Assembly (NCBI GenBank): GCA_963770385.1
Contig: CAVYPJ010000001.1
Span: forward strand, 1,168,750-1,232,749
Direction: 5' to 3'
Length of the DNA stretch: 64,000 nucleotides
Source: an uncultured Alphaproteobacteria bacterium
GTDB taxonomy: Bacteria; Pseudomonadota; Alphaproteobacteria; Rhizobiales; Xanthobacteraceae
In this document: piece after piece, positions 1-64,000 of the stretch
Layout of the letters: each line of letters starts with the position of its first letter
How positions within the stretch are numbered: position 1 is the first letter of the stretch
The notes under the pieces: generated by a model
The model's database searches: none
Told to the model about the DNA's origin: nothing
The model's input: only the letters and a program-made list of their open reading frames with translations
Translations under genes and position numbers: made by a program

Positions 1-1
1 C

Positions 2-52
2 GATCAGGTCGCGGAGCATCTCGGCTTCATCCAGTATCGCAAGATACTGTAG
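2..52 (+). CDS. 3' end of a gene cut by the window edge (DQVAEHLGFIQYRKIL*), possibly a GNAT acetyltransferase
   Basis: Open frame from nt 2 to TAG at 50-52; resembles C-termini of small GNATs; only 16 codons visible. Confidence 0.35.
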   Translation, partial: DQVAEHLGFIQYRKIL

Positions 53-60
53 CTGACGCT

Positions 61-100
61 GTCATTCCGGGGCGGCTCGCAGAGCCGAACCCGGAATGAC
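61..100. repeat. REP-like palindrome (GTCATTCCGGGGC...CCCGGAATGAC)
   Basis: Inverted-repeat arms GTCATTCCGG/CCGGAATGAC; the same motif recurs at 7151-7245. Confidence 0.8.
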
Positions 101-134
101 GAAAAAGAATGAAGAACAAGAAAGGGAGTGGACG

Positions 135-854
135 ATGTCAGATATTTCCGCCGTGAAGGCCCTGGTGTTCGATGTGTTCGGCACGGTGGTTGACTGGCGC
201 ACCAGCCTGATCAACGACTTCACCAAATGGTCGGAGACGCGCGACATCAAGGCCGACTGGACCGCCCTCGTCGACGGCTGGCGTGCTGTCTATACCGCGT
301 CCATGGACGAGGTGCGCAAGCATCCGGAGCGCGGCTATGTCATGCTCGACGTGCTGCATCGCCGCTCGCTGGAGAAGCTGGTCGAGCAGCTCTCGATCAA
401 GGGCCTGACCGACGCCGATCTAGATCACCTCACCTTGGGATGGCATCGGCTGCATCCGTGGCCGGATAGCGTCGCCGGACTAGCGCGGCTGAAGACGAAA
501 TACATCATCTCGCCGCTCTCCAACGGCAACGTCGCGCTGCTCACCAACATGGCGAAGTTTGGCGGCCTGCCATGGGACCTGATCATGTCGGCGGAATTGT
601 TCGAGCACTACAAGCCCGACCCCGAGACCTATCTCGGCGCGGCGAAACTGCTCTGCCTGCCGCCGGAGCAGGTGATGATGGTGGCCGCCCACAACGGCGA
701 TCTGAAGGCCGCGCAAACGCACGGTTTGAAGACGGCCTTCGTGGCCCGTCCGACGGAGTATGGTCCGCTGCAGAAACGCGATTTCGAAGCCACCGGCGAT
801 TGGGATATCGTTGCCAAGGATTTCGGCGGCATTGCCGATCGGATGGGATGCTAG
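135..854 (+). CDS. Haloacid dehalogenase type II (HAD superfamily)
   Basis: Motif I FDVFGTVVDW, LSNGN, YKPDP, MMVAAHNGDL; ATG at 135 follows an AGGGAG RBS. Confidence 0.9.
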   Translation: MSDISAVKALVFDVFGTVVDWRTSLINDFTKWSETRDIKADWTALVDGWRAVYTASMDEVRKHPERGYVMLDVLHRRSLEKLVEQLSIKGLTDADLDHLTLGWHRLHPWPDSVAGLARLKTKYIISPLSNGNVALLTNMAKFGGLPWDLIMSAELFEHYKPDPETYLGAAKLLCLPPEQVMMVAAHNGDLKAAQTHGLKTAFVARPTEYGPLQKRDFEATGDWDIVAKDFGGIADRMGC

Positions 855-882
855 AGCAAAACCCTCGTCGCTCTCTGATTGT

Positions 883-954
883 GCATGATCTCCGCGCAAA
901 CGCGTTCCGCGTTTGTCGCGAGTGAAAACCGCCACAGACTTTTCCGGATCATGC
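883..954. repeat. Intergenic mosaic palindromic element (GCATGATC...GATCATGC)
   Basis: Terminal inverted repeats and an internal CGCAAACGCGTTCCGCGTTTG hairpin; near-identical inverted copy at about 40078-40150. Confidence 0.8.
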
Positions 955-1097
955 CCTTTGCCTAGCGCGCGCGGCAATTTATTTGCGCGAGGCTGGTTTC
1001 CGGACATTACAACTGTAACCTCGACGCTCAATTTTGAAATGTTCCGCAAACAGAACATAGCCAGCGTTAACAGCTTAACGTAGCGCGCGGACACAAG

Positions 1098-1706
1098 ATG
1101 CAAGTTCAGTTCATTCTCGACTACCGAAGCCCGTATGCGTATCTGGCGAATACGCAAATCACATCACTGGGTGTTCAGATCAAATATGAACCAGTCGAGA
1201 TTGTTTCCGTCATGAAGAGGGTAAACAATCAGCCCTCGCCGATGTGTCCGCCGAAGGCGAAGTACGCCGGGCTCGACGCGATGCGGTGGGCGAAGCACTA
1301 CGGCGTGCCCTATTCACCCAATAGGCCATTGCTTGAGGCGTTACGAACAGGACAACTTAAGAGCGACCTACTGTCGCGCGCAGGAATTGCGGCTGAGAAG
1401 CTGGGTGTTTTCCAACAAGTGAACGATGCGCTTTTCGGCGCGGTTTGGGCCAGCTCGGCCGAATTAACGAGTGCAGACGATCGATTGAACTTCCTCACGA
1501 GCCGCGCTCTTCCGCAGGAATTGTGGGACATAGCAGAATCCGCGGAGATACAAGAGCTGCTCGCTGCCAATGGTGAGCGAGCCATGGCGCTCGGCGTGTT
1601 TGGCGTGCCAACCTTCTTCCTCGATGATGAAATGTTTTTCGGCAATGACCGGCTGAGTTTCGTCAGGGCTAAGCTGGATGTGGCAAGAGCGAAGATCAAG
1701 CAATGA
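1098..1706 (+). CDS. 2-hydroxychromene-2-carboxylate isomerase / DsbA-like (GST-kappa) protein
   Basis: DYRSPYAYLA N-terminal motif and GVFGVPTFF...FFGNDRL C-terminal motif. Confidence 0.85.
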   Translation: MQVQFILDYRSPYAYLANTQITSLGVQIKYEPVEIVSVMKRVNNQPSPMCPPKAKYAGLDAMRWAKHYGVPYSPNRPLLEALRTGQLKSDLLSRAGIAAEKLGVFQQVNDALFGAVWASSAELTSADDRLNFLTSRALPQELWDIAESAEIQELLAANGERAMALGVFGVPTFFLDDEMFFGNDRLSFVRAKLDVARAKIKQ

Positions 1707-2404
1707 GCAGGAAGCGGGCGCTTGTTACGGGCGTGGGACCCGGGACCGGCACGTCGATCGTACGGCGGTTCGTCGAAGGCGGATACGATGTCGCCATGAT
1801 CGCGAGGAACGAGGAGCGGCTCCGCGAACTCGGAGCGAAGATCGGTCATACCCAGGCCTTCCCCGTCGATGTGACGGATACAGCTCGCTTTGACGAAACG
1901 CTCGATCGCATTCTTGCCGATTTCGGCCCGCCGGAGATCGTGATCCACAATGCCGTCGGCGGCGTGTTCGGCAATTTCATGCAGATCGACCCAGCCGCGC
2001 TGCTGCGCAATTTCCAGGTCAATGTGATGGCCCTACTGCATCTGGCCCGGCGTCTGGCTCCTGCCATGATCGAGGCCGGTTCGGGCGCGATCATCGCGTC
2101 GGGCAACACGTCGGCGCTGAGAGGAAAGAGCAATTTTTCCGGTTTCGCTCCAACCAAAGCGGGGCAACGGATCCTTGCGGAGTCGATTGCCCGGGAGCTT
2201 GGTCCAAAGGGTATCCATGTCGCTTACGTTCTTATCGATGCGGTGATCGACCTCGAATGGACGCGCGCCTTGCGCCCCGATGCGCCGGACGACTTCTTCA
2301 TCCGGCCATCCGACATTGCCGACGAGATCTGGCACGTGGTGCATCAACCAAGGAGCGCCTGGTCCTTCAACGTGGAGATCCGCCCATTCAAAGAAAGCTG
2401 GTGA
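1703..2404 (+). CDS. Short-chain dehydrogenase/reductase (atypical SDR)
   Basis: VTGVGPGTG Rossmann motif, HNAVGG, FAPTKAGQR; ATGA overlap with the upstream gene. Confidence 0.85.
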   Translation: MSRKRALVTGVGPGTGTSIVRRFVEGGYDVAMIARNEERLRELGAKIGHTQAFPVDVTDTARFDETLDRILADFGPPEIVIHNAVGGVFGNFMQIDPAALLRNFQVNVMALLHLARRLAPAMIEAGSGAIIASGNTSALRGKSNFSGFAPTKAGQRILAESIARELGPKGIHVAYVLIDAVIDLEWTRALRPDAPDDFFIRPSDIADEIWHVVHQPRSAWSFNVEIRPFKESW

Positions 2405-2471
2405 GCGAACAACAAGTTCTGGACAGGCGTGAGCTGGTCGCACAACAACTCTCGAACAGGGAACTGTACAT

Positions 2472-2933
2472 ATGTCAATTACAGGTCGTGACGGCTCGTT
2501 CTGGGATATGATTGAAGGCCGCGCCGCTCTTCCGCGTATTTCGGAGTTGCTGGGATTCAAGCTTATTGCAGTGGATCCAATAGCAGGAACATTAAATGCA
2601 GAGTTTCAGGGCGCACCGCAGTTTGTGAATGCGGGAGGCACTATTCAGGGCGGAATTATTACGGCGATGCTCGATGACGTCATGTCCTATGCAGGGACGG
2701 CCTTTCTCAATGGGACCCACATGTTACCCACGCTGGAGATTAAGACGACTTTTATTCGGCCTGCTCGGGTAGGGCCGTTGTTCGGCGCGGGAAGACTCGT
2801 TCATCGCGGACGAGATTTTACTTTCCTCGAGGGAGTATTGAAAAGAGATGACGACAGATTGCTTGCTAGCGCCACGGCTACAGCACGCATTCTTCCGATA
2901 CCATCTCAAAAGGAACAGGCAATTGTCACTTAA
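2472..2933 (+). CDS. PaaI family thioesterase (hotdog fold)
   Basis: NAGGTIQGGIITAMLDD and TLEIKTTFIRPA motifs. Confidence 0.85.
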   Translation: MSITGRDGSFWDMIEGRAALPRISELLGFKLIAVDPIAGTLNAEFQGAPQFVNAGGTIQGGIITAMLDDVMSYAGTAFLNGTHMLPTLEIKTTFIRPARVGPLFGAGRLVHRGRDFTFLEGVLKRDDDRLLASATATARILPIPSQKEQAIVT

Positions 2934-3111
2934 GTGGTCCCGGCCACGCCGATCAAAAACATCTCTCACGGGAACGAAGCCATCCCGCGCTCCGTGGATT
3001 CTATCTCACGGCGGTCGGCCTCTTGGCTGCGCTTTGCGAGTATTTGATGCGACAACCTGCATAGCATCCGCGGCGCTCTAATCATCCACCCTCAGAAGCG
3101 AGGAATTAGTC

Positions 3112-3939
3112 ATGCGAACAAGGGACTTGCCGATGCCGACGGACAAGAATGTTCATGTGAAGCGGGCGGATGCGGACCTTGAAAGTTTGCTTGACAGACC
3201 TGTTTTGACAGATGTTCAGAAGGTCGCGCTGTCGGCACGCATCCTGGCCGGCGAAGGCCACTTCGGGAGCCTCGCCGGTCAATTGACAGCGCGGATCGCT
3301 CAGGACCGGTTTTTGACGCTTGCGTTGGGTACCGCATTCGACGAAGCGAACCCCTCCGATTTCATAGTTGTAGATGACGATCTCAACGTGATCGACGGCA
3401 AGGGGATTCCTAATCCGGCGACGCGCTTCCATCTATGGATCTACAAGCACAAACCGTTGGTTCGCTCCGTCGTACATACACATCCGCCGGCCACGTCGGC
3501 CTTATCGATGATTGGCCAGCCACTGATTGTCGCACATATGGACATGTGCATGTTTCAGGATCAGTGCGCCTATCTGCCCGATTGGCCGGGCCTACCCATC
3601 GGCGACGAGGAGGGGATGATCATCTCGGAAGCCTTGGGCGACAAAAAGACCATTCTGCTCGCGAACCATGGGCTGATCTCGGCCGGCGAGACCATCGAGG
3701 AGGCGACATACCTGGCAGTCTTCTTCGAGCGCGCAGCCGCTCTTCAGCTTGCGGCGTCGGCGGCTGGCACGGTGCATCCCGTAGATCCTGACAAGGCGAG
3801 GGAAGCCCGCGATTTTCTTCTGAAACCGAAGATCGTTAAGATGACGTTTGAATACCTGTCACGCCAGGCGCTGAGAGGCAAGGATGCGCAGGGGCTGATC
3901 GGGAATCGTGCGGACGGGACCATCTCGCCGCAGCCGTGA
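3112..3939 (+). CDS. Class II aldolase/adducin family protein
   Basis: PNPATRFHLWIY, VVHTHPP and LLANHG metal-binding motifs; start may be a later Met. Confidence 0.85.
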   Translation: MRTRDLPMPTDKNVHVKRADADLESLLDRPVLTDVQKVALSARILAGEGHFGSLAGQLTARIAQDRFLTLALGTAFDEANPSDFIVVDDDLNVIDGKGIPNPATRFHLWIYKHKPLVRSVVHTHPPATSALSMIGQPLIVAHMDMCMFQDQCAYLPDWPGLPIGDEEGMIISEALGDKKTILLANHGLISAGETIEEATYLAVFFERAAALQLAASAAGTVHPVDPDKAREARDFLLKPKIVKMTFEYLSRQALRGKDAQGLIGNRADGTISPQP

Positions 3940-3966
3940 CAAACTCCCGATGAATTTCAACAGACC

Positions 3967-5061
3967 CTAAGCCGCGCACTGGATCACGCCGAACCAGCCG
4001 AGGCCCTTATAGGTCTCGTAGCCGGGTGTGGCGTGATACGCGATGAGCCCGGAGCGGTCTTCATAGAAGCCGCTTGGGCCTGCACTCTGCTGCGCCAGCT
4101 GAATGCGCTCGGTCAACAGGCCCTGGCCGTCTGATGCCGCGATCACCCTGAAATTGGAATCGACGAGCAGCACGCGCGCCTTGTCGTTCTCACCGACACG
4201 CACGCCCTGCACGATGGCGCGGGCCTGCGGCTCCCAATCGAAATGGATCGCGAGAACGCCGATCGGCTTGCCGTCGGCCTTGCCGTCTTCCCGCACGCTC
4301 GCGCAATAGGTCGCGACCTGCGCATTGCCGAGCAGTGGCTGACTTTCGACGTCGCTGGCAACATAGTCATCGCCCGAGCGCAGCTTGCGCGCGTCGCAAA
4401 ACCAATTGGTGTCGCCGACGTTCTGGCCTGCGACATTGAACCGGTCCGCGCGCCCATTGGCGAGGATCTTGCCGTTGAGGTCGCAGAGCCAGAGGTCGAG
4501 ATAGACCGTATAGGCGGACAGGATCACGGCAAGACGCTCCGATGCGTGCGCGGCTGCTGCAGCTGCCGGCGTGGCTGCGCAATCGACAACCGCGGAATCG
4601 GTCGCCCACCAGCGCACGTCGCAGGTGCGCTCATAGAGATTGCGGTCGATCAGCTCGATTGCATTCAACGACAGATCGACCATGCGCTCGCCGCGCGAAC
4701 GTTGCGCCATCCGCTCCATCGAGCTCACGAGATTGCCGGTGCGCTTGGTGAGCTGGCTTTCGAGATCGCGCGCGATGGCCTCGACCTGCTGGCCGACGCT
4801 GCGCACCTCCTGCGCGACGACGGCGAAACCCGCGCCTTGCGCGCCCGCCCGGGAGCTTTCGATCAGCGCGTTCAATGCCAGCATCTTCATCTGGTTGGTG
4901 ATCTGCTGGATCGATTTGGTCTTCTCGCACGCGATCTGGTTGACCTCGGCGGTGAGTCGGGCGATCAGCGCGGAAATGTCGGATTCCTGATCGGCTTCGT
5001 CGGAGACGGGGGCCTTCTTCGCGATTATGTCCGTCCGGCTTCGATCAAGCGCGGTGAGCAT
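3967..5061 (-). CDS. Soluble chemoreceptor-like protein: N-terminal MCP signalling hairpin plus C-terminal Cache-like domain
   Basis: LALNALIESSRAGAQGAGFAVVAQEVR hairpin tip near the N-terminus; C-terminal region resembles dCache; no hydrophobic TM segment. Confidence 0.75.
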   Translation of the reverse strand: MLTALDRSRTDIIAKKAPVSDEADQESDISALIARLTAEVNQIACEKTKSIQQITNQMKMLALNALIESSRAGAQGAGFAVVAQEVRSVGQQVEAIARDLESQLTKRTGNLVSSMERMAQRSRGERMVDLSLNAIELIDRNLYERTCDVRWWATDSAVVDCAATPAAAAAAHASERLAVILSAYTVYLDLWLCDLNGKILANGRADRFNVAGQNVGDTNWFCDARKLRSGDDYVASDVESQPLLGNAQVATYCASVREDGKADGKPIGVLAIHFDWEPQARAIVQGVRVGENDKARVLLVDSNFRVIAASDGQGLLTERIQLAQQSAGPSGFYEDRSGLIAYHATPGYETYKGLGWFGVIQCAA

Positions 5062-5137
5062 TGACGGAATTCCTCTGCGTAATGTTCCAGTGCCGTAAAA
5101 TAACGGGGATAATAATTCTTACTTTTTCAGATTCCGC

Positions 5138-5153
5138 CTAACGCGGGTTTAAC
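5138..5153. promoter_or_regulatory. Near-consensus CtrA box (CTAA-N7-TTAAC)
   Basis: CTAACGCGGGTTTAAC upstream of the MCP-like gene; one mismatch to TTAA-N7-TTAAC. Confidence 0.5.
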
Positions 5154-5290
5154 CTCCTCCTGTTGGAGGATATCTCCGACTGCATCTTGTTTTGGCAGTC
5201 AGCCGCTTTTTTCAGCGACTTCCGGCCAGAGGCGCCTAATGCTCCCGTGATTGGCGTTCCGGCGATTCGCGGGTATTCCTCGAAGGCATC

Positions 5291-7132
5291 ATGACGCTTG
5301 CCGCTACAGCACTGCCTGCCGAAGTGCCCGCCGCCTTCCTCGGCGTGACACGATCGCTGACCGGTAAGCTGTGGCGAGACCGGCTCGATGCCCGGGGGGC
5401 GGCGCGGGCGCTCGCCATCGTGCAGCGCCATCGGCTTCCCGAAATGCTGGCGCGGGTGTTGGCGAGCCGCAATGTCGAGATCGATGCGGTTCCGGATTTC
5501 CTCGATCCGACCATCCGCAAGCTGATGCCCGATCCGTTCACGCTGACGGACATGGAGGTTGCGGCAAGGCGCATCGCCGATGCAGCCGTGCGCGGCGAAA
5601 AGGTCGCGATCTTCGGCGACTACGATGTCGATGGTGCGACCTCGGCAGCGCTGCTTGCCTGGCATCTGCGGCATTGCGGGCTCGATCCGCTGATTCATAT
5701 TCCCGACCGCCTGTTCGAGGGCTACGGCCCCAACACCGAGGCGGTGCGCGGGCTGGCCGCGAAGGGTGCCACGCTGCTCGTCACAGTCGATTGCGGCACC
5801 ACAAGTCTCGAACCGCTGGCGGAAGCGAAGCGGCTCGGCATGTCGGTCGTCGTCATCGACCATCACCAGGCGGGCGAGCAATTGCCCGAGGTCGATGCGC
5901 TGGTGAATCCGAATCGGGCGGATGATCTCTCCGGTCTCGGCTATCTCGCCGCGGTCGGTCTCGTCCTGGTCACGCTGGTCGCAGTGAATCGCGAGCTGCG
6001 TGCGCGCGGCTTCTGGACCGGTGAGATGCCCGAACCGGATCTGTTGGGCATGCTGCATCACGTCGCGCTCGGCACGGTGGCCGATGTCGCACCGCTGATT
6101 GGTCTGAACCGCGCCTTCGTCGCCAAGGGCCTGATCGCGATGCGCCGGCGCGACCATGTCGGCCACACTGCGCTGATGGACGTGTCACGGCTCAACGGTC
6201 CGCCCGAGGCCTGGCATCTCGGCTTCATGCTCGGTCCGCGCATCAATGCCGGCGGCAGAATTGGGCGCGCCGATCTCGGCGTGCGGCTGCTGCTCGAAGG
6301 CGATGTCTCCGAGGCCGCGCGCATCGCGGCCGAACTCGACCGGCTGAACGGCGAGCGTCGCGTCATCGAGCAGGCGGCGGAAGCGCAGGCCGAGGCCGAA
6401 GCGCTGGCCGCGCTCGGGCTGGAAGACAAGGGCAGCGTGATCGTGACCGCGTCCGAGGGCTGGCACCCCGGCGTGGTCGGACTTGTGGCGGCGCGGCTGA
6501 AGGAAAAGTTCGCGCGGCCTTCGTTTGCCATCGCGCTCGAGCCCGGCGGCATCGGCACGGGTTCGGGCCGTTCGATCGGCGGCGTCGATCTTGGCAAGGC
6601 GGTGCGGCAGGCGGTCACGGACGGCCTCCTGTTGAAGGGCGGCGGCCACGCGATGGCTGCGGGCGTCACGTTGCGCAAGGAGAAGCTCGCGGAGTTTCGC
6701 GCCTATCTGGAACATGCGCTGGCCCATGACGTCGCGCAGTCGCGCCATGTCAACGAGCTCTTCATCGATGGCGCGATCACCGCGCGCGGTGCGACGCCGG
6801 AATTGGTCGCGACGCTCAATCGCGCCGGCCCGTTCGGCAGCGGCAATCCCGAGCCAGTGCTGGCGCTGCCGTCGCATCAGTTGGTATTCGCCGACGAGGT
6901 TGGGCAAGCACACTTGCGCGTGCGCTTCAAGGCCGGCGACGGCGCGGTCGTCAACGGCGTCGCATTCCGCTCGATCGGCCAGAAGCTCGGCAATGCGCTT
7001 CTCGCTCAGCGCGGGCAAGTGCTGCATGTCGCTGGATCGCTCGTGGTCGATCGCTATCAGGGGACCGAGCGCGTGCAATTGCGCGTACTTGATGTGGCCG
7101 TGCCGGATCAGGGGCCGATGGTGATCCGCTGA
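5291..7132 (+). CDS. recJ: Single-stranded-DNA-specific exonuclease RecJ
   Basis: GDYDVDGATS, VTVDCG, IDHH (DHH motif), GPRINAGGRIG, GSGRS, GGGHAMAAG. Confidence 0.97.
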   Translation: MTLAATALPAEVPAAFLGVTRSLTGKLWRDRLDARGAARALAIVQRHRLPEMLARVLASRNVEIDAVPDFLDPTIRKLMPDPFTLTDMEVAARRIADAAVRGEKVAIFGDYDVDGATSAALLAWHLRHCGLDPLIHIPDRLFEGYGPNTEAVRGLAAKGATLLVTVDCGTTSLEPLAEAKRLGMSVVVIDHHQAGEQLPEVDALVNPNRADDLSGLGYLAAVGLVLVTLVAVNRELRARGFWTGEMPEPDLLGMLHHVALGTVADVAPLIGLNRAFVAKGLIAMRRRDHVGHTALMDVSRLNGPPEAWHLGFMLGPRINAGGRIGRADLGVRLLLEGDVSEAARIAAELDRLNGERRVIEQAAEAQAEAEALAALGLEDKGSVIVTASEGWHPGVVGLVAARLKEKFARPSFAIALEPGGIGTGSGRSIGGVDLGKAVRQAVTDGLLLKGGGHAMAAGVTLRKEKLAEFRAYLEHALAHDVAQSRHVNELFIDGAITARGATPELVATLNRAGPFGSGNPEPVLALPSHQLVFADEVGQAHLRVRFKAGDGAVVNGVAFRSIGQKLGNALLAQRGQVLHVAGSLVVDRYQGTERVQLRVLDVAVPDQGPMVIR

Positions 7133-7150
7133 GACTGTTAGTAGAGGTTC

Positions 7151-7245
7151 GTCATTCCGGGGCAGCCCGACGGGCTGAACCCGGAATCTCGCGCGGCAAT
7201 CTCTGGATTCCGGGTTCGCTCGCTTCGCGAGCGCCCCGGAATGAC
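7151..7245. repeat. Pair of inverted REP-like palindromes between convergent genes
   Basis: GTCATTCCGGGGC...CCCGGAATC, a linker, then GATTCCGGG...CCCCGGAATGAC; same family as 61-100. Confidence 0.85.
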
Positions 7246-7265
7246 GGCAAGCGGAGAGAAGCTCG

Positions 7266-8498
7266 CTACGACCCCTGCCTCAACTTCGCCAGCACCTTCA
7301 GCCCACCATAACCGTCCGCCGGCGTGAGACCCGCCTTCACCTGAAAATCGCGGATCGCTTTCATCGTGTCGTTGCCGACGCGGCCATCGGTGCCGCCGGT
7401 GTCGAAGCCGGCTTTGGTGAGGCGAGTCTGCATTTCCTGCACCTCGGCGAGCGTCAGCGCACGCTCGGAGCCGGGGAAGGGCTGGATGAAGGGCGGCCCG
7501 CCGAGAATGCGGTCGCCAAGATGGCAGATCGCGAGCGCGTAGTTCATCGACGGGTTGTAGCTCTTCACCGAATAGAAGTTCGGTCCGAGCAGGAACGTTG
7601 GGCCGCCCGGCCCGGGAATCCACATCTGCGCGCTGGCGTTCGGCTGCGTGAACGCCTGACCGTCGGCGCGGGTGACGCCGGCACTGGCCCAGGCTGCATA
7701 GGTCCGGTTGCCGCTCGCTTGACCGCCCGGCGCGTGCACCTCGCAACCCCAATGCTCGCCGCGATGATATTTGCCGCGATTGACCAGATATTTCGCCGTG
7801 GAGCCGAGCGCGTCGTCGGGCCTGCCGAACGGCGAGATCTTGCCGTCGTGGTCATAGTCGATGCCGACATTGAGCCAGACTTCGGGCATCCACTGCGTAT
7901 GCCCCATCGCGCCCGCCCATGAGCCGTTCATCTCGTCCGGCGTGCTCCAGCCCCGATCGACAATGCGCAGCGCGTTGGTCAGTTCGGCTTCCCAATAGGC
8001 CTTGCGGCGGGGCTCGTTCCAGGCCAGCGCCGCGAGCGACGGGAAAACCGGGCGCATATGGTTCTGCTGCACCAGGGGATCGCCGAAGGCGGATTCCACG
8101 CCCCACAGCGCGAGCAGCGTGCCGCGCTCGACGCCGAAATCCTTTTCGATGCGCGCAAACAGCGCCTCGTTCTTCTTCAGCGCTTCCTTGCCGTTGATGA
8201 TGCGCCAATCGGACACACGGCGGTTGATGTATTGCCAGGTCTGCTCGTTGAATTCGGGCTGGTTGCGGATCTCCTTGAACACGGTCATGTCGGGCTCGAC
8301 CCGGCCCATCGCGCGATTCCAGGTCGCCTCCGAAATGCCCTTGGCAAGCGCGCGGGCGCGGAAACCATCACGCCATTGATCGAAGCCGGGCGGTGCGGCG
8401 CGCACGGCGAGCGGCTGCACGGTCAGCGCGGCGGCGCCAAGGCTCGCCCGCAGCAGCGCGCGGCGTGTGAGCGAAGTCAAGGAATCGGCTTGTTTCAT
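7266..8498 (-). CDS. Lytic murein transglycosylase (MltB/SLT_2 type) with C-terminal peptidoglycan-binding domain
   Basis: Tat-like TRRALL signal; LWGVESAFG, GSWAGAMGHTQWMP, YNPSMNYAL; DGRVGNDTMKAI PG-binding motif. Confidence 0.92.
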   Translation of the reverse strand: MKQADSLTSLTRRALLRASLGAAALTVQPLAVRAAPPGFDQWRDGFRARALAKGISEATWNRAMGRVEPDMTVFKEIRNQPEFNEQTWQYINRRVSDWRIINGKEALKKNEALFARIEKDFGVERGTLLALWGVESAFGDPLVQQNHMRPVFPSLAALAWNEPRRKAYWEAELTNALRIVDRGWSTPDEMNGSWAGAMGHTQWMPEVWLNVGIDYDHDGKISPFGRPDDALGSTAKYLVNRGKYHRGEHWGCEVHAPGGQASGNRTYAAWASAGVTRADGQAFTQPNASAQMWIPGPGGPTFLLGPNFYSVKSYNPSMNYALAICHLGDRILGGPPFIQPFPGSERALTLAEVQEMQTRLTKAGFDTGGTDGRVGNDTMKAIRDFQVKAGLTPADGYGGLKVLAKLRQGS

Positions 8499-8558
8499 GG
8501 GGCGCAGTTTACCCGCGAGGCCCGGGGCCGAGCAAAGTTTCTTACGCTGCCGGAACCC

Positions 8559-8925
8559 TCAATTTTCCTGCAAATCCGCGGCAATTTTGGACAGCCAGCG
8601 GCGGATGGTCGCAATCTCGCCGGCGTTCATGCCGGCCCCGAGCCGCCGTTCCAGCGCCATGGCGTGGCGGCGGCATTGTTCCAGCAGCCCATCAGCCCGC
8701 GCGGGGTCAGCGCCCATTGCAGGATGCGGCCATGCACGGGATGCGGCGTCCTCCGGATCGCTCCATCGCGTTCGAGGTTGCGGATGATGACGACGCCGAC
8801 GGTCTGCGGGGTGAGCAGGGCGACCCGGGTAAGATCGGCGCCCGACAGGCCCGGATAGGCCTTCAGCATGGTCAGCACGATGAACTGCGGCGGGGTCGCG
8901 CCGAGTTCCGCCAGCGCGCGTTCGC
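8559..8925 (-). pseudogene. MarR family regulator, 5'-truncated and frameshifted
   Basis: ERALAELGATPPQF..LSGADL..LLTPQTVGV..RNLERDG in one frame and LLEQCRRHAMALERRL...WLSKIAADLQEN in another; the first helix is missing. Confidence 0.75.
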
Positions 8926-8974
8926 TTCATTTCCGTGCTAGCGAATGGTCCGCAACATCCGCCAAGAGGTCTTC

Positions 8975-9361
8975 ATGATCGACAGATATTCTGATCATGC
9001 CGCCAACGAACGTACGTTCCTCGCATGGATACGCACCGGCATCGCCACGATCGCCTTCGGCTTCGTGGTCGAAAAGTTCAATCTGTTCATCTTGGCGATG
9101 GCGGAAGCGAGCGATTCCGCCAAGCGTCTGCGCCTGGAGCGGTTCTCGGGCTCCATCAGCCACTATGACGGCTTGGCGCTCATCCTGGTCGGCATGGCCA
9201 TCATCGTCGTCTCCGTGATCCGCTTTGCCCGGACCAGCCGTATGATCGACGACCAGACCGCGCATTCGGCAAGCAGCGTCAGGGCCGAGCTGGTCCTGTC
9301 GATCGCTTTGGCGCTGATTGTCGCGGTGCTGAGTGCCCACCTCGTCTATGTCGAGTTTTGA
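8975..9361 (+). CDS. DUF202 (YidH-like) inner membrane protein
   Basis: DHAANERTFLAWIRT signature and three TM segments. Confidence 0.88.
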   Translation: MIDRYSDHAANERTFLAWIRTGIATIAFGFVVEKFNLFILAMAEASDSAKRLRLERFSGSISHYDGLALILVGMAIIVVSVIRFARTSRMIDDQTAHSASSVRAELVLSIALALIVAVLSAHLVYVEF

Positions 9362-9423
9362 TCGCGCGCGAAGGGAGACTGTTCGCCGGTCAAGCGCGTT
9401 ATTCGAGAGACACCGGGGGAGCG

Positions 9424-10143
9424 TTAGCGCGTGAAGCTCACTGGCGCGATGTAGGTGTCCTGCGCGCCCGGCTTGGCGGCCGGGAAGGACGGGAACGGAC
9501 TGGCGCGGTGCAGGATGTCGAGCGCCTCGTGGTCCAGCACATCGTTACCGGAGGATTTCGTCACCGCGCTGTCGGTCACCTCGCCGGTGCGATTCAAGAC
9601 GAAGCGCACGATGACGGTGCCGGATTTGCCGTGTGCGGCTAGGGGATAGCGCTTGAAGCGCTGCAGATGGCCGAACACCAGCGCGTTATAGGCCTTCGCG
9701 CCGGCTTCGGTGAACTGGCCGATATGGTCGTTCTTGGGCGGGGCGCGGGTCTCGGGGGCGGGCGGCTCGACAGGCTTCGGCTTTTCGACCTCCTTTGGTT
9801 CCTCTTTCGGGAGCGCGATGTCGGCCTGTTGCGGTGGCGATGGCGGTTGCGCCGGTTGCTCGACCGGCTTGTCCTCGGTCTTTGGCGGCTCCTTCGGCGC
9901 GGCTTCGGCTTGCTGCATGGTGGGGCCGACCGCGATGTCCTGGTCCTGGACTTCGGGCGAACTGCTCTGCACGGGCGCGAGAGTTACGACAATGGCGGGA
10001 GGAATTTCCGGCGTAGCCGGCTCGCGGGCGCGCCATAGCAATGCTGCCGCGATCGCCGCATGCATCGCCACGATCACGGCCGCGGCGAAGAGCCACCTCG
10101 CGAAGCCATGTCGTTCGGGCAAATGCAGGGCCAGGGCCGTCAT
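9424..10143 (-). CDS. tonB: TonB family energy transducer
   Basis: N-terminal TM helix, Pro/Lys/Glu-rich spacer, TonB-C domain (RFKRYP...SSGNDVLDHEAL); downstream of exbBD. Confidence 0.9.
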   Translation of the reverse strand: MTALALHLPERHGFARWLFAAAVIVAMHAAIAAALLWRAREPATPEIPPAIVVTLAPVQSSSPEVQDQDIAVGPTMQQAEAAPKEPPKTEDKPVEQPAQPPSPPQQADIALPKEEPKEVEKPKPVEPPAPETRAPPKNDHIGQFTEAGAKAYNALVFGHLQRFKRYPLAAHGKSGTVIVRFVLNRTGEVTDSAVTKSSGNDVLDHEALDILHRASPFPSFPAAKPGAQDTYIAPVSFTR

Positions 10144-10574
10144 GGCTTTGCAGGTGCCTGTTCCAGTCCGACCAGTGCCATCTTGAGATAGCCGGCGTCA
10201 CGCAGCGTGTTCATGATCTCCATCAGGTCGCCATAGTGAAGAAATTTGTCACCGCGGACGAAAATCGTTTCGTCCTTACGGTTGTTGGTGGCGGCATCGA
10301 GCGCACTTGCGAGCTGCTCGCGCGGCACGGTCGTCTCGCCGACGGCGATGGTCTCGTCGGCCTTGATGGTGACGAAGATCGGCTTGTCCGGCCGCGGCTG
10401 TTCGGGCGCCGTGCTGGCCGGGAGATTGACACCGATATCGACGGTTGCGAGCGGTGCTGCCACCATGAAGATGATCAGCAGCACGAGAATGACGTCGATG
10501 AAGGGCGTGACGTTGATCTCGTGCTGGACATCGAGATCGTCGCCGCTAGAGCGTTGTCCAAGTCGTACGGCCAT
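10140..10574 (-). CDS. exbD: Biopolymer transport protein ExbD
   Basis: EINVTPFIDVILVLLIIFMV and IFVRGDK motifs. Confidence 0.95.
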   Translation of the reverse strand: MAVRLGQRSSGDDLDVQHEINVTPFIDVILVLLIIFMVAAPLATVDIGVNLPASTAPEQPRPDKPIFVTIKADETIAVGETTVPREQLASALDAATNNRKDETIFVRGDKFLHYGDLMEIMNTLRDAGYLKMALVGLEQAPAKP

Positions 10575-10578
10575 GGCG

Positions 10579-11412
10579 TCACTCCGCGGCGTGCGGCAGC
10601 GCCGCGACACGACCGCGCTGACCGCGGCTGATCATCAGCAGAAGCTGCGCCGCGGCGTCATCCAGGACGGCGCGGTAGCCGCCGATGACGCGGACGAGAT
10701 GATTGTAGATCACGACCGCGGGGATTGCGGCGACAAGCCCCATCGCGGTCGCGAGCAGCGCCTCGGCAATGCCGGGTGCCACGACCGCGAGATTGGTGGT
10801 GTGGGATTCGGAAATCCCGATGAAGGCGTTCATGATGCCCCACACCGTGCCGAACAGGCCGACGAACGGCGCGGTCGCGCCGATCGTCGCCAGCAGCCCG
10901 GTGCCGCGCGAAATTTGCCGCGCCATCGCGGCCTGTACGCGCTCCAGCCGCAACGCGACGCGCTCCTTGAAAGCGTCGTCGACGATGCCCTCTGACAGTT
11001 CTGCCTCGCGCGCGGCGGACAGGACGAGCTGGGCCACGGCATCCCTCTTGTTCCGGCATGCAAGGGCAGCCTCAACGAGGCTGCCTCCCTTCTCCAACAG
11101 CCGGATGCGGCGGCGAGCGAGGCGGCTTGCGCCGCCGAGCTCGATGGTCTTCGCAAGCCACACCGTCCAGGTGATGAGCGAGGCGATGGCGAGCCCGATC
11201 ATCACCGCTTTCACCACGATGTCGGCGTTGAGGAACATTCCCCACGGCGACAAATTGTGCGGCAGCAGCGGGTTTTGGGTCTGCGCAAGCGCGGGCTGGG
11301 TAAGCACGCCCATGCATGAGCAGAGCCCGACCAGCCCGAGCCATGCCTGGCCACAGCTGCGCGTGCACCGTTTGCGTCGATGTTTCCGTGCGGTTTGGCT
11401 ACGATGGATCAT
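10579..11412 (-). CDS. exbB: Biopolymer transport protein ExbB
   Basis: LATIGATAPFVGLFGTVWGIM and VVAPGIAEALLATAMGL; start position uncertain. Confidence 0.93.
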   Translation of the reverse strand: MIHRSQTARKHRRKRCTRSCGQAWLGLVGLCSCMGVLTQPALAQTQNPLLPHNLSPWGMFLNADIVVKAVMIGLAIASLITWTVWLAKTIELGGASRLARRRIRLLEKGGSLVEAALACRNKRDAVAQLVLSAAREAELSEGIVDDAFKERVALRLERVQAAMARQISRGTGLLATIGATAPFVGLFGTVWGIMNAFIGISESHTTNLAVVAPGIAEALLATAMGLVAAIPAVVIYNHLVRVIGGYRAVLDDAAAQLLLMISRGQRGRVAALPHAAE

Positions 11413-11430
11413 GCGTCGCGTCCTTCCTGC

Positions 11431-13789
11431 TCAGAGTTTCTGCGAGATGCCGACGAAAAATCCGCGGCGCGGTCCGTATTGCGGGGCGAACACGCCGATG
11501 CCCGATCCGTCCCGGATCTGGTAGATCGTGTCGAAGGCGTTGACGACGTCGAAGCGCAGGGTCGTCGGCTTGGTGCCGTCGGTCCATTTGAACTCGTGCG
11601 ACACGCCCAGATTGACCTGCGAGTACCAGGGCAGCGAGTTCGGTATTGGCAAAGCCGCTGCGCAGGCCGCTGCCGTAGATCAGGTCGGCAGAAAACCGCG
11701 TGCCGTTCCAGAGATAGGACGCTCCCGCCGATCCTGAGACAAGCTGGGCGTGGTCGGTGTAGATGTAGTGGTTGGCGATGAAGGCAAGCTCGTCGGCCGC
11801 GAACAGGAACTGGTTCGACACCACATTGGTCGCGAGCTGGCGTGCGACCGCGATGTTGCTGTAGGCGTTGAAATTGCCGTTCTTGTATTTGGCCGTGAGT
11901 TCGATGCCGGCGTTTTCCGCGTGATCATAGTTGAAGGCGGTGAGCACGTAAGCCGCCCCGAACTGGCCGTCGTCGAGCAGGTCGCGGGCGATCTTGTAGT
12001 AGGCGTCGACGCCAACCTCCAGGCCCGGCAGCACACGCTGGGTCACGCCGACATCGAAATAATGCGAGCGTTCCGGCAGCACCGGATCGGCGCGGTTGAC
12101 CTCGGGCTGCTGCGTCGTGTTCTGCACCAGCGCGAGGTTGGTCGGCGCCGCCAGCACCTGCTGCGGCGGCGTGAAATAGCGCGCATAGCCGGCGTGGAAC
12201 GTCGTTCCATCGAACGGCTGATAGGTCAGGCTGATGCGCGGACTGAGCTGGTTGGCGCTGACATATTGCACCATCTGGTCGAAGCGCAGGCCCGCGTTCA
12301 GCGTGAGCTGGTTGTTGATCTTCCATTCGTCCGAGACGTACGTGCCGAACAGGAAGCCGGTCTTGGCGCTCGAATCGAAGATGCTGACCGGCACGTCGGA
12401 CGCCTGACCAGTCGTTGGATTGCCGGGAAACACGGAAGAAAAGTTATTCACGAGCGTCTGCTCGGCGCTGACGGTGAACCCGGCGCGCAGCGTATGCGCG
12501 TCGGCAATCCGATAGGAGGCGTCGGTCTGGATGCCATTGACGACGCTCTGCCGATAGACGTCGGAGGCGACGCCGTTGAAGATGAGATCGCCGATCGGAT
12601 CGGGCGTGAAATGCACGATGCTGGTGCGGTTGAAATAGGCAGTCTGCAGGTCGAGCCCTTCGGCCGAGTGCTGCAGCGCCAGCACATTGAACTGGTTGAA
12701 CTCGTTCTGGTTCTGGTTGAGATTGGCCGAATTGAAATTGGAGACGCCAAACGCGTTGAACGCGGGCGTCTGCCCGGGATTGTTGGGGATCTGGTAGTTG
12801 CTCTCGGCGACACCGCTCATGAAGGTGAGCCGGGTCGAGGGATCGATCACGGTCGAAACATAGGCGAAGCCCTTGCCTTGGTCGGTGTGGTCGTGGATTG
12901 CGGTATTGGCCGAGGTCGGGTTTTCCAGGCCGATGTCGCTGGCAAAGAAGCGGCCCGAGACGAAATACTGCGTCTGGCCGACAGTGCCGCCATATTCGAT
13001 GCTCGGCGTGATGGTTCCGCGGCTGCCGCCATAGACACTGACGGTCCCGGTATTGTCGAACGCGCTCTGCTTGGTCTGGATGTCGACGACGCCGGCGGTG
13101 CGCAGGCCGAACTGTGCCGGCATCGCGCCCGTGATCAGCGCAAGGCTGCCGACGATGCCACTGTCGACGATCTGGCCGAACGAGCCGACGCCGTCGGGCA
13201 GTGCGATGCCGTTGATGCGGTATTGCACATTGGCATGCTCATTGCGCACATGGAGCTCGCCGCTTGATGCAGAGTCCTGGGTGACGCCGGGGGCCTGCAG
13301 CAGGATCTTGTCGAGCGGGGCGTTGGCCCCCTGCGGACTCGCCTCGATGTTTTGCTGGGTGATCTCGTAGGGGCTCGTGCCGGTAGGTGCGTACAGGCTT
13401 TTGCGGGCTGCGTCGAAGGTTTCGGTCTGCTTGGCCAGCACCTGAGCTTCGGTTGGCGCGGGAGGCCGATTGGTCACGACCTGCGGCGGTTTGGCGCGCG
13501 GCCGGGACCGCTGGACCGGCGCCGCCACGCGCGTTTCCGGCAGGACGTTGCCGCCGCTCCGCTCGGCCTGCGGCGCCGGGCTCTGCTCTGGAGCCGGTGT
13601 GGCGTTGGGCTGAGGCGCTGATGTGGGAGGCGTTTCGGGAGCGGAGGGAGAAGCCGATGGCTGTGGCGCTGCCGCAGGTGGAGTCTCGGTTTGCGCAAGC
13701 GCGATCGGGCCGGATAGGGCCACGAATACGAGCGACGATACGGATAGCAGAAGTTTGCGCCTGACGCGCGCGAAAGGACGGGGGTTCAT
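11431..13789 (-). pseudogene. TonB-dependent receptor with a +1 frameshift near nt 11640 (possibly an assembly error)
   Basis: Signal peptide, Pro-rich extension, plug and barrel; the terminal strands (SLPWYSQVNLG...FFVGISQKL) continue in another frame; removing one A from ACCGAACTCG restores ANTDSLP. Confidence 0.85.
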
Positions 13790-13922
13790 TTAACGGGATT
13801 CCTGACGGGATGATCACGCGCCGGAGGACGTAGAGCGTCACGGCCAACGCGATGAGCGAATTCTTCGGTACATCGCGAGGTCGCACGGCGGCGCACCTCG
13901 TTACGTAACCGAAGCAGCGATG

Positions 13923-14294
13923 TCAGGAGATCGGTGGTCCGCGTGATTGAAACGCCGCGCACGGCGGTTGGAGCAGCACGCGCGTCTGTTCGAACGCGCG
14001 ATCGATCACGGCCTCGGCAAATTGAACCGGCACGCCCGGTGGCGTGGACGTCAGCGCATGGGCGACCCCGGCGACGGCCATGCAGATTGGGCAAAGAGCG
14101 TCGGCCTGGCCGTCGGCGGGATGGTTCTGCTTCTGGCCGTCGTGCGTTGCGGCGATCGCGACCGAAACCAGGCCACGCCCGGCTTTCGTCCCGTCAAGCG
14201 CGTGAACGTGTCCGAAAGCCAATGCAAAATTGATGGTCAGCGCGACGAGCGCGAGCCATGAACCCTGCCTGATATGATCCCGGAACCAGCGCAT
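13923..14294 (-). CDS. DUF2946 family small protein (CxxC, C-terminal RGPP)
   Basis: N-terminal TM segment with GHVH, CPIC motif, SRGPP terminus; directly upstream of the receptor. Confidence 0.8.
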   Translation of the reverse strand: MRWFRDHIRQGSWLALVALTINFALAFGHVHALDGTKAGRGLVSVAIAATHDGQKQNHPADGQADALCPICMAVAGVAHALTSTPPGVPVQFAEAVIDRAFEQTRVLLQPPCAAFQSRGPPIS

Positions 14295-14436
14295 TCGGAG
14301 AGAGCCGTCGCCTTCCTAACTCGTCAACCGCACTGCAATCTTAACCGGTTCCCCGAGCCGGTCAATCCGCTGTTCGCGAGCCCGGCGCGCGGGCGGTCGA
14401 TTATCGCGAGCAAAATGCCGTCAATGAAGCTGCGCT

Positions 14437-16050
14437 TCAATTCACGCCGTGCTCGCTCCCTTCCTGCAGGTCTGGATGGATGGTCTCTCCCGGCGCGGGA
14501 CCACGACTGACGTCCGGAGATCCGGCGATCTCTGGCCCAATCTCGTGTCCGCGGCCGCGGATCAGCCGCTCATAGGCGGAGATCAGCGTCACATACGGAC
14601 TGACCCAGATCCAGCCGTCGTGGGTGAAGACCTGCACATCGAAATGCAGGTGCCGCGTGGTGCCGTTCGGATGATCGAGAAAGTTCGAGACCACGCCGAT
14701 CTTGTCGCCCTCGGCAACTTGCCGGCCGTTGAGCAGCCCGTCGCCATCCATGGCCGACGGGTTCATATGCATGTAACGGAAACGGATGTGCTCGCTCCGT
14801 GTGTTGATCTGCAGCGTCGCCGCCTGCTGCTTCGGCGAACGGATCACCGCGCCATCGCGGACAGCAATTACGGATTGCTGTTTGGGATCGCAGCCATTGC
14901 CGGCCTCCTTCGATGGACAAGTGCCGGGCCGGATGTCCTCGCCCTGATGGCCGAAGCCGCTTGCGCATTGGCCGACGCCGAAACTGCGCGCCTCGCAGAA
15001 ATTGTCGCGCCAGGGATAGGCGCCGCGGGGAGAATCCGACTTGTCGCTCGTTCGTCGTCGGAAAGATTGCGAATGAATGAAGGCTGGCGCGTCGAGAGGA
15101 AATCGGATCTGCGAATAGGCGATCAAGTCGGGGCGGCCGCCCTGCCGTCGCGCGCCGCTATTGGCGATGATGTCGCCGGTCGAACGATAGGCGAAGTCGG
15201 TTGAAACGGAGCGCGGCCGTTCCACAGTCGTCGGTGCGATGTCCATCTGCGGGCGAGCGGGCGAGCCGCCGGCGATATGCAGCGCTTTCAGAAAACGCTC
15301 CGCAACCGGATAGGCCTCGCGGCAGGCGAGCCGGCGTGCACGGGGTGCGCTGTCGAGACACTGGATCGAAACCACATAGGGCACGCCGAAGCGGGTAAAG
15401 GCATAGCGCACATAGCCTTCGCGGATGAACCGGCGCAAATCCGGATATTGCGCAGCCAGCGCCTTGACCGGGTCGCCCTTGCCGCCGGCGGGATCGGCAA
15501 CGTCATAGATCAACAGCGAGCCGGTGATCTGGACCTCGACGGGTCTGGCGTAGGTTCGCGACGGCATGCCGGCCCCGGCATCAGGCGGCAGCGAGAACAC
15601 CGCGTCATAGCCCGCCGGGCCCGCGTCGAAAAAATCCACCGGGCGGAAGTCCGCCTGATAGCGCGACAGCGACGGATCGTCGGCCGGTGCGCCATTCAGG
15701 CGGGCGCCGAAATAGCTTGCGGCGTCGAAGGGCAGCAGCACCGGCACAGGGCTTTGGCCGATGCCGGTGAAGATCGGCGAGGTGATTGCGTTCAACTGCA
15801 CCACCGCGGGTGTTGACCGCGGATCGAACCAAGACACGTTGCGCCGGCGTGCAAAGGAGAGATTGGCGGCAGCCGCCGGCACGGCGCCGATCTCGGCGCG
15901 AAGCTGGTCGAGCGCGGCGCGCCAGTCGACGCGGACGATGGAGATCGCGGGTGTCCGGAATTCCTCGGCGGACGAGGAAGCGAGACCAGAAAGGAGAAAA
16001 ATGAGAAGTGCCAGCGTCTGACCGACGAACCGGACAGCCTTCTCACCCAA
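14437..16050 (-). CDS. Secreted protein with C-terminal M23 peptidase domain
   Basis: Signal peptide; HQGED (HxxxD) and HLHF (HxH) zinc motifs; TTG start. Confidence 0.8.
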   Translation of the reverse strand: MGEKAVRFVGQTLALLIFLLSGLASSSAEEFRTPAISIVRVDWRAALDQLRAEIGAVPAAAANLSFARRRNVSWFDPRSTPAVVQLNAITSPIFTGIGQSPVPVLLPFDAASYFGARLNGAPADDPSLSRYQADFRPVDFFDAGPAGYDAVFSLPPDAGAGMPSRTYARPVEVQITGSLLIYDVADPAGGKGDPVKALAAQYPDLRRFIREGYVRYAFTRFGVPYVVSIQCLDSAPRARRLACREAYPVAERFLKALHIAGGSPARPQMDIAPTTVERPRSVSTDFAYRSTGDIIANSGARRQGGRPDLIAYSQIRFPLDAPAFIHSQSFRRRTSDKSDSPRGAYPWRDNFCEARSFGVGQCASGFGHQGEDIRPGTCPSKEAGNGCDPKQQSVIAVRDGAVIRSPKQQAATLQINTRSEHIRFRYMHMNPSAMDGDGLLNGRQVAEGDKIGVVSNFLDHPNGTTRHLHFDVQVFTHDGWIWVSPYVTLISAYERLIRGRGHEIGPEIAGSPDVSRGPAPGETIHPDLQEGSEHGVN

Positions 16051-16087
16051 TGCGTAGTCCCCCTGCGTCTGAGCCTGCTCTCGTCCT

Positions 16088-16187
16088 TAGATCATGATGC
16101 GATTCGATGGAATCGCATCATGATCTCATCTCTTTTTTGAGCATGATCTTTTCGGAAAAACGGTTTCCACTTTTCCGGATCATGCTC
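16088..16187. repeat. Intergenic mosaic palindromic element
   Basis: ATCATGATGCGATT..AATCGCATCATGAT hairpin followed by a GCATGATC...GGATCATGC module as at 883-954. Confidence 0.8.
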
Positions 16188-16188
16188 C

Positions 16189-16755
16189 TCAGTCCTTGGC
16201 GCGCTCGCAGTAAGAACCGTCTTCGGTCATGACAACGATCCGTGTGCCGACCGCGATGTGGGGCGGCACGCTGGTGCGGACGCCGTTGGACAACATGGCG
16301 GGCTTGTAGGACGAGGAGGCGGTCTGGCCCTTGGTGACCGGCTCGGTCTCCACGACTTCCAGCGTCGCGCGCTGCGGCAGCGCGATGGAGACCGGGTTCA
16401 TTTCGTGAAGCGACAGCTTCACGACCATGTTCTCCTGGAGATATGGTGCGGCGTCTCCGACGATGTCCTTCGACACCTGGACCTGGTCATAGTTCTCGGC
16501 GTTCATGAAGTGAAAGCCATCTCCATCCTCATAGAGATATGTGAAATTGCGTTCCTCGATGGTCGCCTTCTCGACCTGATCGGTGGTCTTGTAGCGCTCG
16601 GAGATCTTTACCCCGTCGCTGATTCGACGCATTTCGATCTGGCTGACCGGGGTGCCCTTGCCGGGATGGATGTTTTCGGCGCTGATGACAACGTAAAGCT
16701 TGCCATCTTGCTCGATGACGTTCCCCTTGCGAATAGAACTGGCGATGACTTTCAA
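16189..16755 (-). CDS. efp: Translation elongation factor P
   Basis: [10 protein letters not shown] start (TTG), HPGKG loop with the modifiable Lys, YLYEDG, SSSYKPA. Confidence 0.97.
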
Positions 16756-16893
16756 AGCTGCTTTTCCTGATAATCTGGCTTGGAATCGGACAGGACGGGG
16801 CCGCCCTTCCGCATGCGAAGCGGTTTCGGGGCGCAACATACTGGTTTTGGCCGTGTACGCCAGCTTTTTGCGCCCATTCGGGATTGCCGGTTA

Positions 16894-17946
16894 ATGACCC
16901 AAAACAGCCCCATTTCCCCCTGGTGGTCGGCCGCGCGCCATGGCGACAGACGGCCGTTTTTGACCGCAAGAGCCGCGATCACCCGTGTGATCCGGACATG
17001 GTTCGAGGCACAGGGCTTTGCCGAGGTCGAAACCGGAATTCTGCAGGTTTCGCCGGGCAACGAGACCCACCTGCATGCACCGCGCACCGAGCTGGCCGGC
17101 CCTGACGGTAGCTGTACCGCGCGCTATCTGCGGACGTCACCGGAATTCGCCTGCAAGAAATTATTGGCCGCAGGCGAGAGCCGGATTTTCGAATTCGCAC
17201 GGGTGTTTCGCGACCGCGAGCGTGGCGCTCTGCATCTGCCGGAATTCACGATGCTGGAGTGGTACCGTGCCGGCGCGCCCTACGATGTCATCATGGCCGA
17301 TACCGCGGCCGTCATTGCGCAGGCGGCCGAGGCCACCAGGATCGGGCGGTTTTCACACCGCGGCCGGACCGCTGATCCCTTCGCCGAGCCGGAACGCCTT
17401 ACCGTCGCATCTGCCTTCGAACGCTTCGCCGGAATCGGTTTGCTTGCAACCGTCGTGGACGGCGAGGGCGATCGCGCCGCACTGGCGGCAGCCGCACAAA
17501 CCAAAGTGCGGATCGCCGCTGACGACACCTGGTCGGATATTTTCAGCAAGATCCTGGTCGAGCACATCGAACCGAATCTGGGACAGGGGCGTTTGACAAT
17601 TCTGTGCGAATATCCGGCTCCGGAGGCGGCGCTGGCGCGGGTCAAGACATCGGATGCACGTGTGGCCGAGCGTTTCGAGATCTATGCCTGCGGGGTTGAA
17701 CTCGCCAACGGCTTTGGCGAGTTGACCGATGCCGGCGAGCAGCGCCGCCGTTTTGATCTCGCGATGGACGAGAAGGCGCGGCGCTACGGCGAACGCTATC
17801 CGCTGGATGAGGATTTCCTCGCCGCCGTCGCACACATGCCTGAGGCGAGCGGAGTTGCGCTCGGCTTCGACCGGCTGGTGATGCTGGCGAGTGGCGCAAC
17901 GAGGATCGATCAGGTGGTCTGGACGCCGCCTTCGGGTGAGCCATGA
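16894..17946 (+). CDS. epmA: EF-P lysine aminoacylase (GenX/PoxA)
   Basis: YLRTSPEFACKKLL, HLPEFTMLEWY, VELANGF, SGVALGFDRL; divergent from efp. Confidence 0.95.
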   Translation: MTQNSPISPWWSAARHGDRRPFLTARAAITRVIRTWFEAQGFAEVETGILQVSPGNETHLHAPRTELAGPDGSCTARYLRTSPEFACKKLLAAGESRIFEFARVFRDRERGALHLPEFTMLEWYRAGAPYDVIMADTAAVIAQAAEATRIGRFSHRGRTADPFAEPERLTVASAFERFAGIGLLATVVDGEGDRAALAAAAQTKVRIAADDTWSDIFSKILVEHIEPNLGQGRLTILCEYPAPEAALARVKTSDARVAERFEIYACGVELANGFGELTDAGEQRRRFDLAMDEKARRYGERYPLDEDFLAAVAHMPEASGVALGFDRLVMLASGATRIDQVVWTPPSGEP

Positions 17947-19052
17947 GCAAAAAGGCATTCGCAACGACGTTGCGCGAACCGGCGGAGCTGGTCGCTCACG
18001 GCCTCGCGCGCGCCTCCGATCACGCCGATCTGGACAAGGTCGCGGCGCGCTACGCGATTGCGGTCACGCCGGACATCGCCGCCTTGATCGATGTCAACGA
18101 CGCAGACGATCCGATCGCGCGACAATTCATTCCGACAGCGGCGGAGCTCGCGAACCAGCCCGGCGAGCACGCCGATCCGATCGGCGATCATGCGTACTCA
18201 CCGGTCGCCGGCATTGTGCACCGCTATCCGGACCGGGTGCTGTTCAAGCTGGTCCATGTCTGCGCGGTGTATTGCCGGTTTTGTTTCCGGCGCGAAATGG
18301 TTGGTCCCGGCAAGGATACCGCGCTGTCCGACGCGGCCTATACGCGTGCGCTCGCCTACATTCGGGAACACGGTGAGATCTGGGAGGTCATTCTGACCGG
18401 CGGCGATCCGCTGATGCTGTCGCCGCGGCGGCTGGCCGACATCATGGCGGATCTCGCCGCGATCGATCACGTCAAGATCGTCCGCATTCACACGCGGGTG
18501 CCGGTCGCCGATCCCCGGCGCGTGACCGAGGAGATGGTCTCGGCGTTGAAAGTGCGCGGTGCAACATGCTGGGTCGCCTTGCATGCCAACCATGCACGGG
18601 AGCTGACTGGCGAAGCACGCGCCGCCTGCGCGCGCCTGGTCGATGCGGGCATTCCAATGGTCAGCCAGTCGGTGCTGCTGCGCGGCGTGAACGATGATGC
18701 GGCCACGCTGGAAGATTTGATGCGGGCCTTCGTTGAATGCCGGATCAAACCTTATTATCTCCATCATGGCGATCTCGCGCCTGGCACGGCGCATTTGCGC
18801 ACCACATTGGCGCATGGCCAGGAACTGATGCGGGTGTTGCGGGGCAGGGTGTCTGGACTGTGTCAGCCGGACTACGTCCTCGATATTCCGGGCGGCGCCG
18901 GCAAGTCGCCGGTCGGACCGAACTATCTGCTGCCACAAAATTCTGTTGCTGGTGGCGGGAGCGCTCCGGATGGACGTGAAGCGCGTCAAGATGCGCGCTA
19001 TCGTGTGATCGACTATTGCGGTGAAGTGCACCAGTACCCGCCGCAGCCATAA
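17943..19052 (+). CDS. epmB: Lysine 2,3-aminomutase (KamA/EpmB family radical SAM)
   Basis: HRYPDRVL, CAVYCRFCFR (CxxxCxxC), SQSVLLRGVND; ATGA overlap with epmA. Confidence 0.93.
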   Translation: MSKKAFATTLREPAELVAHGLARASDHADLDKVAARYAIAVTPDIAALIDVNDADDPIARQFIPTAAELANQPGEHADPIGDHAYSPVAGIVHRYPDRVLFKLVHVCAVYCRFCFRREMVGPGKDTALSDAAYTRALAYIREHGEIWEVILTGGDPLMLSPRRLADIMADLAAIDHVKIVRIHTRVPVADPRRVTEEMVSALKVRGATCWVALHANHARELTGEARAACARLVDAGIPMVSQSVLLRGVNDDAATLEDLMRAFVECRIKPYYLHHGDLAPGTAHLRTTLAHGQELMRVLRGRVSGLCQPDYVLDIPGGAGKSPVGPNYLLPQNSVAGGGSAPDGREARQDARYRVIDYCGEVHQYPPQP

Positions 19053-19103
19053 TCGATGGATGGGAGCGACGACAATGCGTTCTCTGACAAGGGAGAAGCA
19101 GAC

Positions 19104-19370
19104 ATGAAAACAATCATCTTGGCGTCGGCCCTGGTTCTCGCCGCCGGCGCAGCCGCGATGGCGCAGGGTGGTGCCGGCTCGTCGAATTATCCGAAAAATT
19201 CGCCGGGAAGTTCATCGGAGCGGCCCGTGATCCAAGCCCCGGTCGGCCACCGCCAGCCGCGGGCCGGTGATGTCCCGTCGGAGCAGAACCTCAGCGATCC
19301 GAACAATCCTGTAAACCGGGAAGATGCGGCGCTCGATCGTAAGATCAAGAGCATCTGCCGGGGATGCTAG
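19104..19370 (+). CDS. Small secreted protein ending in SICRGC
   Basis: GGGAG RBS, signal peptide MKTIILASALVLAAGAAAMA, PVGHRQPR, C-terminal ICRGC. Confidence 0.75.
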   Translation: MKTIILASALVLAAGAAAMAQGGAGSSNYPKNSPGSSSERPVIQAPVGHRQPRAGDVPSEQNLSDPNNPVNREDAALDRKIKSICRGC

Positions 19371-19465
19371 AGCATGATCCGTTCCGATTGAATCGGAACG
19401 GAAGCTCTGGTCTTTTGTTCTGACGTATTTTCGTTACGCGAACCGGTACCCACTTCGCTCGAAAA
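19371..19465. repeat. Intergenic mosaic palindromic element starting at the TAG stop
   Basis: AGCATGATCCGTTCCGATT/AATCGGAACGGA hairpin ... ATGCTCT; shares the AGCAT termini of the other copies. Confidence 0.7.
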
Positions 19466-19521
19466 TGCTCTGGCCTATGCCTGTGAGGGCAACCCGTCGG
19501 GTTGCCCTCATCTGACGGCGT

Positions 19522-20607
19522 TCAGGCCGATCGCTCCTGCAGCCTGCGACCAAGAATGTCCCGTCTCGCAGTGACCGCGTCGGCCAACAGTTGCAGCGTT
19601 CTTGCGGTGGTGTCCCAATCGATGCAGCCGTCCGTGATGCTCTGGCCATAAGCCAGGGGGGTGCCTGATAGCACGTCCTGCCGGCCCGCGACGAGGTTGC
19701 TCTCGATCATCACGCCCATGATACGCGCGTCGCCGTCGGAAAGTTGGCGCGCAATATCGGCCGCAACCGCAGGCTGGTTCTCCGGCTTCTTGCCGCTGTT
19801 GGCGTGGCTGGTGTCGATCATGATTCGCGGGGCGACGCCGTTGCGCGCGAGTTCCGTGGCGGCGGCTTCGACGCTGGCAGCGTCGTAGTTCGGCTTGGCG
19901 CCCCCGCGCAGGATGATGTGACAGTCCTCATTGCCCGAGGTCGCCGCGATCGCCGAGCGCCCGCCCTTGGTGACCGCCATGAAATGATGGGGATGGGAGG
20001 CCGACTTCACTGCGTCGGCAGCGATGCGGACATTGCCGTCGGTGCCGTTCTTGAATCCGACCGGGCAGGAGAGGCCCGAGGCGAGTTCGCGATGAATCTG
20101 GCTCTCGGTCGTGCGCGCGCCGATCGCCGCCCAGGCAACCAGATCGGCAATGTATTGCGGCGTTGTCAGGTCGAGGAATTCCGCGCCGGCCGGCAGGCCG
20201 ACATTGTTCACCGCCAACAGCACGTTGCGCGCAAGTCGCAGCCCCTTGTTGATGTTGAAGCTGCCGTCGAGATCGGGATCGTTGATCAACCCTTTCCAGC
20301 CGACGATCGTGCGCGGCTTCTCGAAATAGACGCGCATGACGATTTCGAGCCGGTCGGCCAATTGCTCGCGCAGGGTCGCGAGACGTTGAGCATAATCCAC
20401 CGCGGCCTCGGGATCATGGACCGAGCAGGGGCCGACAATGACAAGAAGGCGGTCATCGGTCCCGTGCAGGATGGCATGTATGGCGTTCCGCGCGGCCATC
20501 ACGACACGCGTCGCAGTGAGGCTGCGCGGGACCTCGCGCATCACCTCGTCGGGCGTACTCAGTTCTTTCAGCTCCGTTATTCGTAGATCGTCAGTGGTGC
20601 TCAACAC
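19522..20607 (-). CDS. aroG: Class I 3-deoxy-7-phosphoheptulonate (DAHP) synthase, AroF/G/H type
   Basis: VGPCSVHD, RVYFEKPRT..GWKG, IGARTTESQ, PVGFKNGT, MIDTSHANS, SITDGC; paralogue assignment within aroF/G/H is uncertain. Confidence 0.93.
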   Translation of the reverse strand: MLSTTDDLRITELKELSTPDEVMREVPRSLTATRVVMAARNAIHAILHGTDDRLLVIVGPCSVHDPEAAVDYAQRLATLREQLADRLEIVMRVYFEKPRTIVGWKGLINDPDLDGSFNINKGLRLARNVLLAVNNVGLPAGAEFLDLTTPQYIADLVAWAAIGARTTESQIHRELASGLSCPVGFKNGTDGNVRIAADAVKSASHPHHFMAVTKGGRSAIAATSGNEDCHIILRGGAKPNYDAASVEAAATELARNGVAPRIMIDTSHANSGKKPENQPAVAADIARQLSDGDARIMGVMIESNLVAGRQDVLSGTPLAYGQSITDGCIDWDTTARTLQLLADAVTARRDILGRRLQERSA

Positions 20608-20645
20608 GGCGGGCTCCTGAGGGTTGTTGAGGACCTGCCGGCAAT

Positions 20646-20670
20646 AAAAAAGCCGCCAGGTCTGGCGGCT
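20646..20670 (-). terminator. Attenuator terminator upstream of the DAHP synthase gene
   Basis: Minus strand AGCCGCCAG-AC-CTGGCGGCT followed by a T run. Confidence 0.85.
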
Positions 20671-20694
20671 CTTCGGATGTCTTGCTGCAATTCT

Positions 20695-20775
20695 TCAGAT
20701 TGAGCGCGATCCTCCTGCCGCCAGCGAGCTGTCGTAGCTAAAGTACCAAAAATAGCTGGTGGCGACGGTGATCAT
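20695..20775 (-). CDS. Leader peptide MITVATSYFWYFSYDSSLAAGGSRSI (aromatic amino acid attenuator)
   Basis: Y-F-W-Y-F-S-Y cluster; the downstream CTGGCGGC is complementary to the 5' arm of the terminator. Confidence 0.8.
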   Translation of the reverse strand: MITVATSYFWYFSYDSSLAAGGSRSI

Positions 20776-20843
20776 GGGCGCTGTATAGCGCAGGCTCTTC
20801 GGTTTGTCATCCCCAAATCGGCCTCGCATGCAATCCAGAGGGA

Positions 20844-21428
20844 TCAAGCATTGCGCGCGGCCAGCGCCATGCCGATCAGCGTCGCGCCGCCGAACAGCAG
20901 GTTGATGCCGACGAGCAGGCCGATCGCCCAGAGCGCGGAGCCCGGCAAGCCCGAAATGATGATCCCGGCAATCGCGATGTCCATGAGACCGGCGACCAGG
21001 AGCCACGACCAGCGGCCCGTCAATTCGCGGCGATGCTCCAGTGCGTACATCACGGTGGCGACGCCTTCGGCGAGGAAATAGACCCCGACCACGATGGTCA
21101 GCGTCAGCGTGCCCTGGACCGGTTGGACCAACAGGATGATGCCTGCCCCGATCGCCAGCACCGCCGACAACAGCGACCACCAAAAGCCCGGCATGCCACG
21201 CGCCCAGAACGTCAGCGCTAACCCCGCGATGCCGCTGATCAGAAACATCCAGCCAAGAAAGATCGTGACCGCAAGGCTTGCGAGCGGCGGCACGATCATT
21301 GCGGCCAGGCCCAGGATCGCAAGCAAGATGCCCTCGATCAGGAACGCCTTCCAATGCGCACGCACCGTGGCGCCCACTTCGGATTGCAATTTGCTGATGT
21401 TCGGATCGGTGTCTTGGGGAAGGGTCAT
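20844..21428 (-). CDS. HdeD/DUF308 family membrane protein
   Basis: Repeated TM pairs, FLGWMFLISG, LLVGINLLFGG. Confidence 0.85.
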   Translation of the reverse strand: MTLPQDTDPNISKLQSEVGATVRAHWKAFLIEGILLAILGLAAMIVPPLASLAVTIFLGWMFLISGIAGLALTFWARGMPGFWWSLLSAVLAIGAGIILLVQPVQGTLTLTIVVGVYFLAEGVATVMYALEHRRELTGRWSWLLVAGLMDIAIAGIIISGLPGSALWAIGLLVGINLLFGGATLIGMALAARNA

Positions 21429-21479
21429 TGGAGATCTCCCGATACTGGCTACGCCGGCTGATGTCTCAACCGGTCTATC

Positions 21480-22526
21480 CTATCCGTGCCCTGCCGCCGA
21501 CGAAAAGCCTTCGCCCGCAGTTCGCATCCGGTTGCGGCCAAAGAAATAAACCCCTGTTGTGACAAGAAGAAGCGCGCAGCCGAGCAGGATCGCGATCAAG
21601 CCGATGGGAACGAGCACCCGTGCCACATGGCGGTCGGGATTGAGCAGCCAGTTATGGATCGAGGTCAACACGAAGGCGAGCCCGATGAAGCCGGCGCCGC
21701 CACCCGCGACCACGAGCGCCCACATCCGTCTGAGCTGGCTCAGCCGTTCACGGGCGAGATCGGTGCGAGGGGCATGGTGACGGGCGACCCGATGCACCAG
21801 TCGCGCAGCAAAGGCGATAGAGGCGAAGCCGATCACGACGCTGCTCGCGCCGAGCCACAGGCGGGTCGATGGGTCGAGATCCCCGCCACGCTGCAGCATC
21901 AGCAGCGGGAAATCGAAGCCGGCGTGCAGGCCGACAGGTCCCATCAGGATCAGGATCCGAGTCGAGATACGCGCCCAATCGCGGTTATGCCGGTTGGCGC
22001 CAAGCGCGGTGCTTGACCGGGCGATGGCGAGATAGGCGCCCGCGATGACGCCGAGTGCGCCGTGGAACGGCACGGTCAGGACGCTGCGCAGCGCAGCCAG
22101 CGCGCGCCACATATCACTGTGCTGTTCGAGATAGGCAAGGTTCTCGTAGGCGGCGAAGCCGAGCCCCACGGCCGCGCCATAGACCACCGTGTCCATGGGA
22201 TCGCCGAGCGGGCGGCGCGCCGCCGACAACGCCGACACCGCGATGATCGCGAGGACCTTGACCGTCTCCTCCGGCAGCGCGATCCCAAAAACCGCGTGCA
22301 CCAACTGCTCGAGCCAGGGATTCCCGGGCATGGCGAGCAGGCGATTGAATGGCGCGCGGACCAAGCCCAACAGCGAAATGCTGGCGGCGCCCAGCAGGAA
22401 AGCTGTCCAGACCTTGACGGGCGGACCGGATCGGTCGCCGGCCGCGACCACCAGCCACAAAATGAGCAAAGCGGGCGCGATCGCCGCGGTTCCGATCACC
22501 GTCGGGAGGGATGCAAGCAGGTTCAT
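21480..22526 (-). CDS. PrsW family intramembrane glutamic protease
   Basis: LPEETVK, GLGFAAYEN, PFHG and GLHAGFD motifs. Confidence 0.88.
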   Translation of the reverse strand: MNLLASLPTVIGTAAIAPALLILWLVVAAGDRSGPPVKVWTAFLLGAASISLLGLVRAPFNRLLAMPGNPWLEQLVHAVFGIALPEETVKVLAIIAVSALSAARRPLGDPMDTVVYGAAVGLGFAAYENLAYLEQHSDMWRALAALRSVLTVPFHGALGVIAGAYLAIARSSTALGANRHNRDWARISTRILILMGPVGLHAGFDFPLLMLQRGGDLDPSTRLWLGASSVVIGFASIAFAARLVHRVARHHAPRTDLARERLSQLRRMWALVVAGGGAGFIGLAFVLTSIHNWLLNPDRHVARVLVPIGLIAILLGCALLLVTTGVYFFGRNRMRTAGEGFSSAAGHG

Positions 22527-22789
22527 CGCAAGGGCAGATATGCCAGTTCCCAAGTTTTTCTACTGTAGCGTGGCGGATGCACATGCAAGAAACGCGACGC
22601 ACGAATGGCGACGCGTCGCCGCACGCGATGCACCAAAATCGCGTTGCCTGGGCGAGATGCCAAAACGGGAATCACCATCGCGCTTCTTGGTTCATTGAGA
22701 ACCTGCGCGCAACGCATTCCGCCTTTGTCGTCATGGAAAAATCGCCGCGCATCCATCGGGCCGTAGCTCGAGGGCCGCGCTTTTACGGA

Positions 22790-23089
22790 CTAGCAGCCGC
22801 GGCAGATACCGTTCATCCTCGCGAGCATTGCCGTATCGTCGCTGCTGGATGAACCCGTGCTGCTCATTTCACTGCTTTGTGGCGTGGAAAGAGGCCGTGC
22901 CGTCGGTTTGGGCAACGGGATCGGATAGGTCGCAATCGGCGGGTTGATCTTGTCGTAGCAAGTGAGCCGGGTGGCGGGGTCTGTGATCGTCTTGCAGTCC
23001 GGCGTCTGGGCGAACGAAACTCGGCAACCCAGAACTTGGCAGCCCAGACTCAGCGCGCAGGCGGTGACGAGCGGCAGGAACGATCTCAT
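22790..23089 (-). CDS. Small secreted protein (C-x9-C N-terminal pair, C-terminal GICRGC)
   Basis: Signal peptide, CKTITDPATRLTCYD, terminal ICRGC. Confidence 0.7.
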   Translation of the reverse strand: MRSFLPLVTACALSLGCQVLGCRVSFAQTPDCKTITDPATRLTCYDKINPPIATYPIPLPKPTARPLSTPQSSEMSSTGSSSSDDTAMLARMNGICRGC

Positions 23090-23285
23090 TTCAGCCCCCA
23101 GTTTGTCATATCAACGTTTCGCAATGGCAAGGGGGCGTACCAGAATTACGAGTTGGATCAAAGCGTTCTTGAACGTTCTGAAAGCGGATCGCTTGCCTTG
23201 GTGGTCCGGTTTCATACAGCGGGGCGGGGAACAAAATGCGTCGATGTCGGCTATTCGGTGATCGCCAAAGTAGGAGGCAGCCCGC

Positions 23286-23516
23286 TTGATCCCAAGATTG
23301 CTCGGAGCAGAAACGCACACGCGATCAGTCCTTAAGGCGGTCAGTTGGCGGACGCTTGGAACTGTCGACACTTTCTTTATCAGTTGGTTCATGACGGGGA
23401 AGATGCATATCGCCGGGTCGATCGCCCTTCTCGAGGTCGTCACCAAGATCGCCTGGTACTACCTGCACGAGCGGGTCTGGGCCGCCATCCGCTGGGGCCG
23501 GCGTCACCACCACTGA
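23286..23516 (+). CDS. DUF2061 domain membrane protein
   Basis: RSVLKAVSWRTLGT and YYLHERVW..IRWG signatures. Confidence 0.88.
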   Translation: MIPRLLGAETHTRSVLKAVSWRTLGTVDTFFISWFMTGKMHIAGSIALLEVVTKIAWYYLHERVWAAIRWGRRHHH

Positions 23517-23541
23517 TCGTGACTGCCGGCAAACACCGGCG

Positions 23542-23841
23542 TCAATTGGGAGATGCGGCCTTTGCGGAGGCCGATCCGGCCTTGGCCTTTGTCTTTGCGG
23601 CCGGCGCGCGTGCGGTGGGGGCTTTCGGCGCGTCGTTGCTGCGAACGGTGCCCCAGGGATCGCTCGACCCTTTGTCTGGAATGCTGCCCAGCGAACGCTG
23701 ATAGGCACGCTGGGCGGCCGTATCGGCATCCTTCTGGACTTGCGTCTTCTCCTTGTCCTCCTCGCCATATTGGGGAACGTTCTGGGCGTGGGCAAGGCTG
23801 ACGAGAGACACTGTTATCGCCGCAGCAAGGAAAACGCGCAT
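23542..23841 (-). CDS. Small secreted hypothetical protein
   Basis: Signal peptide MRVFLAAAITVSLVSLAHA; DPWGTVR; Ala/Lys-rich tail. Confidence 0.7.
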   Translation of the reverse strand: MRVFLAAAITVSLVSLAHAQNVPQYGEEDKEKTQVQKDADTAAQRAYQRSLGSIPDKGSSDPWGTVRSNDAPKAPTARAPAAKTKAKAGSASAKAASPN

Positions 23842-23973
23842 CTGTTTGCTCCGTTGGTGATCCGGAAAATAACCCAAGAGCGCCCTGCAACCAAAGGGTA
23901 AAGTGCTCTTAGGACAAGGATCTCAGACAGCCAAAGCCGAACCAGATTTGCAAGCTCAGCCCGTCGCGTTACG

Positions 23974-24321
23974 ATGCCGCGCATGCGTTCCAAGAAAACT
24001 GAATTGATCCATTGCCATGACTGTGGCGGCGCGGTCTCGTTTCGCGCGGCAAACTGTCCGCATTGCGGTTCCCTGGAGCCGGGTGGCCCCTATGTCTTCA
24101 ACCGGAAGGAAGCGCGACGCCACAGGATCGAGGAGCGTAATGACCGCAACCTCGTGATCGTCTCCCTGTCATGCGGTCTCATCGGCGCGCTTTATGGCGC
24201 GTCTGGCAGTGCGACCATGTTTGCGGCCGTCGTTGCCGGGCTGGTCTATGGGCTCATCGGCGTGGTGGTCGGCGTTCCCATCGCCTTTGCGATCAACATC
24301 ACGCGCCGTCTGACGGGATAG
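23974..24321 (+). CDS. Zinc-ribbon membrane protein
   Basis: CHDC...CPHC followed by two TM helices. Confidence 0.65.
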   Translation: MPRMRSKKTELIHCHDCGGAVSFRAANCPHCGSLEPGGPYVFNRKEARRHRIEERNDRNLVIVSLSCGLIGALYGASGSATMFAAVVAGLVYGLIGVVVGVPIAFAINITRRLTG

Positions 24322-24345
24322 TTTGCGCTGACGACAGCGCCGAGG

Positions 24346-25584
24346 TTACTTGGCCAGCAGGCGCCGGCAGGCTTCGACATAGACCTCCGCGCCCGTGACA
24401 ATGTCCGCATCAGCGGTGTTCTCGCTCCAATGATGGCTGATGCCGCGGATCGACGGCACGAACAGCATGCCGGCTGGCATGATGGTGGCGAGGATCTGCG
24501 CATCATGACCGGCACCGCTTGGCATGCGCACCGATTTTCCATTGGCGAAGGTCGCGCTCGCGCCTTCGATCGCATCCTGGAACGACTTGTCCATCATTGC
24601 CGGCGCCCCGGTGCGAATGCACTCCACTGCGACGCCGCAGGGGCCTCGCGCAGTCACCTCGTCGGCCGTGCTTTGCAGGAGTTTCTCCAAGCGAGCGATC
24701 ACCGCCGGGTGGTCGTCCCGCATCTGGAACAACATCTCCGCGCGGCCGGGAATGATGCTCGGCGCGCCGGGATCGAGGGTGATGCGGCCGGTGGTCCAGA
24801 CGGTGCGCGGCCCGCAGGCTTTCGGGAAGCGTTCGTCGATCGATACGCAGAATTTCGCCAGCGCCAGGCCCGCGTCCTTGCGGATGTCCATCCGCGTGGT
24901 GCCGGCATGGTTCTGCTCACCGGTGAAGCTGATCTTATATTGCCATATGCCGACGATCGAGGTGACGACACCGATCTTCAGATCATCGCGTTCGAGCGTT
25001 TCGCCTTGCTCGATATGCGCCTCGAGATAGCCGATGTGCCGGCCGCGCTCGGCCTGCAGGCGCGGCCGGCCGGCAAGTCCGACGTTGCTCAACGCGTCGC
25101 GCATCATTCGGCCACTGTTGCTATTGCGGTCGTGTGCGGCGTCGATCTCGGCCTCGGTGACGGCGCCGACATAAGACCTGCTGCCGAGGAAGCTGCCGAA
25201 ATGCCCTTCCTCGTCGCACCAGGCCGCGACTTCAACCGCGCCGTCGATCGACGGGGAGGCATTGAGGACGCGCGCGGCTTCCAGCGCATAGATGACGCCC
25301 AGCGGCCCGTCGAGCCAGCCCGCGTAGTTCTGGCTTTCCAGATGCGAGCCGGCGAGCAGTTTCGGGCCGGGCTTGGCGCTCGAGCCAAGCACATTGCCGA
25401 TGCCGTCAATCGTTGCCGCAAGCTGTGCGTCCGGAAGCTGCTCGGCCAGCCATGTCAGCGACTGCATATGAGGTTCGGAGAAGGTCGGCTTGTGAACGCC
25501 GGTCTTGTAGGTGCCGTAGCCGCGGAGCGTGTTCAGATCGGCGAGGACGCGGGCGCCGTCGGCGCGAAGGTGGCGGTCGGGCAT
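24346..25584 (-). CDS. Zn-dependent hydrolase (allantoate amidohydrolase / N-carbamoyl-L-amino acid hydrolase, M20 family)
   Basis: GSHLES, GWLDGPLG, DEEG, EAHIEQG, NHAGTT, SGAGHDA, GISH; start could be 25614. Confidence 0.9.
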   Translation of the reverse strand: MPDRHLRADGARVLADLNTLRGYGTYKTGVHKPTFSEPHMQSLTWLAEQLPDAQLAATIDGIGNVLGSSAKPGPKLLAGSHLESQNYAGWLDGPLGVIYALEAARVLNASPSIDGAVEVAAWCDEEGHFGSFLGSRSYVGAVTEAEIDAAHDRNSNSGRMMRDALSNVGLAGRPRLQAERGRHIGYLEAHIEQGETLERDDLKIGVVTSIVGIWQYKISFTGEQNHAGTTRMDIRKDAGLALAKFCVSIDERFPKACGPRTVWTTGRITLDPGAPSIIPGRAEMLFQMRDDHPAVIARLEKLLQSTADEVTARGPCGVAVECIRTGAPAMMDKSFQDAIEGASATFANGKSVRMPSGAGHDAQILATIMPAGMLFVPSIRGISHHWSENTADADIVTGAEVYVEACRRLLAK

Positions 25585-25701
25585 GAACGAAGGCTCCGCT
25601 GAGAGTTCGTCCATGGTTGAACCGAAGAGCCCTCGCTCCGGCAAGGCTTTTTTGTGTGCACGCGGGCGACGCCTTGTGTGGCTGGATCCTGTCCACGCGC
25701 C

Positions 25702-26913
25702 TCAAAGAAATGCGATTTCGAGTTTCTTATCCGATTTCGAGATCAGGCGGCAGGCGCGCGAAAGTCCTTCGCTGGCGATGGCGAGCTTGAACTTCAGCGG
25801 AATGTCCGCGGTCGAAAGAACTTCCAGGGTTGCGGATTTGTCGGAAAGCTTGCGGACCGTGCAGTCGAACGACGAGCGTCCGGCGTTGAAGGTGATCTGC
25901 CCCGACTTGAAGACGCGCCGTGTTGCCGGAGATAGCGGTGGCGCGGCGTCGACCCACGCGATCACCTTGTTGCGGCCGGCGTCCTTCGCTGAATACATCG
26001 CGAGGTCCGCACAGCGTAACGTGTCCTCGAAGGGCTGGCCGGAAAAGGCGGCGCCGCCGACGCTGCACGTCACCTGAAGCGGTCCGCACGGTGTCTCCAC
26101 CAGGCTTGCCTGGATCGTGCGGCGTGTCTTTTCGAGCACGGCTATGCCGTCCGCAAGATCCGTGTGAGGCAGCAGGATGCCAAATTCCTCGCCGCCCAGA
26201 CGACCGATGACATCCGAGGCTCTCAGGCTGCTCCGGCAGGCCTGCGCAACGGCTACAAGCGCCGCGTCTCCGATCGCATGGCCGAACCGGTCGTTGATCG
26301 ACTTGAAGTGGTCGATGTCGAAGACGGCGCAAGTCAGCTTGTGACCGTGCCGTTTGGCGAGCGAGGCCAGACGCTCGCCTTCGGACCGAAACCCTCGCCG
26401 CGACAATGTGCCGGTGAGGCTGTCCTGCAGAGTGAGGTTCCGCAGCGTCAGTTCATCGACCGCGATAGCCGCCAGATCCATCAACATTGCGACGGATTCG
26501 TCATTGAATTCACGCGGATTGGTATCCATCGCGCAAAGCGTCCCGACATTCACGCCGGAAATCTTGAGCTGCGCGCCGGCATAGAAGCGGATGAAGGGCC
26601 TGCCGCGGACAAAGACATTGTCAGCAAAACGCGGATCACGATGCGTGTCCGGAACGATCAGAGGTTCGTTCTGGCCGATGGCGAAGTTGCATAATGCAGG
26701 CCGCCGCTCGCGCTCGCGATCTTCAAGGCCGTCGGCGGATTTGAACCACTGCCGGTGACCGTCGATGAAGGTCAGTGTCGACATCGGTACGCGGAAGAGT
26801 TTTCGCGTGAGTGCCGTGATGCGGTCGAAGGCGATCTCGCGCGGCGTATCGAGAATATCGAGCTCCGCAAGCGTCTCGAGGCGACGCTCGTCGTTGTCGT
26901 GATCTGCTAGCAT
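25702..26913 (-). CDS. Diguanylate cyclase with GAF-GGDEF-PilZ-like architecture
   Basis: FDRIT..FCxxAI..IRFYAGA GAF region; DIDHFKSINDRFGH and GRLGGEEF; C-terminal RRVFK..DCTVRKLS PilZ-like region. Confidence 0.88.
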   Translation of the reverse strand: MLADHDNDERRLETLAELDILDTPREIAFDRITALTRKLFRVPMSTLTFIDGHRQWFKSADGLEDRERERRPALCNFAIGQNEPLIVPDTHRDPRFADNVFVRGRPFIRFYAGAQLKISGVNVGTLCAMDTNPREFNDESVAMLMDLAAIAVDELTLRNLTLQDSLTGTLSRRGFRSEGERLASLAKRHGHKLTCAVFDIDHFKSINDRFGHAIGDAALVAVAQACRSSLRASDVIGRLGGEEFGILLPHTDLADGIAVLEKTRRTIQASLVETPCGPLQVTCSVGGAAFSGQPFEDTLRCADLAMYSAKDAGRNKVIAWVDAAPPLSPATRRVFKSGQITFNAGRSSFDCTVRKLSDKSATLEVLSTADIPLKFKLAIASEGLSRACRLISKSDKKLEIAFL

Positions 26914-27308
26914 GGCACAGCTCCGGGGACGGTAGATTCAACCACGGAGGACTTAACGTCGCATTTAAAGCAGCTGCACCGGGAGAGAACGTATGTCGTT
27001 CTCTGTTCGGCGGACGTGCGAGGTATTTCGCTACGGCGGGCAGGTTTACGCAAGTTGCCATGGGCAGCGACGATGGGGCGCGCGGTGAAGGCGATCTGGA
27101 TGGACTCATGAAAGCATTTCAACAGCGCCAAATCCCGCGCAAACCACCTCTCCGTTCGCAGCAAACATGACGGCGCTCGACCAGGATATCGACTTAATCG
27201 GCTGTTCACACTGCGTTGTGGATGCTCGCCGCCGTAAGGCTGGTGTAAGCGGGCTGTTGCAGTATGCGACCGCGTCGTTCTCAGCGGCGTAGACCAAGAC
27301 TTGGAGTA

Positions 27309-27348
27309 CCCCGTCTTTCGTCTGACCCCCGAGAGACGGGGCTTTTTT
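27309..27348 (+). terminator. Rho-independent terminator with no clear upstream CDS
   Basis: CCCCGTCT...AGACGGGG stem followed by CTTTTTT. Confidence 0.6.
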
Positions 27349-27711
27349 GTTCGGGCACATCGGACGGCGTTGCCAAGACAGGCGATCTTCGCTGCTGTTC
27401 GTTTTTAGCATTCGCAGGCAGGCCGACTTTGATCGAAGCGCTTGCGGCCTATCCACTGATCGCGCACGGCAAGTCGGACATTTCGTCGCCATTTTGCGGA
27501 CACAAGCGGCCAGCGCCGGTCCAGCCTGATTAAAACTGTTGGCGCACCAAGTGTGACCGGAGAGCATTGTAGGGTATTGAAAAGCCATATCTTTTCGGAG
27601 CGGCGACGCGAGCGCCGCAAGAGAAATAAAAGTTGATTGTATAACTCCAAAATTTGGCTTGATTTCTGCCGTTCTCTTTAGCGTGAGGCGTTTTTCAAGG
27701 GTGGATGAGCA

Positions 27712-27888
27712 ATGACTGATCAACAGTTGGCGCTTCAGGCCGTTAGTGAAGCGCAGCGCATACTTGAGGAATACCTTCAGCCCCGACCCAATAACAACGA
27801 ACGCATTCTCGACAAGTTAGTGGAAGTTCTCGAGCGGCCCGATTTGCTGGTCGCTGTCAATCGATTGCAGCAACGGAACAGTATGTGA
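27712..27888 (+). CDS. Small hypothetical protein, 58 aa (MTDQQLALQAVSEAQRILEEYL...), below the ORF-track cutoff
   Basis: Read manually; amphipathic helical pattern; the stop overlaps the next start (ATGTGA). Confidence 0.6.
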   Translation: MTDQQLALQAVSEAQRILEEYLQPRPNNNERILDKLVEVLERPDLLVAVNRLQQRNSM

Positions 27889-28316
27889 GTACTCAGATGA
27901 CGAAGCAACTTCGTCCAATCGCTTTGGTCGCTTGCATTGCTACGCTCTCATCAATATCGACGCCGTCCGCGCAGGCTAAGCAACAATGCCGTGCGGCGAT
28001 GCCGTCAGATCCACACGGGGAGTGGTGGTCCTACCGTCTCATTGATGGCCGAAAATGCTGGTACGAAGGCAAGCCCATGCTTTCGAAATCACTGTTGGAA
28101 TGGCCCGGGCAGACATCGGCCAAGCCGGATTCCAGTGTAGCACTTGCAAGCGTGCGCACTGACAAGCCGAGCAATCCGATGAATGCACAAGCGCGGGCGC
28201 CGGCTGACGTCGATAGTTTCAACGCGCGATGGCGCGCCAGGGTCGAACAGGCAATCTTGGAAGAGTTGAACGCGAGCGCGGACAGGCCGCGTCGTCCTGC
28301 AGATCGGCGTCTTTGA
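27885..28316 (+). CDS. Secreted hypothetical protein (C...WWSYRLIDGRKCWY)
   Basis: Signal-like N-terminus and a Cys pair around WSYRLIDG. Confidence 0.6.
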   Translation: MSTQMTKQLRPIALVACIATLSSISTPSAQAKQQCRAAMPSDPHGEWWSYRLIDGRKCWYEGKPMLSKSLLEWPGQTSAKPDSSVALASVRTDKPSNPMNAQARAPADVDSFNARWRARVEQAILEELNASADRPRRPADRRL

Positions 28317-28723
28317 ACAAGACAACCGCCGCCAATGATCCGGGACTAAGATCGACGCCGCACCTCAGAGCGAGCGGCAGAGGCGCTACGCCAGCGAAGC
28401 AAAAACGCAAGCGCCATGGCGACCAGCATGATCCAGGTGCCAGCGGCAAGCACTCGGGAGACCATGCTCCTTCTTCGCATCGCACCGTCCCAATGCACAT
28501 CGACAGCAGAGCGTAGGCCAGCACCCTTTGATCTCGCAGGAGAGTGGTGACACCGCGGCACGGCCGTGACGAGCCTATTTTGCGCTTGAGCGCGCGGCAA
28601 CGAACTTCCGCTGTTAAGCTTGATACGGCCCAGGCAGGTTAATCCTGGAACTGCCGCGCAGCCAAATAACCTCAATGCCAGCAACGTGTTGCTCATCGCG
28701 CAAATTGCTCGCATGACACTTCC

Positions 28724-28807
28724 ATGCTTGCAGAACATTTTTCTTTTATCGCGGCAGCGGCGGCGGTGATCTGTCTCTTGGCGTTCGCTGCCGACGCAAG
28801 TGGCTAG
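28724..28807 (+). CDS. Possible 27-aa hydrophobic peptide MLAEHFSFIAAAAAVICLLAFAADASG
   Basis: Read manually; single hydrophobic helix; no strong RBS. Confidence 0.3.
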   Translation: MLAEHFSFIAAAAAVICLLAFAADASG

Positions 28808-29202
28808 AGGCCGTTCAAGCGTCCGCTCATTGTCTCCGAAGTAGCAAAGTTCAATTGCAGATTAGTCTTGAAATGATCAGCTTATCCGTTTCGCGAGCAA
28901 CTCCACTCTTCATTGCGAGCCTCGTTGTCATTGGTCTGCTGGAGCCTTTTCGTTGTGAACGAGATCTACGTCGGTGCCGAACGGGACACTCACATCACCA
29001 CTGCCATCGCGGCAGCCGCAGCGGGCGCACGCGTTACGGCTACCGAGCCCAGATTGTAGAACTCTCGCCAGGCATGGTGAGCGTAACCATTGCGATCGGC
29101 GACATCGGTGCGCGGATCAACGGACTTGTCCCCGCATCAAACGCAACCAGCGCGAGCGGCGCTGGGTTGGTTTCCAGGAGCCGGCCAGAGACGCGAGACC
29201 GG

Positions 29203-29628
29203 CTAAAAATCCGGTCGACTGTTTTGCGGCGGATCGACAAGGAATGCGTCGTCAACGGCCACGCCCAGTGCAGTGACGAGCCGATTTGTCTCCGCGGCCA
29301 TGCCGACGGTGGCGATCATCTCGGCATATTCCTCTTCGGTCATGCCCTTCGCGCGTGCGTTGGCTGTGTGCGAATGAATGCAATAGGTGCAGCCATGGGC
29401 AATCGAAACTGCGACGTAGAGCATTTCCTTGACCTTGGGCTCAAGCGCGCCCGGCGCCATCACCTGCTTGACACTCTCCCAGGTCCGGCGAAGGGTCTTC
29501 GGGTCGTGCGCGAGCGCTCGCCAGAAGTTGTTGACGAAATCGGACTGCCGTGTCCTGCGAATGTCGTCGAAGACGGCGCGCGCCTCGGGCGAGAGTTCAT
29601 CGTCGGAAAGCAGCTTCACTGTCGCCAT
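29203..29628 (-). CDS. Carboxymuconolactone decarboxylase / AhpD-like protein
   Basis: KEMLYVAVSIAHGCTYCIHSH (CxxCxxxH). Confidence 0.88.
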   Translation of the reverse strand: MATVKLLSDDELSPEARAVFDDIRRTRQSDFVNNFWRALAHDPKTLRRTWESVKQVMAPGALEPKVKEMLYVAVSIAHGCTYCIHSHTANARAKGMTEEEYAEMIATVGMAAETNRLVTALGVAVDDAFLVDPPQNSRPDF

Positions 29629-30090
29629 GGCTTATCTCGCTGGTTTGTTACAACGCGCCGGCAGCGGTTGCATTTTGCCTCACGCCGATCAAGTCCCCGT
29701 TGATGGCCTTGCCGATCTTCGGATCGCCTTGCAGTTCGCGAGGCGCCGGTCGCGCTGGGCCGCGGGTCCAAATGATGGCATTCCGTGCCTCGCTGTCAGC
29801 CGATCGGCCTCGCGGATCTTTCCGCCGCGGCGCTGCGGATCAGGACAGACCGTTCGAAGTGGCGTCGCTAAGGCCATGCGTCCGTCGAATTCCTCCTTTG
29901 CCCGCGTCTTGCGGTCGCTTCTGGACAAAAGGCATCTGGACGATGCGCGGGGGACACTGCGCGCTCTATGGCATACGAACACGACGTGAACAAACAGACC
30001 TTCGGCGCGTCTAACAAACCGTCCAACACGAATTTGAACGCTTACGTAAGTGATTAATCAGGTTCATAAAATTTGAGGGAATTTGCGCGC

Positions 30091-30165
30091 TGGCGCTCCC
30101 TAGCGGAATCGAACCGCTCTCTCCACCGTGAAAGGGTGGCGTCCTAACCGATAGACGAAGGGAGC
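30091..30165 (-). tRNA. tRNA-Glu (anticodon TTC)
   Basis: GCTCCCT acceptor stem, CCACC-CTTTCAC-GGTGG anticodon arm, GGTTCGATTCC T-loop, encoded CCA. Confidence 0.97.
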
Positions 30166-30467
30166 AAAACACGCTTTGCCACGAAAACGCGATCCGTGGC
30201 TTTGCGGTCCCGCAACGTTACTACCAAAAAACGTCAGAAAATCAATGCCTTGAAGTCTGGCTTTGAAGCATTTCCTGCCGTGCCGCGCCGGAATCGTCGT
30301 GATCTATCCGGCCTGCGGCGGGGCGAACGTATAGTGGCGTTTGCGCGGGCGGGCAAGCCGCGGCGTAGGTAGTTTTCCTGAGGCGCAGGGGCCGGATTCT
30401 ACAAACCGATCAACCGAATCTAAACGCGCTGAGGGCGATAGGGATAAGGGCTCAGGATTGGGAAGAG

Positions 30468-30722
30468 ATGGCACCGATCAAAAAGCGGGAACCCCGGAAG
30501 CAGTTGGGGAAGCCGGCATGGATTACGCTCGAAGGCGGCTTCGCGGCTCGCCAGTGCGTCGTCCAGGATATTTCCTCCACGGGTGCCAAGATCGTGATCG
30601 ACGGCGCGCACACCTTGCCCGCCACATTGCGGTTGGGGTTCGCGCGCGACGCGCGCACCGGTCACAATTGTCAGGTGGTCTGGCGCCGCGGCAATCGGGC
30701 CGGCGTCAAGTTTGTCAGGTAG
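30468..30722 (+). CDS. Stand-alone PilZ domain protein
   Basis: KREPR (RxxxR-like) and DISSTG (DxSxxG) motifs; GVKF terminus. Confidence 0.88.
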   Translation: MAPIKKREPRKQLGKPAWITLEGGFAARQCVVQDISSTGAKIVIDGAHTLPATLRLGFARDARTGHNCQVVWRRGNRAGVKFVR

Positions 30723-30756
30723 CGCAGTCGCGCCGCGCGCGATAGAAGACGGCGTC

Positions 30757-31008
30757 ATGCGAAGCTGTCTCCTCATTATCGCCGTCTCGTTGGTCGGATT
30801 GCCGGCAATGGCTGAATCGTCGAGCCCGCCGAAGCTCCCCAAGCCCACGCAGTCGAGCAAGACGTTGCCGATGAAGGGCGCGCCGTCCGCCAATTCCTGC
30901 GCGGCCTATGGCCAGGGCTTCGTCAAGCTCGATGGCACTGATACCTGCGTGCAGATCGGCGGATCGATCAGTATCGGTACCGGCGGCGCGATCGGCGGTC
31001 GACACTAG
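30757..31008 (+). CDS. Small secreted protein containing the alphaproteobacterial porin N-terminal motif
   Basis: Signal peptide; CAAYGQGFVKLDGTDTCVQIGG. Confidence 0.7.
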   Translation: MRSCLLIIAVSLVGLPAMAESSSPPKLPKPTQSSKTLPMKGAPSANSCAAYGQGFVKLDGTDTCVQIGGSISIGTGGAIGGRH

Positions 31009-31024
31009 TCGACCGAATGATTTC

Positions 31025-31666
31025 CTAAGACATTGGCACGGCAATGAACCGGTCGAATCCCGGCCGGCCCGCAAGTTGCGCGAACCAGCGGTTGAGATGC
31101 GGCAGGCTGGGCTTGGTGACGCCTTCGATGCCGAGCCAGCGCCGCGCAAATGCGCCGATCGCGATATCGGCAAGCGTGAAATCGTCGCCCTCGAAGAAGC
31201 GGTTCGTGGAAAGATGCCGGTTAGCGATCTGCCAGACCAGCGCCTCCGCATCGACGTCTTTTTGAATGGCAAACATGTCGCGCTGTTCGGGTGGCGTGCG
31301 GATCATGGCCCAGAACACCGGACGGTCGACCGGCTGCACGGTAGACAGTGTCCAGTCGAGCCAGCGATCGACCGCGGCGCGCCGCCGGGGCGTCTCGGGA
31401 TAGATCGGCGATCCCTTGCCATGGGCCATGCCGAGATAGCGCATGATCGAATTGGATTCCCAGAGCACGAAGTCGCCCTCGACCAGCGTCGGCACGCGGC
31501 CATTGGGATTCATCGCCAGATAGTCGCCTTCGGTGTTGCGGCCGAATTGCATGCCGGCATCGATGCGATGATAGGCGACGTCAAGCTCGGTCAGGCACCA
31601 CAGCACTTTCTGGACATTGACCGAATTTGCTCGGCCCCAGATCGTCAGTTCACTCTTATTCGACAC
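31025..31666 (-). CDS. Glutathione S-transferase family protein
   Basis: WGRANSVNVQKVLW, MNPNGRVP, LWESNSIMRYL, FTLADI. Confidence 0.93.
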   Translation of the reverse strand: MSNKSELTIWGRANSVNVQKVLWCLTELDVAYHRIDAGMQFGRNTEGDYLAMNPNGRVPTLVEGDFVLWESNSIMRYLGMAHGKGSPIYPETPRRRAAVDRWLDWTLSTVQPVDRPVFWAMIRTPPEQRDMFAIQKDVDAEALVWQIANRHLSTNRFFEGDDFTLADIAIGAFARRWLGIEGVTKPSLPHLNRWFAQLAGRPGFDRFIAVPMS

Positions 31667-31722
31667 GCGCTGCTCCCGATCGCTTGCACCGGCTCTGTCT
31701 AATCCGGCCGCCGACGAAACGC

Positions 31723-31753
31723 AAAAAAGGCCCCGCGCGAGGCGGAGCCTTTT
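31723..31753. terminator. Bidirectional terminator-like hairpin
   Basis: AAAAAAGGCCCCGC...GCGGAGCCTTTT. Confidence 0.6.
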
Positions 31754-31775
31754 GTGCCAGCCAGGATCTGTGCGC

Positions 31776-31856
31776 TCAGCGGCCGAAAAACAGCCACAGC
31801 AGTATGATCACCGGGATCGGCACGCCAAGTAACCAGAGCAGAAGTCCTCTTCCCAT
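31776..31856 (-). CDS. 26-aa membrane peptide MGRGLLLWLLGVPIPVIILLWLFFGR
   Basis: GAGGAGG RBS region, hydrophobic helix, perfect EcfG-type promoter upstream and a terminator downstream. Confidence 0.75.
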   Translation of the reverse strand: MGRGLLLWLLGVPIPVIILLWLFFGR

Positions 31857-31890
31857 CCTCAAGCCTCCTCGATTTCTCTTTCGCGGAGAC

Positions 31891-31915
31891 AACGCCGGAG
31901 GCGAGGGCAGGTTCC
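31891..31915 (-). promoter_or_regulatory. Sigma-EcfG (general stress) type promoter GGAAC-N16-CGTT
   Basis: Exact consensus match on the minus strand upstream of the 26-aa ORF. Confidence 0.7.
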
Positions 31916-31989
31916 TGAGTTCGGAGCCGCCCTTACCACAAGGCAAGAGGCGAGGTAGTGGACCCGGCACGAAGAATTCGGACGACGTG

Positions 31990-32442
31990 TTACCAGTGGC
32001 CGGTGTTCGGCATCGACGACCAGGGTTCGGCCGGCGGCTTCGGCTCGCCCTTCTGCAACAACTCGATCGAATGCAGGTCGGGCGAACGCACGAAGGCCAT
32101 GCTGCCGTCGCGCGGCGGACGGTTGATGGTAACGCCGAGCTTCATCAGCCGGTCGCACGTTGCGTAGATGTCGTCGACTTCATAGGCGAGGTGGCCGAAA
32201 TGGCGATCTTCACCATATTTTTCCTCGTCCCAATTGTAGGTGAGCTCGACCAGCGGCGCGCCGCGCGTCTGCGGAAGGCTCTTGAGCAGGTGCTCGTCCT
32301 CGGGCGCACACAGAAACACCAGCGTGAAGCGCCCCTTGTCGTTCTCGATGCGGCGGACTTCCTTCAGCCCCAGCGCATCCTGATAGAACTTCAGCGCGGT
32401 ATCGAGATTGCGCACGCGCAGCATGGTGTGGAGATAACGCAT
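31990..32442 (-). CDS. gloA: Lactoylglutathione lyase (glyoxalase I, VOC family)
   Basis: MRYLHTMLRV, FTLVFL, VELTYNW, FGHLAYEVDD, FVRSPD..IEL. Confidence 0.9.
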   Translation of the reverse strand: MRYLHTMLRVRNLDTALKFYQDALGLKEVRRIENDKGRFTLVFLCAPEDEHLLKSLPQTRGAPLVELTYNWDEEKYGEDRHFGHLAYEVDDIYATCDRLMKLGVTINRPPRDGSMAFVRSPDLHSIELLQKGEPKPPAEPWSSMPNTGHW

Positions 32443-32786
32443 GTGTCTTGCTCCCTTGAGAACTCTGGAGATTGCGGTTCGGATTTGGCGATGGGCCACA
32501 CTCAATAGCAGCAAATGCAGGGAGAGGGCAGGGGTTTGCGTGCCGGCTATTGCCACGGAGATGTTGCGGCGACGTCGTTTTACGTGGGGGCTCCAAAACG
32601 ATAGAAGCGGCTATCCGGCGAAACCAAAAGGATTGAAGCCCTTCGTCTCATTTGAACGCAAAAGCGATCCACGGCTCCGTCCAATGACGCCGAACTATTG
32701 CATAAGGAGAAAACTTAGGCTCGGTCAGGTTGGCGCAGCCCTTGGCGTTGGGCGCGCGGGATGAACTAAAAATCGCGTGAGCAACA

Positions 32787-32945
32787 GAAAACCCCGCGAG
32801 GGGGGAGTTCGCGGGGTTCTCTCGCCGAGGAAGATGGGGTCAACCGTCGGCACTACCAGCCTCCACCGGAAGGGGGCCGCTTCGATAATTCCCTTCAAGC
32901 GGATTAGTTCCTTGGCCCGCCCGGTCGCGGCTGGGATATCCACAG
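32787..32945 (-). ncRNA. Candidate structured sRNA
   Basis: Long CCAGCC...GGCTGG hairpin with an internal CCGCTT/AAGCGG stem; C-rich loops; ends in the AACCCCGCGA..TCGCGGGGTTTT terminator; no credible ORF. Confidence 0.4.
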
Positions 32946-33131
32946 GTGGTCGCTTTGCGCTTTTCGGCAGAGGACGGTGTCAGACCCGCGCAATATCGGC
33001 GGAAGCCGATCGTATGCAATTGAGCTGCAGACAGGGCGCAATAGCTGCCGCTGCGTTTGCCGCCTTCGCCTCCCGGAGGGAACGCGGTGTGTCGCCGAGC
33101 GCTAGCGTTGCGCCGCGAGTTGAGGAGGATG

Positions 33132-33371
33132 ATGGATATCTGCGAACGCATGGAGGTCGTCGATGCGAACGATCAGCATGTCGGCATTGTCGAGAAAGTC
33201 GAAGGCGACCGTATCAAGCTCGTCAAGAGCAATGCTCTCGATCCCCGGCATCCTTTCATCGAGAAGAGCCAGATAGCCGACCACAACAAGGTCGGGCTCT
33301 CGCAGAAAATCTCTGCGATCACGACCCGAGCCTTTGTCTCTCCGGAGCGGTTCGAAGAGATCGTCGCCTAA
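33132..33371 (+). CDS. DUF2171 family protein (possibly degenerate)
   Basis: GAGGAGG RBS; MEVVDANDQHVGIVEKVEGDRIKL. Confidence 0.7.
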   Translation: MDICERMEVVDANDQHVGIVEKVEGDRIKLVKSNALDPRHPFIEKSQIADHNKVGLSQKISAITTRAFVSPERFEEIVA

Positions 33372-33586
33372 AAGATAAAGTCATATCCTGGCAGGGGCGT
33401 GGCCGTTGAGGGGCCGAAAATCGGCAAAACGGGATGTCGTGGTACATATTGACCGGCTCACTGCGCCGGTAAGATTTCGTGAACCATCCTCACGCGAATC
33501 TTTTGAATCAATTGTCGTCAAGATTTGACTGAATCACCTGACGGTGCATGCTGCTCGGATGTTCAGGCATTGTCGACTGGCTCGGA

Positions 33587-33783
33587 TGAGCGATGGTCAC
33601 TTCTGTTTCGTGAAAGACTTGGGCCCGGTTAAGGGCGGCAAGGGCATGAAACATCACGAGGTCATTGTGGACCTCACGATTCGTGGTGTCTTCAAGCTGC
33701 TCAAGGCGGTGTTCGTCCGGCCTCCATCGTCCGAGCTCCACGAGACGCCCCGCTTTAGCCTCGGTACGCGCGAGCCGAACTGA
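33587..33783 (+). CDS. Small hypothetical protein (MSDGHFCFVKDLGPVKGGKG...)
   Basis: Protein-like composition; no family recognised. Confidence 0.45.
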
Positions 33784-34073
33784 CGCGATCGGGAAGGCAC
33801 GATCAAGCATAGTGAGATTCGTAGGGCCGGCGAATCGTACGGCGATGTTTCCACTATCCCGAATCGCCGGACGCAGTTGGGCTTTTTGAGGCACTGCAAC
33901 CCCCGGTCGGTCGAAAGCGACGGTAAGTCGCGCGATTCGAGTAACATTGGCCGAAACCTGTGCCTCGCAAAGCACAGCCGGTAGGTGATATTCAACCGAT
34001 TGTGACCGAGTAATTGCAAGTTCGGCAACGAATCAACTACGCCGCTAGTGGGGCTGGGGAAGCGGAGGGTAAA

Positions 34074-34172
34074 ATGAGGGTCGCTTCCCTGGAGAACTTG
34101 TTAGTGCTGGCCACACTGGTGTCGGCCATCGTTGTCGTACTGTGGGGGATCAAAATCTATTGCGGCGTATGA
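34074..34172 (+). CDS. 32-aa single-TM peptide MRVASLENLLVLATLVSAIVVVLWGIKIYCGV
   Basis: Read manually; GGAGGG RBS just upstream; clean TM helix. Confidence 0.5.
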   Translation: MRVASLENLLVLATLVSAIVVVLWGIKIYCGV

Positions 34173-34760
34173 ACCGATAGCGGCTCGCGTTCATACGACA
34201 TGGCCTCCGGTCGGGGTACGGAGGTTCGCAAGCGGACAAACAAAACCAAATCCAACCAAAACCAAGCGAACAGTCTTGATGGCGAGCATGGCGCCGGCGC
34301 ATTCATGCGATTGATCGTGGAGTCACCGCGGCCGAATAGATGCGTGCGCATTCGTCCGCGATGAAGTCGTCATCTCTGGAGACAGGCCGCGCGGATGCGC
34401 GAAAGCGCACAGGATGTTCTGCTTTCAGCAAGGCGGGAATATCGGCCGCGGAATTGCCAATTCATCATCACATCTCGTGTGCGGAGCGAATGACGTTCCT
34501 CGCATCGGGAACAATTTGTCTCGGCAATGTGTACGAGACCGTCCGAGCCGCGTCTTGAAATGTTCAAAGTCTCGCCGGTCAACGCGTGAAGCGTGTCGAA
34601 AAGAAAATCTGACAAATGTTATTGACGCAGACTCCGACGCAGATCAGAAGAGAGACTCAGCAAAGCGTCCTCCTCCTCCTCCAGTAACTCATGAGTTTGG
34701 TATCGGTCCCCGCGTCGTTGCGCGATGGCCGCAGGAAAACTTTTGGGCAACATCTTGGCA

Positions 34761-34856
34761 ATGCATTTTGGCTTTTATCTGATGATCGCAGCGCTCGTCA
34801 TTATGGGCGCTGAGGTGGTTTACGCGCTCTATCAGTTGGCCAATTTCTTCCTTTGA
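34761..34856 (+). CDS. 31-aa hydrophobic peptide MHFGFYLMIAALVIMGAEVVYALYQLANFFL
   Basis: Read manually; TM-like helix; RBS weak. Confidence 0.4.
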   Translation: MHFGFYLMIAALVIMGAEVVYALYQLANFFL

Positions 34857-34884
34857 ACCGGCGCTGACACCCACACGCTTGCGC

Positions 34885-35000
34885 AGGCAAAAAAGGAAAA
34901 CCCCGCGAAGCGTTTCGCGGGGTTTTTCAGCCGGCGGCGTGAGGGGATTTAAGGGCACCTGAGCCGCCAGCGTCTGTAAACTACAGGTTGAACCCGGAAA
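34885..35000 (-). ncRNA. Candidate sRNA with a C-rich loop and terminator
   Basis: GGCGGC...GCCGCC stem enclosing GCCCTTAAATCCCCTC, then AAAACCCCGCGA..TCGCGGGGTTTT-CCTTTTTT. Confidence 0.45.
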
Positions 35001-35341
35001 AAGCAACAGCGCCACCTCGGCGGAATATGTTCGCGAGGCAGCGCTGCGCTAATTACTGGGCCCTTAAATCCCCAGCCTCAATAGGTCGACGCTGAGGTGA
35101 AAAGGTTCAAGGCGGCTGGGAGGAAAATTCGGCCTCTCGGCCTCTTCGAAGGGTGGTCATTCCATGTGGACGAGCGTGGGCGTCGGCTGGCGTCCGTCAT
35201 GATCGACAGTGATTTTAGTAAATTCGACGGCGCTTTCACCGCATCCTATAATCCTGTTTGCTTACGTTAAAACGGGATCTGCGTTGCCTGGAACTCAGGG
35301 TGCGTTAGGGCTCAGGACGAGAGAGTCCTGGTGTCCCTGTC

Positions 35342-35629
35342 ATGGTTCCTTCGTTTCACACGGCCGACCGCCAAACCTTCCGACGCGTTGTGATCGTGGG
35401 GCTGATGTTTTGCGCGGCCTTCGTGGCCGTCAGCTTCTTTCTGCGGCCGCAGCCCGTGGAGAGCCGCGCCCTCGTGAAAGCCGACCGGCTGATCCGCACC
35501 GCAGGGACGGCGAAATCGGCCAATTGGAGCCTTTCGAGCGAAGTGGGGACCGGTTCGCGCCAAGACGACGCGTCAGAAAAAGAGATCAGAGCCTCCGTTC
35601 CGATTCAATCGGAGCGGAAAAGGCTCTGA
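35342..35629 (+). CDS. Small membrane hypothetical protein
   Basis: GGAG-containing RBS region; TM segment VVIVGLMFCAAFVAVSFFL. Confidence 0.55.
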   Translation: MVPSFHTADRQTFRRVVIVGLMFCAAFVAVSFFLRPQPVESRALVKADRLIRTAGTAKSANWSLSSEVGTGSRQDDASEKEIRASVPIQSERKRL

Positions 35630-35715
35630 GGCCAAATGGGGCATTGGCAGCGCTTCCCGCGGCTCCGCGGCCGGGTATAATCCCGCAGAAGACGAAGGGG
35701 GCGTCGGCATCCTTC

Positions 35716-36066
35716 ATGAGAAACGGGCTCTATTCCATCCACATTCACATGCTCGACGGTGTCAGGGGCCGCGATAGTGGCGTGATCGTTTTACGCGACG
35801 GGCAACTAATCAGCGGCGGCCCGTATTTTTGGTCGATCGGATCTTACACCGTGGGCAATGGGACTTGGAAAGGGCAGCTTGCCACTAACCAGCATACCGA
35901 TTTCCCGGATCCTCTGGTCCGTCCACTGTTCGGCAAGCAGGAAGTGACGAGCGGATTTTCGGGCACGTTTACCGACGACGAGTCCGAGGTGTTTGGTACG
36001 ACGCTTGTCGGCGGCAACCGCAGCCTGAGTTTTCGAGCGACCCTGAAGAGGCTGGCGGACCTCTGA
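35716..36066 (+). CDS. GrlR-like beta-barrel protein
   Basis: MRNGLYSIHI..G..SGVIVLRDGQLISG resembles GrlR family N-termini; GAAGGGG RBS; the upstream part of the 35209 ORF is probably non-coding. Confidence 0.6.
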   Translation: MRNGLYSIHIHMLDGVRGRDSGVIVLRDGQLISGGPYFWSIGSYTVGNGTWKGQLATNQHTDFPDPLVRPLFGKQEVTSGFSGTFTDDESEVFGTTLVGGNRSLSFRATLKRLADL

Positions 36067-36104
36067 GCGGCAGACATGCCCCGTGAAGCGCACCGCTGTG
36101 GGCG

Positions 36105-36172
36105 AAAACAAAACCCCCGCCGGCGTCCGAAGATACCGACGAGGGTTTCATGCTCTTGCCTCTCCAACGGAG
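36105..36172 (-). ncRNA. Candidate roughly 70-nt EcfG-dependent sRNA
   Basis: Lies between a perfect GGAAC-N16-CGTT promoter and a cUUCGg-capped terminator with a T run. Confidence 0.55.
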
Positions 36173-36176
36173 GCGT

Positions 36177-36201
36177 AACGTTGGCCTCACATCTTCGTTC
36201 C
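36177..36201 (-). promoter_or_regulatory. Sigma-EcfG type promoter GGAAC-N16-CGTT
   Basis: Exact consensus match on the minus strand. Confidence 0.65.
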
Positions 36202-36276
36202 GGCGGTTCGCGAATTTTTTCGGCTGATTGAAATCGGTTCCCCTTCGGGGACGCCGGACGGACGGCGGTTCCGCGC

Positions 36277-36301
36277 GCAACCATCGACGGCGTGCCGCGT
36301 T
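36277..36301 (+). promoter_or_regulatory. EcfG-like promoter variant GCAAC-N16-CGTT
   Basis: One mismatch; 34 nt upstream of the Gly/Tyr-rich gene. Confidence 0.45.
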
Positions 36302-36335
36302 ATTCCAGCAGCCTGAGTGAAGGAGGAGTTTGCGC

Positions 36336-36611
36336 ATGAAGAAGACTTTAGCAGTTCTGGGCACGGTCGCGGCGCTTGCAGCGACAACCGCTGCTGCGCC
36401 GGCACAGGCGCGCGGCATTGGACCGGGCCTCGCATTCGGTCTCGCCGCCGGCGCGTTGACCGCCGGCGCGATCGCCGCCAGCCACCCCTATTACGGGCCG
36501 GGCTACGGATATTACGGATACGGACCGCGATATTACGATGGCGGCCCGGGCTACGCCTATTACGGCGGCGGTCCGTACTATCGGCACCACTACTATCGCC
36601 ATTACTGGTGA
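36336..36611 (+). CDS. Small secreted Gly/Tyr-rich protein
   Basis: AGGAGG RBS, signal peptide, GPGYGYYGYG repeats. Confidence 0.8.
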   Translation: MKKTLAVLGTVAALAATTAAAPAQARGIGPGLAFGLAAGALTAGAIAASHPYYGPGYGYYGYGPRYYDGGPGYAYYGGGPYYRHHYYRHYW

Positions 36612-36635
36612 GGCAAAGACTTTCACCGGATGAGC

Positions 36636-36666
36636 AAAAGCCCGGAGCGCAAGCTCCGGGCTTTTT
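36636..36666. terminator. Bidirectional terminator between convergent small genes
   Basis: AAAAGCCCGGAGC-GCAA-GCTCCGGGCTTTTT. Confidence 0.85.
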
Positions 36667-36695
36667 GTTGGACACTCGTGTTTCGCCGCGAGGTT

Positions 36696-36866
36696 TTAAG
36701 ACCAGACCGATCGTGGTTGCGCCTGACCGACATTTCGCCAGGTGCGCCGGAAAAACTCGTCGCGCTCGCGCTGGAATTTTTCCTGCGTGGCTTTGAAACT
36801 TGCAACGCGCGCGGCGATTTCTTCGCGCTCCTTTGCAAGGCGTTCCTGTCGTTCCGTCAGGGCCAT
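36696..36866 (-). CDS. Small helical hypothetical protein (MALTERQERLAKEREEI...)
   Basis: GGAGG RBS; coiled-coil-like EREEIAARVASFKATQEKFQRER. Confidence 0.7.
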   Translation of the reverse strand: MALTERQERLAKEREEIAARVASFKATQEKFQRERDEFFRRTWRNVGQAQPRSVWS

Positions 36867-37118
36867 AACTAGCCTCCATTTGATTCGCGTCCCGCCTGCA
36901 TATGAGGTTCGCGATTGAGGCACGATTTAGGAGAACGCCGCGCGAGGTTGTCGATTTGCCGCCGACAGCCGAGCAGGGCGAAAACTCCAAGGAGATTTCC
37001 CAGGCTGCCTGAGCGCCGACCAGGAACCCTCGATCTTTGCGGTTTCCGTGTCATCCGGACGAAATCCCGACTGGCCGTGCTATAGTCCCGCGGCCATTTT
37101 TGTTTTGGATCGTCGTTC

Positions 37119-37880
37119 ATGATTGCAGCAGATTTGCACAGCGGCGTGGAATTGCTCGGCGAGATGATCGCCGAATCTTCCAGCATCGTTCCCTTCACGG
37201 GTGCCGGCATATCGACCGAGTGTGGAATTCCGGATTTTCGGTCTCCCGGCGGACTGTGGACCCGCAATCGTCCCATTCCCTTCGACGAATTCGTCGCCAG
37301 CCAGGACGCCCGTGACGAGTCATGGCGGCGGCGCTTCGCGATGGAGCCGACCTTTGCGGCGGCGAAACCGGGGCGAGGTCATCGCGCGCTTGCCTCGCTC
37401 TATCGTGCCGGCAAGGTGCCCGCGATCATCACGCAGAACATCGACAATCTGCATCAGGCATCGGGTTTCGCGTCCGACCACGTCGTCGAACTTCACGGCA
37501 ACACGACCTATGCCCGCTGCATCGGATGCGGGCAGACCTATGATCTTTCATGGGTCAAGCAACGCTTCGATGAGAAGGGCGCGGCGCCTGATTGCACGGT
37601 GTGCGACGAGCCGGTGAAGACCGCTACGATATCATTCGGGCAGGCGATGCCGGAAGATGCCATGCAGCGTGCGACCGAACTCACGCAGCACTGCGATTTG
37701 TTTCTCGCGATCGGATCGTCGCTGGTGGTATGGCCGGCGGCAGGATTTCCGATGATGGCCAAGAATTGCGGCGCGCGTCTTGTGATCATCAATCGCGAGC
37801 CGACCGAGCAGGATGATCTCGCAGATCTCGTGATGCGGTACGATATTGGGGAAACGCTCGGCCCATTCGTCGGGAATTGA
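37119..37880 (+). CDS. cobB: Sir2 family NAD-dependent deacylase
   Basis: TGAGISTECGIPDFR, TQNIDNLH, ELHG, CxxC pairs, GSSLVVWPAA. Confidence 0.93.
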   Translation: MIAADLHSGVELLGEMIAESSSIVPFTGAGISTECGIPDFRSPGGLWTRNRPIPFDEFVASQDARDESWRRRFAMEPTFAAAKPGRGHRALASLYRAGKVPAIITQNIDNLHQASGFASDHVVELHGNTTYARCIGCGQTYDLSWVKQRFDEKGAAPDCTVCDEPVKTATISFGQAMPEDAMQRATELTQHCDLFLAIGSSLVVWPAAGFPMMAKNCGARLVIINREPTEQDDLADLVMRYDIGETLGPFVGN

Positions 37881-38085
37881 CATGCACAACTGATTCGCGC
37901 ATGTGCAAGCTGTTCATGATTCCGGCAATTTTGTTTTTTTTTGTATGCGAATGGGGCGGGAGTGTTATCTTTTGATTCGAGAGATTCGCTTTCGCTCCAT
38001 CTTAAGTAGTCAGTGTTGTGCGAATGCGTTTGGGCACCGTCACAGGGATGGGTGGGCCACAAATTGATGTGTGAGGTCCGTGATT

Positions 38086-38748
38086 ATGGGGTCGGACGGG
38101 TTTGAGTCCAAAAAGCTAGGGGGACCGGCACCAATCGGGACCTCGCCGAGCCGAATAGGCACAAGCGATTATACGGTCAGCGCGCCGCGCGATCCGGTTA
38201 TCGACGCGATTTCGGGTCTTGGGGACACCGCCAATCTCGTCGAGATTTCCGGGGTCATCAAATGGTTCGACGCATCGAAAGGCTACGGCTTCATCGTGCC
38301 GGACAATGGATGGCCGGACGTGCTTCTGCACGTTACCGTGCTTAGGCGCGATGGCTACCAGACTGCGTATGAAGGCGCACGGCTCGTCTGCGAATGCGTG
38401 CAGCGCGCCAAAGGCTATCAGGCCTTCCGCATCCTCTCGATGGATGAATCCACAGCGATCCATCCGGCGCAGATGTTGCCGCCGCGTACGCATGTCACGG
38501 TTACGCCGACCAGCGGGCTGGAGCGAGCACAGGTCAAATGGTTCAACCGGCTGCGCGGCTTCGGCTTCCTGACCTGCGGTGAGGGGACGCCTGATATCTT
38601 CGTGCACATGGAGACCTTGCGCCGCTTCGGCATGACCGAGCTGCGTCCGGGCCAATATGTGCTCGTGAGATTTGGGCCAGGCTCCAAGGGCATGATGGCG
38701 GCCGAGATCCATCCGGAAACCGGTTCGCCTGGGCTCTCCTCGCACTAA
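38086..38748 (+). CDS. Cold-shock protein with two CSD domains
   Basis: IKWFDASKGYGFI..DVLLH and VKWFNRLRGFGFL..DIFVH. Confidence 0.92.
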   Translation: MGSDGFESKKLGGPAPIGTSPSRIGTSDYTVSAPRDPVIDAISGLGDTANLVEISGVIKWFDASKGYGFIVPDNGWPDVLLHVTVLRRDGYQTAYEGARLVCECVQRAKGYQAFRILSMDESTAIHPAQMLPPRTHVTVTPTSGLERAQVKWFNRLRGFGFLTCGEGTPDIFVHMETLRRFGMTELRPGQYVLVRFGPGSKGMMAAEIHPETGSPGLSSH

Positions 38749-38893
38749 GCCGGTGCCGCGCCACCTGGGGCCCAGTTGATCGGCTTCACGATGTCCTCGC
38801 CGCTTGGCGAGGGCCGAAAGGCGGGTTTTGCCTCGCCACCGCGCCTTGCTGCGGGCGCCCTGAGCGTGTATCGACATCACCATCCTGGGATAT

Positions 38894-38970
38894 CGGGGTA
38901 TAGCGCAGCCTGGTAGCGCGGCAGTTTTGGGTACTGCAGGTCGTTGGTTCGAATCCAGCTGCCCCGACCA
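38894..38970 (+). tRNA. tRNA-Pro (anticodon TGG)
   Basis: CGGGGTA acceptor stem, GCAGT-TTTGGGT-ACTGC anticodon arm, GGTTCGAATCC, encoded CCA. Confidence 0.97.
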
Positions 38971-40072
38971 TTGAAATCAATAACTTAGCTCGAAAATTCG
39001 TCTTCCAATCTTCCCGGTTTTCCGATTGGGAAGACCGTGGGAAGACGAAAAACTTTCTGATGCGCCCGGCAATGACTGACGATGATATCGCACGCCGCAA
39101 AAAATCTGGCGTTCGAGCAAGCGGAAGGGATTCATCCACTTCCATCGCAATTGCAGCGCCGAAGTAACTCCTGAGCTACGTGCGTTGCTATGGCGAGACA
39201 TCCGCAGCCCACTCATCGCCAATCGTCGAATGATCCTGGGCTATCGCCATGCCATCCCGAATGCAAAGCACATGACCAAAGCAATGGGATTTGAGGTCAT
39301 TTGCCGCCCATCTCGGTCGTGACGGACGAAAGTTGCGCGCATCACTCAGTACGCACAACCCCATTCGTGGAGCGGTCAGCGTATCACCGCTGCCGGTTAG
39401 GGTCGCTGGTGCTTCAGTGGAGAAAAATGAGGCAGGCAAACTGTTAGTTTATATTTTGTCATATTTTAAGTCTAAAGTAATTGGCGTGGGTTTGGGGCGT
39501 GATCCTTGGCGGGTGACGCCATGCGTGCTCGTAACGGAAGAGACCGGAGAGCCTGGAAAGGGCGTTACTTTCTACGCGACCTGGCCGGCTTTGCCGCCAT
39601 TGAACGCTTGCTCGCCAACGATGTCGGTGGCGAGCGGCTCCCCCCTGACGTTGTCGATCCAGATCCGCCCCCCGACGTCATTGCGCCAGACGAAGACGAG
39701 GCCGAGTGAGCGCGACCATGCCGGAGAATAAGCCGTCTGCTGGCTTCGGCATCGAAAAGAAAATCCCGCGCGCCCCAAGGGAAAGAGATCGGGCGGGGCT
39801 TGAGGCGTTGAACAGGGCGGTTGCGCCACGTCTCGAGAAGATCAGCCAGGACGTGCTGCGGGGTGATCTCGGTCATCCGCGAGTTGGTCGAGATCGGGGG
39901 CTGAAGGCTGCGAAGCAGCGATGTTCGGCGATATCGGCGCCTTGGCAAAATGTACCGCTGTTGGCAGGTGCACTCTGCTTTCCGGTCATAGAACAAATCC
40001 AGCGCTTGGGGACCGCTTGTATGGAGAAGCGCGGGACCGGAGCCCCGCGCCAATTCGCCAATTCAACGAAGA

Positions 40073-40203
40073 CTAAAGCATGATCCGGAAAAGTGTATAG
40101 CAGTTTTCCCTCGCGACAAACGCGAAACGCGTTTGCGCGGAGACCATGCTCAATCAAAGAGCTAAAGCGCGATGATGTTCAACCTGATCTCACCACGCTT
40201 TAG
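40073..40203. repeat. Intergenic mosaic palindromic element (inverted copy of 883-954 with extension)
   Basis: GCATGATCCGGAAAAG...CGCGACAAACGCGAAACGCGTTTGCGCGGAGACCATGC. Confidence 0.8.
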
Positions 40204-40382
40204 TGAGAGCTGAACTCTCGCCTGGGTGCTTTAGCGTGCTTTCCAGCCTCATCGGAAATGGTGGTTGCCTCCTGTGGAGCGATCGTGCCCGCAGTGACTT
40301 GACGGACCACGTCTGCCTCCAGCGCTGCCAATTCCGACAAAGACATTTTTTCAATGTCCGCTACCGGATCATCCTTCCCCAT
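40200..40382 (-). CDS. Possible small hypothetical protein (MGKDDPVADIEKMSLSEL...)
   Basis: Helical composition; overlaps the end of the upstream ORF; its 3' end runs into the repeat. Confidence 0.35.
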   Translation of the reverse strand: MGKDDPVADIEKMSLSELAALEADVVRQVTAGTIAPQEATTISDEAGKHAKAPRREFSSH

Positions 40383-40551
40383 TTGGTGGTTCCTTTTGCG
40401 TTTCCACACCTGTTCGGCCGATCTCAATGCCGGCATCAATCAGGCGTTGAAGGACGATCTCAGCCACTTCAGGCGGATTTGTGATCGTCGCCGGAAAGTC
40501 CTCGCTGTCGAAGCGATCAGCGAGGACGTGCTGCGCTGCGAGTTCGCTCAT
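40369..40551 (-). CDS. Small hypothetical protein (MSELAAQHVLADRFD...)
   Basis: Protein-like composition; shares QHVLAD with a degraded ORF starting at 39876. Confidence 0.45.
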   Translation of the reverse strand: MSELAAQHVLADRFDSEDFPATITNPPEVAEIVLQRLIDAGIEIGRTGVETQKEPPNGEG

Positions 40552-40945
40552 GGCTTGCTCTCGGCCAATTGCAAAGCATCGCGGAAACGACCTCGCACCG
40601 CGGCCGGCGCGGAACCTGCCGACCGTCGATCTCTTCGACAGCCGCGTTAGCGGCGATCATTGCCGAAAATGAAAATGATCCACCGCCAGTAGACAGGCAC
40701 GGGCGGCGCAGCAGAAAAATCCCCGCCCTATCGATCGGAATCATAGGGCAGGGTTATCTGGAGTCGTTAGAGAGAGGTGGTAAGCGCCCGTCGTGACGGG
40801 CCCATCAACGCTGCACCGCCAAGCTTACACAGACCTTACAACGCAATCGATTCCATCAGGAATCCTGCTCGTGTGATCCAATTCACGTATGATACCCTCT
40901 GCCGAAGATACAACATGTCACCAGCGCTCGACATGGAGGGTTGCG

Positions 40946-41104
40946 ATGACTGCGATCGCCCGGGCATTTCTCCGCGCATCGAAGATCCTAAGTCAAACGG
41001 ATACAGAAACACTGAAGACCATCGCGATCTTTTGTGGCGTTGGTCTTCTTCTGTCTCTCCTTCTCGTCCTCCGCGGCGTTGATCTCAGTCCTGGATTTTT
41101 TTGA
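40946..41104 (+). CDS. Small single-TM protein (…LKTIAIFCGVGLLLSLL…DLSPGFF)
   Basis: GGAGG RBS; pattern typical of small rhizobial membrane proteins. Confidence 0.7.
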   Translation: MTAIARAFLRASKILSQTDTETLKTIAIFCGVGLLLSLLLVLRGVDLSPGFF

Positions 41105-41183
41105 TCGACGCTCGCAGATGGAAACCGACGCTCCAAAGCGCGATGGCATTCGGTTGAATAGTCATCGCGCTTTAATGTGCGAG

Positions 41184-41528
41184 CTACGCCTTCACATAGA
41201 CCCAGGCGCTCTTTCCTGACTTCAGCGCGACCTCGATCCGCTTGTAGTCCGACACTTCGTATTTGTCGGCCGCCGCGAGTTCGGCCTCGGTGATCGCGAA
41301 AAGCGTGCCCGCAACCTCATCAGCCGGGTCGCCGGTCTCAACGACGATCGGATGGAATTTCAGGCCGCTCGTCGCCACGACATCGGGATCGGTGATTTCG
41401 AGCATGACGATTTTATAGCCGGGCAAGGTGTCTGGTTGGCCCGCGAGAAGCCGGCCGAACGATGCCATCTGTACCTCGGCCTGACGAAGCGTTCCGTAAG
41501 AGAAGAGCGAAACTGTCGCGTGATCCAT
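41184..41528 (-). CDS. Gamma-glutamylcyclotransferase (AIG2-like) protein
   Basis: LFSYGTL, LAAADKYE..YKR, AWVY. Confidence 0.88.
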   Translation of the reverse strand: MDHATVSLFSYGTLRQAEVQMASFGRLLAGQPDTLPGYKIVMLEITDPDVVATSGLKFHPIVVETGDPADEVAGTLFAITEAELAAADKYEVSDYKRIEVALKSGKSAWVYVKA

Positions 41529-41783
41529 CGTCCGTCACCGTCCTTGCAGCGTCTTGTCGTCGAGATGCGTCGACCCATTGCGTCGCATCTCGCACGCGCG
41601 GTCAAGCGCGGGCGGATCGAGCCGCCGCATCAACGAATCGCTTCCGCGCTTCCGAATGTGCTTGAGATCGCCTGCTCCTTCGCTCTGCTCGCACGGATCT
41701 AGCGGTATTCGCTTCTCGCGTGGCGCCGGCGTCCGCGTCGTTCACAGGATTTCAGGAGCGATATGAGGAGCACCCGGCAGCAA

Positions 41784-41799
41784 TTAACCGAACATTAAC
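41784..41799 (+). promoter_or_regulatory. Perfect CtrA box TTAA-N7-TTAAC
   Basis: TTAACCGAACATTAAC upstream of a hypothetical gene. Confidence 0.65.
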
Positions 41800-41868
41800 C
41801 ATGACTGAATCAGGGTGACATCGGGCACTGGGGGCGCGTTAGCCGGCTTATTTTGCCGGCCCAAAGCG

Positions 41869-42306
41869 ATGGTGTTCATTATGGCTTTAGATCCCAACGA
41901 AGTGGTGACCCTGACCAACCATGGCACGATGCCGCTGCACTTGGCTGTCGAGAGGGCGATGATGCTGCCTTCCCCGCAGCGCGGCAATGCTTCGATTCTC
42001 AGGGGCAGCGAGCCTTCACTCCTCGATTTTCAGCTCATCAGGCACCTTGCGACGCGATGGGACGGCACGCCGCGTCCGCTCGACGATGCGGAAATGGCCA
42101 CCGGCGCGTTCTATCTGAAACAAGCGGGGATGATGATCTCGCTTCCGACTGAGGACCGATCCACGGCCTCTGCTGACTTCGGAAGCGAGGATCCATCTCC
42201 GCATGTGGTGGGACCACACAGCGGCGAGATCGCGGGCGGCGTACCGCGCTTTCGCCAGTTTTCGACGTGGACCACCTTGGGCGACGTCTTCTGCTGTTCG
42301 CCATGA
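41869..42306 (+). CDS. Hypothetical protein
   Basis: Open frame with protein-like N-terminal half; start could be 41815 or 41881. Confidence 0.5.
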   Translation: MVFIMALDPNEVVTLTNHGTMPLHLAVERAMMLPSPQRGNASILRGSEPSLLDFQLIRHLATRWDGTPRPLDDAEMATGAFYLKQAGMMISLPTEDRSTASADFGSEDPSPHVVGPHSGEIAGGVPRFRQFSTWTTLGDVFCCSP

Positions 42307-42357
42307 CAAGTGGTCAAGGCGACCGGTCGATCGTGAAAGCGCGGACGATCGCGCCTT

Positions 42358-43780
42358 TCACACGAACGAAATCGCCTCGGCGCTTTCCAGGATGCGCTTG
42401 AGTTCGGACAGTGCGTTGTCGAGGATGTCGTCGCTTGCGGGATGACCGAGGCACAGGCGGATGCCGAGCGTGCCCCGGTCGACCTGCTGCAATGCGCCGG
42501 GCGGCGCGATTGTGATGCCGGCTTGCGCGGCCTGCGTCACCAAAGCGATCAGCGTGCGGCCGGCCGGAATCGGCAGCCAGCGGTGAAATCCCGCCGTGCC
42601 CGGCATTGGCGTCAACCAGGTGCCGAGCAGGCGATCGGCGATTGCATTGCGCCGCGCGGCGGCGGCGCGCTTCAGATGCACTTGGCGCATCAAGTCGCCG
42701 CTGTGCAGCAGTCGCGCGACCACTTCGGCCATGATCGGTGAGGCCATCCAGCCGGTCGCGCGTACCGCGTTGATGGAGCGGTCGCGGAATTGCTCCGGCA
42801 CGATCATCGCACCGATCCGCAATCCCGGTGCGAGGCATTTCGCGAAGCTCGTGACGTAGAAGCTGCGATCCGGAATAAGCGCCGATACCGGCGTGGGCGG
42901 CGTGGCGAACAGAAAGGCGTAGACGTCGTCTTCGAGCAGATAAGCGTCGTGCCTGGCGACGACGTCTGCGATCTCCTGTCGCCGTTCTGGCGTCATCACC
43001 GTACCTGTCGGCGTCTGCAGGCTCGGGGTCGCGAACAGCACGCGCGCGCCGGTATCGGAGAATGCGCGGTCGAGCGCGTCGGGGAGAAGACCATCCGTGT
43101 CGCCGTCGACACCGTGGAGCCGGTATCCGTTCTGCGCCGACAGCGCGATCATACCGGAATAGGTGAAGCGCTCGGTGAGCACCATCGCCTTCGGCTGCCG
43201 CCACCATGTTCAGCGCGATCGACAGCGCGTGCTGGCCGCCATGGGTAATGAAGAGGTTGGCGACGTCGACCTTGATCCCGAAGGCGCGGAGCCAGTCCGC
43301 CACGATCTCGCGATGCGAGGGCAGGCCCTGATGCGGCAGATAGCCGAGCAGGGGGCTCAAGGCGCCGTCGGCCAATATCTCCGACAGAACCGACGCGATC
43401 AACTCGTCCTCGTCCGTCGCGGGCGGGACGTTGAGCGCGAGATTGATTGTTGATTGCGCGCTGCCTGTCGTGTTGGCGGGCGGCCGCGGGCGCTGCACGA
43501 AGGTGCCGCGGCCGACTTCGCCGGAGATCAGGCCGCGTGCCTCGGCTTCCGCATAGGCGCGCGATACCGTGCCGACGCTCAGGCCCAGCTGATTGGCCAT
43601 GTCGCGCTGAGGCAGCAGCCGCGTGCCGGGCTTCAGCACGCCGGTCCGCACATCATTCTCCAGCGCCTGGACGAAGGCGAGGTAGCGCGGCCCCTCGGTG
43701 TCGGCCAGGACAGGAAACCAATCATCGGAAGCGGTGATTTGCGACACGGGACGCGGGCTCTTCGGTTGTTCCGGCGTCAA
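42358..43780 (-). pseudogene. MocR/GabR family regulator (GntR wHTH plus PLP aminotransferase domain), frameshift near 43190
   Basis: PQRDMANQLGLSVGTVSRAY..GEVGRGTFV; the second frame has TPSLQTPTG, EDDVY and SFAKCLAPGLRIG (PLP Lys). Confidence 0.88.
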
Positions 43781-43997
43781 TTAGTACAATTTGAGAATTG
43801 ATGCAATATGTGACAGATGAATCCGTCCCTCGCTTCGACTGATTTCGCAGGTGGGAAGCAAAAATGATCGTGATTTCGTGTGTTTTAGCCCGCGAGCGAC
43901 CGATTGTTACAGTTCATTCAGGCAATCAAGATCGATTGAACTATTATAAGTTTGACATTTGTCATCCCTTGCTTTTTATCGTCCGAGCAAGGGAGCG

Positions 43998-44327
43998 ATG
44001 CGCGTGATCTACGAAATCCGAATTTACGAAGCCGTCGATGGCAAGGCCGACGCCATGAAGGCGCGGTTCAAGAACGAAGTCGTCAAACGATTTCCGGCTC
44101 ATGGCATCGAGTTGCTGGGCGTCTTTGAATCGGAAGCCGAGCAATCGCGGTTGACCTATCTCACGCGATTCAAATCCGAGGACGATCGCGGCAAGGCTTG
44201 GGCCGCCTTCGGTGCCGATCCGGACTGGCGCGCGGTGAAGGCCGCGACCGAAGTGGACGGGCCGCTGCTGAAGAGCCAGACGGTATCGGTGCTGTCGCCG
44301 GCGGTCGCCGGTCTGCTGCTCGGATAG
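43998..44327 (+). CDS. NIPSNAP family protein
   Basis: IYEIRIYEA, KAWAAFGADPDW. Confidence 0.85.
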   Translation: MRVIYEIRIYEAVDGKADAMKARFKNEVVKRFPAHGIELLGVFESEAEQSRLTYLTRFKSEDDRGKAWAAFGADPDWRAVKAATEVDGPLLKSQTVSVLSPAVAGLLLG

Positions 44328-44346
44328 CGGCCTCGAGAGATCGTAT

Positions 44347-45227
44347 ATGAAGCCCGCGCCCTTCGACTATGTCAGGCCCGCCTCGCTCGCTGAAGCCTGC
44401 GAGGTACTGGCGGGTGACGAAGATGCGCGCATCATTGCGGGCGGCCAGACTCTCATTCCGATGCTGGCGATGCGACTGGCCCGTCCCGCCGGCTTGTCGA
44501 CATTCTGCGCCTCAATGAATTGCGTGGCATCCGTTCGGATGACGACGCCATCGTCATCGGCGCGGTGACGCGTCAAGTCGAGGTCGAGCGCAGCGAGATC
44601 GTTCGGCGGGGGCTACCGCTGTTGCTCAAGGCGTTGCCCTGGGTGGGGCATCCGCCGACGCGCAACCGTGGCACGGTCGGCGGCTCGATTGCCAATGCCG
44701 ATCCGTCGGCGGAAATTCCGCTGGTCGCGGTGACGCTGGGCGCCGAGATCGAAATCGCCAATCCCTCCGGTCGCATGGGCATGCCGGCCGACGAGTTCTT
44801 CATCGGGCCGATGCTGACATCGGTGATGCCCGGTGATTGCGTCACCGCGATCCGCTTTCCTGTCTGGGCGCATCCGCGCGTCGGAACCGGCTTTCACGAG
44901 GTCAGCGCGAGGCAATCGGATTTCGCGTTCGTGGCAGCCGCCGCGCAGGTTGCGATCGATGATGCAGGGCGATGCATCGACGCAACGCTCGGGATCGGCG
45001 GCGTCGGCGACCGCGCGCTGCGGATCGACGTCACGGCTTTGGTCGGCAAGGAGGTTGCCCAGGTCTCCATTTCGGATGTCGTCCGTGCCGGGACTGCGGA
45101 TCTCGAAGCGAGCTCCGACCTGCATGCGACGGCGGATTATCGCCGCCGCGTCGCGGCTGTGCTGGGAGCACGTGCGCTGGAGGATGCCTTCGCGGACGCG
45201 CGAAGCGGCAACGGGGCCGTCCAATGA
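44347..45227 (+). pseudogene. FAD-binding medium subunit of a molybdenum hydroxylase (CoxM/CutM-like), frameshift near 44490
   Basis: MKPAPFDYVRP, IAGGQTLIP; continues in another frame with TRNRGTVGGSIANADPSAE; adding one C in CCCGCCGGCTT restores RPARLVD. Confidence 0.88.
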
Positions 45228-45808
45228 AGGTGAAACTCAACGTCAACGGGCGCGTGCGGGAGGCCGATGTCGAGCCGCGCAAGACGCTGCTCGATACGCT
45301 GCGCGAGGATCTCATGCTGGTCGGTAGCCATGCCGGCTGCGAGCACGGCGTGTGCGGCGCCTGTACCGTACTGATCGACGGCGAGCCGTCCCGGGCCTGC
45401 CTGATGTTCGCCGTGCAGGCCGACGGCTACGAGATCACGACCATCGAGGGTCTCGCGGCGGCGCCGGGCGAATTGAGCATCGTGCAGGATGCGTTTTGCG
45501 AGACCCATGGCTTGCAGTGCGGCTATTGCACGCCGGGAATGATCCTGACCGCGCATGCTTTGCTGACGCGAAACGATGCGCCGTCACGCGACGATATCGT
45601 AGAGGCGATCTCGGGCAATATCTGCCGTTGCACCGGCTATGGGCAGATCGTCGAGGCGGTCGAATTCGCCGCCGATCGGCTGCGCAAGACCAACGCGCCG
45701 CGCGAACCGCAGCGAGCGCCGGCCGACGAGGTCGGGAACGCCGATGCATCTGAAAAGGGTGTCCTGGAAGGTGCTCCCATCCATGGACCAGGTGGAGGCC
45801 GCTCGTGA
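45224..45808 (+). CDS. (2Fe-2S) small subunit of a molybdenum hydroxylase (CoxS-like)
   Basis: GCEHGVCGAC, QCGYCTPG, NICRCTGY. Confidence 0.93.
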   Translation: MKVKLNVNGRVREADVEPRKTLLDTLREDLMLVGSHAGCEHGVCGACTVLIDGEPSRACLMFAVQADGYEITTIEGLAAAPGELSIVQDAFCETHGLQCGYCTPGMILTAHALLTRNDAPSRDDIVEAISGNICRCTGYGQIVEAVEFAADRLRKTNAPREPQRAPADEVGNADASEKGVLEGAPIHGPGGGRS

Positions 45809-48209
45809 GCCCGACGACGCCTCTGAAATTCGTCTCCTCCAATCGCAGGGTGCGCGAAGATCGTCGCTTCGTCGCGGGTCACGGCCGTTTTGTCGCGGAT
45901 ATCGCGTTGGAAGACCTGCTGCATGTCGCGCTGGTGCCCTCGCAGCATCCGGCGGCGCGGATTGTTTCGATCAATGCGATCGAGGCGATGAAGATGCCAG
46001 GCGTCCATTACGTGCTGACCGGCGAGGAACTCGTCAACGCGACCGAACCGCTGATGAACGGGCTGGATACGCCGCATGTGCGGCGGTTTCCGCTCGCCGT
46101 CGGGCAGGTGCGCTATGCCGGCGAATGGGTGGTCGCGGTCGCAGCCGAGACCCGCGCGCAGGCCGAGGACGCGGCGGAGAAGGTGCGGATCGAATACGAG
46201 CCGCTGCCTTACGTGATCGATTCCGAGGAGGCGCTCGACCCGTCAAGCCCGCCGGTCCACGCCGCGCACGGCAGCAACCTGCTGCTCGACAAGACCTTCG
46301 TCTGGGGTGAGGTCGAGAAGCACTTTGCCGAAAGCCCGCGGCATTTGTCGTTCCGCGTGGTCTGGGGCCGCAGCTCGACGGTGCCGATCGAGACCTTCGG
46401 CGTCGCCGCCAAGTGGGATCCGTGGCGGGAGATGCTCGACGTCTGGGCCTCGATCCAGATGCCGAAATATTCCGACCAGATCGCGCGCTCGCTGCGCATC
46501 CCCCTGAATTGTGTGCGGGTGCATCAGGACGTCGATGTCGGCGGCAGCTATGGCGTCAAGCGCGGCATCAAGCAGACCGTGATCGTCGCGCATCTGGCGC
46601 GCCTGCTTGGCCGGCCGGTCCGCCTGATCGAGGATCGCCTCGACAACATGCGGGCAGGCGACGCGCATGGGCCGGACCGGATTTTCGACGTCGAGGTCGC
46701 CTTCAACGACGACGGCATCGTCAAGTCGATGAAGATGCGCGCGCTCGACAATGTCGGCGCCTATGCCGGCCGTTCGCCGTTCCAGCTCGGCAAGCCGATC
46801 GGCGCCATCGTCGGCCCCTACAAGATCGAGAGCGTGCAATATCGCGCCGTCGCGGTGACCTCGAACAAGGCGGCGCAGGAAGCGGTGCGCGGCTTCGGCC
46901 AGGCGCCGACCAATTATGCAATCGAGACCGCGATCGACAAGGTCGCCGCCGCGGTCGGGCTCGATCGCATCGAAGTGCGCCGCCGCAACTTCATCCGCAG
47001 CGACGAGTTTCCCTATCTCATTCCGAGCGGCACCCGCTACGACAGCGGCGACTACCACACGGTTGTCGCGAAGGTGCTCAAGCATGCCGACTATGAAGCG
47101 CTGGTGCGGGAGCGCGACGCGTTGCGCGCGGCCGGCCAATGCGCCGGCATCGGCATCGCGGCCTGCCTCGAACCGAGCGGCGGCAACTCCTCGTTCGAAC
47201 CGCTGCTCAACGAGAAGAACACCACCACGACCTGGATGGACTCCTGCCGTATCAATGTCGACGGCCTCGGCTTTGTGACCGCGACCATCCACACGACGTC
47301 GTCGGGGCAGGGCCATGAGACGCTCGCCGCGACCGTGATCGGCGAGGTACTCGAAATTGATCCGGATCATGATCCGGATCGTGCGCCCGGACACGCTGAG
47401 CAGCCTGCCGTCGAACTCGCCGGTCGGAAGCCGCATGGCGATCATGCTGGGTGGCGCCGCCTTCCATGCCGCGCAGAAGCTGAAAGCCAAGATCGTGCGG
47501 CTCGCCGCGCATCAGTTCGGATGCGCCGAGAACGACGTCAGCTATGAGAGCGGCACCGTCTCGCATGCCGCCTCGAAGAAGAAGCTGACCTGGGTCGAGC
47601 ACGTCACCATCGCGCACCGCAATTTCCATCTCTTGCCCGAAGGCATGGAGCCCGGGCTCGAGGTCACGCATGTGATGCAGGTGCCGACCGGCACCAAACT
47701 GCCGGAGAACGGCCGGGTGCAGATGTATCCGTGCCATTCCTTCGAGTTTCACCTGGTGCTGATCAGCGTTCGATCCCGAGATCGGCAAGCCGCATATCCG
47801 CCGCTACGTGATCGGCCATGATTGCGGGACCGTCATCAACCCGCACATCGTCAAGGGCATGACGCTCGGCGGCATCGCGCACGGCATCGGCGCCGCGCTT
47901 TTGGAAGAGTTCGTCTATGACAGCGAAGGCCAGATGCTGACGCAGAGCTTCATGGACTATCTGTTGCCGTCGTCGCACGAAGTGCCGCATGTCGAGATCG
48001 TGCATCATTGCACGCCGTCGCCGTTCACGGTGTTCGGCCAGAAAGGATCGGGCGAGAGCGGCTATCTGGGATCGCCAGCAGCGATCTCCGGCGCCATCAA
48101 CGACGCGGTCTCGTCGCTCGGAATTTCCTTTGCCAAGCTTCCGATCCGGATTGCGGCGATCAGCGATGCCATCGCGGCCGCCAAGGAAGCGAAGAAGCAA
48201 GCAAAGTAG
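45805..48209 (+). pseudogene. Molybdopterin-binding large subunit (xanthine oxidase family), two +1 frameshifts near 47360 and 47770
   Basis: VGGSYGVK, AVRGFG, SSGQGHET, QTLGG-like MTLGGIAHGIG, KGSGESG; three consecutive frames. Confidence 0.88.
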
Positions 48210-48235
48210 GAAGCGAAGGAAGAAAGGGTCTTAAA

Positions 48236-49213
48236 ATGATCATCGACTGTCACGCCCATCTCGTTCCCCCCTCGCTTCTTGACGCCATCCGGGCCGCTAA
48301 AGCGAATTTTCCGTCCGTGAAACTGATCGAGGAGGGCGGCAGCCTCGGCTTTGCCTTCGCCGGCAACAAGCCGACCCGGCCGGTGTCGAAGCCGCTGAGC
48401 GACATCACGGCGCGCCTGCAATGGCTCGACACCAACAAGATCGAGCGCCAGGTGGTCGGCGGCTGGCTCGATATGTTCGCCTACGAGATTCCGGCCGAGG
48501 AAGGCATTCGCTGGTCACGACTGATCAACACGCATCTCGGCAAGATCGCCAAGGAGCAGCCGCGCTTCATTCCGCTGGCGACCGTGCCGCTGCAGGATGG
48601 CGCGCGCGCCGCCGAAGTGCTGAAGGAAGCCCATGCGGACGGCTTCAAGGGCGCGATGATCGGCACCCAGCCGAAGGGCAAGGGCGGCGTGCTGGATGAT
48701 CCGTCGCTGCTGCCGTTCTGGGAAGCGGCCAACAGCCTCGGCTCGATCATCTTCATCCATCCGGTGTTCGAGAGCGGCGACGACCGCGTGCACGACTACG
48801 GCATGGCCAATGCGGTCGGGCGGATCACCGATACGCTGATCGCGATGTCGCGTCTGATCTATGCCGGCCATGTCACGCGCTACAGCAACATGAAGATCGT
48901 CGCCGGTATCGGCGGCGCGGCGCTGCCTTACGTGATCGGCCGGCTGCGGCGCAATTATTCGCTCGACAAGGACAAGCTCGGCGATCCCGACGCTGCGCTG
49001 GCCGCGATGTACTACGACACGATCGTGCAGGACACGCGCGCACTGCGCTATCTCGCCGACGTCGTCGGCGCCGACCGCATCATGATGGGATCGGACATGC
49101 CGTTCCCGATCGGCGATCTGGCACCCCTCAAGATCGTGCAGGAGACGTCGTTCACCGACGCCGAGCGCGCCAGCATCAATGGCGGGCTCGTCCAGAAGCT
49201 GTTCGAACTGTGA
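48236..49213 (+). CDS. Amidohydrolase_2 family protein (ACMSD/aromatic-acid decarboxylase-like)
   Basis: IDCHAH, FIHP, YYDT, GSDMPF. Confidence 0.88.
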   Translation: MIIDCHAHLVPPSLLDAIRAAKANFPSVKLIEEGGSLGFAFAGNKPTRPVSKPLSDITARLQWLDTNKIERQVVGGWLDMFAYEIPAEEGIRWSRLINTHLGKIAKEQPRFIPLATVPLQDGARAAEVLKEAHADGFKGAMIGTQPKGKGGVLDDPSLLPFWEAANSLGSIIFIHPVFESGDDRVHDYGMANAVGRITDTLIAMSRLIYAGHVTRYSNMKIVAGIGGAALPYVIGRLRRNYSLDKDKLGDPDAALAAMYYDTIVQDTRALRYLADVVGADRIMMGSDMPFPIGDLAPLKIVQETSFTDAERASINGGLVQKLFEL

Positions 49214-49689
49214 GGCGACACGTGAAGCTCGATATCGGCGGCAATGAAGCGATCCCGGCCTCGGTCGAGGCGCTCTGGGTCGCGCTCAACGATCCCAAGG
49301 TGCTGACGCGCTGCGTTCCCGGCTGCAAGACCATGACCGAGATCGCGCCGGACGCATACAAGGTCGACATGCAGCTGCGGGTTGCGGCTGTCGGCGGCTC
49401 GTTCGAAGGCGAGATATCGCTGTCGGACAAGCAGGCGCCGAAGACCTGCAACATAAAGGTTTCGGGCGCAGGCACGCTTGGCCACGGCAACGGCACGGCG
49501 CGGTTCGAGATCGAGCCGGATGGAGAAAATGGTGCGAAGCTTGTCTACAAGGGGACGGGCGAGATCGGCGGCCTTGTGGCTGGCGTCGGCCAGCGAATTC
49601 TGGCCAGCGTCTCCAAACATCTGATCGGGCGCTTCTTCGTCGCGCTGCGCAAGGAATTCGAACAACCGATAAGCGGTGCGGCGGGATGA
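49210..49689 (+). CDS. CoxG / SRPBCC family protein
   Basis: LWVALNDPKVLTRCVPGC, GGLVAGVGQR. Confidence 0.88.
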   Translation: MRRHVKLDIGGNEAIPASVEALWVALNDPKVLTRCVPGCKTMTEIAPDAYKVDMQLRVAAVGGSFEGEISLSDKQAPKTCNIKVSGAGTLGHGNGTARFEIEPDGENGAKLVYKGTGEIGGLVAGVGQRILASVSKHLIGRFFVALRKEFEQPISGAAG

Positions 49690-49771
49690 AATGACGCATC
49701 GCGTTGTTAAGTGCTGCGGGGAATAAGGCAGGCACGACGGGCGCGATGATGATTGTACGGGAGGACGTATA

Positions 49772-50743
49772 GTGAAAAGAGTATCGATCGGTTTGGGCGT
49801 GTTGATGGCGGCGACGATGCTCTCGCCGGCGTCCGCGCAAGACCTGAAGAAATTGTCGATCGTGGTTTTCGGCGCGCCCTCGCTCGGCGCCTTCCTGCCG
49901 CCCGTTATCAAGGCGCAGAAGCTTGATGAGAAGAACGGCCTGTCGATCACCTTCGAGGAGCGCACGCCGGACGCCTACACCGCGCAGTTCAATTCCGGTG
50001 AATTCCAGCTTGGCGGCAGCGCAGCGCTCCTGACCGTCGGTCTCGCCGATGTCCGCGGCGTCAAGGTCACCTATCTGTTCAATCTGTTCGACTTCTGGGG
50101 CACGGTCGTCACCTCGCGTCCCGAGGTCACCTCGATCAAGGACATCGAAGGCAAGGATCTCGCCGCGGCCAAGGGCACCACCAACTACGTGATGTTCGAC
50201 TGGTTCGCGCGCCAACTCGGCGCGGACACGGCCAAGTTCTCCGTGGTCAATACTGCGACACCGGGTCTCGTCGGCTACGCGCTGGCCGACCGCGCCACCG
50301 CGGTTCAGCTCTGGGAGCCGGCCTACACGACGCTCCGCACCAAGAAGCCCGGCATCAAGATGCTCGACCTCAAGATCGAGGAGAGCTGGCAGAAGGCGAC
50401 CGGCAGCAAGAACATTCCCTATCTCGGCGTCGCTGCGCATATCGATTGGGCCGAGAAGAACAAAGACCTGATCCCCAAGCTCTACGCCGCCTACAAGGAA
50501 GCGGGCGAATGGACCGCGGCGCATCCGGACGAAGCCGCCAAATTGATCATGACCAAGGGCAACGACGAAGATCGCAAGGCCGTTGCCGAACTGATCCGCG
50601 CCAACGACCGGTTGGGCATGAACATCCGCAGCGCGGCCGAGATCAGCAAGGAGATCAAGTCGGTCTATGACGCCGGAAAGTCGATCGCGTTCCTGCCGTC
50701 GCTTCCAGCCGACGCGACCATTTACAGCGGACCGATGAAGTGA
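49772..50743 (+). CDS. ABC transporter substrate-binding protein (SsuA/NMT1-like)
   Basis: Signal peptide, periplasmic binding fold, operon with a permease and an ATPase. Confidence 0.85.
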   Translation: MKRVSIGLGVLMAATMLSPASAQDLKKLSIVVFGAPSLGAFLPPVIKAQKLDEKNGLSITFEERTPDAYTAQFNSGEFQLGGSAALLTVGLADVRGVKVTYLFNLFDFWGTVVTSRPEVTSIKDIEGKDLAAAKGTTNYVMFDWFARQLGADTAKFSVVNTATPGLVGYALADRATAVQLWEPAYTTLRTKKPGIKMLDLKIEESWQKATGSKNIPYLGVAAHIDWAEKNKDLIPKLYAAYKEAGEWTAAHPDEAAKLIMTKGNDEDRKAVAELIRANDRLGMNIRSAAEISKEIKSVYDAGKSIAFLPSLPADATIYSGPMK

Positions 50744-51555
50744 CGATACCGCAGGCCGAGACGTCATTGGGTGCAGCGACCTGGAGCGTAGGCGGCCTCG
50801 GCCGGCGCGTGCTCTCTTACGTGTTGCCGTTCGCAGTGGTGGCCGGCTGCTGGCAGATCGCCGCGCAATTCTTCCCGCCATTCCTGTTTCCATCACTGGT
50901 CGACGTGTTCAAGCGCTGCGTCGACATTTTCTTCAGCTGGAGCCAGTTCAGCGACGTGCTCGCAACCGTCGGGCGCATTCTGGCGGGCCTTGCGGGCGCT
51001 TTCATCATCGGCGCGGCGTTTGCGGTGATGATGGCGCGCTCGCGGGCGGTGAACGATTTCCTCTCGCCGATCCTGACGCTGTTTCAGGGCATTCCCGCGC
51101 TATCCTGGGTCGTGTTCGCGATCATCTGGTTTCATGGCATCGAGCCGCGCATCTTCTTCATCATGGTCATGACGACGCTGCCGGCCTTCACGTTCCAGGT
51201 CCTGAGCGCGCTGCAGGCGATGTCGCGCGATCTCATGGAGATGGTGATGAGCTTTCGCCCGACCCGCGCGAAGCTATTCCGCACCATGATCATCCCGGCG
51301 ATCCTGCCGGACATCCTGACCGCGTGGAAGGTCAATCTGGGCAATGCGTCGCGCGTCGTCGTGGTCGCCGAACTGGTCGGCGCGACCGGTGGCGTCGGCT
51401 ATGAACTGCTGCAGCAGCAGCAGGTGTTCGACATGGCCGGCGCGCTGGCCTGGACGCTGCAACTCGTGTTCTTCGTGCTGATCGCGCAAGCCGTTCTGAC
51501 CCTGATCGAGAGCGTCGCGTTCCGCTATCGCGCGGTCTCGGAGCGCACGCTATGA
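50740..51555 (+). CDS. ABC transporter permease (SsuC/TauC-like)
   Basis: TM helices, GIPALSW, VVVAELVG. Confidence 0.9.
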   Translation: MTIPQAETSLGAATWSVGGLGRRVLSYVLPFAVVAGCWQIAAQFFPPFLFPSLVDVFKRCVDIFFSWSQFSDVLATVGRILAGLAGAFIIGAAFAVMMARSRAVNDFLSPILTLFQGIPALSWVVFAIIWFHGIEPRIFFIMVMTTLPAFTFQVLSALQAMSRDLMEMVMSFRPTRAKLFRTMIIPAILPDILTAWKVNLGNASRVVVVAELVGATGGVGYELLQQQQVFDMAGALAWTLQLVFFVLIAQAVLTLIESVAFRYRAVSERTL

Positions 51556-52310
51556 CCGCGACAGCCCCGATCATCAGCCTCGAGCAGGTCTCGAAGTCCT
51601 TCACCAAGAACCGCGCGGCGCCGGCCTATGTCGCGGTGGACCGCCTGGACCTTCAGGTCGGGCAGGGGCAGTTGCTTGCGCTGCTCGGCAAGACCGGCTG
51701 CGGCAAGTCGACGATCTTCAACATGATCGCGGGCCTGACCGAGCCGACGTCAGGCACGGTTATGGTCGACGGACGCAATCCCTTCAGCGACTTCAATTCC
51801 TTCCGCGGCAAGATCGCGATCGTGTTCCAGAACGATCGCCTGCTGCCCTGGCGCACTGCCGTGCAGAATGTCGAGCTTGGGCTTGAAATGCTCGACGTGC
51901 CCGTGAAGCAGCGGAAGGACACCGCGATGCACTGGCTCGGTCGGCTCGGCCTGCGCGGCCATGAGAACGACTATCCGCACGCGCTGTCCGGCGGCATGCG
52001 TCAGCGCGTGTCGATCGCGCGGGCCTTTGCGACCGACGCCAACATCCTGCTCTGCGACGAGCCGTTCTCCGCGCTCGACGAGATGACCGCGCGGACGCTG
52101 CGGGCCGAATTCGTTCGGCTGGTCAAGGAAAACGGCAAGACGGCGGTGTTCGTGACCCATTCGATCAACGAGGCGCTGGAGATCGGCGACCGGATCGTGG
52201 TGCTGAAGCGGCCCGCCAACATTGCGGTCGATCTGCCGCTGACGGCAGCAACGGACAGCGCCGAGAAGGAAGCGATCCGGCATCAAATTCAAAGCGTGCT
52301 GGCGGCATAG
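51552..52310 (+). CDS. ABC transporter ATP-binding protein
   Basis: GKTGCGKS, LSGGMRQR, LLCDEPFSALD. Confidence 0.95.
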   Translation: MTATAPIISLEQVSKSFTKNRAAPAYVAVDRLDLQVGQGQLLALLGKTGCGKSTIFNMIAGLTEPTSGTVMVDGRNPFSDFNSFRGKIAIVFQNDRLLPWRTAVQNVELGLEMLDVPVKQRKDTAMHWLGRLGLRGHENDYPHALSGGMRQRVSIARAFATDANILLCDEPFSALDEMTARTLRAEFVRLVKENGKTAVFVTHSINEALEIGDRIVVLKRPANIAVDLPLTAATDSAEKEAIRHQIQSVLAA

Positions 52311-52338
52311 ACCGCGGCCGTCAATTGGGAGGACTACG

Positions 52339-53313
52339 ATGCGAACCGCACTCGTTGCGGCCGTAGCGGCCTTGTGCGTGCTCGGCGCGAGCCCATCACG
52401 GGCGCAGGACTGGCCGACGCGGGCGCTCACCATGATTAATCCGTTCGCTGCCGGCGGCCCTAACGATGTGCCGGCGCGATTGTTCGCGCAGCGGATGGGA
52501 GAGATCCTGGGGCAATCCGTGATCGTCGAGAATGTCGGCGGCGCCGGGGGCATGAACGGCGCCGACCGCGTCGCGAAGGCCCAGCCCGACGGCTACACCT
52601 TCCTGCTCGGCACGGTCGGGACCCAGGCCCAGAACCAGGCGCTCTATAAGAAACCGGCCTACGACTCGACCAGGGATTTCGCGAGCGTCGGGCTGTTTCT
52701 GGAAGCCCCTCTGGTGCTGGTGGTCCGCAAGGACCTTCCTGTCAACTCGATGCAGGAGTTCGTTGCCTACGCCAAGGCGAACGCCGACAAGATGCAGTTT
52801 GCCTCGGCCGGAACCGGTTCGGCCATCCATCTCGGCTGCGCGCTGATGAACTCGGTGATGGGGCTGACCATCACCCATATTCCCTATCGCGGCTCCAATC
52901 CCGCGATGCAGGACCTCGCCAGCGGCCGGGTCGACTATCTCTGCGACATCGTCACGACGGCCAAGCCGCAGATCGACGGCGGGACGGTGAAGGCGATTGC
53001 GGTGCTCAATGATGTCCGCTCGGCCGCGCTGCCGGACGTTCCGACCGCGATGGAGCAGGGGTTCGATGTGAAGGCCTACACCTGGAACGCCTTCCTGCTG
53101 CCCAAGGGCACGCCGGAACCGATCGTGGCGAAGCTCAACCATGCCATGGTCGAGACGATGAAGACGCCCGCGGTCAGGGAAAAACTCGATGCGGTCGGCC
53201 TCAAGCTGGTGTCCGAGGAGCGAGCGACGCCAGCCTATCTCGATCAATTCATCCGGAGCGAAATCGACAAATGGGCGGTGCTGATCAAGGCAACCGGCAT
53301 CAGCATCGAATGA
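52339..53313 (+). CDS. Tripartite tricarboxylate transporter substrate-binding protein (Bug/TctC)
   Basis: PFAAGGPND, ENVGGAGG, HIPYRGSNPA. Confidence 0.93.
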   Translation: MRTALVAAVAALCVLGASPSRAQDWPTRALTMINPFAAGGPNDVPARLFAQRMGEILGQSVIVENVGGAGGMNGADRVAKAQPDGYTFLLGTVGTQAQNQALYKKPAYDSTRDFASVGLFLEAPLVLVVRKDLPVNSMQEFVAYAKANADKMQFASAGTGSAIHLGCALMNSVMGLTITHIPYRGSNPAMQDLASGRVDYLCDIVTTAKPQIDGGTVKAIAVLNDVRSAALPDVPTAMEQGFDVKAYTWNAFLLPKGTPEPIVAKLNHAMVETMKTPAVREKLDAVGLKLVSEERATPAYLDQFIRSEIDKWAVLIKATGISIE

Positions 53314-53320
53314 GCGCGGC

Positions 53321-53557
53321 TTAAGCGGCAGTCACTTCCTCTGCTTTTGGTACCGCTGAGGGGACCGGCACGGGTTCAGCCGTAGCCTCGCGCACCCGCC
53401 GCTTGACCGACAGGCTGACCACGCGGGAGCGCTGTGCGAGGCGTTCGGTCGAAGCGCAGACTGGACACCGGTAGGTGCCGATTTCGTAGCGGTGTGGCGC
53501 CGGGGTAACCGCCACCAGCTCACGTCGCACCCCGCATTTGAGGCAGTTCGGTGCCAT
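53321..53557 (-). CDS. Small zinc-ribbon hypothetical protein
   Basis: CLKC...YRCPVC. Confidence 0.55.
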   Translation of the reverse strand: MAPNCLKCGVRRELVAVTPAPHRYEIGTYRCPVCASTERLAQRSRVVSLSVKRRVREATAEPVPVPSAVPKAEEVTAA

Positions 53558-53694
53558 CTTCGATCCCCCGCGACTCACATGACTCGTCCAATGATTCGCT
53601 TTTGGAATCTTAAGACGATGACCCATCCAAATGGTTAACGTCGTATCGAAGCCGGAACTGGCTCGTCGTGCCGCGGCCGTTCCCTCGGAGGCGT

Positions 53695-53720
53695 GGAACC
53701 AGTTCAGCCCGGCTTGCGTT
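53695..53720 (+). promoter_or_regulatory. EcfG-type promoter GGAAC-N17-CGTT upstream of glgX
   Basis: Consensus match ending 28 nt before the ATG. Confidence 0.6.
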
Positions 53721-53748
53721 GCAGCAAGCAAAGAGGGGCGGGGTTTTC

Positions 53749-55986
<2,238 letters not shown>

Positions 55987-56004
55987 ACAAGGCGGCCGAC
56001 ACCG

Positions 56005-56208
56005 TCACTTCGGACCTCTCAGCCCGGGCGACGACAGCCACCGGTCGATCTTGGCTGCGGTCTCGTTTTCGAGCGCCTGCTGCGCCAGCCGGTCGCGATC
56101 CGCGCCCGGCGGCATCTGGCTGGCGGCCTCCCGCGCCTGTGCGGCGAATTGCTTCAGCCGATCCTGAAACGACAAAGCCGGTCGTTTTCGGTTACGTGTC
56201 CGCTTCAT
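56005..56208 (-). CDS. Small hypothetical protein (…WLSSPGLRGPK)
   Basis: GGAG RBS region; helical composition. Confidence 0.65.
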   Translation of the reverse strand: MKRTRNRKRPALSFQDRLKQFAAQAREAASQMPPGADRDRLAQQALENETAAKIDRWLSSPGLRGPK

Positions 56209-56267
56209 TGGCAATCTCCAGGCCGGACGCTGGCACCGCTTGGGCCGCGGAGTCCTTAACTTTTGTT

Positions 56268-56292
56268 GGAACTGGTGCGAGTGAAGGAGGTT
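56268..56292 (+). promoter_or_regulatory. EcfG-like promoter GGAAC-N17-GTT upstream of the Crp-family gene
   Basis: Consensus match. Confidence 0.5.
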
Positions 56293-56363
56293 TTTGCCTG
56301 GACACGGCAATTTGAGCCCGAATTCCAGAAAAGACCGGCATGCTAAGCTTTGGGGAAGAGCAG

Positions 56364-57095
56364 ATGATGTCGAATGCGACCCTGGACTCCCTGATACGGC
56401 GGCTGCGGACGACGTCAGCGATTGATGATGAGGATGTCGAGGTGATCGGCACGCTGCCGATGGACCTCAGGACTCTTGGGCCCAACCAGCACGTCGTCCG
56501 GGACGGGGAGAGGTCCACCGCGTGCTGCCTGCTGGCAGAGGGATTCTGCGTCCGCTCGAAGAGCACGTGGGAAGGGCGGCGGCAGATCCTGTCCATCCAC
56601 ATCCCCGGAGAAATCCCGGACCTGCAGAGCCTTTATCTGCATGTGATGGATCATGACCTTGTGACGCTGACGGAATCTCGTGTCGGCTACATCCCGCACA
56701 CGGCGCTACAGGACATGGTTCGCCAGAGGCCCAATGTCGCGGCGGTGCTATGGCGGGACACTCTGATCGACGCGGCAATGTTCCGCGAATGGATCGTCAA
56801 TGTCGGCCAGCGGCCGGCGACCAGCCGGCTCGCGCATATCGTGGTCGAGCTGCGGGCGCGCCTGAAGGTCATTGGCCGCAGCGATGGCAGCCGCATCGAG
56901 ATGCCGCTGACGCAGGAGCAGATCGGCGAAGCGATGGGGATCACTCCGATCCACGCCAATCGGATTATCAAGCAATTGCGCGAGGAGGGCGTGCTCGAAT
57001 TTCACCGCGGTCATGTAACGGTGCTGGACGAGGGCAAGCTGGAGGAACTCGCCCACTTCGACGACCGTTATCTTCATTTGAAACCTTCGCTTTAG
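56364..57095 (+). CDS. Crp/Fnr family transcriptional regulator
   Basis: GRRQILSIHIPGEIPDL, PLTQEQIGEAMGITPIHANR HTH. Confidence 0.92.
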   Translation: MMSNATLDSLIRRLRTTSAIDDEDVEVIGTLPMDLRTLGPNQHVVRDGERSTACCLLAEGFCVRSKSTWEGRRQILSIHIPGEIPDLQSLYLHVMDHDLVTLTESRVGYIPHTALQDMVRQRPNVAAVLWRDTLIDAAMFREWIVNVGQRPATSRLAHIVVELRARLKVIGRSDGSRIEMPLTQEQIGEAMGITPIHANRIIKQLREEGVLEFHRGHVTVLDEGKLEELAHFDDRYLHLKPSL

Positions 57096-57103
57096 GGGGA
57101 CAA

Positions 57104-57331
57104 ATGCCGCGGTATCATTTTCACATCCGGGAAAACGGCCGCCTCATTCGCGACGAGGAGGGACAGGAGTTTCCAGACAAAGACGCTGTCCGAAGAGAGG
57201 CGGTGGAAACGGGCGCTTCCATCGCACGAGATGTCTTCATGAACGGAAGCGCGAGGCTTGTCGTGGTCGATGTGCACGAGGAGAACCGGACCTGCCTGAA
57301 AGTCTCGATCTCCCTCTGTGTTGAAGAATGA
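57104..57331 (+). CDS. DUF6894 family small protein
   Basis: MPRYHFHI..DEEGQEFPD. Confidence 0.75.
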   Translation: MPRYHFHIRENGRLIRDEEGQEFPDKDAVRREAVETGASIARDVFMNGSARLVVVDVHEENRTCLKVSISLCVEE

Positions 57332-57367
57332 TGACGCACGGCGGCGCAAATGCCGCGTGGGACATTA

Positions 57368-57392
57368 GGAACCATCCTCACGAAGCCGTGTT
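57368..57392 (+). promoter_or_regulatory. EcfG-like promoter GGAAC-N16-TGTT upstream of the DUF892 gene
   Basis: Near-consensus match. Confidence 0.6.
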
Positions 57393-57426
57393 GCTTTCCG
57401 CACAACACCAACCAGCGGAGCCACTC

Positions 57427-57916
57427 ATGGCAGAGAAAGACCTCAACGATTTGTTTCTCGATACTCTGAAGGACATCTATTACGCCGAGAAGCAAATCTA
57501 CAAATCATTGCCGAAGATGGCGAAGGCCGCGAATTCAGATCAGCTTCGCCAAGCCTTCGAGAAACATCACCAGGAGACCGAAGGCCAGATCGAACGGCTG
57601 GAGCAGATCTTCGAGCTGATCGACAAGCCCGCGCGCGGCAAGAAGTGCGATGCGATCGAGGGCATTCTGGACGAAGGCAAGGAGATCATGGACGAATACA
57701 AGGGCGCTCCGGCGCTCGATGCGGGTCTGCTCGCCGCGGCCCAGGCGGTCGAGCACTACGAGATTTCCCGCTATGGCACACTCAAGGCGTGGGCAACAAA
57801 GCTCGGCAACAAGGAGGCCGTCAAACTGCTCGACGCGAACTCTGTCCGAGGAGAAGAAGACCGACGAAACGCTGACCAGGATCGCCATGAGCGCCGTCAA
57901 CGCCGAGGCGGCCTGA
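57427..57916 (+). pseudogene. yciF: Ferritin-like DUF892 (YciF-like) stress protein with a +1 frameshift near 57840
   Basis: LKDIYYAEKQ, AQAVEHYEISRYGTL; removing one A in GCGAACTCTG restores TLSEEKKTDETL. Confidence 0.85.
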
Positions 57917-58016
57917 TCGACGCTTGCGGCATCGTTACAAAATGTCGGATGCTCCCGGGGTCATCTCAGGAGCATCCGATAATCGAGCCGGGTGTTATGA
58001 AGGCGCTGAGGCGATA

Positions 58017-59507
58017 TCAGCTGGGAATGCCGGGAGTGGTGCCGCGTCCAAGCGCGAACTGACCGACCGGACCTTCGACGTGAAACTCAAGCCCTGTCAT
58101 CCTGGCGAACAGGTCAATATTGCTCGTCCCGACGGCGCATCCGCCGAGGTCCATGTCCGTGGCAGTCAGATACAGCGTCTGCAGTAGCACGCCGACGTCG
58201 CGAAGGATCAGCGAGTAGGCGATCGCGCTGTATTTCCAGGCGATCCGGTCGAAACGAGCTGCAATCGTGATCAGAATCTGAGGCGGCCCGGGAGCGTCCA
58301 TGGCGAATGCAGCGGCGCCGATCAAGGCCTCCAGCTCCTGCGCGCGTACCTCGATCGGCACGAGTGCATGGCGGTCGGCGTCGTAATGATAGAAGCCCGG
58401 CGTGAGGCCATCGCATCGGGCGACCGCGAGATAAAGCTCGAGCTCATAGGCGCTACCGGCCGAGGGATAGGGCCGAGTCGTGTAGTCGATCTCGGGACCG
58501 AACGTGCCATCGCCGAAGTCGAGCGGGTTGATCCATTTCGATCGTACGCGCGCTGCGCAATCGAGGAATTGCGCAAGCTCGGCTAGCGTGATCGGATTCT
58601 GGTCGTCGAATTCCCGGATCGAGTGGCGCTCGCCCAGCAGCTCCGCAAAAGGTGACATCAGCTCGTTCGTCGCGTCCGTGAACGGCTGCAGATCGATCGT
58701 CGTGCCCGGCCACGCCGGCCGGACAGCCGAGGGCGGCGGGATCAGGTCGACATAGGGGTAACGCCCGCCAATCGGATTGGCCTGCCGCCCCTCGGTACTT
58801 TGGACGTGAAACAGCAGATCATGGAAATCCCATACCACGAGTGGGGCGCCGCCTTCGCTTGGACGCAGACCCTCATCGCCAACGGTTTCGATCTTGAACA
58901 GGATCTGGCAATCCAGCAGCAGCGCAAGCAGTTCCTCGCCCGGACCACCCTGCTGCCGCAGCTTGCCAACCCTGTGCGGAGACGACAGCGTGACGAGCGC
59001 AGATGCGATCTTCGGATCCGCGATGCGAAACAGCGCCGCGGCGCGCGGCGATTCCAGCACCATCTCGTTGCCGCGCCGGCGCATATAGGCGAAGCGCGAC
59101 AAAACGACCGTATCGGTCGCGCGGAGCTTTTGTATCTTCGGCCAATAGTCGGCGGACTGCGGTTCGACGACGACGAGGTCCTGATCGCCGCGTGCACGGG
59201 AGAGGCGATATTCGACGAGGCCTCGTCGCGCGAGTTGCCGCACCACGAGATCAATCTCGCGGTCGACCGAGCTTCCATCCACGGAGAACGAATGGAGCGG
59301 GAGGCCGCTTCGAAGATCACGCGCCCGCTTGATCGCGCCCGTGCTGAATTTACCCAGTTCGACCGCGTAGCCGTCGAAGTCGGCCGCAAGACTGCCGTCC
59401 GGCCGCGCTTGAATAGTGAAGTGCTCGTTCAACCTGACGGAGAGAACGGGCGGGGTCGTCTTTCGCCGTTTCTTGGGCGAAGGTTTCTTGGATTGAAGCG
59501 CGGGCAC
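58017..59507 (-). CDS. SagB/ThcOx-type FMN-dependent azoline oxidase with N-terminal extension
   Basis: RHSIREF, RPYPSAGSAYELELY, WKYSAIAYSL..DVGVLLQTLYL; directly downstream of the YcaO gene. Confidence 0.92.
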   Translation of the reverse strand: MPALQSKKPSPKKRRKTTPPVLSVRLNEHFTIQARPDGSLAADFDGYAVELGKFSTGAIKRARDLRSGLPLHSFSVDGSSVDREIDLVVRQLARRGLVEYRLSRARGDQDLVVVEPQSADYWPKIQKLRATDTVVLSRFAYMRRRGNEMVLESPRAAALFRIADPKIASALVTLSSPHRVGKLRQQGGPGEELLALLLDCQILFKIETVGDEGLRPSEGGAPLVVWDFHDLLFHVQSTEGRQANPIGGRYPYVDLIPPPSAVRPAWPGTTIDLQPFTDATNELMSPFAELLGERHSIREFDDQNPITLAELAQFLDCAARVRSKWINPLDFGDGTFGPEIDYTTRPYPSAGSAYELELYLAVARCDGLTPGFYHYDADRHALVPIEVRAQELEALIGAAAFAMDAPGPPQILITIAARFDRIAWKYSAIAYSLILRDVGVLLQTLYLTATDMDLGGCAVGTSNIDLFARMTGLEFHVEGPVGQFALGRGTTPGIPS

Positions 59508-59522
59508 GCTTGCTTGTCCCGC

Positions 59523-61856
59523 TCAGGTGTGGGGCAGGAACGGCGTCAGCTCTTCCTCCGGCAACGAGCGCTCCAGAAGGCCGAGCTTGACCGGCACGTC
59601 GTAGAGGCGGCCCGGCCCGAAGCGCTTGTAGAAATGCCGCATGCCCGGAACGAGCACCCTGACCACGGGCACCTCGACATCGGGCCGCGTCTGGTCGAGG
59701 ACCAGAAAATCCATGCCGGCGCGACTTGCGATGTCGACACAGGCCTGCACCTGGTCGCGGGTGTTGTCGTGGACCGAGAGACCCACTGCCGGCGGCAGCA
59801 CCGGGTTCGCGGCGGGCAGCAGGAACGGATAGTTATCGAGGTTCAACGGCGTCACGCCATCGAGCGTGGGCTTCTCGCCACTTGCGCCACCCATCATGCC
59901 GATCGCCAGGAATTGGCTGAGCTCCGTCAGCGCGCGCAACAATGCGATCCGCCGGTCGAAATGCGAACCGGAGCCGAACTCGATGTTCTCCTGGCCGTCC
60001 TGCATCCAGTGCATGATTGCCACATAAGTGGGAATGCCGATATCGCTGGTGATGTCGAGTACCCAGATCTTCCGGCCAGCCTCGGCGAATTGCGACTTGA
60101 TATCGCGCACATAGGAATCGTCGAACTGGTCGAGATCGAGCTCGGCGCGCTGCGAGCGATTGTACCACCAGATCGCATAAGCATCGCGTTCGACAAGCTC
60201 AAGGAAGCCTTGAACGATCGCTTCTTCGCGCGTGTTGCCTGCCGCGCAGCCGTTGGAGTCGGTGTGGAAGCCGCGATAGAAGAAGTAGAGCAGCCCGGTC
60301 GGGAAATATTGGAAACGCTTGTCGCGCAGCGACCATGCCGGCGACCACTCGGTCTTCTCGGAAGGGTCGAACGGATGTGGCACCTGGTGCGCGCCATCGG
60401 GCTGTGGAATGTGCCTGGTGTCGTATTGCGACTGGCTGAAGAGCTGGACGTCGTTGGGCAGCATCGCTTCGCCGAGCTCGAAATCCGTGAAGCGTTTTGT
60501 GATCCGGATCTCGTCGCCCTGGAAGATTCCGGAGTAGCGCTCGATTGCCTCCATCAGCGCGCTGGCCTCGGCCTGCTCGGGGGTCGAGCCCTTGCCATAG
60601 CTGCCGCCGCTCAGGCCTGAGCGGAGCTGATCGACGCTGTGCGCCGGCGCGGAGAAATTATGCTGGGCGTAGAAGTTCGTGTTCATCGGCAGATCGGCCT
60701 CAATCCGCTCGAGTTGAGTGACCACACCGGTGAGGGGGCTGACATGCTTGCGGAAGCGCGACACGGTCGTACGTGACGACACCGTGCGATAGCCGCCGCT
60801 GGTCATGATCAGCTTGTTGCCTTCGGCAAGCTCGACCGGCCGTGGCCTGCGGCGCGGATTGTAGAGCTTCTTGCTGCCGCAGGTCGGGCATTGCGGGCGC
60901 CTCGCGACATAATGCTTGGCGATGTTCGCGCCCATCATGTCGAAGCTCGCGATATGATTATTTAGGTCGGTGCGAAAACCCGATGCAATTGCCTTTGCGA
61001 TCTCGACGGCGGCGAACTGGATGCCGCCCTGGCCGAGCATGTTGCGGACGAGCGGGGAGGTGGCGACCCGCTGCGCCGGCCCGCGCTCGAGGAAGCCTTT
61101 GATCTCGCGATTGCGGATCATGCGATCAAACAGGCAGGTCCAGCAAGCGGTCTCGCCCGGCTTGAGCACCGGTCCAACCAGAGGAAAGACGCCCGACGGT
61201 TGCACCAAGAGCCAAGGCGTCTTGTCTGCCACGCGCTGCTGGTTCAATTCGGCCAGACGCCGCTCCAGATAATCATTTGCCAGTGTGATAGTGAGATCCG
61301 GCGAGCGCGGCACGATGCGAACGCCGAGTTCGGCCAGGGCAGCCGTGAGCTCCTTGGCGCCAGCCACGTCGATCGCTTCAACGCGCACCTTGCACTCGCT
61401 GAGATTCTTCTCGGCGATCTCAGGCGGCAATCCGAGGCTTGCCCAGTAGCCTGCAACCGTCCCGTCGGCGCCATAGGAAGCTTGTGTGACGTAGCGCCGT
61501 TCGAGCAACCGTTTCAGCGCCTCCTCGATCTTGTCAGCGGGGAATTGCGGCTGCAGGTCGCGAAGAAGATCCTTTGCACTCTTGCCGCCTTTGGCGATCG
61601 CCGATACCAGCGTGCAATAGAGTTCGCCGTGCAGGAAGAATTTCCGGTCCTCCGAATAGAGGCACACGACATCGGGCGGCAGAACATAAGCGGTAAAATT
61701 CGGCGTGAATTGCAGGGCGTCCTTGCTGGCCGCCCGCTTGGCGACGGTCTTCTTGGAGGTGGTCCGCTTCGAGGCAGTCTCCTTCGAGGCAGCCTTCTTC
61801 GAGGCAGTCTTGCGTTGAGCCGTCTTGCGATGAACCTTCATCGTCTTCGCACGCAC
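59523..61856 (-). CDS. Fused azole cyclodehydratase (RRE / E1-like C domain / YcaO D domain)
   Basis: GETACWTCL and RRPQCPTCG; SALMEAIERYSG; SNGCAAGNTREEAIVQGFLELVERDA; Pro-rich C-terminus LTPFLPHT. Confidence 0.94.
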   Translation of the reverse strand: MRAKTMKVHRKTAQRKTASKKAASKETASKRTTSKKTVAKRAASKDALQFTPNFTAYVLPPDVVCLYSEDRKFFLHGELYCTLVSAIAKGGKSAKDLLRDLQPQFPADKIEEALKRLLERRYVTQASYGADGTVAGYWASLGLPPEIAEKNLSECKVRVEAIDVAGAKELTAALAELGVRIVPRSPDLTITLANDYLERRLAELNQQRVADKTPWLLVQPSGVFPLVGPVLKPGETACWTCLFDRMIRNREIKGFLERGPAQRVATSPLVRNMLGQGGIQFAAVEIAKAIASGFRTDLNNHIASFDMMGANIAKHYVARRPQCPTCGSKKLYNPRRRPRPVELAEGNKLIMTSGGYRTVSSRTTVSRFRKHVSPLTGVVTQLERIEADLPMNTNFYAQHNFSAPAHSVDQLRSGLSGGSYGKGSTPEQAEASALMEAIERYSGIFQGDEIRITKRFTDFELGEAMLPNDVQLFSQSQYDTRHIPQPDGAHQVPHPFDPSEKTEWSPAWSLRDKRFQYFPTGLLYFFYRGFHTDSNGCAAGNTREEAIVQGFLELVERDAYAIWWYNRSQRAELDLDQFDDSYVRDIKSQFAEAGRKIWVLDITSDIGIPTYVAIMHWMQDGQENIEFGSGSHFDRRIALLRALTELSQFLAIGMMGGASGEKPTLDGVTPLNLDNYPFLLPAANPVLPPAVGLSVHDNTRDQVQACVDIASRAGMDFLVLDQTRPDVEVPVVRVLVPGMRHFYKRFGPGRLYDVPVKLGLLERSLPEEELTPFLPHT

Positions 61857-62004
61857 GTTTCACCTATCGTTTTAGCGGGACCTGCGGCGCATGATGTCTC
61901 GGCCGCTGAAGCATCCAGTCCGCGCCCTAGCATTTTCTGCGAATTCTGGAAACCCTATGCCCTTGTCGAGAGAGGCAACGGCGGTGCCACAAAGGGGACA
62001 TGAA

Positions 62005-62036
62005 ATGGCCGGGTCGACTTGGTCGAACCCGGCCAT
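62005..62036 (-). terminator. Strong hairpin between the precursor and enzyme genes
   Basis: ATGGCCGGG-TTCGACCAAGTCGA-CCCGGCCAT followed by TTC; only a short U tract. Confidence 0.6.
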
Positions 62037-62077
62037 GACTTCGCACATTTTGAATGTCGTCAGGATTCGCTCCGCCG

Positions 62078-62473
62078 TCAGCAGACGCGGCAGGGTCCGC
62101 CCCACGAGATGCAGCAACCACCGCAACCACCGCAACCGACGCCACAACGGCAGGCGCGGCATCCGCGGCATCCACCGCAGCCCCGGCAGCCGCGGCAACC
62201 GCCACAGCCACGCCATGCAACCTGCACACCGTTGCCAGCATTTTCCTTGTCGAACAAATGGAATGTCGCCAAGCTCACATCGGCGATTTCTTCTTCACCG
62301 AGCGTCACCGCCTGAGACGGCGAAAAGTTCAATTTCTGCGGAGTGTCCACGGCCGGTACGGCCGAAGCTGAAGCGCCGCCCGCCAGCGAAAAAGTCAGAC
62401 CTGCGGCACCTAAGGCCGGCATTGTGGCTTTCGCCACGCTCTTCCGCTTCGAAGCCTGCTTCACCCGTGACAT
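62078..62473 (-). CDS. RiPP precursor peptide, 131 aa, with a Cys/Gly/Arg-rich core
   Basis: AAGGAGGAG RBS; signal-like N-terminus; acidic LGEEEIADVSL leader; core with 14 Cys; first gene of the YcaO/SagB operon. Confidence 0.88.
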   Translation of the reverse strand: MSRVKQASKRKSVAKATMPALGAAGLTFSLAGGASASAVPAVDTPQKLNFSPSQAVTLGEEEIADVSLATFHLFDKENAGNGVQVAWRGCGGCRGCRGCGGCRGCRACRCGVGCGGCGGCCISWGGPCRVC

Positions 62474-62520
62474 TGTAGCTCCTCCTTACCTGTGGGAACG
62501 TTTCGATTCCAGCCGCTGCA

Positions 62521-62549
62521 ATATTACGCTTGGCGACCGTGCCGCGCAA
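62521..62549 (-). promoter_or_regulatory. Sigma70-like promoter TTGCGC-N17-TAATAT for the RiPP operon
   Basis: Correct 17-nt spacing, about 48 nt upstream of the precursor ATG. Confidence 0.5.
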
Positions 62550-62722
62550 GCAACTAACGCGTTGTTTCGTATTCAGTTTCTATTCATCTTGATGAATGAC
62601 ATTGATGTCATTTATGCGATGCTTCCGCAGGCGGATTTGCGTGTTGCGACTTCATCGCGCAAACAACTCGGCAGGTGCAATGCATCTGCGGCAGTGCAGT
62701 GCAAACGGATAGCGTAGTCGGC

Positions 62723-63631
62723 ATGGTCGATCGTCAGGGCTGCTTTGTCTGGTATGAGCTGTTGACCACTGACGTGGCGGCGGCGAAGGCGTTCTATCGC
62801 GACGTCATCGGTTGGGAGTCGCAAGATGCGACGACACCAGCGTTTACTTACAGTCTTTTTATGTCGTCGAGCGGTGCGGTCGCCGGATTGATGGATCTGC
62901 CCGAGGAAGGTCGGCGAATGGGAGCGACGCCGAGGTGGGTCGGCTATGTCGCTGTCGACGACATCGACGCGACCGCCGATCAGGTCAGAAAGCTTGGCGG
63001 TAGGATCTACGTTCCGCCGACGGACAGCAATATCGGTCGGCTTTCGATCGTTGCCGACGCGCAAGCCGCGGACTTCGCGCTCGTTGATGGATTGAAGCCG
63101 GAGCGCCGGGCCACCGCTCCGGATGCGCCGGGGCATGTTGGCTGGCACGAATTGCTGGCAGCGGATGGCGCAAGCGCGTTCGCGTTTTACGCCGAACTGT
63201 TCGGCTGGAAAAAAGCTGAAGCGGTGGGACCGAAGAGTGCAGTCGAGTCCTACCAACTGTTCGCCGCTGACGGTGTCACGATGGGAGGCATCTTCACCAA
63301 GTTCGCCCGCGAGCGGGTTCCGTTCTGGCTATACTACTTCAATGTCGCCGATGTCGCGCAAGCGGTTGCGCGGGTGAGGGCGGGCGGCGGCAAGGTCGTG
63401 CAAGGGCCGACGGAATTGCCGGACGGAAGTTGGATCGTCCGCTGTATCGATCCTCAGGATACGATGTTCGCGCTACAGGGCAAATCGAGCCAGCGTGGCG
63501 CCGAGCAGCCCGCGGCCGAGATCGGCTGGTCCACAAAGTGGGGGGACTTCGCCTCACGCGGCAGAATGATTGTCCGGCCGGAGGCCAAGCCGAACACAAG
63601 CCCGAACACAAAGCCGAAGCCGCAGCGCTGA
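62723..63631 (+). CDS. Two-domain VOC (glyoxalase/bleomycin-resistance-like) protein
   Basis: FVWYEL..AKAFYRDVIGW and VGWHEL..AFAFYAELFGW repeats; divergent from the precursor. Confidence 0.88.
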   Translation: MVDRQGCFVWYELLTTDVAAAKAFYRDVIGWESQDATTPAFTYSLFMSSSGAVAGLMDLPEEGRRMGATPRWVGYVAVDDIDATADQVRKLGGRIYVPPTDSNIGRLSIVADAQAADFALVDGLKPERRATAPDAPGHVGWHELLAADGASAFAFYAELFGWKKAEAVGPKSAVESYQLFAADGVTMGGIFTKFARERVPFWLYYFNVADVAQAVARVRAGGGKVVQGPTELPDGSWIVRCIDPQDTMFALQGKSSQRGAEQPAAEIGWSTKWGDFASRGRMIVRPEAKPNTSPNTKPKPQR

Positions 63632-63638
63632 GACGCGT

Positions 63639-64000
63639 TTACTCGGCCGGGACCGGCTTGGGCGGCGCCTTCGATGCCGGTTTGTCCTGTCGTTTCGACC
63701 AGGAAATATAGTAGGCCACCGTCGTCATGATCGCGAGACCCGCGACGCTGACTAGGATCTGCGCCAGCAGCGAGCCGGAGCTCAGCAGTAGCGTGAAATG
63801 CGCGACGAAGGACAGGAAGACGCCGACGCAGAACACGGCGAGCGATTGCTGGCCGCAGACGATTGCGGGATCAAACACCTTCCATTCCAGCCCGGGCCAG
63901 GTCTTCGGCACGAACCTCACGACCAGCATCGCGATGACGACGAAGTGCAGGAAGCGATAGGGCGCCAGGAAGGTTTTGTCGTTCGGATTGAAGGTCGAAT
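63639..64000 (-). CDS. opgC: OpgC family protein, 3' part (gene starts beyond the window)
   Basis: DKTFLAPYRFLHF, CGQQSLAVFCVGVFLS. Confidence 0.8.
   Translation of the reverse strand, partial: STFNPNDKTFLAPYRFLHFVVIAMLVVRFVPKTWPGLEWKVFDPAIVCGQQSLAVFCVGVFLSFVAHFTLLLSSGSLLAQILVSVAGLAIMTTVAYYISWSKRQDKPASKAPPKPVPAE

What the first reader, a model, noticed from the sequence alone, without database searches (positions are those of the whole stretch)
20607..20775. Leader-peptide attenuator sensing Tyr, Phe and Trp together, upstream of DAHP synthase
Seen in sequence: a 26-codon ORF with Y-F-W-Y-F-S-Y, then CTGGCGGC inside the leader (20717-20724). That octamer is exactly complementary to the 5' arm (GCCGCCAG) of a terminator with a T run (20646-20670). 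Established: this is classical ribosome-mediated attenuation, where stalling at the control codons frees the antiterminator strand. One leader integrating all three aromatic end products at the first shikimate-pathway step is notable, and the ORF is too short for routine annotation.
Basis: partly seen in the sequence, partly recalled or inferred. Interest (0 to 1): 0.75.

Follow-up and report, generated by a model that had tools for sequence, protein, structure and literature searches.

The report
Aromatic leader-peptide attenuator before DAHP synthase
A tiny unannotated gene packed with Tyr, Phe and Trp codons, followed by a switchable transcription stop signal, sits in front of one of this Bradyrhizobium's two first-step enzymes of aromatic amino-acid synthesis. 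It is a real, widely conserved but uncatalogued example of the textbook "attenuator" switch.

Summary
On the minus strand there is a 26-codon ORF (20775-20695, MITVATSYFWYFSYDSSLAAGGSRSI), the octamer CTGGCGGC (20724-20717), and a terminator AGCCGCCA-GACC-TGGCGGCT plus T6 (20670-20646). A class I DAHP synthase gene follows (GTG 20607).

It is not chance. Among 80,663 short ATG-ORFs in this genome, it is the only one with 6 or more aromatic residues in 7 that is followed by a terminator.

The same unit precedes class I DAHP synthase in several settings:
- 18 of 25 sampled same-genus genomes
- Rhodopseudomonas, Mesorhizobium, Bauldia and Kaistia
- other alphaproteobacterial orders
- other classes of the phylum

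The antiterminator pairing (segment 2 with segment 3) is kept by three independent compensatory changes. Indels in the ORF are in frame. Phe codons are 81% TTT, against 16% in this genome's genes. The promoter geometry predicts a leaderless leader mRNA.

No Rfam or NCBIfam family matches it, and I found no paper describing it. The closest known analogue is aroR-aroF of Corynebacterium glutamicum.

Verdict: a classical ribosome-mediated attenuator and a new member of a known kind. Joint sensing of Tyr, Phe and Trp is inferred, not shown. A conserved fifth segment after the T-run remains unexplained.

The parts
20805..20810 (-). Predicted -35 hexamer ATGACA (family consensus GTGACA)
   Evidence: Read. 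A GAC[AG]-containing -35 hexamer lies 17 nt from the -10 in 40 of the 41 distinct upstream regions where both hexamers were found. Inferred promoter; no TSS data.
20782..20787 (-). Predicted -10 hexamer TATACA (inside CTATAC, family consensus CTATAT)
   Evidence: Its end lies 6 nt before the A of the leader ATG here, and 6-7 nt before it in 35 of 42 distinct leaders. This predicts a leaderless leader mRNA. No Shine-Dalgarno sequence precedes the ATG.
20695..20775 (-). Leader ORF, 26 codons plus TGA: MITVATSYFWYFSYDSSLAAGGSRSI
   Evidence: It is conserved in frame in 18 same-genus genomes and, diverged, in other families, orders and classes.
20754..20769 (-). Segment 1 (anti-antiterminator strand) ACCGTCGCCACCAGCT, leader nt 7-22
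   Evidence: It pairs with segment 2 in the minimum-energy fold. Duplex energy is -17.4 kcal/mol, and the whole 1:2 hairpin is -24.6 kcal/mol. Within the genus, GUC GCC ACC / GGC GGC AGG changes to AUC ACC GCC / GGC GGU GGG and pairing is kept.
20734..20754 (-). Control codons 8-14: TAT TTT TGG TAC TTT AGC TAC (Y F W Y F S Y), in the loop of the 1:2 hairpin
   Evidence: Every one of the 44 leaders from the window's order has at least 1 Phe, 2 Tyr and 1 Trp codon. Phe codons are 81% TTT, against 16% in this genome's genes.
20716..20724 (-). Segment 2, CTGGCGGCA, leader nt 52-60. Pairs either with segment 1 or with segment 3.
   Evidence: In 44 leaders its position is fixed, starting about 23 nt after the Trp codon and ending about 20 nt before the stop.
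20663..20670 (-). Segment 3, AGCCGCCA. It is the 5' arm of the terminator and the partner of segment 2 in the antiterminator.
   Evidence: There are compensatory changes with segment 2 in three lineages.
20646..20658 (-). Segment 4, TGGCGGCT (3' arm of the terminator), with the T6 run (20651-20646)
   Evidence: hairpin -19.1 kcal/mol. The terminator helix is 100% paired in 14 diverged leaders, with a G-C to A-U change in one lineage.
20635..20642 (-). Segment 5, GCCGGCAG. It lies just after the T-run and is complementary to segment 4. Function unexplained.
   Evidence: It is conserved 0-6 nt after the T-run with lineage-specific compensation. Median duplex energy is -15.4 kcal/mol, and only 393 of 12,900 shuffles do as well.
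20614..20618 (-). Shine-Dalgarno AGGAG of the DAHP synthase gene
   Evidence: With the terminator formed, it is predicted to pair with the region around segment 5. Statistical support for that pairing is weak.
19522..20607 (-). Class I-alpha (AroF/G/H-type) DAHP synthase, 361 aa, GTG start; the regulated gene
   Evidence: TIGR00034 524 bits (cut-off 173), NF009395 518 bits. It is the only class I copy in the genome. A class II DAHP synthase without a leader lies elsewhere.

Best explanation
This is a ribosome-mediated leader-peptide transcription attenuator that controls the class I DAHP synthase gene.

**Proposed mechanism**
- A sigma-70-type promoter (-35 ATGACA, 17 nt, -10 TATACA) starts transcription at or within a base or two of the leader AUG, so the leader ORF is translated as a leaderless mRNA.
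- When charged Tyr-, Phe- and Trp-tRNAs are plentiful, the ribosome runs through codons 8-14 to the stop codon. Segment 1 (nt 7-22) and segment 2 (nt 52-60) then pair behind it. Segment 3 has no partner until segment 4 is made, the 3:4 hairpin plus U-run forms, and transcription ends about 40 nt before the DAHP synthase start.
- When any of the three charged tRNAs is scarce, the ribosome stalls on Y8, F9, W10 (or Y11, F12) and covers segment 1. Segment 2 stays free and pairs with segment 3 as soon as segment 3 emerges. The terminator cannot form, and RNA polymerase reads into the gene.
- The result is an OR gate. Shortage of any aromatic end product raises synthesis of one of the two enzymes at the entry to the shikimate pathway.

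**Shown by sequence and comparison:** the ORF, the four segments, their mutual exclusivity, conservation, and compensatory changes.

**Inferred:** the transcription start, the stalling, the kinetic order of folding, and which amino acids actually matter.
For: Anatomy in the window. The gene is a DAHP synthase.

**Uniqueness.** It is the only short ORF in the 7.9-Mb genome with 6 or more aromatic residues in 7 plus a terminator.

**Conservation.**
- 18 of 25 same-genus genomes hold it, and the peptide varies only Y/F/N at the aromatic positions.
- Covariance models find diverged versions in 7 of 62 genera of the family and in further families of the order. They also find it in other orders of the class and other classes of the phylum.
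- Every hit upstream of a DAHP synthase is followed by a protein with the same N-terminal (T)DD(L/V)RI motif.
- Named carriers are Bradyrhizobium, Rhodopseudomonas, Mesorhizobium, Bauldia and Kaistia.
- The unit travels with aroG, not with the upstream gene. The HdeD-like neighbour is present in 2 of 30 upstream regions.

**Translation.**
- An ATG sits at a fixed 6-7 nt from the -10 element.
- Length differences in the aromatic run are in frame (23, 24 and 25 aa in Mesorhizobium).
- A 1-nt insertion after the run in one genome changes the peptide tail but not the run.
- Rare TTT makes up 81% of Phe codons, against 16% in genes.

**Antiterminator.**
- The segment 2 position is fixed.
- The GGCGG:CCGCC core is 100% paired in 81 distinct sequences.
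- Overall, 84.6% of cells are paired, against 16-59% when partners are slid. Four pairs show double changes, and the covariation score exceeds 500 of 500 shuffles.
- There are three independent compensations: CTGGCAG/CTGCCAG, CAGCGG/CCGCTAG and CCGGCGG/CCGCCGG. In the first two, segment 4 stays G, so the terminator keeps a G.U pair.

**Ribosome-mask folding.** With the A site on the first aromatic codon or on Trp, and segment 4 not yet made, P(2:3) is 0.6-0.87 for a stall on the Trp codon in 40 of 44 leaders and for a stall on the first aromatic codon in 41 of 44. In the window it is 0.87 for Y8, F9, W10 and Y11, 0.85 for F12 and 0.59 for Y14.

**Precedents.** aroR (Phe-Tyr-Phe) precedes aroF, one of two DAHP synthases in C. 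glutamicum (PMC4046766; PMC11802643). trpL of S. meliloti is leaderless (PMC10117765).
Against: So the transcription start, the terminated roughly 130-nt RNA and any response to amino acids are all unobserved.

Equilibrium folding does not cleanly separate the states:
- With a ribosome parked on the stop codon, or with none, and segment 4 absent, P(2:3) varies from 0 to 0.87 among leaders. The means are 0.43 and 0.51, and in the window the stop state gives 0.86.
- Unlike E. coli trpL, the stop codon lies about 20 nt downstream of segment 2, so the terminating ribosome does not mask it.
- The 'off' state therefore depends on 1:2 forming first and persisting, which is a kinetic assumption.
- With segment 4 present, the terminator is the equilibrium structure even under a stall mask. 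This is usual for attenuators.

Other weaknesses:
- The 1:2 pairing is weak (-5 to -9 kcal/mol) in some lineages.
- There is only one Trp codon. Some leaders in other orders have none. In C. glutamicum Tyr supply had no effect despite a Tyr codon.
- Covariation rests on few independent events, because the helices are highly conserved.
Confidence: 0.85

Rival explanations
1. The promoter, ORF and terminator make a small stand-alone RNA or small-protein gene. Its product acts in trans, as the terminated trp leader rnTrpL and its peptide peTrpL do in Sinorhizobium. Control of DAHP synthase in cis is secondary or absent.
For: The unit is a complete transcription unit: promoter, AUG, stop and terminator. 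S. meliloti rnTrpL/peTrpL show that an attenuator product can act in trans (PMC6614838 and PMC7298713, listed; PMC10117765). Nucleotides 61-81 (GGAGGATCGCGCTCAATCTGA) are more conserved than the four-segment model requires.
Against: In every lineage examined that carries the Phe/Tyr/Trp leader, across several classes, the unit lies 33-72 nt upstream of a class I DAHP synthase in the same orientation. It occurs once per genome. That linkage is what a cis element predicts. The peptide tail is not conserved between lineages, and a frameshift after the aromatic run is tolerated. A trans role would add to the cis role, not replace it.
Confidence: 0.07
2. The ORF senses aromatic amino acids through ribosome stalling, but the output that matters is translation of DAHP synthase rather than transcription termination. 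It would act through the chain of alternative helices 2:3, 3:4, 4:5 and 5:SD, so the T-run hairpin would serve mainly as a structural element.
For: Segment 5, complementary to segment 4, is conserved right after the T-run with lineage-specific compensation. In the window and its near relatives, segment 5 is predicted to pair with the SD/start region when 3:4 is formed and with segment 4 when segment 3 is sequestered. SD accessibility rises from 0.26 to 0.58 in the window, the mean rises from 0.40 to 0.53, and it goes up in 31 of 43 sequences.
Against: The pairing of segment 5 with the translation-initiation region is no better than shuffled controls overall (4,977 of 12,900 shuffles as good). 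It is absent in some lineages (g74, f57). A GC-rich 8-12-bp hairpin followed directly by 6-8 U is a canonical intrinsic terminator, and that feature is invariant in all leaders.
Confidence: 0.06
3. The hairpin is simply the terminator of the upstream HdeD-like gene, and the aromatic ORF is a chance reading frame in the intergenic region.
For: The hairpin lies 174 nt downstream of the stop of the co-oriented upstream gene (20844). The simple scanner reported no other terminator between them.
Against: The HdeD-like gene is upstream in only 2 of 30 related loci, while the leader and terminator stay with aroG. A conserved promoter lies between the upstream gene and the ORF. The ORF, its frame and its aromatic run are conserved across classes. 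The combination is unique in the genome.
Confidence: 0.01

Closest known systems
aroR-aroF leader-peptide attenuator of Corynebacterium glutamicum (Mentz et al. 2013, PMC4046766; Neshat et al. 2014 as summarised in PMC11802643)
   Same: A short leader ORF with aromatic codons (Phe-Tyr-Phe) and a terminator precedes a DAHP synthase that is one of two in the genome. Read-through rises when the ribosome stalls. The regulatory idea and the target enzyme are the same.
   Different: It belongs to a different phylum, and I neither saw nor tested any sequence relationship. aroR has no Trp codon and responded to Phe only. The present leader has 3 Tyr, 2 Phe and 1 Trp codon, a conserved GGCGG/CCGCC helix set, and an extra segment 5.
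Enterobacterial pheL-pheA and trpL-trpEDCBA attenuators (Rfam Phe_leader RF01859, Trp_leader RF00513)
   Same: Four-segment logic (1:2, 2:3, 3:4), control codons next to segment 1, and an intrinsic terminator before a biosynthetic gene.
   Different: It does not reach the Rfam threshold: Phe_leader scores 26 bits against 55, and only over the terminator. The control codons are a mix of three amino acids. The stop codon lies about 20 nt after segment 2 rather than before it, so the terminating ribosome does not mask segment 2. The leader is predicted to be leaderless. The target is the common-pathway enzyme, not a branch enzyme.
trpL / rnTrpL attenuator upstream of trpE(G) in Sinorhizobium meliloti and other Rhizobiales
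   Same: Same bacterial order, a leaderless leader ORF starting at the AUG, and a ribosome-dependent terminator/antiterminator switch.
   Different: Its leader is a 14-aa peptide with consecutive Trp codons. It controls anthranilate synthase, and it has known trans functions of both the RNA and the peptide. None of that is known here.
Multi-amino-acid leaders (thrL with Thr and Ile; ilvL and ivbL with Leu, Val and Ile) of E. coli (from my own knowledge)
   Same: One leader integrates several end products through mixed control codons.
   Different: These serve different pathways and have far more control codons per amino acid. Here there is only a single Trp codon.

Membership tests
Ribosome-mediated leader-peptide transcription attenuators (mechanistic class) | A short translatable ORF upstream of the regulated gene, enriched in codons for the pathway's end product(s) | tested here: met
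   The 26-codon ORF has 6 aromatic codons among 7 consecutive positions. That is unique among 80,663 short ORFs of the genome when combined with a terminator. It is conserved in frame across lineages.
Ribosome-mediated leader-peptide transcription attenuators (mechanistic class) | An intrinsic terminator (GC-rich hairpin plus U-run) between the leader ORF and the structural gene | tested here: met
   An 8-12-bp hairpin of -19.1 kcal/mol plus T6 lies 38 nt before the GTG. It is present in all leaders and 100% paired in alignment A3.
Ribosome-mediated leader-peptide transcription attenuators (mechanistic class) | An antiterminator helix mutually exclusive with the terminator, supported by covariation | tested here: met
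   Segment 2 (20724-20716) pairs with the terminator 5' arm at -14.9 kcal/mol; 2 of 500 shuffles do as well. Across sequences, 84.6% of cells are paired against 16-59% in slid controls, and three independent compensatory changes occur.
Ribosome-mediated leader-peptide transcription attenuators (mechanistic class) | An upstream segment (1) that sequesters segment 2 and is covered by a ribosome stalled at the control codons | tested here: inconclusive
   It is clear in the window: the 1:2 hairpin is -24.6 kcal/mol, and segment 1 (nt 7-22) lies within the footprint of a ribosome on codons 8-10. It holds in most lineages (-12 to -20 kcal/mol) but is weak in some (-5 to -9). Equilibrium folding of the unstalled state is ambiguous.
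Ribosome-mediated leader-peptide transcription attenuators (mechanistic class) | The regulated gene belongs to the biosynthesis of the amino acid(s) encoded by the control codons | tested here: met
   DAHP synthase is the first step of the common aromatic pathway, and the linkage is kept in all lineages examined.
Ribosome-mediated leader-peptide transcription attenuators (mechanistic class) | Read-through depends on leader translation and on the supply of the cognate charged tRNAs; terminated leader transcripts exist | not testable with these tools
   This needs reporter fusions, Term-seq or Ribo-seq.
Rfam Phe_leader (RF01859) or any other Rfam leader family | A covariance-model score at or above the family's gathering threshold | tested here: not met
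   The best hit is Phe_leader at 26 bits against 55, covering only the terminator. No leader family matched in 17 diverged relatives.
Curated protein families for leader peptides (NCBIfam) | A match of the leader peptide to a curated model | tested here: not met
   Six leader peptides gave no family at E up to 10. Public records call the peptide 'hypothetical protein' or do not call it at all.
Leaderless attenuator leaders of Rhizobiales (S. meliloti trpL type) | Transcription starts at the A of the leader AUG, with no 5' UTR and no SD | tested here: inconclusive
   The -10 hexamer ends 6-7 nt before the ATG in 35 of 42 distinct leaders, the -35/-10 spacer is 17 nt in 40 of 41, and there is no SD. 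No TSS data were available. The B. japonicum dRNA-seq supplements gave nothing usable.

The most novel reading that the evidence does not exclude
The element may be a five-segment relay rather than a four-segment switch. The conserved segment 5 (GCCGGCAG, 20642-20635) pairs with segment 4 only when segment 3 is held by segment 2. Otherwise it helps occlude the ribosome-binding site of DAHP synthase. One stalled ribosome would then gate both transcription read-through and translation of the same mRNA.

In parallel, the amino-acid specificity of the family may be tuned lineage by lineage through the codon mix. Trp is always present in the window's order and absent in some other orders.
Probability: 0.2. 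Interest if true: 0.6.

Novelty: new member of a known kind. Interest (0 to 1): 0.45.

Why it matters
How alphaproteobacteria regulate entry into the shikimate pathway at the gene level is poorly described. The TyrR and TrpR regulons reconstructed by comparative genomics are in gammaproteobacteria (PMC5343134).

This element offers a concrete, testable answer for Bradyrhizobium, Rhodopseudomonas, Mesorhizobium and many other Proteobacteria. One of two DAHP synthase isoenzymes would be switched on when the ribosome reports a shortage of Tyr, Phe or Trp.

It is a ready candidate for a new Rfam family and for annotating a small gene that pipelines miss. It could also serve as a compact aromatic-amino-acid biosensor in rhizobial or other proteobacterial chassis. 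The mechanism itself is textbook, so the gain is in coverage and annotation rather than in principle.

Tried and rejected
- **Rfam.** A scan at a permissive E-value found only sub-threshold hits to the terminator part: Phe_leader, RNAI and BjrC1505. A gathering-threshold scan of 17 relatives found none.
- **Terminator scanner.** The simple scanner did not list the hairpin. I judge this a scanner artefact (not checked), because ViennaRNA and direct reading show the hairpin clearly.
- **B. japonicum dRNA-seq paper.** Its supplements (PMC4842269) held no usable entry for the DAHP synthase gene.
- **Vitreschak et al. 2004.** The paper is not held in the library.
- **Equilibrium folding as a test of the 'off' state.** This was uninformative, because 2:3 and 1:2 are nearly isoenergetic when segment 4 is absent.
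- **First scripts.** My first hairpin-detection script was faulty and was replaced. The first leader-ORF search assumed the wrong locus orientation and was corrected.
- **SD sequestration by segment 5.** It is not better than shuffles overall and is kept only as a speculative reading.
- **A leader before the class II DAHP synthase of the same genome.** None was seen.
- **Weak covariance-model hits.** Hits L037-L040, L079 and L082-L084 were plain terminators or coding sequence and were discarded.
Full report
**1. What is in the sequence**

Everything lies on the minus strand. From 5' to 3' the region contains the following.
- **Upstream gene.** A co-oriented HdeD-like membrane protein gene ends at 20844.
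- **Promoter-like pair.** ATGACA at 20810-20805, then 17 nt, then TATACA at 20787-20782.
- **Leader ORF.** Six bases after the -10 element, an ATG (20775) opens a 26-codon ORF, MITVATSYFWYFSYDSSLAAGGSRSI, with its stop at 20697-20695. No Shine-Dalgarno sequence precedes this ATG.
- **Control codons.** Codons 8-14 are TAT TTT TGG TAC TTT AGC TAC.
- **Terminator.** AGCCGCCA / GACC / TGGCGGCT followed by TTTTTT occupies 20670-20646.
- **Regulated gene.** Thirty-eight bases further on, after AGGAG, a GTG (20607) opens a 361-aa protein. It matches the AroF/G/H DAHP synthase model TIGR00034 at 524 bits against a cut-off of 173.
- **The octamer.** CTGGCGGC at 20724-20717, inside the ORF, is the exact complement of GCCGCCAG in the terminator's 5' arm.

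**2. Is it more than chance?**

- The 166-nt leader folds better than 199 of 200 dinucleotide shuffles (z = -2.5). Its minimum-energy structure has a long hairpin joining nt 7-22 to nt 51-61, with the aromatic codons in the loop, plus the terminator.
- The duplex between the terminator 5' arm and the ORF (-14.9 kcal/mol) is matched by 2 of 500 shuffled ORFs.
- I scanned the whole 7.9-Mb genome in six frames. Of 80,663 ATG-ORFs of 12-45 aa, three loci have 6 or more aromatic residues in a window of 7. Only this one is followed by a GC-rich hairpin plus T-run.

**3. Conservation**

- **Genus.** A DNA search found the leader in 18 of 25 same-genus genomes, once per genome. The peptide differs only by Y/F/N exchanges in the aromatic run and a few flanking residues.
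- **Family and order.** A covariance model built from these found diverged versions in 7 of 62 genera of the family. A second model found full-length matches in further families of the order.
- **Class and phylum.** The second model also found matches in other orders of the class and in other classes of the phylum.
- **Example peptides.** MIHLTASYWYFYFSSSLAAGGFRAI, MTFASAPTFYWYFGFRRPLAEVGVRSI, MINSASRYYFWFYGFQSPWQRKGCV, MNHAAATYYFWFSYPQPQAEAGVRSI, MINTATFFWYFSYPLPAEAIARV, MSAKFYFYFFWHLKPLADREG and MSFARAYFFFYFSYSSPTAVKSGKRS.
- **Linkage.** In every case the unit is followed, 33-72 nt after the T-run, by a gene whose product begins with the same ...(T)DD(L/V)RI... motif as the window's DAHP synthase.
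- **Names.** A pattern scan of named genomes showed that the window's genus is Bradyrhizobium. Carriers include Rhodopseudomonas, Mesorhizobium, Bauldia, Kaistia and many uncultured Alphaproteobacteria.
- **Upstream neighbour.** The HdeD-like gene is present in only 2 of 30 related loci, so the unit belongs to aroG.

**4. Evidence that the ORF is read by ribosomes**

- The ATG keeps a fixed distance from the -10 element: 6-7 nt in 35 of 42 distinct leaders. The -35/-10 spacer is 17 nt in 40 of 41. That is the geometry of a leaderless mRNA starting at the A of AUG.
- The trp leader of Sinorhizobium meliloti, from the same order, is experimentally leaderless (PMC10117765). B. japonicum has 320 mapped leaderless mRNAs (PMC4842269).
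- Length variation within the aromatic run is in frame. Mesorhizobium peptides are 23, 24 and 25 aa.
- In one genome a single-base insertion after the run changes the peptide tail and the stop that is used, while the run itself is untouched. So the run and the RNA are under selection, not the C-terminal peptide.
- All 44 leaders from the window's order have at least 1 Phe, 2 Tyr and 1 Trp codon.
- Phe is encoded by TTT in 81% of cases, against 16% in 1,568 long genes of this genome. A rare codon is what one expects where stalling should be sensitive. A nucleotide-level constraint cannot be excluded.

**5. The alternative helices**

I call nt 7-22 segment 1, nt 52-60 segment 2, the terminator arms segments 3 and 4, and GCCGGCAG after the T-run segment 5.

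- **Fixed position.** In 44 leaders the best partner of segment 3 within the ORF always lies at the same place. It starts about 23 nt after the Trp codon and ends about 20 nt before the stop.
- **Pairing across 81 distinct sequences.** The GGCGG:CCGCC core of 2:3 is paired in every sequence. The 8-bp helix is paired in 84.6% of cells, against 16-59% when partners are slid. Four pairs show double changes, and the covariation score exceeds all 500 shuffles.
- **Three independent compensations**:
  - CTGGCGG/CCGCCAG becomes CTGGCAG/CTGCCAG in two genera.
  - It becomes CAGCGG/CCGCTAG in another genus.
  - It becomes CCGGCGG/CCGCCGG within a further genus.
- **A telling detail.** In the first two cases segment 4 keeps its G. 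The terminator therefore tolerates a G.U pair while the antiterminator gets a full A-U pair. This fits selection acting on 2:3 itself.
- **Terminator helix.** It is 100% paired, with one G-C to A-U change.
- **The 1:2 helix.** It is strong in the window (-24.6 kcal/mol as a hairpin) and shows a within-genus compensation. It is weak in some lineages.

**6. How it most likely works**

I masked the RNA covered by a ribosome, from 15 nt upstream to 12 nt downstream of the first base of the A-site codon. I then folded the transcript as it exists before segment 4 is made.

- **Stalled ribosome.** With the A site on the first aromatic codon or on Trp, the probability that segment 3 pairs with segment 2 is 0.6-0.87 for a stall on the Trp codon in 40 of 44 leaders and for a stall on the first aromatic codon in 41 of 44. 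The few exceptions fall to between 0.04 and 0.56. In the window it is 0.87 for Y8, F9, W10 and Y11, 0.85 for F12 and 0.59 for Y14. The first three control codons are thus one each of Tyr, Phe and Trp, all in the effective position.
- **No ribosome.** The window's leader forms 1:2 and leaves segment 3 for the terminator.
- **Weak point.** The stop codon lies about 20 nt after segment 2. A ribosome waiting at the stop does not mask segment 2, and equilibrium folding of that state is ambiguous (0.86 in the window, mean 0.43). Termination under plenty must therefore rely on 1:2 forming first, about 45 nt before segment 3 is transcribed. That is inference.
- **Full-length RNA.** The terminator wins at equilibrium even under a stall mask. 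As in classical attenuators, the decision is kinetic.

**7. What it controls**

- The genome has one class I DAHP synthase, which is this gene. It also has one class II enzyme at another locus, whose upstream region shows no leader or terminator.
- The leader therefore tunes one of two isoenzymes. [quoted passage not shown]
- In that organism Phe but not Tyr supply affected read-through (PMC11802643). That is a warning against assuming every codon type is sensed.
- Some leaders in other alphaproteobacterial orders lack Trp altogether, with runs such as FYRFYGY, YYYFSY and YFTFF. Every leader in the window's order keeps one TGG. This looks like lineage-specific tuning of the inputs.

**8. Comparison with what is known**

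- *Mechanism.* It is a member of the leader-peptide attenuator class.
- *Catalogued families.* It is not a member of any:
  - The best Rfam hit is Phe_leader at 26 bits against a threshold of 55, and only over the terminator.
  - Seventeen diverged relatives match no leader family.
  - Six leader peptides match nothing in NCBIfam.
  - Public records call the peptide 'hypothetical protein' or omit it.
- *Literature.* Seven full-text searches found no description of an aromatic leader before DAHP synthase in Proteobacteria. These included papers on proteobacterial aromatic regulons, premature terminators and the Bradyrhizobium primary transcriptome. The key 2004 comparative paper on proteobacterial attenuators is not in the library, so prior mention there cannot be excluded.
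- *Earlier notes of this scan.* These are unchecked AI notes. They report the same kind of element before DAHP synthase in other proteobacteria, cyanobacteria and other groups. My phylum-level search agrees with the note that the family reaches beyond Alphaproteobacteria.

**9. An unexplained extra: segment 5**

- In nearly all lineages a stretch complementary to segment 4 lies 0-6 nt after the T-run. It carries lineage-specific compensation: CTGG/CCAG, GAGG/CCTC, TTGG/CTGA and CCGG/CCGG.
- The median duplex energy is -15.4 kcal/mol, and 393 of 12,900 shuffles do as well.
- Because it lies beyond the termination point, it cannot influence termination.
- I tested whether it alternates between segment 4 and the ribosome-binding site of aroG.
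  - Predicted SD accessibility rises from 0.26 to 0.58 in the window when segment 3 is sequestered. The mean rises from 0.40 to 0.53.
  - The pairing of segment 5 with the initiation region is no better than shuffles overall.
- I leave this as a speculative second layer of control.

**10. Verdict**

This is a real, strongly conserved, classical ribosome-mediated attenuator of a class I DAHP synthase. It is uncatalogued and, as far as I could find, undescribed for Proteobacteria, but its mechanism and its regulatory idea are both already known. Joint sensing of Tyr, Phe and Trp is plausible and testable, but it is not shown.

Noticed in passing
window 20635-20642 (minus strand): Segment 5 (GCCGGCAG) lies directly after the attenuator's T-run and is complementary to the terminator 3' arm. 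It is conserved across lineages with compensatory changes. Its function is unknown, and a possible link to occlusion of the aroG ribosome-binding site was tested with inconclusive results.
   Followed up: partly
L073, L077, L078 (genomes G358, G538, G586; family f45), about 300-420 in each locus: A related-looking leader, MIKTAATFVYFYYVTSIPAAA (Phe/Tyr only, no Trp), has its own terminator. It precedes a gene whose product has the N-terminal part and the HVGH motif of tyrosyl-tRNA synthetase, so it is a candidate Tyr/Phe attenuator of tyrS. One genome (G538) has a second copy 3.2 kb away, before a different gene (L076).
   Followed up: partly
L080, L081 (genomes G400, G566; family f51): Leader ORFs MIIFAAHNSGWWWQTQ and MLIFAANNSGWWWQTR with terminators were picked up weakly by the model. 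They are presumably local trp-type (WWW) attenuators. I did not look at the downstream gene.
   Followed up: no
L209, L212, L213, L215 (other orders of the class): In some alphaproteobacterial orders, leaders before class I DAHP synthase have no Trp codon (runs FYRFYGY, YYYFSY, YFTFF, YFAYYFTF). All 44 leaders of the window's order keep one TGG. The set of amino acids sensed may differ by lineage.
   Followed up: partly
own genome, contig C1:461381-462694 (outside the window): A second DAHP synthase, of class II (PF01474, 717 bits), lies here. There is no recognisable leader ORF or terminator in the 500 nt upstream.
   Followed up: partly
L025-L027 (Rhodopseudomonas) compared with L043, L048 (Mesorhizobium-type, f28g89): The leaders of Rhodopseudomonas (MIHLTASYWYFYFSSSLAAGGFRAI) and Mesorhizobium-type genomes (MIHLTASFWYFSYGSSLAAGGLRSI) are far more alike than their family-level distance suggests. 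This hints at horizontal transfer of the leader-aroG unit.
   Followed up: no
L207:2811-3017: A cobalamin riboswitch (RF00174, 119 bits) lies about 1.2 kb downstream of the aroG leader in one relative. It is unrelated to the finding.
   Followed up: no
window 20844-21428 and 21480-22553 (minus strand): The upstream neighbours are an HdeD-family membrane protein (63 bits, below cut-off) and a PrsW-like intramembrane protease (60 bits, below cut-off). Neither is linked to the leader in relatives.
   Followed up: partly

What the first reader, a model, noticed from the sequence alone, without database searches (positions are those of the whole stretch)
36105..36201. Candidate general-stress sRNA of about 70 nt defined by a perfect EcfG promoter and a cUUCGg terminator
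Seen in sequence: minus-strand GGAAC-N16-CGTT (36177-36201) followed within about 70 nt by a long stem capped by C(UUCG)G and TTTTGTTTT. No complete ORF fits between them. Established: EcfG/RpoE2/SigT regulons include sRNAs, for example GsrN in Caulobacter. Inference: an unannotated stress sRNA, transcribed divergently from an EcfG-like promoter driving the Gly/Tyr-rich gene.
Basis: partly seen in the sequence, partly recalled or inferred. Interest (0 to 1): 0.65.

Follow-up and report, generated by a model that had tools for sequence, protein, structure and literature searches.

The report
Conserved stress-promoter small RNA in Bradyrhizobium

Summary
On the minus strand, GGAAC (36201-36197), a 16-nt spacer and CGTT (36180-36177) are followed by a strong cUUCGg-capped hairpin and UUUUGUUUU (36113-36105). 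The promoter motif alone is weak evidence: 135 genome-wide matches against about 118 expected. Comparative evidence is decisive.

- A covariance model of the RNA body only, with no promoter, finds one copy in this genome. It finds one in 91 of 150 sampled Bradyrhizobium species and in a few sister genera.
- All 42 hits examined carry GGAAC-N15-17-N(G/A)TT just upstream, with a freely varying spacer.
- The hairpin shows compensatory changes.
- The internal ATG is not conserved, so the RNA is not coding.
- Rfam 15 has no match, and no paper I found describes it.

The family has three forms. Most species have a two-hairpin RNA of 80-90 nt, followed by a separate EcfG-type promoter for a 34-49-aa hydrophobic ORF. 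The window has the 5'-truncated form, GUUGGAGAGGCAAGAGCA plus terminator. In close relatives this form is fused as a leader to that ORF and has a weak U-tract. Here the ORF is gone and the U-tract is strong, so the RNA stands alone.

Expression, EcfG dependence and targets remain untested.

The parts
36197..36201 (-). -35 element GGAAC (extended GGAACGAA) of an EcfG-type promoter
   Evidence: Sequence. It is invariant (2.0 bits per position) in the homologues with the N16 spacing (39 of 42), while the spacer holds 0.1-0.6 bits.
36177..36180 (-). -10 element CGTT, 16 nt after the -35
   Evidence: Sequence. The TT is invariant and the G nearly so across homologues. The spacing is N16 in 39, N17 in 2 and N15 in 1.
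36151..36168 (-). Predicted unpaired 5' end of the RNA: GUUGGAGAGGCAAGAGCA. It is identical in 9 of the 10 genome-derived type-A copies (G114 differs). The transcription start is inferred at about 36168-36171.
   Evidence: alignment; largely unpaired in the fold; the ensemble is not sharply defined. The start is inferred from the usual distance after the -10 and was not mapped.
36114..36145 (-). Terminator hairpin. The 5' arm is 36145-36132, the loop UUCG is 36131-36128 and the 3' arm is 36127-36114.
   Evidence: Folds. On 40 homologues, 95.3% of cells are paired, 8 of 18 pairs show compensatory changes, and 0 of 500 shuffles reach this. Both differences from G074 inside the stem turn a U-G pair into C-G.
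36105..36113 (-). U-tract UUUUGUUUU, completing an intrinsic terminator for the minus strand
   Evidence: Among 52 distinct type-A loci, a U-run of 4 or more goes with absence of the downstream small ORF.
36105..36170 (-). The whole predicted small RNA, about 64-66 nt
   Evidence: Best hit of covariance models R1 and R2 and the only strong copy in the genome (83.7 and 76.6 bits).
36277..36301 (+). Divergent EcfG-like promoter GCAAC-N16-CGTT for the Gly/Tyr-rich gene
   Evidence: Sequence. The same GCAAC-N16-CGTT is read in relatives L006 and L012.
36336..36611 (+). Gly/Tyr-rich secreted protein gene (91 aa), the divergent neighbour
   Evidence: ORF. A homologue lies divergently upstream of the RNA in 24 of 42 loci examined.
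35716..36066 (+). Its stop lies 47 nt from the foot of the hairpin.
   Evidence: ORF. No Pfam family at E<=0.01 and no relevant PDB sequence match. A homologue occupies the same place in relatives.

Best explanation
This is a real gene for a stand-alone small RNA of about 64 nt. It is transcribed from a sigma-EcfG (general stress response) promoter and ended by its own intrinsic terminator. It belongs to an apparently undescribed RNA family found in most Bradyrhizobium species and some sister genera.

The commonest form is a two-hairpin RNA. It has a 5' stem-loop (SL1) and a terminator whose lower stem, CCCCGUC/GGCGGGG, is nearly invariant. Whether this form is ancestral was not tested with a tree.

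In the window's lineage the 5' arm of SL1 is missing. The former 3' arm (GUUGGAGAGGCAAGAGCA) is therefore exposed as a purine-rich single strand at the very 5' end. No gene follows it here.

The most likely mode of action is therefore in trans. Under stress, PhyR frees EcfG from NepR and the RNA accumulates. It then pairs through its exposed 5' end with pyrimidine-rich (CCUCUC/UGCU-like) stretches of mRNAs, probably with Hfq bound at the terminator U-tail.

What is shown: the anatomy, conservation, covariation, promoter footprint, single copy, and presence of ecfG-nepR-phyR and hfq. What is inferred: transcription, EcfG dependence, the 5' end, trans action, Hfq involvement and the targets.
For: 1. 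Anatomy and strand asymmetry of the terminator.

2. Family. Model R1 was built from the RNA body only. It hits 91 of 150 Bradyrhizobium genomes at E<=1e-4, almost always once. It hits this genome once. With R2, promoter-bearing copies were confirmed in four other genera of the family.

3. Promoter footprint. All 42 hits have GGAAC-N15-17-N(G/A)TT just upstream. In the 39 with N16, information is 2.0 bits at GGAAC and at the TT of the -10, against 0.1-0.6 bits in the spacer.

4. Structure. The terminator is 95.3% paired, with 8 of 18 pairs showing compensatory changes and 0 of 500 shuffles reaching this. RNAalifold predicts SL1 independently in the longer forms, with AU/GC/GU exchanges.

5. Separate unit. 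In 24 of 24 longer-form loci that have the small ORF, that ORF has its own GGAAC-N16/17 promoter after the RNA's terminator.

6. Selection without the ORF. Between the window and G074, both lacking the ORF, the RNA body is 96.6% identical over 59 nt, against 81% for the whole intergenic region. The promoter spacer has diverged. The same ORF-less layout occurs in several metagenome lineages. Among 52 type-A loci, strong U-runs go with loss of the ORF (14/4 against 6/28, Fisher p 4.6e-5; the loci are related, not independent).

7. The genome has ecfG, nepR and phyR and hfq. The regulator locus's own promoters are GGAAC-N16-CGTA and GGAAC-N16-CATT, so this one is a better consensus match.

8. Not coding: the ATG is not conserved.
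Against: - There are no expression data.
- The motif alone is near chance frequency genome-wide.
- No target stands out. The best duplex with a predicted translation start region is -27.9 kcal/mol, against -27.0 for a shuffled seed. There is no complementarity to the neighbouring genes.
- In the longer forms the 'seed' is base-paired in SL1. In one subgroup (G123, G396) it is replaced by a different stem sequence. The exposed purine motif is therefore not a family-wide seed.
- The near-invariant terminator stem hints at a constraint other than termination.
- In the closest type-A relatives the RNA is the 5' leader of a small ORF. A cis origin of the window's copy is therefore real.
Confidence: 0.7

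Rival explanations
1. The RNA is a relic leader. In this lineage it was the 5' untranslated leader of the 34-49-aa hydrophobic ORF (MPxWLEILLDV...). The ORF was deleted, and what remains is a still-transcribed but functionless stub.
For: In 7 of 7 genome-derived type-A relatives with the ORF, the ORF starts 17-94 nt after the hairpin (17-36 nt in six of them). It has no promoter of its own there, and the U-tract is weak. The ORF has no convincing match in this genome.
Against: The RNA body is 96.6% identical between two ORF-less species whose flanks have diverged to about 81%. Both stem changes preserve pairing, and the -35 and -10 are kept while the spacer changed. The U-tract is strengthened in ORF-less lineages rather than decaying. 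In most of the genus the RNA is a separate unit.
Confidence: 0.12
2. The RNA is real and stress-induced, but it does not work by seed pairing. Its function lies in the conserved module AGCAYGAA(A)GACCCCGUC...GGCGGGGUUUU, for example by binding or titrating a protein such as Hfq or another RNA-binding protein.
For: The lower terminator stem and the bases before it are nearly invariant across all three forms and in other genera. The 5' part varies in sequence and even in presence. No base-pairing target stands out.
Against: In the genome-derived type-A copies the exposed 18-mer is identical in 9 of 10, which a pure terminator module does not explain. The metagenome contigs were selected with this motif and so do not test its invariance. 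No protein partner can be named from sequence.
Confidence: 0.12
3. The unit acts in cis on the convergent 116-aa gene. EcfG-driven transcription runs towards it, and either read-through makes antisense RNA or the hairpin serves as a two-way terminator.
For: The gene's stop is 47 nt from the hairpin. In relatives the small-ORF transcript and this gene converge with almost no spacer.
Against: The strong U-tract should stop minus-strand transcripts before the gene. On the plus strand the fold is no better than shuffles, and only UUUC follows. In the L170 clade the plus-strand tail is even poorer. In most of the genus the RNA is not next to this gene.
Confidence: 0.04
4. It is a chance promoter match beside an ordinary terminator, or a small protein gene started at the ATG behind GGAGAGG.
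For: GGAAC-N16/17-CGTT is about as frequent genome-wide as chance predicts. GGAGAGG-N7-ATG looks like a ribosome-binding site with a start codon.
Against: The promoter is kept in 42 of 42 homologues with a footprint pattern. The ATG is AUA, ACA or ACG in many members, and the frame runs through the terminator. In the longer forms the U/C at this position pairs with the 5' G of SL1, as G-U or G-C.
Confidence: 0.02

Closest known systems
GsrN of Caulobacter crescentus (sigma-T/EcfG-dependent sRNA; Tien et al. 2018, PMC5869019)
   Same: Both are small RNAs with a near-consensus EcfG-type promoter and an intrinsic terminator, in an alphaproteobacterium that has the PhyR-NepR-EcfG system. It is the only well-studied precedent for a post-transcriptional arm of this stress response.
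   Different: There is no sequence or Rfam relation. GsrN uses a C-rich loop against G-rich targets and is processed, whereas this RNA exposes a purine-rich 5' end. GsrN homologues are usually next to the regulator genes. This one is on another contig (C1, against C3 at 2.33 Mb). The GsrN-like RNAs predicted for B. diazoefficiens and R. palustris in that paper rest only on position beside the regulator locus.
Validated Bradyrhizobium sRNAs (BjsR1-10 of Hahn et al. 2016, PMC5082802; BjrC and alpha-r families, which from my own recollection are in Rfam)
   Same: Same genus. They are orphan intergenic RNAs of 60-160 nt with terminators.
   Different: None of BjsR1-10 has an EcfG-type promoter; RpoD or RpoN promoters are predicted. 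No Rfam family matches any form of this RNA, even at E<=1 to 10.
EcfG regulon promoters of Bradyrhizobium (Gourion et al. 2009, cited in PMC4842269; Ledermann et al. 2021, PMC8092242)
   Same: GGAAC-N16-CGTT is the consensus, and small hypothetical envelope proteins are typical regulon members. The locus combines up to three such promoters: for the Gly/Tyr-rich protein, the RNA and the small hydrophobic ORF.
   Different: The one regulon paper that I could read, Ledermann 2021, does not mention a non-coding RNA.
sRNAs that double as, or derive from, mRNA leaders
   Same: In type-A relatives the same RNA sequence is the 5' leader of a small ORF behind a leaky terminator.
   Different: In the window there is no downstream gene. 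In most of the genus the RNA and the ORF have separate promoters.

Membership tests
Sigma-EcfG (ECF15) dependent promoter | -35 GGAAC and -10 CGTT separated by 16-17 nt | tested here: met
   GGAAC at 36201-36197, N16, CGTT at 36180-36177.
Sigma-EcfG (ECF15) dependent promoter | The genome encodes EcfG with NepR and PhyR | tested here: met
   L115 holds an ECF sigma factor (Sigma70_r2 and r4_2), NepR (56.8 bits) and PhyR (PhyR_sigma2 88.1 bits plus a receiver domain).
Sigma-EcfG (ECF15) dependent promoter | The boxes are conserved in orthologous promoters while the spacer drifts | tested here: met
   42 of 42 homologues have the boxes. In the 39 with N16, information is 2.0 bits at GGAAC and TT against 0.1-0.6 bits in the spacer.
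Sigma-EcfG (ECF15) dependent promoter | Transcription depends on ecfG and phyR and is induced by stress | not testable with these tools
No published data were found for this locus.
GsrN family | Sequence and structure homology to GsrN | tested here: not met
   No Rfam 15 family matches the RNA at E<=10 in the window or at E<=1 in relatives. I did not confirm that GsrN has an Rfam model, and no direct comparison with a GsrN sequence was made.
GsrN family | An exposed C-rich loop in the 5' hairpin that pairs with G-rich targets | tested here: not met
   The 5' part is purine-rich (GUUGGAGAGGCAAGAGCA) and no C-rich loop is present.
GsrN family | Position next to ecfG-nepR-phyR (typical, but not universal) | tested here: not met
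   The RNA is on contig C1 at 1.205 Mb. The regulator locus is on C3 at 2.326 Mb.
Stand-alone trans-acting sRNA with an intrinsic terminator (Hfq type) | Own promoter, own intrinsic terminator, intergenic, non-coding | tested here: met
   The ATG is not conserved. No gene follows on the same strand.
Stand-alone trans-acting sRNA with an intrinsic terminator (Hfq type) | A conserved unpaired seed with identifiable mRNA targets | tested here: inconclusive
   The 18-mer is identical in 9 of 10 genome-derived type-A copies, but it is paired in SL1 in the other forms. Target scans show nothing above shuffled seeds.
Stand-alone trans-acting sRNA with an intrinsic terminator (Hfq type) | Binds Hfq | not testable with these tools
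   hfq is present (108.6 bits). Binding needs co-immunoprecipitation.
5' leader or attenuator of a downstream gene | A gene on the same strand directly downstream and co-transcribed | tested here: not met
   In the window the next gene is convergent, and the small ORF has no match in the genome. The feature is met in 7 genome-derived type-A relatives.

The most novel reading that the evidence does not exclude
The family records an RNA gene changing roles. In most of the genus it is a two-hairpin stress sRNA. In one clade it lost the 5' arm of its first hairpin and became the leader of a small membrane-protein gene. In the window's lineage it lost that gene and returned to stand-alone life with a rebuilt terminator. 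The truncation exposes GGAGAGG-N7-AUG, a perfect mimic of a ribosome-binding site. This could act as a stress-induced decoy for 30S subunits or anti-Shine-Dalgarno sequences. It could also act as an 'anti-antisense' activator, freeing sequestered ribosome-binding sites of target mRNAs.
Probability: 0.15. Interest if true: 0.75.

Novelty: new member of a known kind. Interest (0 to 1): 0.58.

Why it matters
The general stress response decides how Bradyrhizobium survives in soil and infects soybean. Its known output is a list of more than a hundred protein genes (Ledermann 2021, PMC8092242). In Caulobacter a single EcfG-dependent sRNA, GsrN, turned out to be a main effector of stress survival.

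A second, unrelated RNA family is genus-wide and always wired to the same promoter type. It gives a concrete, testable candidate for the missing post-transcriptional arm in an agriculturally important genus.

The three forms and the linked small hydrophobic ORF also offer a natural series for studying how sRNA genes and mRNA leaders turn into one another.

Tried and rejected
1. Rfam 15 search of the window at E<=10 and of five relatives at E<=1. Nothing lies on the RNA; the only hits are chance terminator look-alikes elsewhere.

2. Public RNA-seq.

3. Linking to the USDA 110 start-site map. A 9.1-Mb single-contig genome (G123) has the RNA at 3.7076 Mb, but I could not show that it is USDA 110. 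The start-site table held is truncated, and the coordinate search found nothing.

4. Exact 17-mer scan of 185,579 species genomes. It returned 63 hits, mostly chance matches in unrelated phyla at about the number expected, and only about a dozen from Bradyrhizobium or alphaproteobacterial MAGs. This scan was of little use; the covariance model was needed.

5. Small ORF in this genome. tblastn found only noise in the basic tail.

6. Pairing of the RNA with the mRNAs of its neighbours (the small ORF and the Gly/Tyr gene) in up to 31 genomes. Mean z was -0.3 and +0.45, so there is no signal.

7. Genome-wide target scans. There is no outlier. My crude gene calls include false ORFs. Many top sites are the antisense strand of ABC ATPase genes, because GGCAAGAGCAC equals the Walker A codons G-K-S-T; that is an artefact.

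8. Coding reading of GGAGAGG-N7-ATG. Rejected, because the ATG is not conserved and the frame crosses the terminator.

9. Second paralogue (GGAGAAAUCC...AGCUCAAAGCCCCGUC). Not found in this genome.

10. The 'GrlR-like' label. No Pfam or PDB sequence support.

Full report
**What is there**

On the minus strand the window reads as follows:
- GGAAC at 36201-36197, then 16 nt, then CGTT at 36180-36177.
- Eight further bases, then GUUGGAGAGGCAAGAGCA at 36168-36151.
- A 14-pair hairpin capped by UUCG, with arms at 36145-36132 and 36127-36114.
- UUUUGUUUU at 36113-36105.

The RNA strand folds far better than shuffles (-34 kcal/mol, z -4.27; 64-nt version z -3.79). The plus strand does not (z -1.23) and has only UUUC after the stem. 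The terminator therefore belongs to the minus strand.

One ATG (36151-36149) follows GGAGAGG. Its frame crosses the terminator into the antisense of the next gene, and the ATG is not conserved.

**Is the promoter more than chance?**

On its own it is not. GGAAC-N16/17-CGTT occurs 4 times in the window against 1.1 expected. It occurs 135 times in the genome against about 118 expected from base composition.

The genome does encode the regulators. An ECF sigma factor, NepR and PhyR lie together on contig C3. Their own promoters read GGAAC-N16-CATT and GGAAC-N16-CGTA, so the candidate is a better consensus match than those.

**Comparative evidence**

BLAST against 400 species of the genus found the RNA body in more than 15 of them. 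The genus is Bradyrhizobium, by the record titles.

I built a covariance model (R1) from 13 RNA bodies without any promoter sequence. Its results were:
- One strong copy in this genome (83.7 bits; confirmed with R2).
- Hits in 91 of 150 sampled Bradyrhizobium genomes at E<=1e-4, nearly always a single copy.
- With R2, promoter-bearing copies in four other genera of the family (G545 and G580, G558, G560, G578).

In all 42 hits inspected, GGAAC-N15-17-N(G/A)TT lies at a fixed distance upstream. The spacing is N16 in 39. In those 39, information content is 2.0 bits at each base of GGAAC and at the TT of the -10, against 0.1-0.6 bits in the spacer. That is a classic footprint, obtained independently of the search model.

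The terminator is 95.3% paired across 40 sequences. Eight of its 18 pairs show compensatory changes, and no shuffle or slid register comes close.

Rfam 15 has no family for any form of the RNA.

**Three forms of one locus**

- **Types B and C** (most species) start about 8 nt after the -10 with AAGUGC. They fold into a 5' stem-loop, SL1. Its outer helix is GUGC/GCAY. Its inner helix is ACCUU/GAGGU, GCCUC/GAGGC or CAGCG/CGCUG. The terminator follows. RNAalifold predicts SL1 by itself, with AU/GC/GU exchanges. The U/C variation at the 'ATG' position is simply G-U against G-C pairing in SL1.
- **Type A**, the window's form, lacks the 5' arm of SL1. The promoter abuts GUUGGAGAGG, and this former 3' arm is unpaired. 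It is identical in 9 of the 10 genome-derived type-A copies; G114 differs.

The locus is syntenic across the genus. A Gly/Tyr-rich secreted protein gene lies divergently upstream in 24 of 42 loci. It has its own conserved GCAAC-N16-CGTT (window 36277-36301).

A 34-49-aa hydrophobic ORF (MPxW[L/M][E/D][I/V]L[L/I][D/N]V...) lies downstream on the same strand in 31 of 42 loci.

**Stand-alone RNA or leader?**

In types B and C the RNA ends in a good U-tract. In 24 of 24 loci with the small ORF, that ORF has its own GGAAC-N16/17 promoter between the terminator and its start codon. The RNA is a separate transcription unit there.

In the seven genome-derived type-A relatives that have the ORF, it begins 17-36 nt after the hairpin in six loci and 94 nt after it in L117. 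It has no promoter of its own, and the tail is weak (UCUUUG). There the RNA is the leader of the ORF behind a leaky terminator.

In the window and its nearest relative G074 the ORF is absent, also from the rest of the genome. The tail is strong, with 8 and 7 U in nine bases.

A metagenome scan gave 71 further type-A copies. One is a near-identical contig (L157). Whole clades (L170, L173) share the window's layout: the Gly/Tyr gene, the RNA with a strong terminator, and the convergent 116-aa gene.

Over 52 distinct type-A loci the counts are:

| | no small ORF | small ORF present |
|---|---|---|
| U-run of 4 or more | 14 | 4 |
| U-run of 3 or fewer | 6 | 28 |

Fisher p is 4.6e-5, but the loci are related and so not independent.

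Between the window and G074 the RNA body is 96.6% identical, against 81% for the intergenic region. Both stem substitutions preserve pairing. The -35 and -10 are kept while the spacer has diverged. This argues for selection on the RNA itself after loss of the ORF.

**Mechanism**

With no gene downstream, a functional RNA here must act in trans. Under stress EcfG is released, the RNA is made, and its exposed purine-rich 5' end is available for pairing. The U-tail and hfq fit an Hfq-type sRNA.

This part is inference. I found no complementarity to the neighbouring genes and no outlier among genome-wide sites. The 'seed' is paired in the longer forms, so the family-wide constant is instead the module AGCAYGAA(A)GACCCCGUC...GGCGGGGUUUU. 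That leaves a protein-binding role open.

**Literature**

- Tien et al. 2018 showed GsrN as an EcfG/SigT-dependent sRNA. They predicted GsrN-like genes in Bradyrhizobium only from position next to the regulator locus. The present RNA is elsewhere in the genome and unrelated in sequence.
- Hahn et al. 2016 validated BjsR1-10, none with an EcfG promoter.
- The EcfG regulon paper that I could read does not mention RNAs.
- The USDA 110 start-site table held in the library is truncated.

**Verdict**

This is a new sRNA family within a known kind, EcfG-dependent sRNAs. It has an unusual evolutionary history in the window's lineage. Expression and function remain to be shown.

Noticed in passing
window 36277-36301 (+) and 36336-36611 (+): The Gly/Tyr-rich 91-aa secreted protein gene has GCAAC-N16-CGTT, one mismatch to the EcfG -35. 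The same promoter is read in two relatives (L006, L012), and a homologous gene is divergently paired with the RNA in 24 of 42 loci.
   Followed up: partly
L116 (G143) 19 nt after the hairpin; L134, L138 and others: A family of 34-49-aa hydrophobic ORFs (MPxW[L/M][E/D][I/V]L[L/I][D/N]V.GYAGF...) travels with the RNA. It has its own EcfG-type promoter in 24 of 24 type B/C loci. It has no Pfam family and is absent from the window's genome.
   Followed up: partly
L101, L122, L128 and other type C loci, about 62 nt after the RNA: In type C loci a conserved 76-aa ORF (MPISALLARIRRLVP...HYDEIVRNFGVG...) lies between the RNA terminator and the small hydrophobic ORF. Its function is unknown.
   Followed up: no
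L151 (G230), L152 (G244), L104 (G558): There is a second, paralogous small RNA with a perfect GGAAC-N16-CGTT promoter. It reads GGAGAAAUCC...AGCUCAAA(A)GCCCCGUC-loop-GGCGGGGUUUU and shares the terminator module. It was not found in the window's genome. In L152 it is not next to the stress-regulator genes.
   Followed up: partly
L113 623-774 (-), genome G545 of another genus: A sub-threshold Rfam match to the Caulobacter sRNA CC2171 (42.8 bits, gathering score 75, E 2.9e-6) lies about 730 nt from that genome's copy of the RNA.
   Followed up: no
L115 1760-1830 (own genome, contig C3 at about 2.326 Mb): The phyR and nepR-ecfG divergent promoters read GGAAC-N16-CGTA and GGAAC-N16-CATT. The -10 of this organism's own stress promoters therefore tolerates departures from CGTT, as in the GATT of type C RNAs.
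   Followed up: partly
It is conserved at this position in relatives.
   Followed up: partly
window 36566-36676 (+): Sub-threshold Thr_leader and MicC matches (27.6 and 26.2 bits) lie over the end of the Gly/Tyr gene. They are just its GC-rich terminator hairpin followed by a U-run.
   Followed up: no
L117 (G189 contig C16) and L007 (G189 contig C18): One species has two copies of the type-A RNA. In one of them a palindromic insert (gcgcatgatcttttcggaaaacc...ggcttttccggatcatgcg), resembling a small repeat element, separates the RNA from the small ORF.
   Followed up: no
window 36155-36164 motif GGCAAGAGCA; genome-wide: The RNA's GGCAAGAGCAC equals the Walker A codons G-K-S-T. Complementary sites therefore pile up on the antisense strand of ABC ATPase genes, which is a trap for target prediction.
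   Followed up: yes

What the first reader, a model, noticed from the sequence alone, without database searches (positions are those of the whole stretch)
42358..53313. Orphan molybdenum-hydroxylase catabolic cluster under a MocR regulator
Seen in sequence: a divergent MocR gene, then NIPSNAP, FAD, 2Fe-2S and Mo subunits, an amidohydrolase_2, CoxG, an SsuA-like ABC system and a Bug receptor. The large subunit has AVRGFG, not the AYxCSFR motif of form I CO dehydrogenase. Established: xanthine-oxidase-family enzymes hydroxylate N-heterocycles, and amidohydrolase_2 enzymes decarboxylate hydroxylated aromatic or pyridine acids. Inference: a hydroxylation-decarboxylation route for an unidentified heteroaromatic acid. 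The PLP-domain regulator hints at a pyridine or amine signal.
Basis: partly seen in the sequence, partly recalled or inferred. Interest (0 to 1): 0.55.

Follow-up and report, generated by a model that had tools for sequence, protein, structure and literature searches.

The report
Conserved orphan molybdenum-hydroxylase operon, frame-broken assembly
This is a real 11-gene Bradyrhizobium operon for importing and oxidising an unidentified small molecule; it is common in soil and unstudied, and four of its reading frames look broken here, most likely through sequencing errors that run through this whole assembly.

Summary
All comparison copies that cover each of the four sites (4 to 9 per site) read through them.

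The breaks are probably technical. About 6% of conserved genes in this assembly are frame-split, including rplE and dnaG. The verified events are mostly +1 insertions outside homopolymers. Isolated events are enriched at GANTC methylation sites. The broken genes show the same low dN/dS as intact controls and have no stop codons.

The block MocR <-> NIPSNAP-FAD-FeS-Mo-amidohydrolase_2-CoxG-SBP-permease-ATPase (with TctC at either end) has the same order in 5 Bradyrhizobium genomes and 80 soil-metagenome contigs. Repeated ATTGTTGCAAT-like boxes sit in the divergent promoter region.

No characterised ortholog was found. The best solved match is quinoline 2-oxidoreductase at 379 bits, and one Burkholderia plasmid copy reaches 60.5% identity.

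The "decarboxylase" inference is weakened. In all 82 Bradyrhizobium-type orthologs the ACMSD/PicC essential histidine is Ile or Met.

Verdict: an ordinary, genuinely uncharacterised catabolic operon. Its substrate is unknown and the chemistry of its second step is open.

The parts
42358..43747 (-). MocR-type regulator (GntR wHTH + fold-type-I aminotransferase domain). Likely GTG start at 43747. The frame is broken by an extra T at 43196. Candidate PLP lysine in TSFAKC at 42838-42840.
   Evidence: Pfam; NCBIfam EhuR model 414 bits, below the 480 cut-off (on the intact ortholog L009); indel position; start and lysine read from translation.
43782..43808 (.). Conserved box 1 in the divergent intergenic region: TAGTACAAT-N6-ATTGATGCAAT. 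Candidate MocR operator.
   Evidence: Alignment of five Bradyrhizobium intergenic regions; coordinates. The function is inferred.
43902..43919 (.). Box 2. It reads ATTGTTGCGGTGCAAT in L009 and is degenerate here (GATTGTTACAGTTCATTC).
43934..43958 (+). Conserved GATTGAAC...TAAGTTTGACA element. The TTGACA is a candidate -35 for the operon.
   Evidence: Invariant TTTGACA in five genomes. The strict sigma-70 scan found no full promoter.
43998..44327 (+). NIPSNAP-family protein (dimeric alpha/beta-barrel clan), first gene of the operon. The ATG at 43998 follows AAGGGAG.
   Evidence: Pfam 60 bits; start read from sequence.
44347..45227 (+). FAD-binding medium subunit (CoxM type). One base is missing after 44490.
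   Evidence: Pfam; N-terminal 48 residues lie in another frame; indel against 8 comparison copies.
45224..45808 (+). Small subunit with two [2Fe-2S] domains. Its start overlaps the FAD gene stop.
   Evidence: Pfam Fer2 + Fer2_2; start.
45805..48209 (+). Molybdopterin-binding large subunit. AVRGFG at 46882-46899; GSGESG (catalytic Glu region) at 48045. Extra A at 47369 and extra A at 47765 split it into three frames.
   Evidence: Pfam on the three pieces; indels; motifs; intact orthologs are 797-804 aa.
48236..49213 (+). ACMSD-like amidohydrolase_2, intact. It keeps His6, His8, His175, Asp287, Arg48 and Arg236, but has Ile at the ACMSD His224/228 position (AGIGGAALPY).
   Evidence: Pfam; PDB search and residue alignment; ortholog alignment; motif census.
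49210..49689 (+). CoxG / SRPBCC protein, intact.
   Evidence: Pfam 78 bits. Present in 39 of 49 metagenome loci with enough flank.
49772..50743 (+). Periplasmic NMT1/SsuA-family ABC substrate-binding protein with a signal peptide.
   Evidence: Pfam and NCBIfam; no solved relative at E<=0.01; Atlas look-alikes are all NMT1.
50740..51555 (+). ABC permease.
   Evidence: Pfam.
51552..52310 (+). ABC ATPase.
   Evidence: Pfam.
52339..53313 (+). TctC/Bug-family periplasmic receptor. No TctA or TctB lies in the block.
   Evidence: Pfam 241 bits. Closest solved proteins are a possible TctC subunit (6hke), BugD and a terephthalate-binding protein. It lies either downstream or next to MocR in relatives.

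Best explanation
This is a conserved and, in the living cell, probably intact Bradyrhizobium operon for uptake and first attack on a small organic acid. The substrate is most likely a carboxylated N-heterocycle or a related aromatic compound.

The proposed sequence of events is:
1. A PLP-type MocR regulator, transcribed divergently, binds repeated ATTGTTGCAAT-like boxes and controls the operon.
2. An NMT1/SsuA-type ABC system imports the substrate, perhaps with help from an orphan TctC receptor.
3. A three-subunit CoxMSL/Qor-type molybdenum hydroxylase inserts a water-derived oxygen. CoxG accompanies this enzyme.
4. The translationally linked ACMSD-like zinc enzyme processes the hydroxylated product.

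For step 4 my first choice is non-oxidative decarboxylation (about 40%). Hydrolytic opening or isomerisation of the newly made lactam is a close second (about 30-35%).

I read the four single-base frame breaks in MocR, the FAD subunit and the Mo subunit as assembly errors (about 75%) rather than gene decay.

What is shown: domain content, synteny, purifying selection, the positions of the breaks, and the genome-wide error pattern. What is inferred: substrate class, regulation, the order of reactions, and the technical origin of these particular four breaks.
For: Domains and order.

Operon structure: genes overlap by 4 bases or are separated by 19-82 bases.

Synteny:
- The same order is found in 5 Bradyrhizobium genomes and 80 metagenome loci.
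- The Mo subunit lies upstream of the amidohydrolase in 39 of 40 loci with enough flank.
- FAD + FeS + Mo are present in 30 of 31, the ABC genes in 30 of 31, and MocR in 21 of 25.
- Only 3 frame-split genes occur among all those loci.
- Orthologs at 58-60% identity in other alphaproteobacterial families keep FAD-FeS-Mo-amidohydrolase_2.

Selection: dN/dS is 0.05-0.13 for all 11 genes. The broken genes give 0.067-0.110, against 0.062-0.133 in an intact control pair. No in-frame stops appear once the breaks are read through.

Conserved intergenic boxes.

Assembly errors:
- 18 of 298 conserved orthologs are frame-split. They include rplE, dnaG, prfC, miaA and an acetolactate synthase-like TPP enzyme.
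- The verified events are mostly +1 insertions outside homopolymers.
- There are 65 frame switches per Mb, against 12 per Mb in the control genome.
- Isolated events are enriched for GAANTC/GANTTC, at 40% against 16% for random positions.
- Such events cluster in about 45 places.

Precedents for pairing a Mo hydroxylase with an amidohydrolase_2: PicA/PicC (10.1101/530550, 10.1101/457895) and LuDH/DHLI (PMC12391406).
Against: - Four breaks in 4.6 kb is far above the genome average of about one per 15-20 kb.
- None of the four sits at a GANTC site. As a class, clustered events lack that technical signature.
- Other dense clusters lie in accessory transport and catabolic genes, which would also fit real decay.
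- No reads are available, so the breaks cannot be settled.
- The amidohydrolase lacks the histidine that is essential in PicC (10.1101/457895).
- No downstream ring-cleavage genes lie in the block.
- Relatives at 60% identity sit next to a CoA transferase, a CoA ligase, or an enoyl-CoA hydratase plus an alpha/beta hydrolase. The clade's substrates may therefore be CoA thioesters or non-heterocycles.
Confidence: 0.55

Rival explanations
1. The operon is truly decaying in this strain. The regulator and two dehydrogenase subunits carry real frameshift mutations, so the pathway is dead while the transporters and the amidohydrolase are still open.
For: Four indels against the comparison copies that cover each site. 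Local density is well above the genome mean. No GANTC context, and clustered events in general lack that signature. Other dense clusters hit accessory catabolic and transport genes. The 14 paralogous Mo subunits in the same genome are all open.
Against: Essential genes (rplE, dnaG) are broken in the same way, so technical indels certainly exist, and they cluster too: about 3 events in 2 kb around rplE. Three of the four events are +1 insertions outside homopolymers. From general knowledge (not tested here), this runs against the deletion and homopolymer bias of natural indels. There are no nonsense codons and no larger deletions, and dN/dS equals that of intact controls.
Confidence: 0.22
2. 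One reading: the Mo enzyme hydroxylates a heteroaromatic carboxylic acid and the amidohydrolase_2 then removes the carboxyl group, as PicA and PicC do for picolinate.
For: The nearest solved relatives of the amidohydrolase are all decarboxylases: ACMSD 119 bits, IDCase 72, LigW 71, gamma-RSD 57. The HxH, His175 and Asp287 metal ligands are invariant. So are Arg48 and Arg236, which align with arginines of human ACMSD. From memory only, these are ACMSD's substrate-binding arginines; this was not tested here. The PicA/PicC precedent is in 10.1101/530550.
Against: The residue equivalent to ACMSD His228 / PicC His216 is Ile or Met in 82 of 82 orthologs. That histidine is essential in PicC and is reported in all known amidohydrolase_2 proteins (10.1101/457895). 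PicC is gamma-RSD-like with an EEH motif, not HxH. No picB or picD-G genes are present.
Confidence: 0.3
3. Hydroxylation makes a lactam, and the amidohydrolase_2 opens or rearranges it hydrolytically. The resulting amino acid is the ligand that forms an aldimine with PLP in the EhuR/EnuR-like MocR regulator.
For: The amidohydrolase-2 isomerase DHLI follows the Mo enzyme LuDH in lumazine catabolism (PMC12391406). In a 60.5%-identical Burkholderia operon the gene coupled to the Mo subunit is an alpha/beta hydrolase, and an amidase lies next to a 59% ortholog. The MocR ortholog scores 414 bits on the EhuR model. From general knowledge (that paper was not read here), EnuR senses ring-opened ectoine products (PMC8739950).
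Against: Known hydrolytic members of the family are much weaker matches (LigY 46 bits, LigJ 29 bits). DHLI is described as a two-subunit enzyme with a different metal-ligand numbering. There is no direct evidence.
Confidence: 0.25
4. The enzyme is an acyl-CoA dehydrogenase of the 2-furoyl-CoA dehydrogenase type, as JGI's automatic name suggests.
For: JGI names many orthologs '2-furoyl-CoA dehydrogenase large subunit'. A CoA transferase sits immediately upstream in L034, an AMP-binding ligase lies near L033, and an enoyl-CoA hydratase is in the Burkholderia operon.
Against: No CoA ligase, transferase or hydratase appears in any of the 85 Bradyrhizobium-type loci. The name is automatic. A Cupriavidus basilensis plasmid homolog is only 38% identical and is not in an hmf context.
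Confidence: 0.08
5. It is a form II CO dehydrogenase.
For: The best NCBIfam model is an aerobic CODH group at 444 bits, and CoxG is present.
Against: 444 bits is far below the 950 cut-off. There is no AYxCSFR loop and no coxDEF genes. The enzyme is coupled to an importer, an amidohydrolase and a MocR regulator.
Confidence: 0.03

Closest known systems
Quinoline 2-oxidoreductase QorLMS (PDB 1t3q), 6-hydroxypseudooxynicotine dehydrogenase KdhLMS (7dqx) and CoxLMS-type CO dehydrogenases
   Same: Three separate subunits with the same Pfam domains. The AxRGFG-type motif and a C-terminal GxGE are present. The best solved matches are 379, 358 and 350 bits.
   Different: The similarity is only at family level, whereas orthologs score above 1000 bits. 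The CODH active-site loop is absent. The gene neighbourhood is different: MocR, NIPSNAP, an ACMSD-like enzyme and an ABC importer.
Picolinate pathway PicA (Mo dehydrogenase) + PicC (amidohydrolase_2 decarboxylase), Alcaligenes faecalis JQ135
   Same: A Mo hydroxylase is paired with a Zn amidohydrolase_2 enzyme in one catabolic cluster. Pic clusters are reported in some Bradyrhizobium (10.1101/530550).
   Different: There are no picB, picD, picE, picF or picG genes. PicC is gamma-RSD-like with an EEH motif and an essential His216. The protein here is ACMSD-like (HxH) with Ile at that position (10.1101/457895).
Lumazine/pterin cluster I of Cupriavidus sp. LA-1 (LuDH + DHLI + XCDC), PMC12391406
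   Same: A three-subunit XOR-family dehydrogenase is followed by a Zn amidohydrolase-2 enzyme that acts on the hydroxylated ring. It is a soil-bacterial, transporter-linked cluster.
   Different: The block here has no UbiD/UbiX decarboxylase, pterin deaminase, GTP-binding helper or two-subunit isomerase. LuDH is described as outside the COX group, whereas this enzyme's best matches are COX/Qor-type. The sequences could not be compared directly.
EhuR/EnuR MocR regulators of ectoine catabolism
   Same: GntR HTH plus a PLP aminotransferase-like domain. The NCBIfam EhuR model is by far the best hit, at 414 bits.
   Different: The score is below the model's 480-bit cut-off, and there are no ehu, eut or doe genes nearby.

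Membership tests
Xanthine-oxidase-family three-subunit Mo hydroxylase (CoxLMS/Qor type) | Large subunit with Ald_Xan_dh_C, MoCoBD_1 and MoCoBD_2; medium subunit with FAD_binding_5 + CO_deh_flav_C; small subunit with two [2Fe-2S] domains | tested here: met
   Pfam, all above the gathering cut-off.
Xanthine-oxidase-family three-subunit Mo hydroxylase (CoxLMS/Qor type) | Active-site AxRGxG motif and C-terminal catalytic Glu (GxGE) | tested here: met
   AVRGFG at 46882 and GSGESG at 48045. Assigning the Glu as the catalytic base rests on family knowledge.
Xanthine-oxidase-family three-subunit Mo hydroxylase (CoxLMS/Qor type) | Uninterrupted reading frames | tested here: not met
   The Mo subunit is in 3 frames and the FAD subunit in 2 frames in this assembly. 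This is probably a sequencing artefact.
Form I aerobic CO dehydrogenase | AYxCSFR active-site loop with the Cu-binding Cys | tested here: not met
   No match in any frame of the large subunit. The TIGR02416 score of 402 bits is below the 991 cut-off.
ACMSD-type amidohydrolase_2 non-oxidative decarboxylases | N-terminal HxH, His on strand 5 (ACMSD His177) and Asp on strand 8 (Asp294) as metal ligands | tested here: met
   His6, His8, His175 and Asp287 are invariant in 7 orthologs and aligned to human ACMSD.
ACMSD-type amidohydrolase_2 non-oxidative decarboxylases | Histidine equivalent to ACMSD His228 / PicC His216 (essential in PicC; reported in all known amidohydrolase_2 proteins) | tested here: not met
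   Ile here. It is Ile or Met in 82 of 82 Bradyrhizobium-type orthologs, and His only in two orthologs at about 50% identity (10.1101/457895).
pic (picolinate) gene cluster | picB monooxygenase genes and picD-G maleamate-pathway genes next to picA/picC; a gamma-RSD-like PicC | tested here: not met
   None of these domains is in the block. gamma-RSD is a weak match at 57 bits. A direct comparison with PicA1 or PicC sequences was not possible.
MocR/GabR PLP-dependent transcription factors | N-terminal GntR wHTH fused to a fold-type-I aminotransferase domain with a PLP lysine | tested here: met
   Pfam GntR and Aminotran_1_2. A lysine lies in TSFAKC at 42838-42840; calling it the PLP lysine rests on motif reading only.
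EhuR ectoine-utilisation regulator (NF052286) | Score above the curated cut-off | tested here: not met
   414 bits against a 480 cut-off, measured on the intact ortholog.
2-furoyl-CoA dehydrogenase HmfABC | Operon with a furoyl-CoA synthetase and an enoyl-CoA-hydratase-like hydrolase | tested here: not met
   No such genes appear in the window or in 85 related loci. Identity to HmfA itself was not tested.
Lumazine cluster I (LuDH/DHLI/XCDC) | UbiD/UbiX decarboxylase, pterin or cytosine deaminase, and an LA1_0143-type helper next to the isomerase | tested here: not met
   Absent from the block by Pfam content. Sequence comparison with DHLI was not possible.

The most novel reading that the evidence does not exclude
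The His-less ACMSD-like protein is a new catalytic variant of the amidohydrolase_2 family. It is under the strongest purifying selection in the block and has Ile or Met in place of the otherwise universal histidine. In this reading it opens or rearranges the lactam made by the Mo hydroxylase, and the resulting amino acid is the inducer read by the EnuR-like MocR regulator. The operon would then define an undescribed and very common soil-Bradyrhizobium route for an abundant natural N-heterocycle.
Probability: 0.15. Interest if true: 0.55.

Novelty: new member of a known kind. Interest (0 to 1): 0.3.

Why it matters
Bradyrhizobium carries 13-22 xanthine-oxidase-family paralogs per large genome, and almost none has a known substrate. 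This one has a fixed partner set and occurs in at least 80 soil-metagenome contigs, so it is a well-defined target for substrate discovery.

The histidine-to-Ile/Met change warns against transferring the 'decarboxylase' label from ACMSD.

More practically, this assembly holds several hundred probable false frameshifts. Part of them occur at CcrM GANTC sites. Any 'pseudogene' or 'split gene' call made on this genome needs checking against reads.

Tried and rejected
- The idea that frameshifts cluster in unpolished repeated DNA was rejected. Apart from one RTX-repeat region, the dense clusters, including this one, have no near-identical second copy.
- The 14 intact Mo-subunit paralogs first suggested real decay. 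Wider sampling then showed genome-wide frame breaks.
- The strict sigma-70 and terminator scans gave nothing useful.
- The binding protein has no solved relative.
- The ESM Atlas gave only family names.
- The MocR regulon survey (PMC5320631) does not mention this regulon.
- Literature searches for the gene combination returned nothing specific.
I used the search for related loci on metagenome contigs instead.
- Earlier scan notes for this window concern other loci and did not bear on this finding.
- The tallies include the unpublished genomes G016 and G270. Only their counts are used, and no sequence from them.

Full report
WHAT IS THERE

- On the minus strand there is a MocR-type regulator: a GntR HTH plus an aminotransferase domain.
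- On the plus strand there are, in order: NIPSNAP, an FAD subunit, a 2x[2Fe-2S] subunit, a molybdopterin subunit, an Amidohydro_2 protein, CoxG, an NMT1/SsuA-type binding protein, an ABC permease, an ABC ATPase and a TctC/Bug receptor.
- Genes overlap by 4 bases or are 19-82 bases apart, as in one operon.
- AVRGFG is at 46882-46899 and no AYxCSFR loop exists.
- Names attached to close homologs place the genome in Bradyrhizobium.

Three genes are not open in this sequence.
- MocR reads in two frames.
- The FAD subunit reads in two frames.
- The Mo subunit reads in three frames.

Each break was aligned with 4 to 9 comparison copies that cover the site. Each is a single-base event: an extra T at 43196, one base missing after 44490, an extra A at 47369 and an extra A at 47765. 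None lies in a homopolymer.

ARE THE BREAKS REAL?

I tested the assembly as a whole.

Homology test. I compared 469 long ORFs, taken from 0.8 Mb of a complete congeneric genome (G007), with this genome by tblastn.
- Of 298 orthologs at 65% identity or more, 18 (6%) are split across frames here.
- The split genes include ribosomal protein L5, DNA primase, RF3, MiaA and an acetolactate synthase-like TPP enzyme. A viable cell cannot carry frameshifted rplE and dnaG, so technical indels are certainly present.
- In the DNA alignments the clean events are about 16 single-base insertions against 2 single-base deletions, outside homopolymers.
- Several events turn a GANTC site (the CcrM methylation motif) into GAANTC.

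Frame-tracking test. A codon-usage Viterbi scan recovers all four breaks of this locus.
- It finds 483-519 same-strand frame switches genome-wide, or 65 per Mb. The same scan gives 12 per Mb on 0.82 Mb of G007.
- Isolated events have GAANTC/GANTTC within 40 bases in 40% of cases, against 16% for random positions. Clustered events do not show this enrichment.
- Events are strongly clustered: about 45 places have three or more within 6 kb, and this operon is one of them.
- Dense clusters that I sampled lie in accessory transport and catabolic genes. They are not repeats, with one RTX exception.

Selection test. Against the closest metagenome relatives (about 85% nucleotide identity), the broken genes give dN/dS of 0.067-0.110. 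The intact control pair gives the same range. There are no in-frame stops once the breaks are read through.

Taken together:
- For a technical origin: essential genes are hit, insertions dominate, there is a methylation-site signature, there are no nonsense mutations or larger deletions, and selection is not relaxed.
- For real decay: the local density is high, these four sites have no GANTC context, and dense clusters sit in accessory genes.
- I put a technical origin at about 75% and recent real decay at about 22%. Only reads can settle it.

CONSERVATION

- The large-subunit ortholog (82-85% identity over its first 522 residues) is present in 5 of 18 other Bradyrhizobium species sampled, with open frames of 762-850 aa. 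That tally includes the unpublished genome G016.
- Four of these genomes carry the whole block in the same order.
- A metagenome scan seeded with the amidohydrolase returned 80 soil and rhizosphere loci with the same architecture. Among loci with enough flank:
  - the Mo subunit lies upstream in 39 of 40;
  - FAD + FeS + Mo are present in 30 of 31;
  - MocR is present in 21 of 25, and NIPSNAP in 19 of 25;
  - the binding protein is present in 47 of 49, and CoxG in 39 of 49;
  - the three ABC genes are present in 30 of 31;
  - TctC is seen in 14 loci, either downstream or beside MocR.
- Only three frame-split genes occur in all those loci.
- Across 300 other alphaproteobacterial genomes, five from different families have a 58-60% ortholog. 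That tally includes the unpublished genome G270.
- Where I fetched the DNA, the FAD-FeS-Mo core is kept. It is followed by an amidohydrolase_2 in two loci and by a truncated one in a third.

REGULATION

The divergent intergenic region holds motifs conserved in five genomes:
- TAGTACAAT-N6-ATTG(A/T)TGCAAT at 43782-43808;
- a second ATTGTTGC...GCAAT box near 43902;
- GATTGAAC...TAAGTTTGACA at 43934-43958.

Repeats of this kind are what MocR proteins bind. That they act as operators here is an inference. The regulator's best family model is EhuR at 414 bits, below its 480-bit cut-off.

FUNCTION

- No subunit reaches an NCBIfam equivalog cut-off.
- The large subunit's best solved relatives are quinoline 2-oxidoreductase (379 bits), KdhL (358) and CoxL (350).
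- Among 72,556 plasmids only one Burkholderia operon reaches 60.5% identity. All others listed are at or below about 38%.
- JGI's '2-furoyl-CoA dehydrogenase' label is automatic.

The amidohydrolase is closest to ACMSD (119 bits), then to IDCase, LigW and gamma-RSD.
- It keeps the HxH, His175 and Asp287 metal ligands.
- It keeps Arg48 and Arg236, which align with arginines of human ACMSD.
- At the position of ACMSD His224/228 (PicC His216) it has Ile. This position is Ile or Met in 82 of 82 orthologs of this cluster type. It is His only in the two orthologs at about 50% identity.
- That histidine is essential in PicC and is stated to occur in all reported amidohydrolase_2 proteins (10.1101/457895).
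- The protein has the lowest dN/dS in the block (0.047), so it is functional but not a canonical decarboxylase.

Two published systems pair a Mo hydroxylase with an amidohydrolase_2.
- PicA/PicC: hydroxylation, then decarboxylation (10.1101/530550).
- LuDH/DHLI: hydroxylation, then hydrolytic ring isomerisation (PMC12391406).

The block here has neither the pic downstream genes nor the UbiD/UbiX and deaminase genes of the lumazine cluster. In relatives at 60% identity, the gene coupled to the Mo subunit can be an alpha/beta hydrolase. CoA transferase, CoA ligase or enoyl-CoA hydratase genes can lie beside the operon. This keeps a hydrolytic second step open, and also CoA-bound substrates for the wider clade. 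No Bradyrhizobium-type locus has CoA genes.

VERDICT

The finding is a real, conserved and uncharacterised operon, so 'orphan' is fair. It is an ordinary member of a well-known kind of catabolic module. The substrate cannot be named from sequence. The decarboxylation step is doubtful. The apparent gene breaks are most likely errors of an assembly that holds several hundred of them.

Noticed in passing
whole genome G000 (e.g. C3:4619619-4620276 rplE; C3:2587737-2589732 dnaG; C1:829850-831514 prfC; C3:3203328-3206957 miaA and an acetolactate synthase-like TPP enzyme): About 6% of conserved genes are frame-split. A frame-tracking scan gives about 480-520 candidate frame switches (65 per Mb, against 12 per Mb in a control genome). 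The verified events are mostly +1 insertions. Isolated events are enriched at GANTC sites read as GAANTC, which looks like a methylation-linked base-calling error.
   Followed up: yes
window 11432-13586 (-): A TonB-dependent receptor whose last ~66 codons lie in another frame, with the switch near 11633. This is probably another single-base error. No ortholog was aligned to confirm it.
   Followed up: partly
window 63525-64000 (-): A further same-strand frame switch near 63706, at the window edge, flagged by the frame-tracking scan.
   Followed up: no
window 53321-53731 (-): An ORF convergent on TctC with no Pfam match. It holds a CxxC...CxxC pair (CLKCG ... CPVCAS), as in a small zinc-ribbon protein. 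The real start is probably internal.
   Followed up: no
G000:C3:2095693-2119382: A ~23 kb region of tandem RTX (HemolysinCabind) repeats that are about 70% identical to each other. Ten frame switches fall in the first 5 kb, so it is either a giant repeat protein that was badly assembled or a scan artefact.
   Followed up: partly
L011 (G004:C33:62000-81999): The orthologous cluster in this 86%-complete genome also shows MocR, the FAD subunit and the permease each split over two frames.
   Followed up: no
L009:12300-13147 (G007): About 850 extra bases lie between CoxG and the binding-protein gene in this relative. They are absent from the window and from most metagenome loci.
   Followed up: no
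L069 (Burkholderia sp. PAMC 26561 plasmid NZ_CP014310.1, 255919-276258): The only plasmid ortholog (60.5%). Its operon reads FAD-FeS-Mo, alpha/beta hydrolase, enoyl-CoA hydratase, CoxG, XdhC. A different hydrolase therefore occupies the slot of the amidohydrolase_2.
   Followed up: partly
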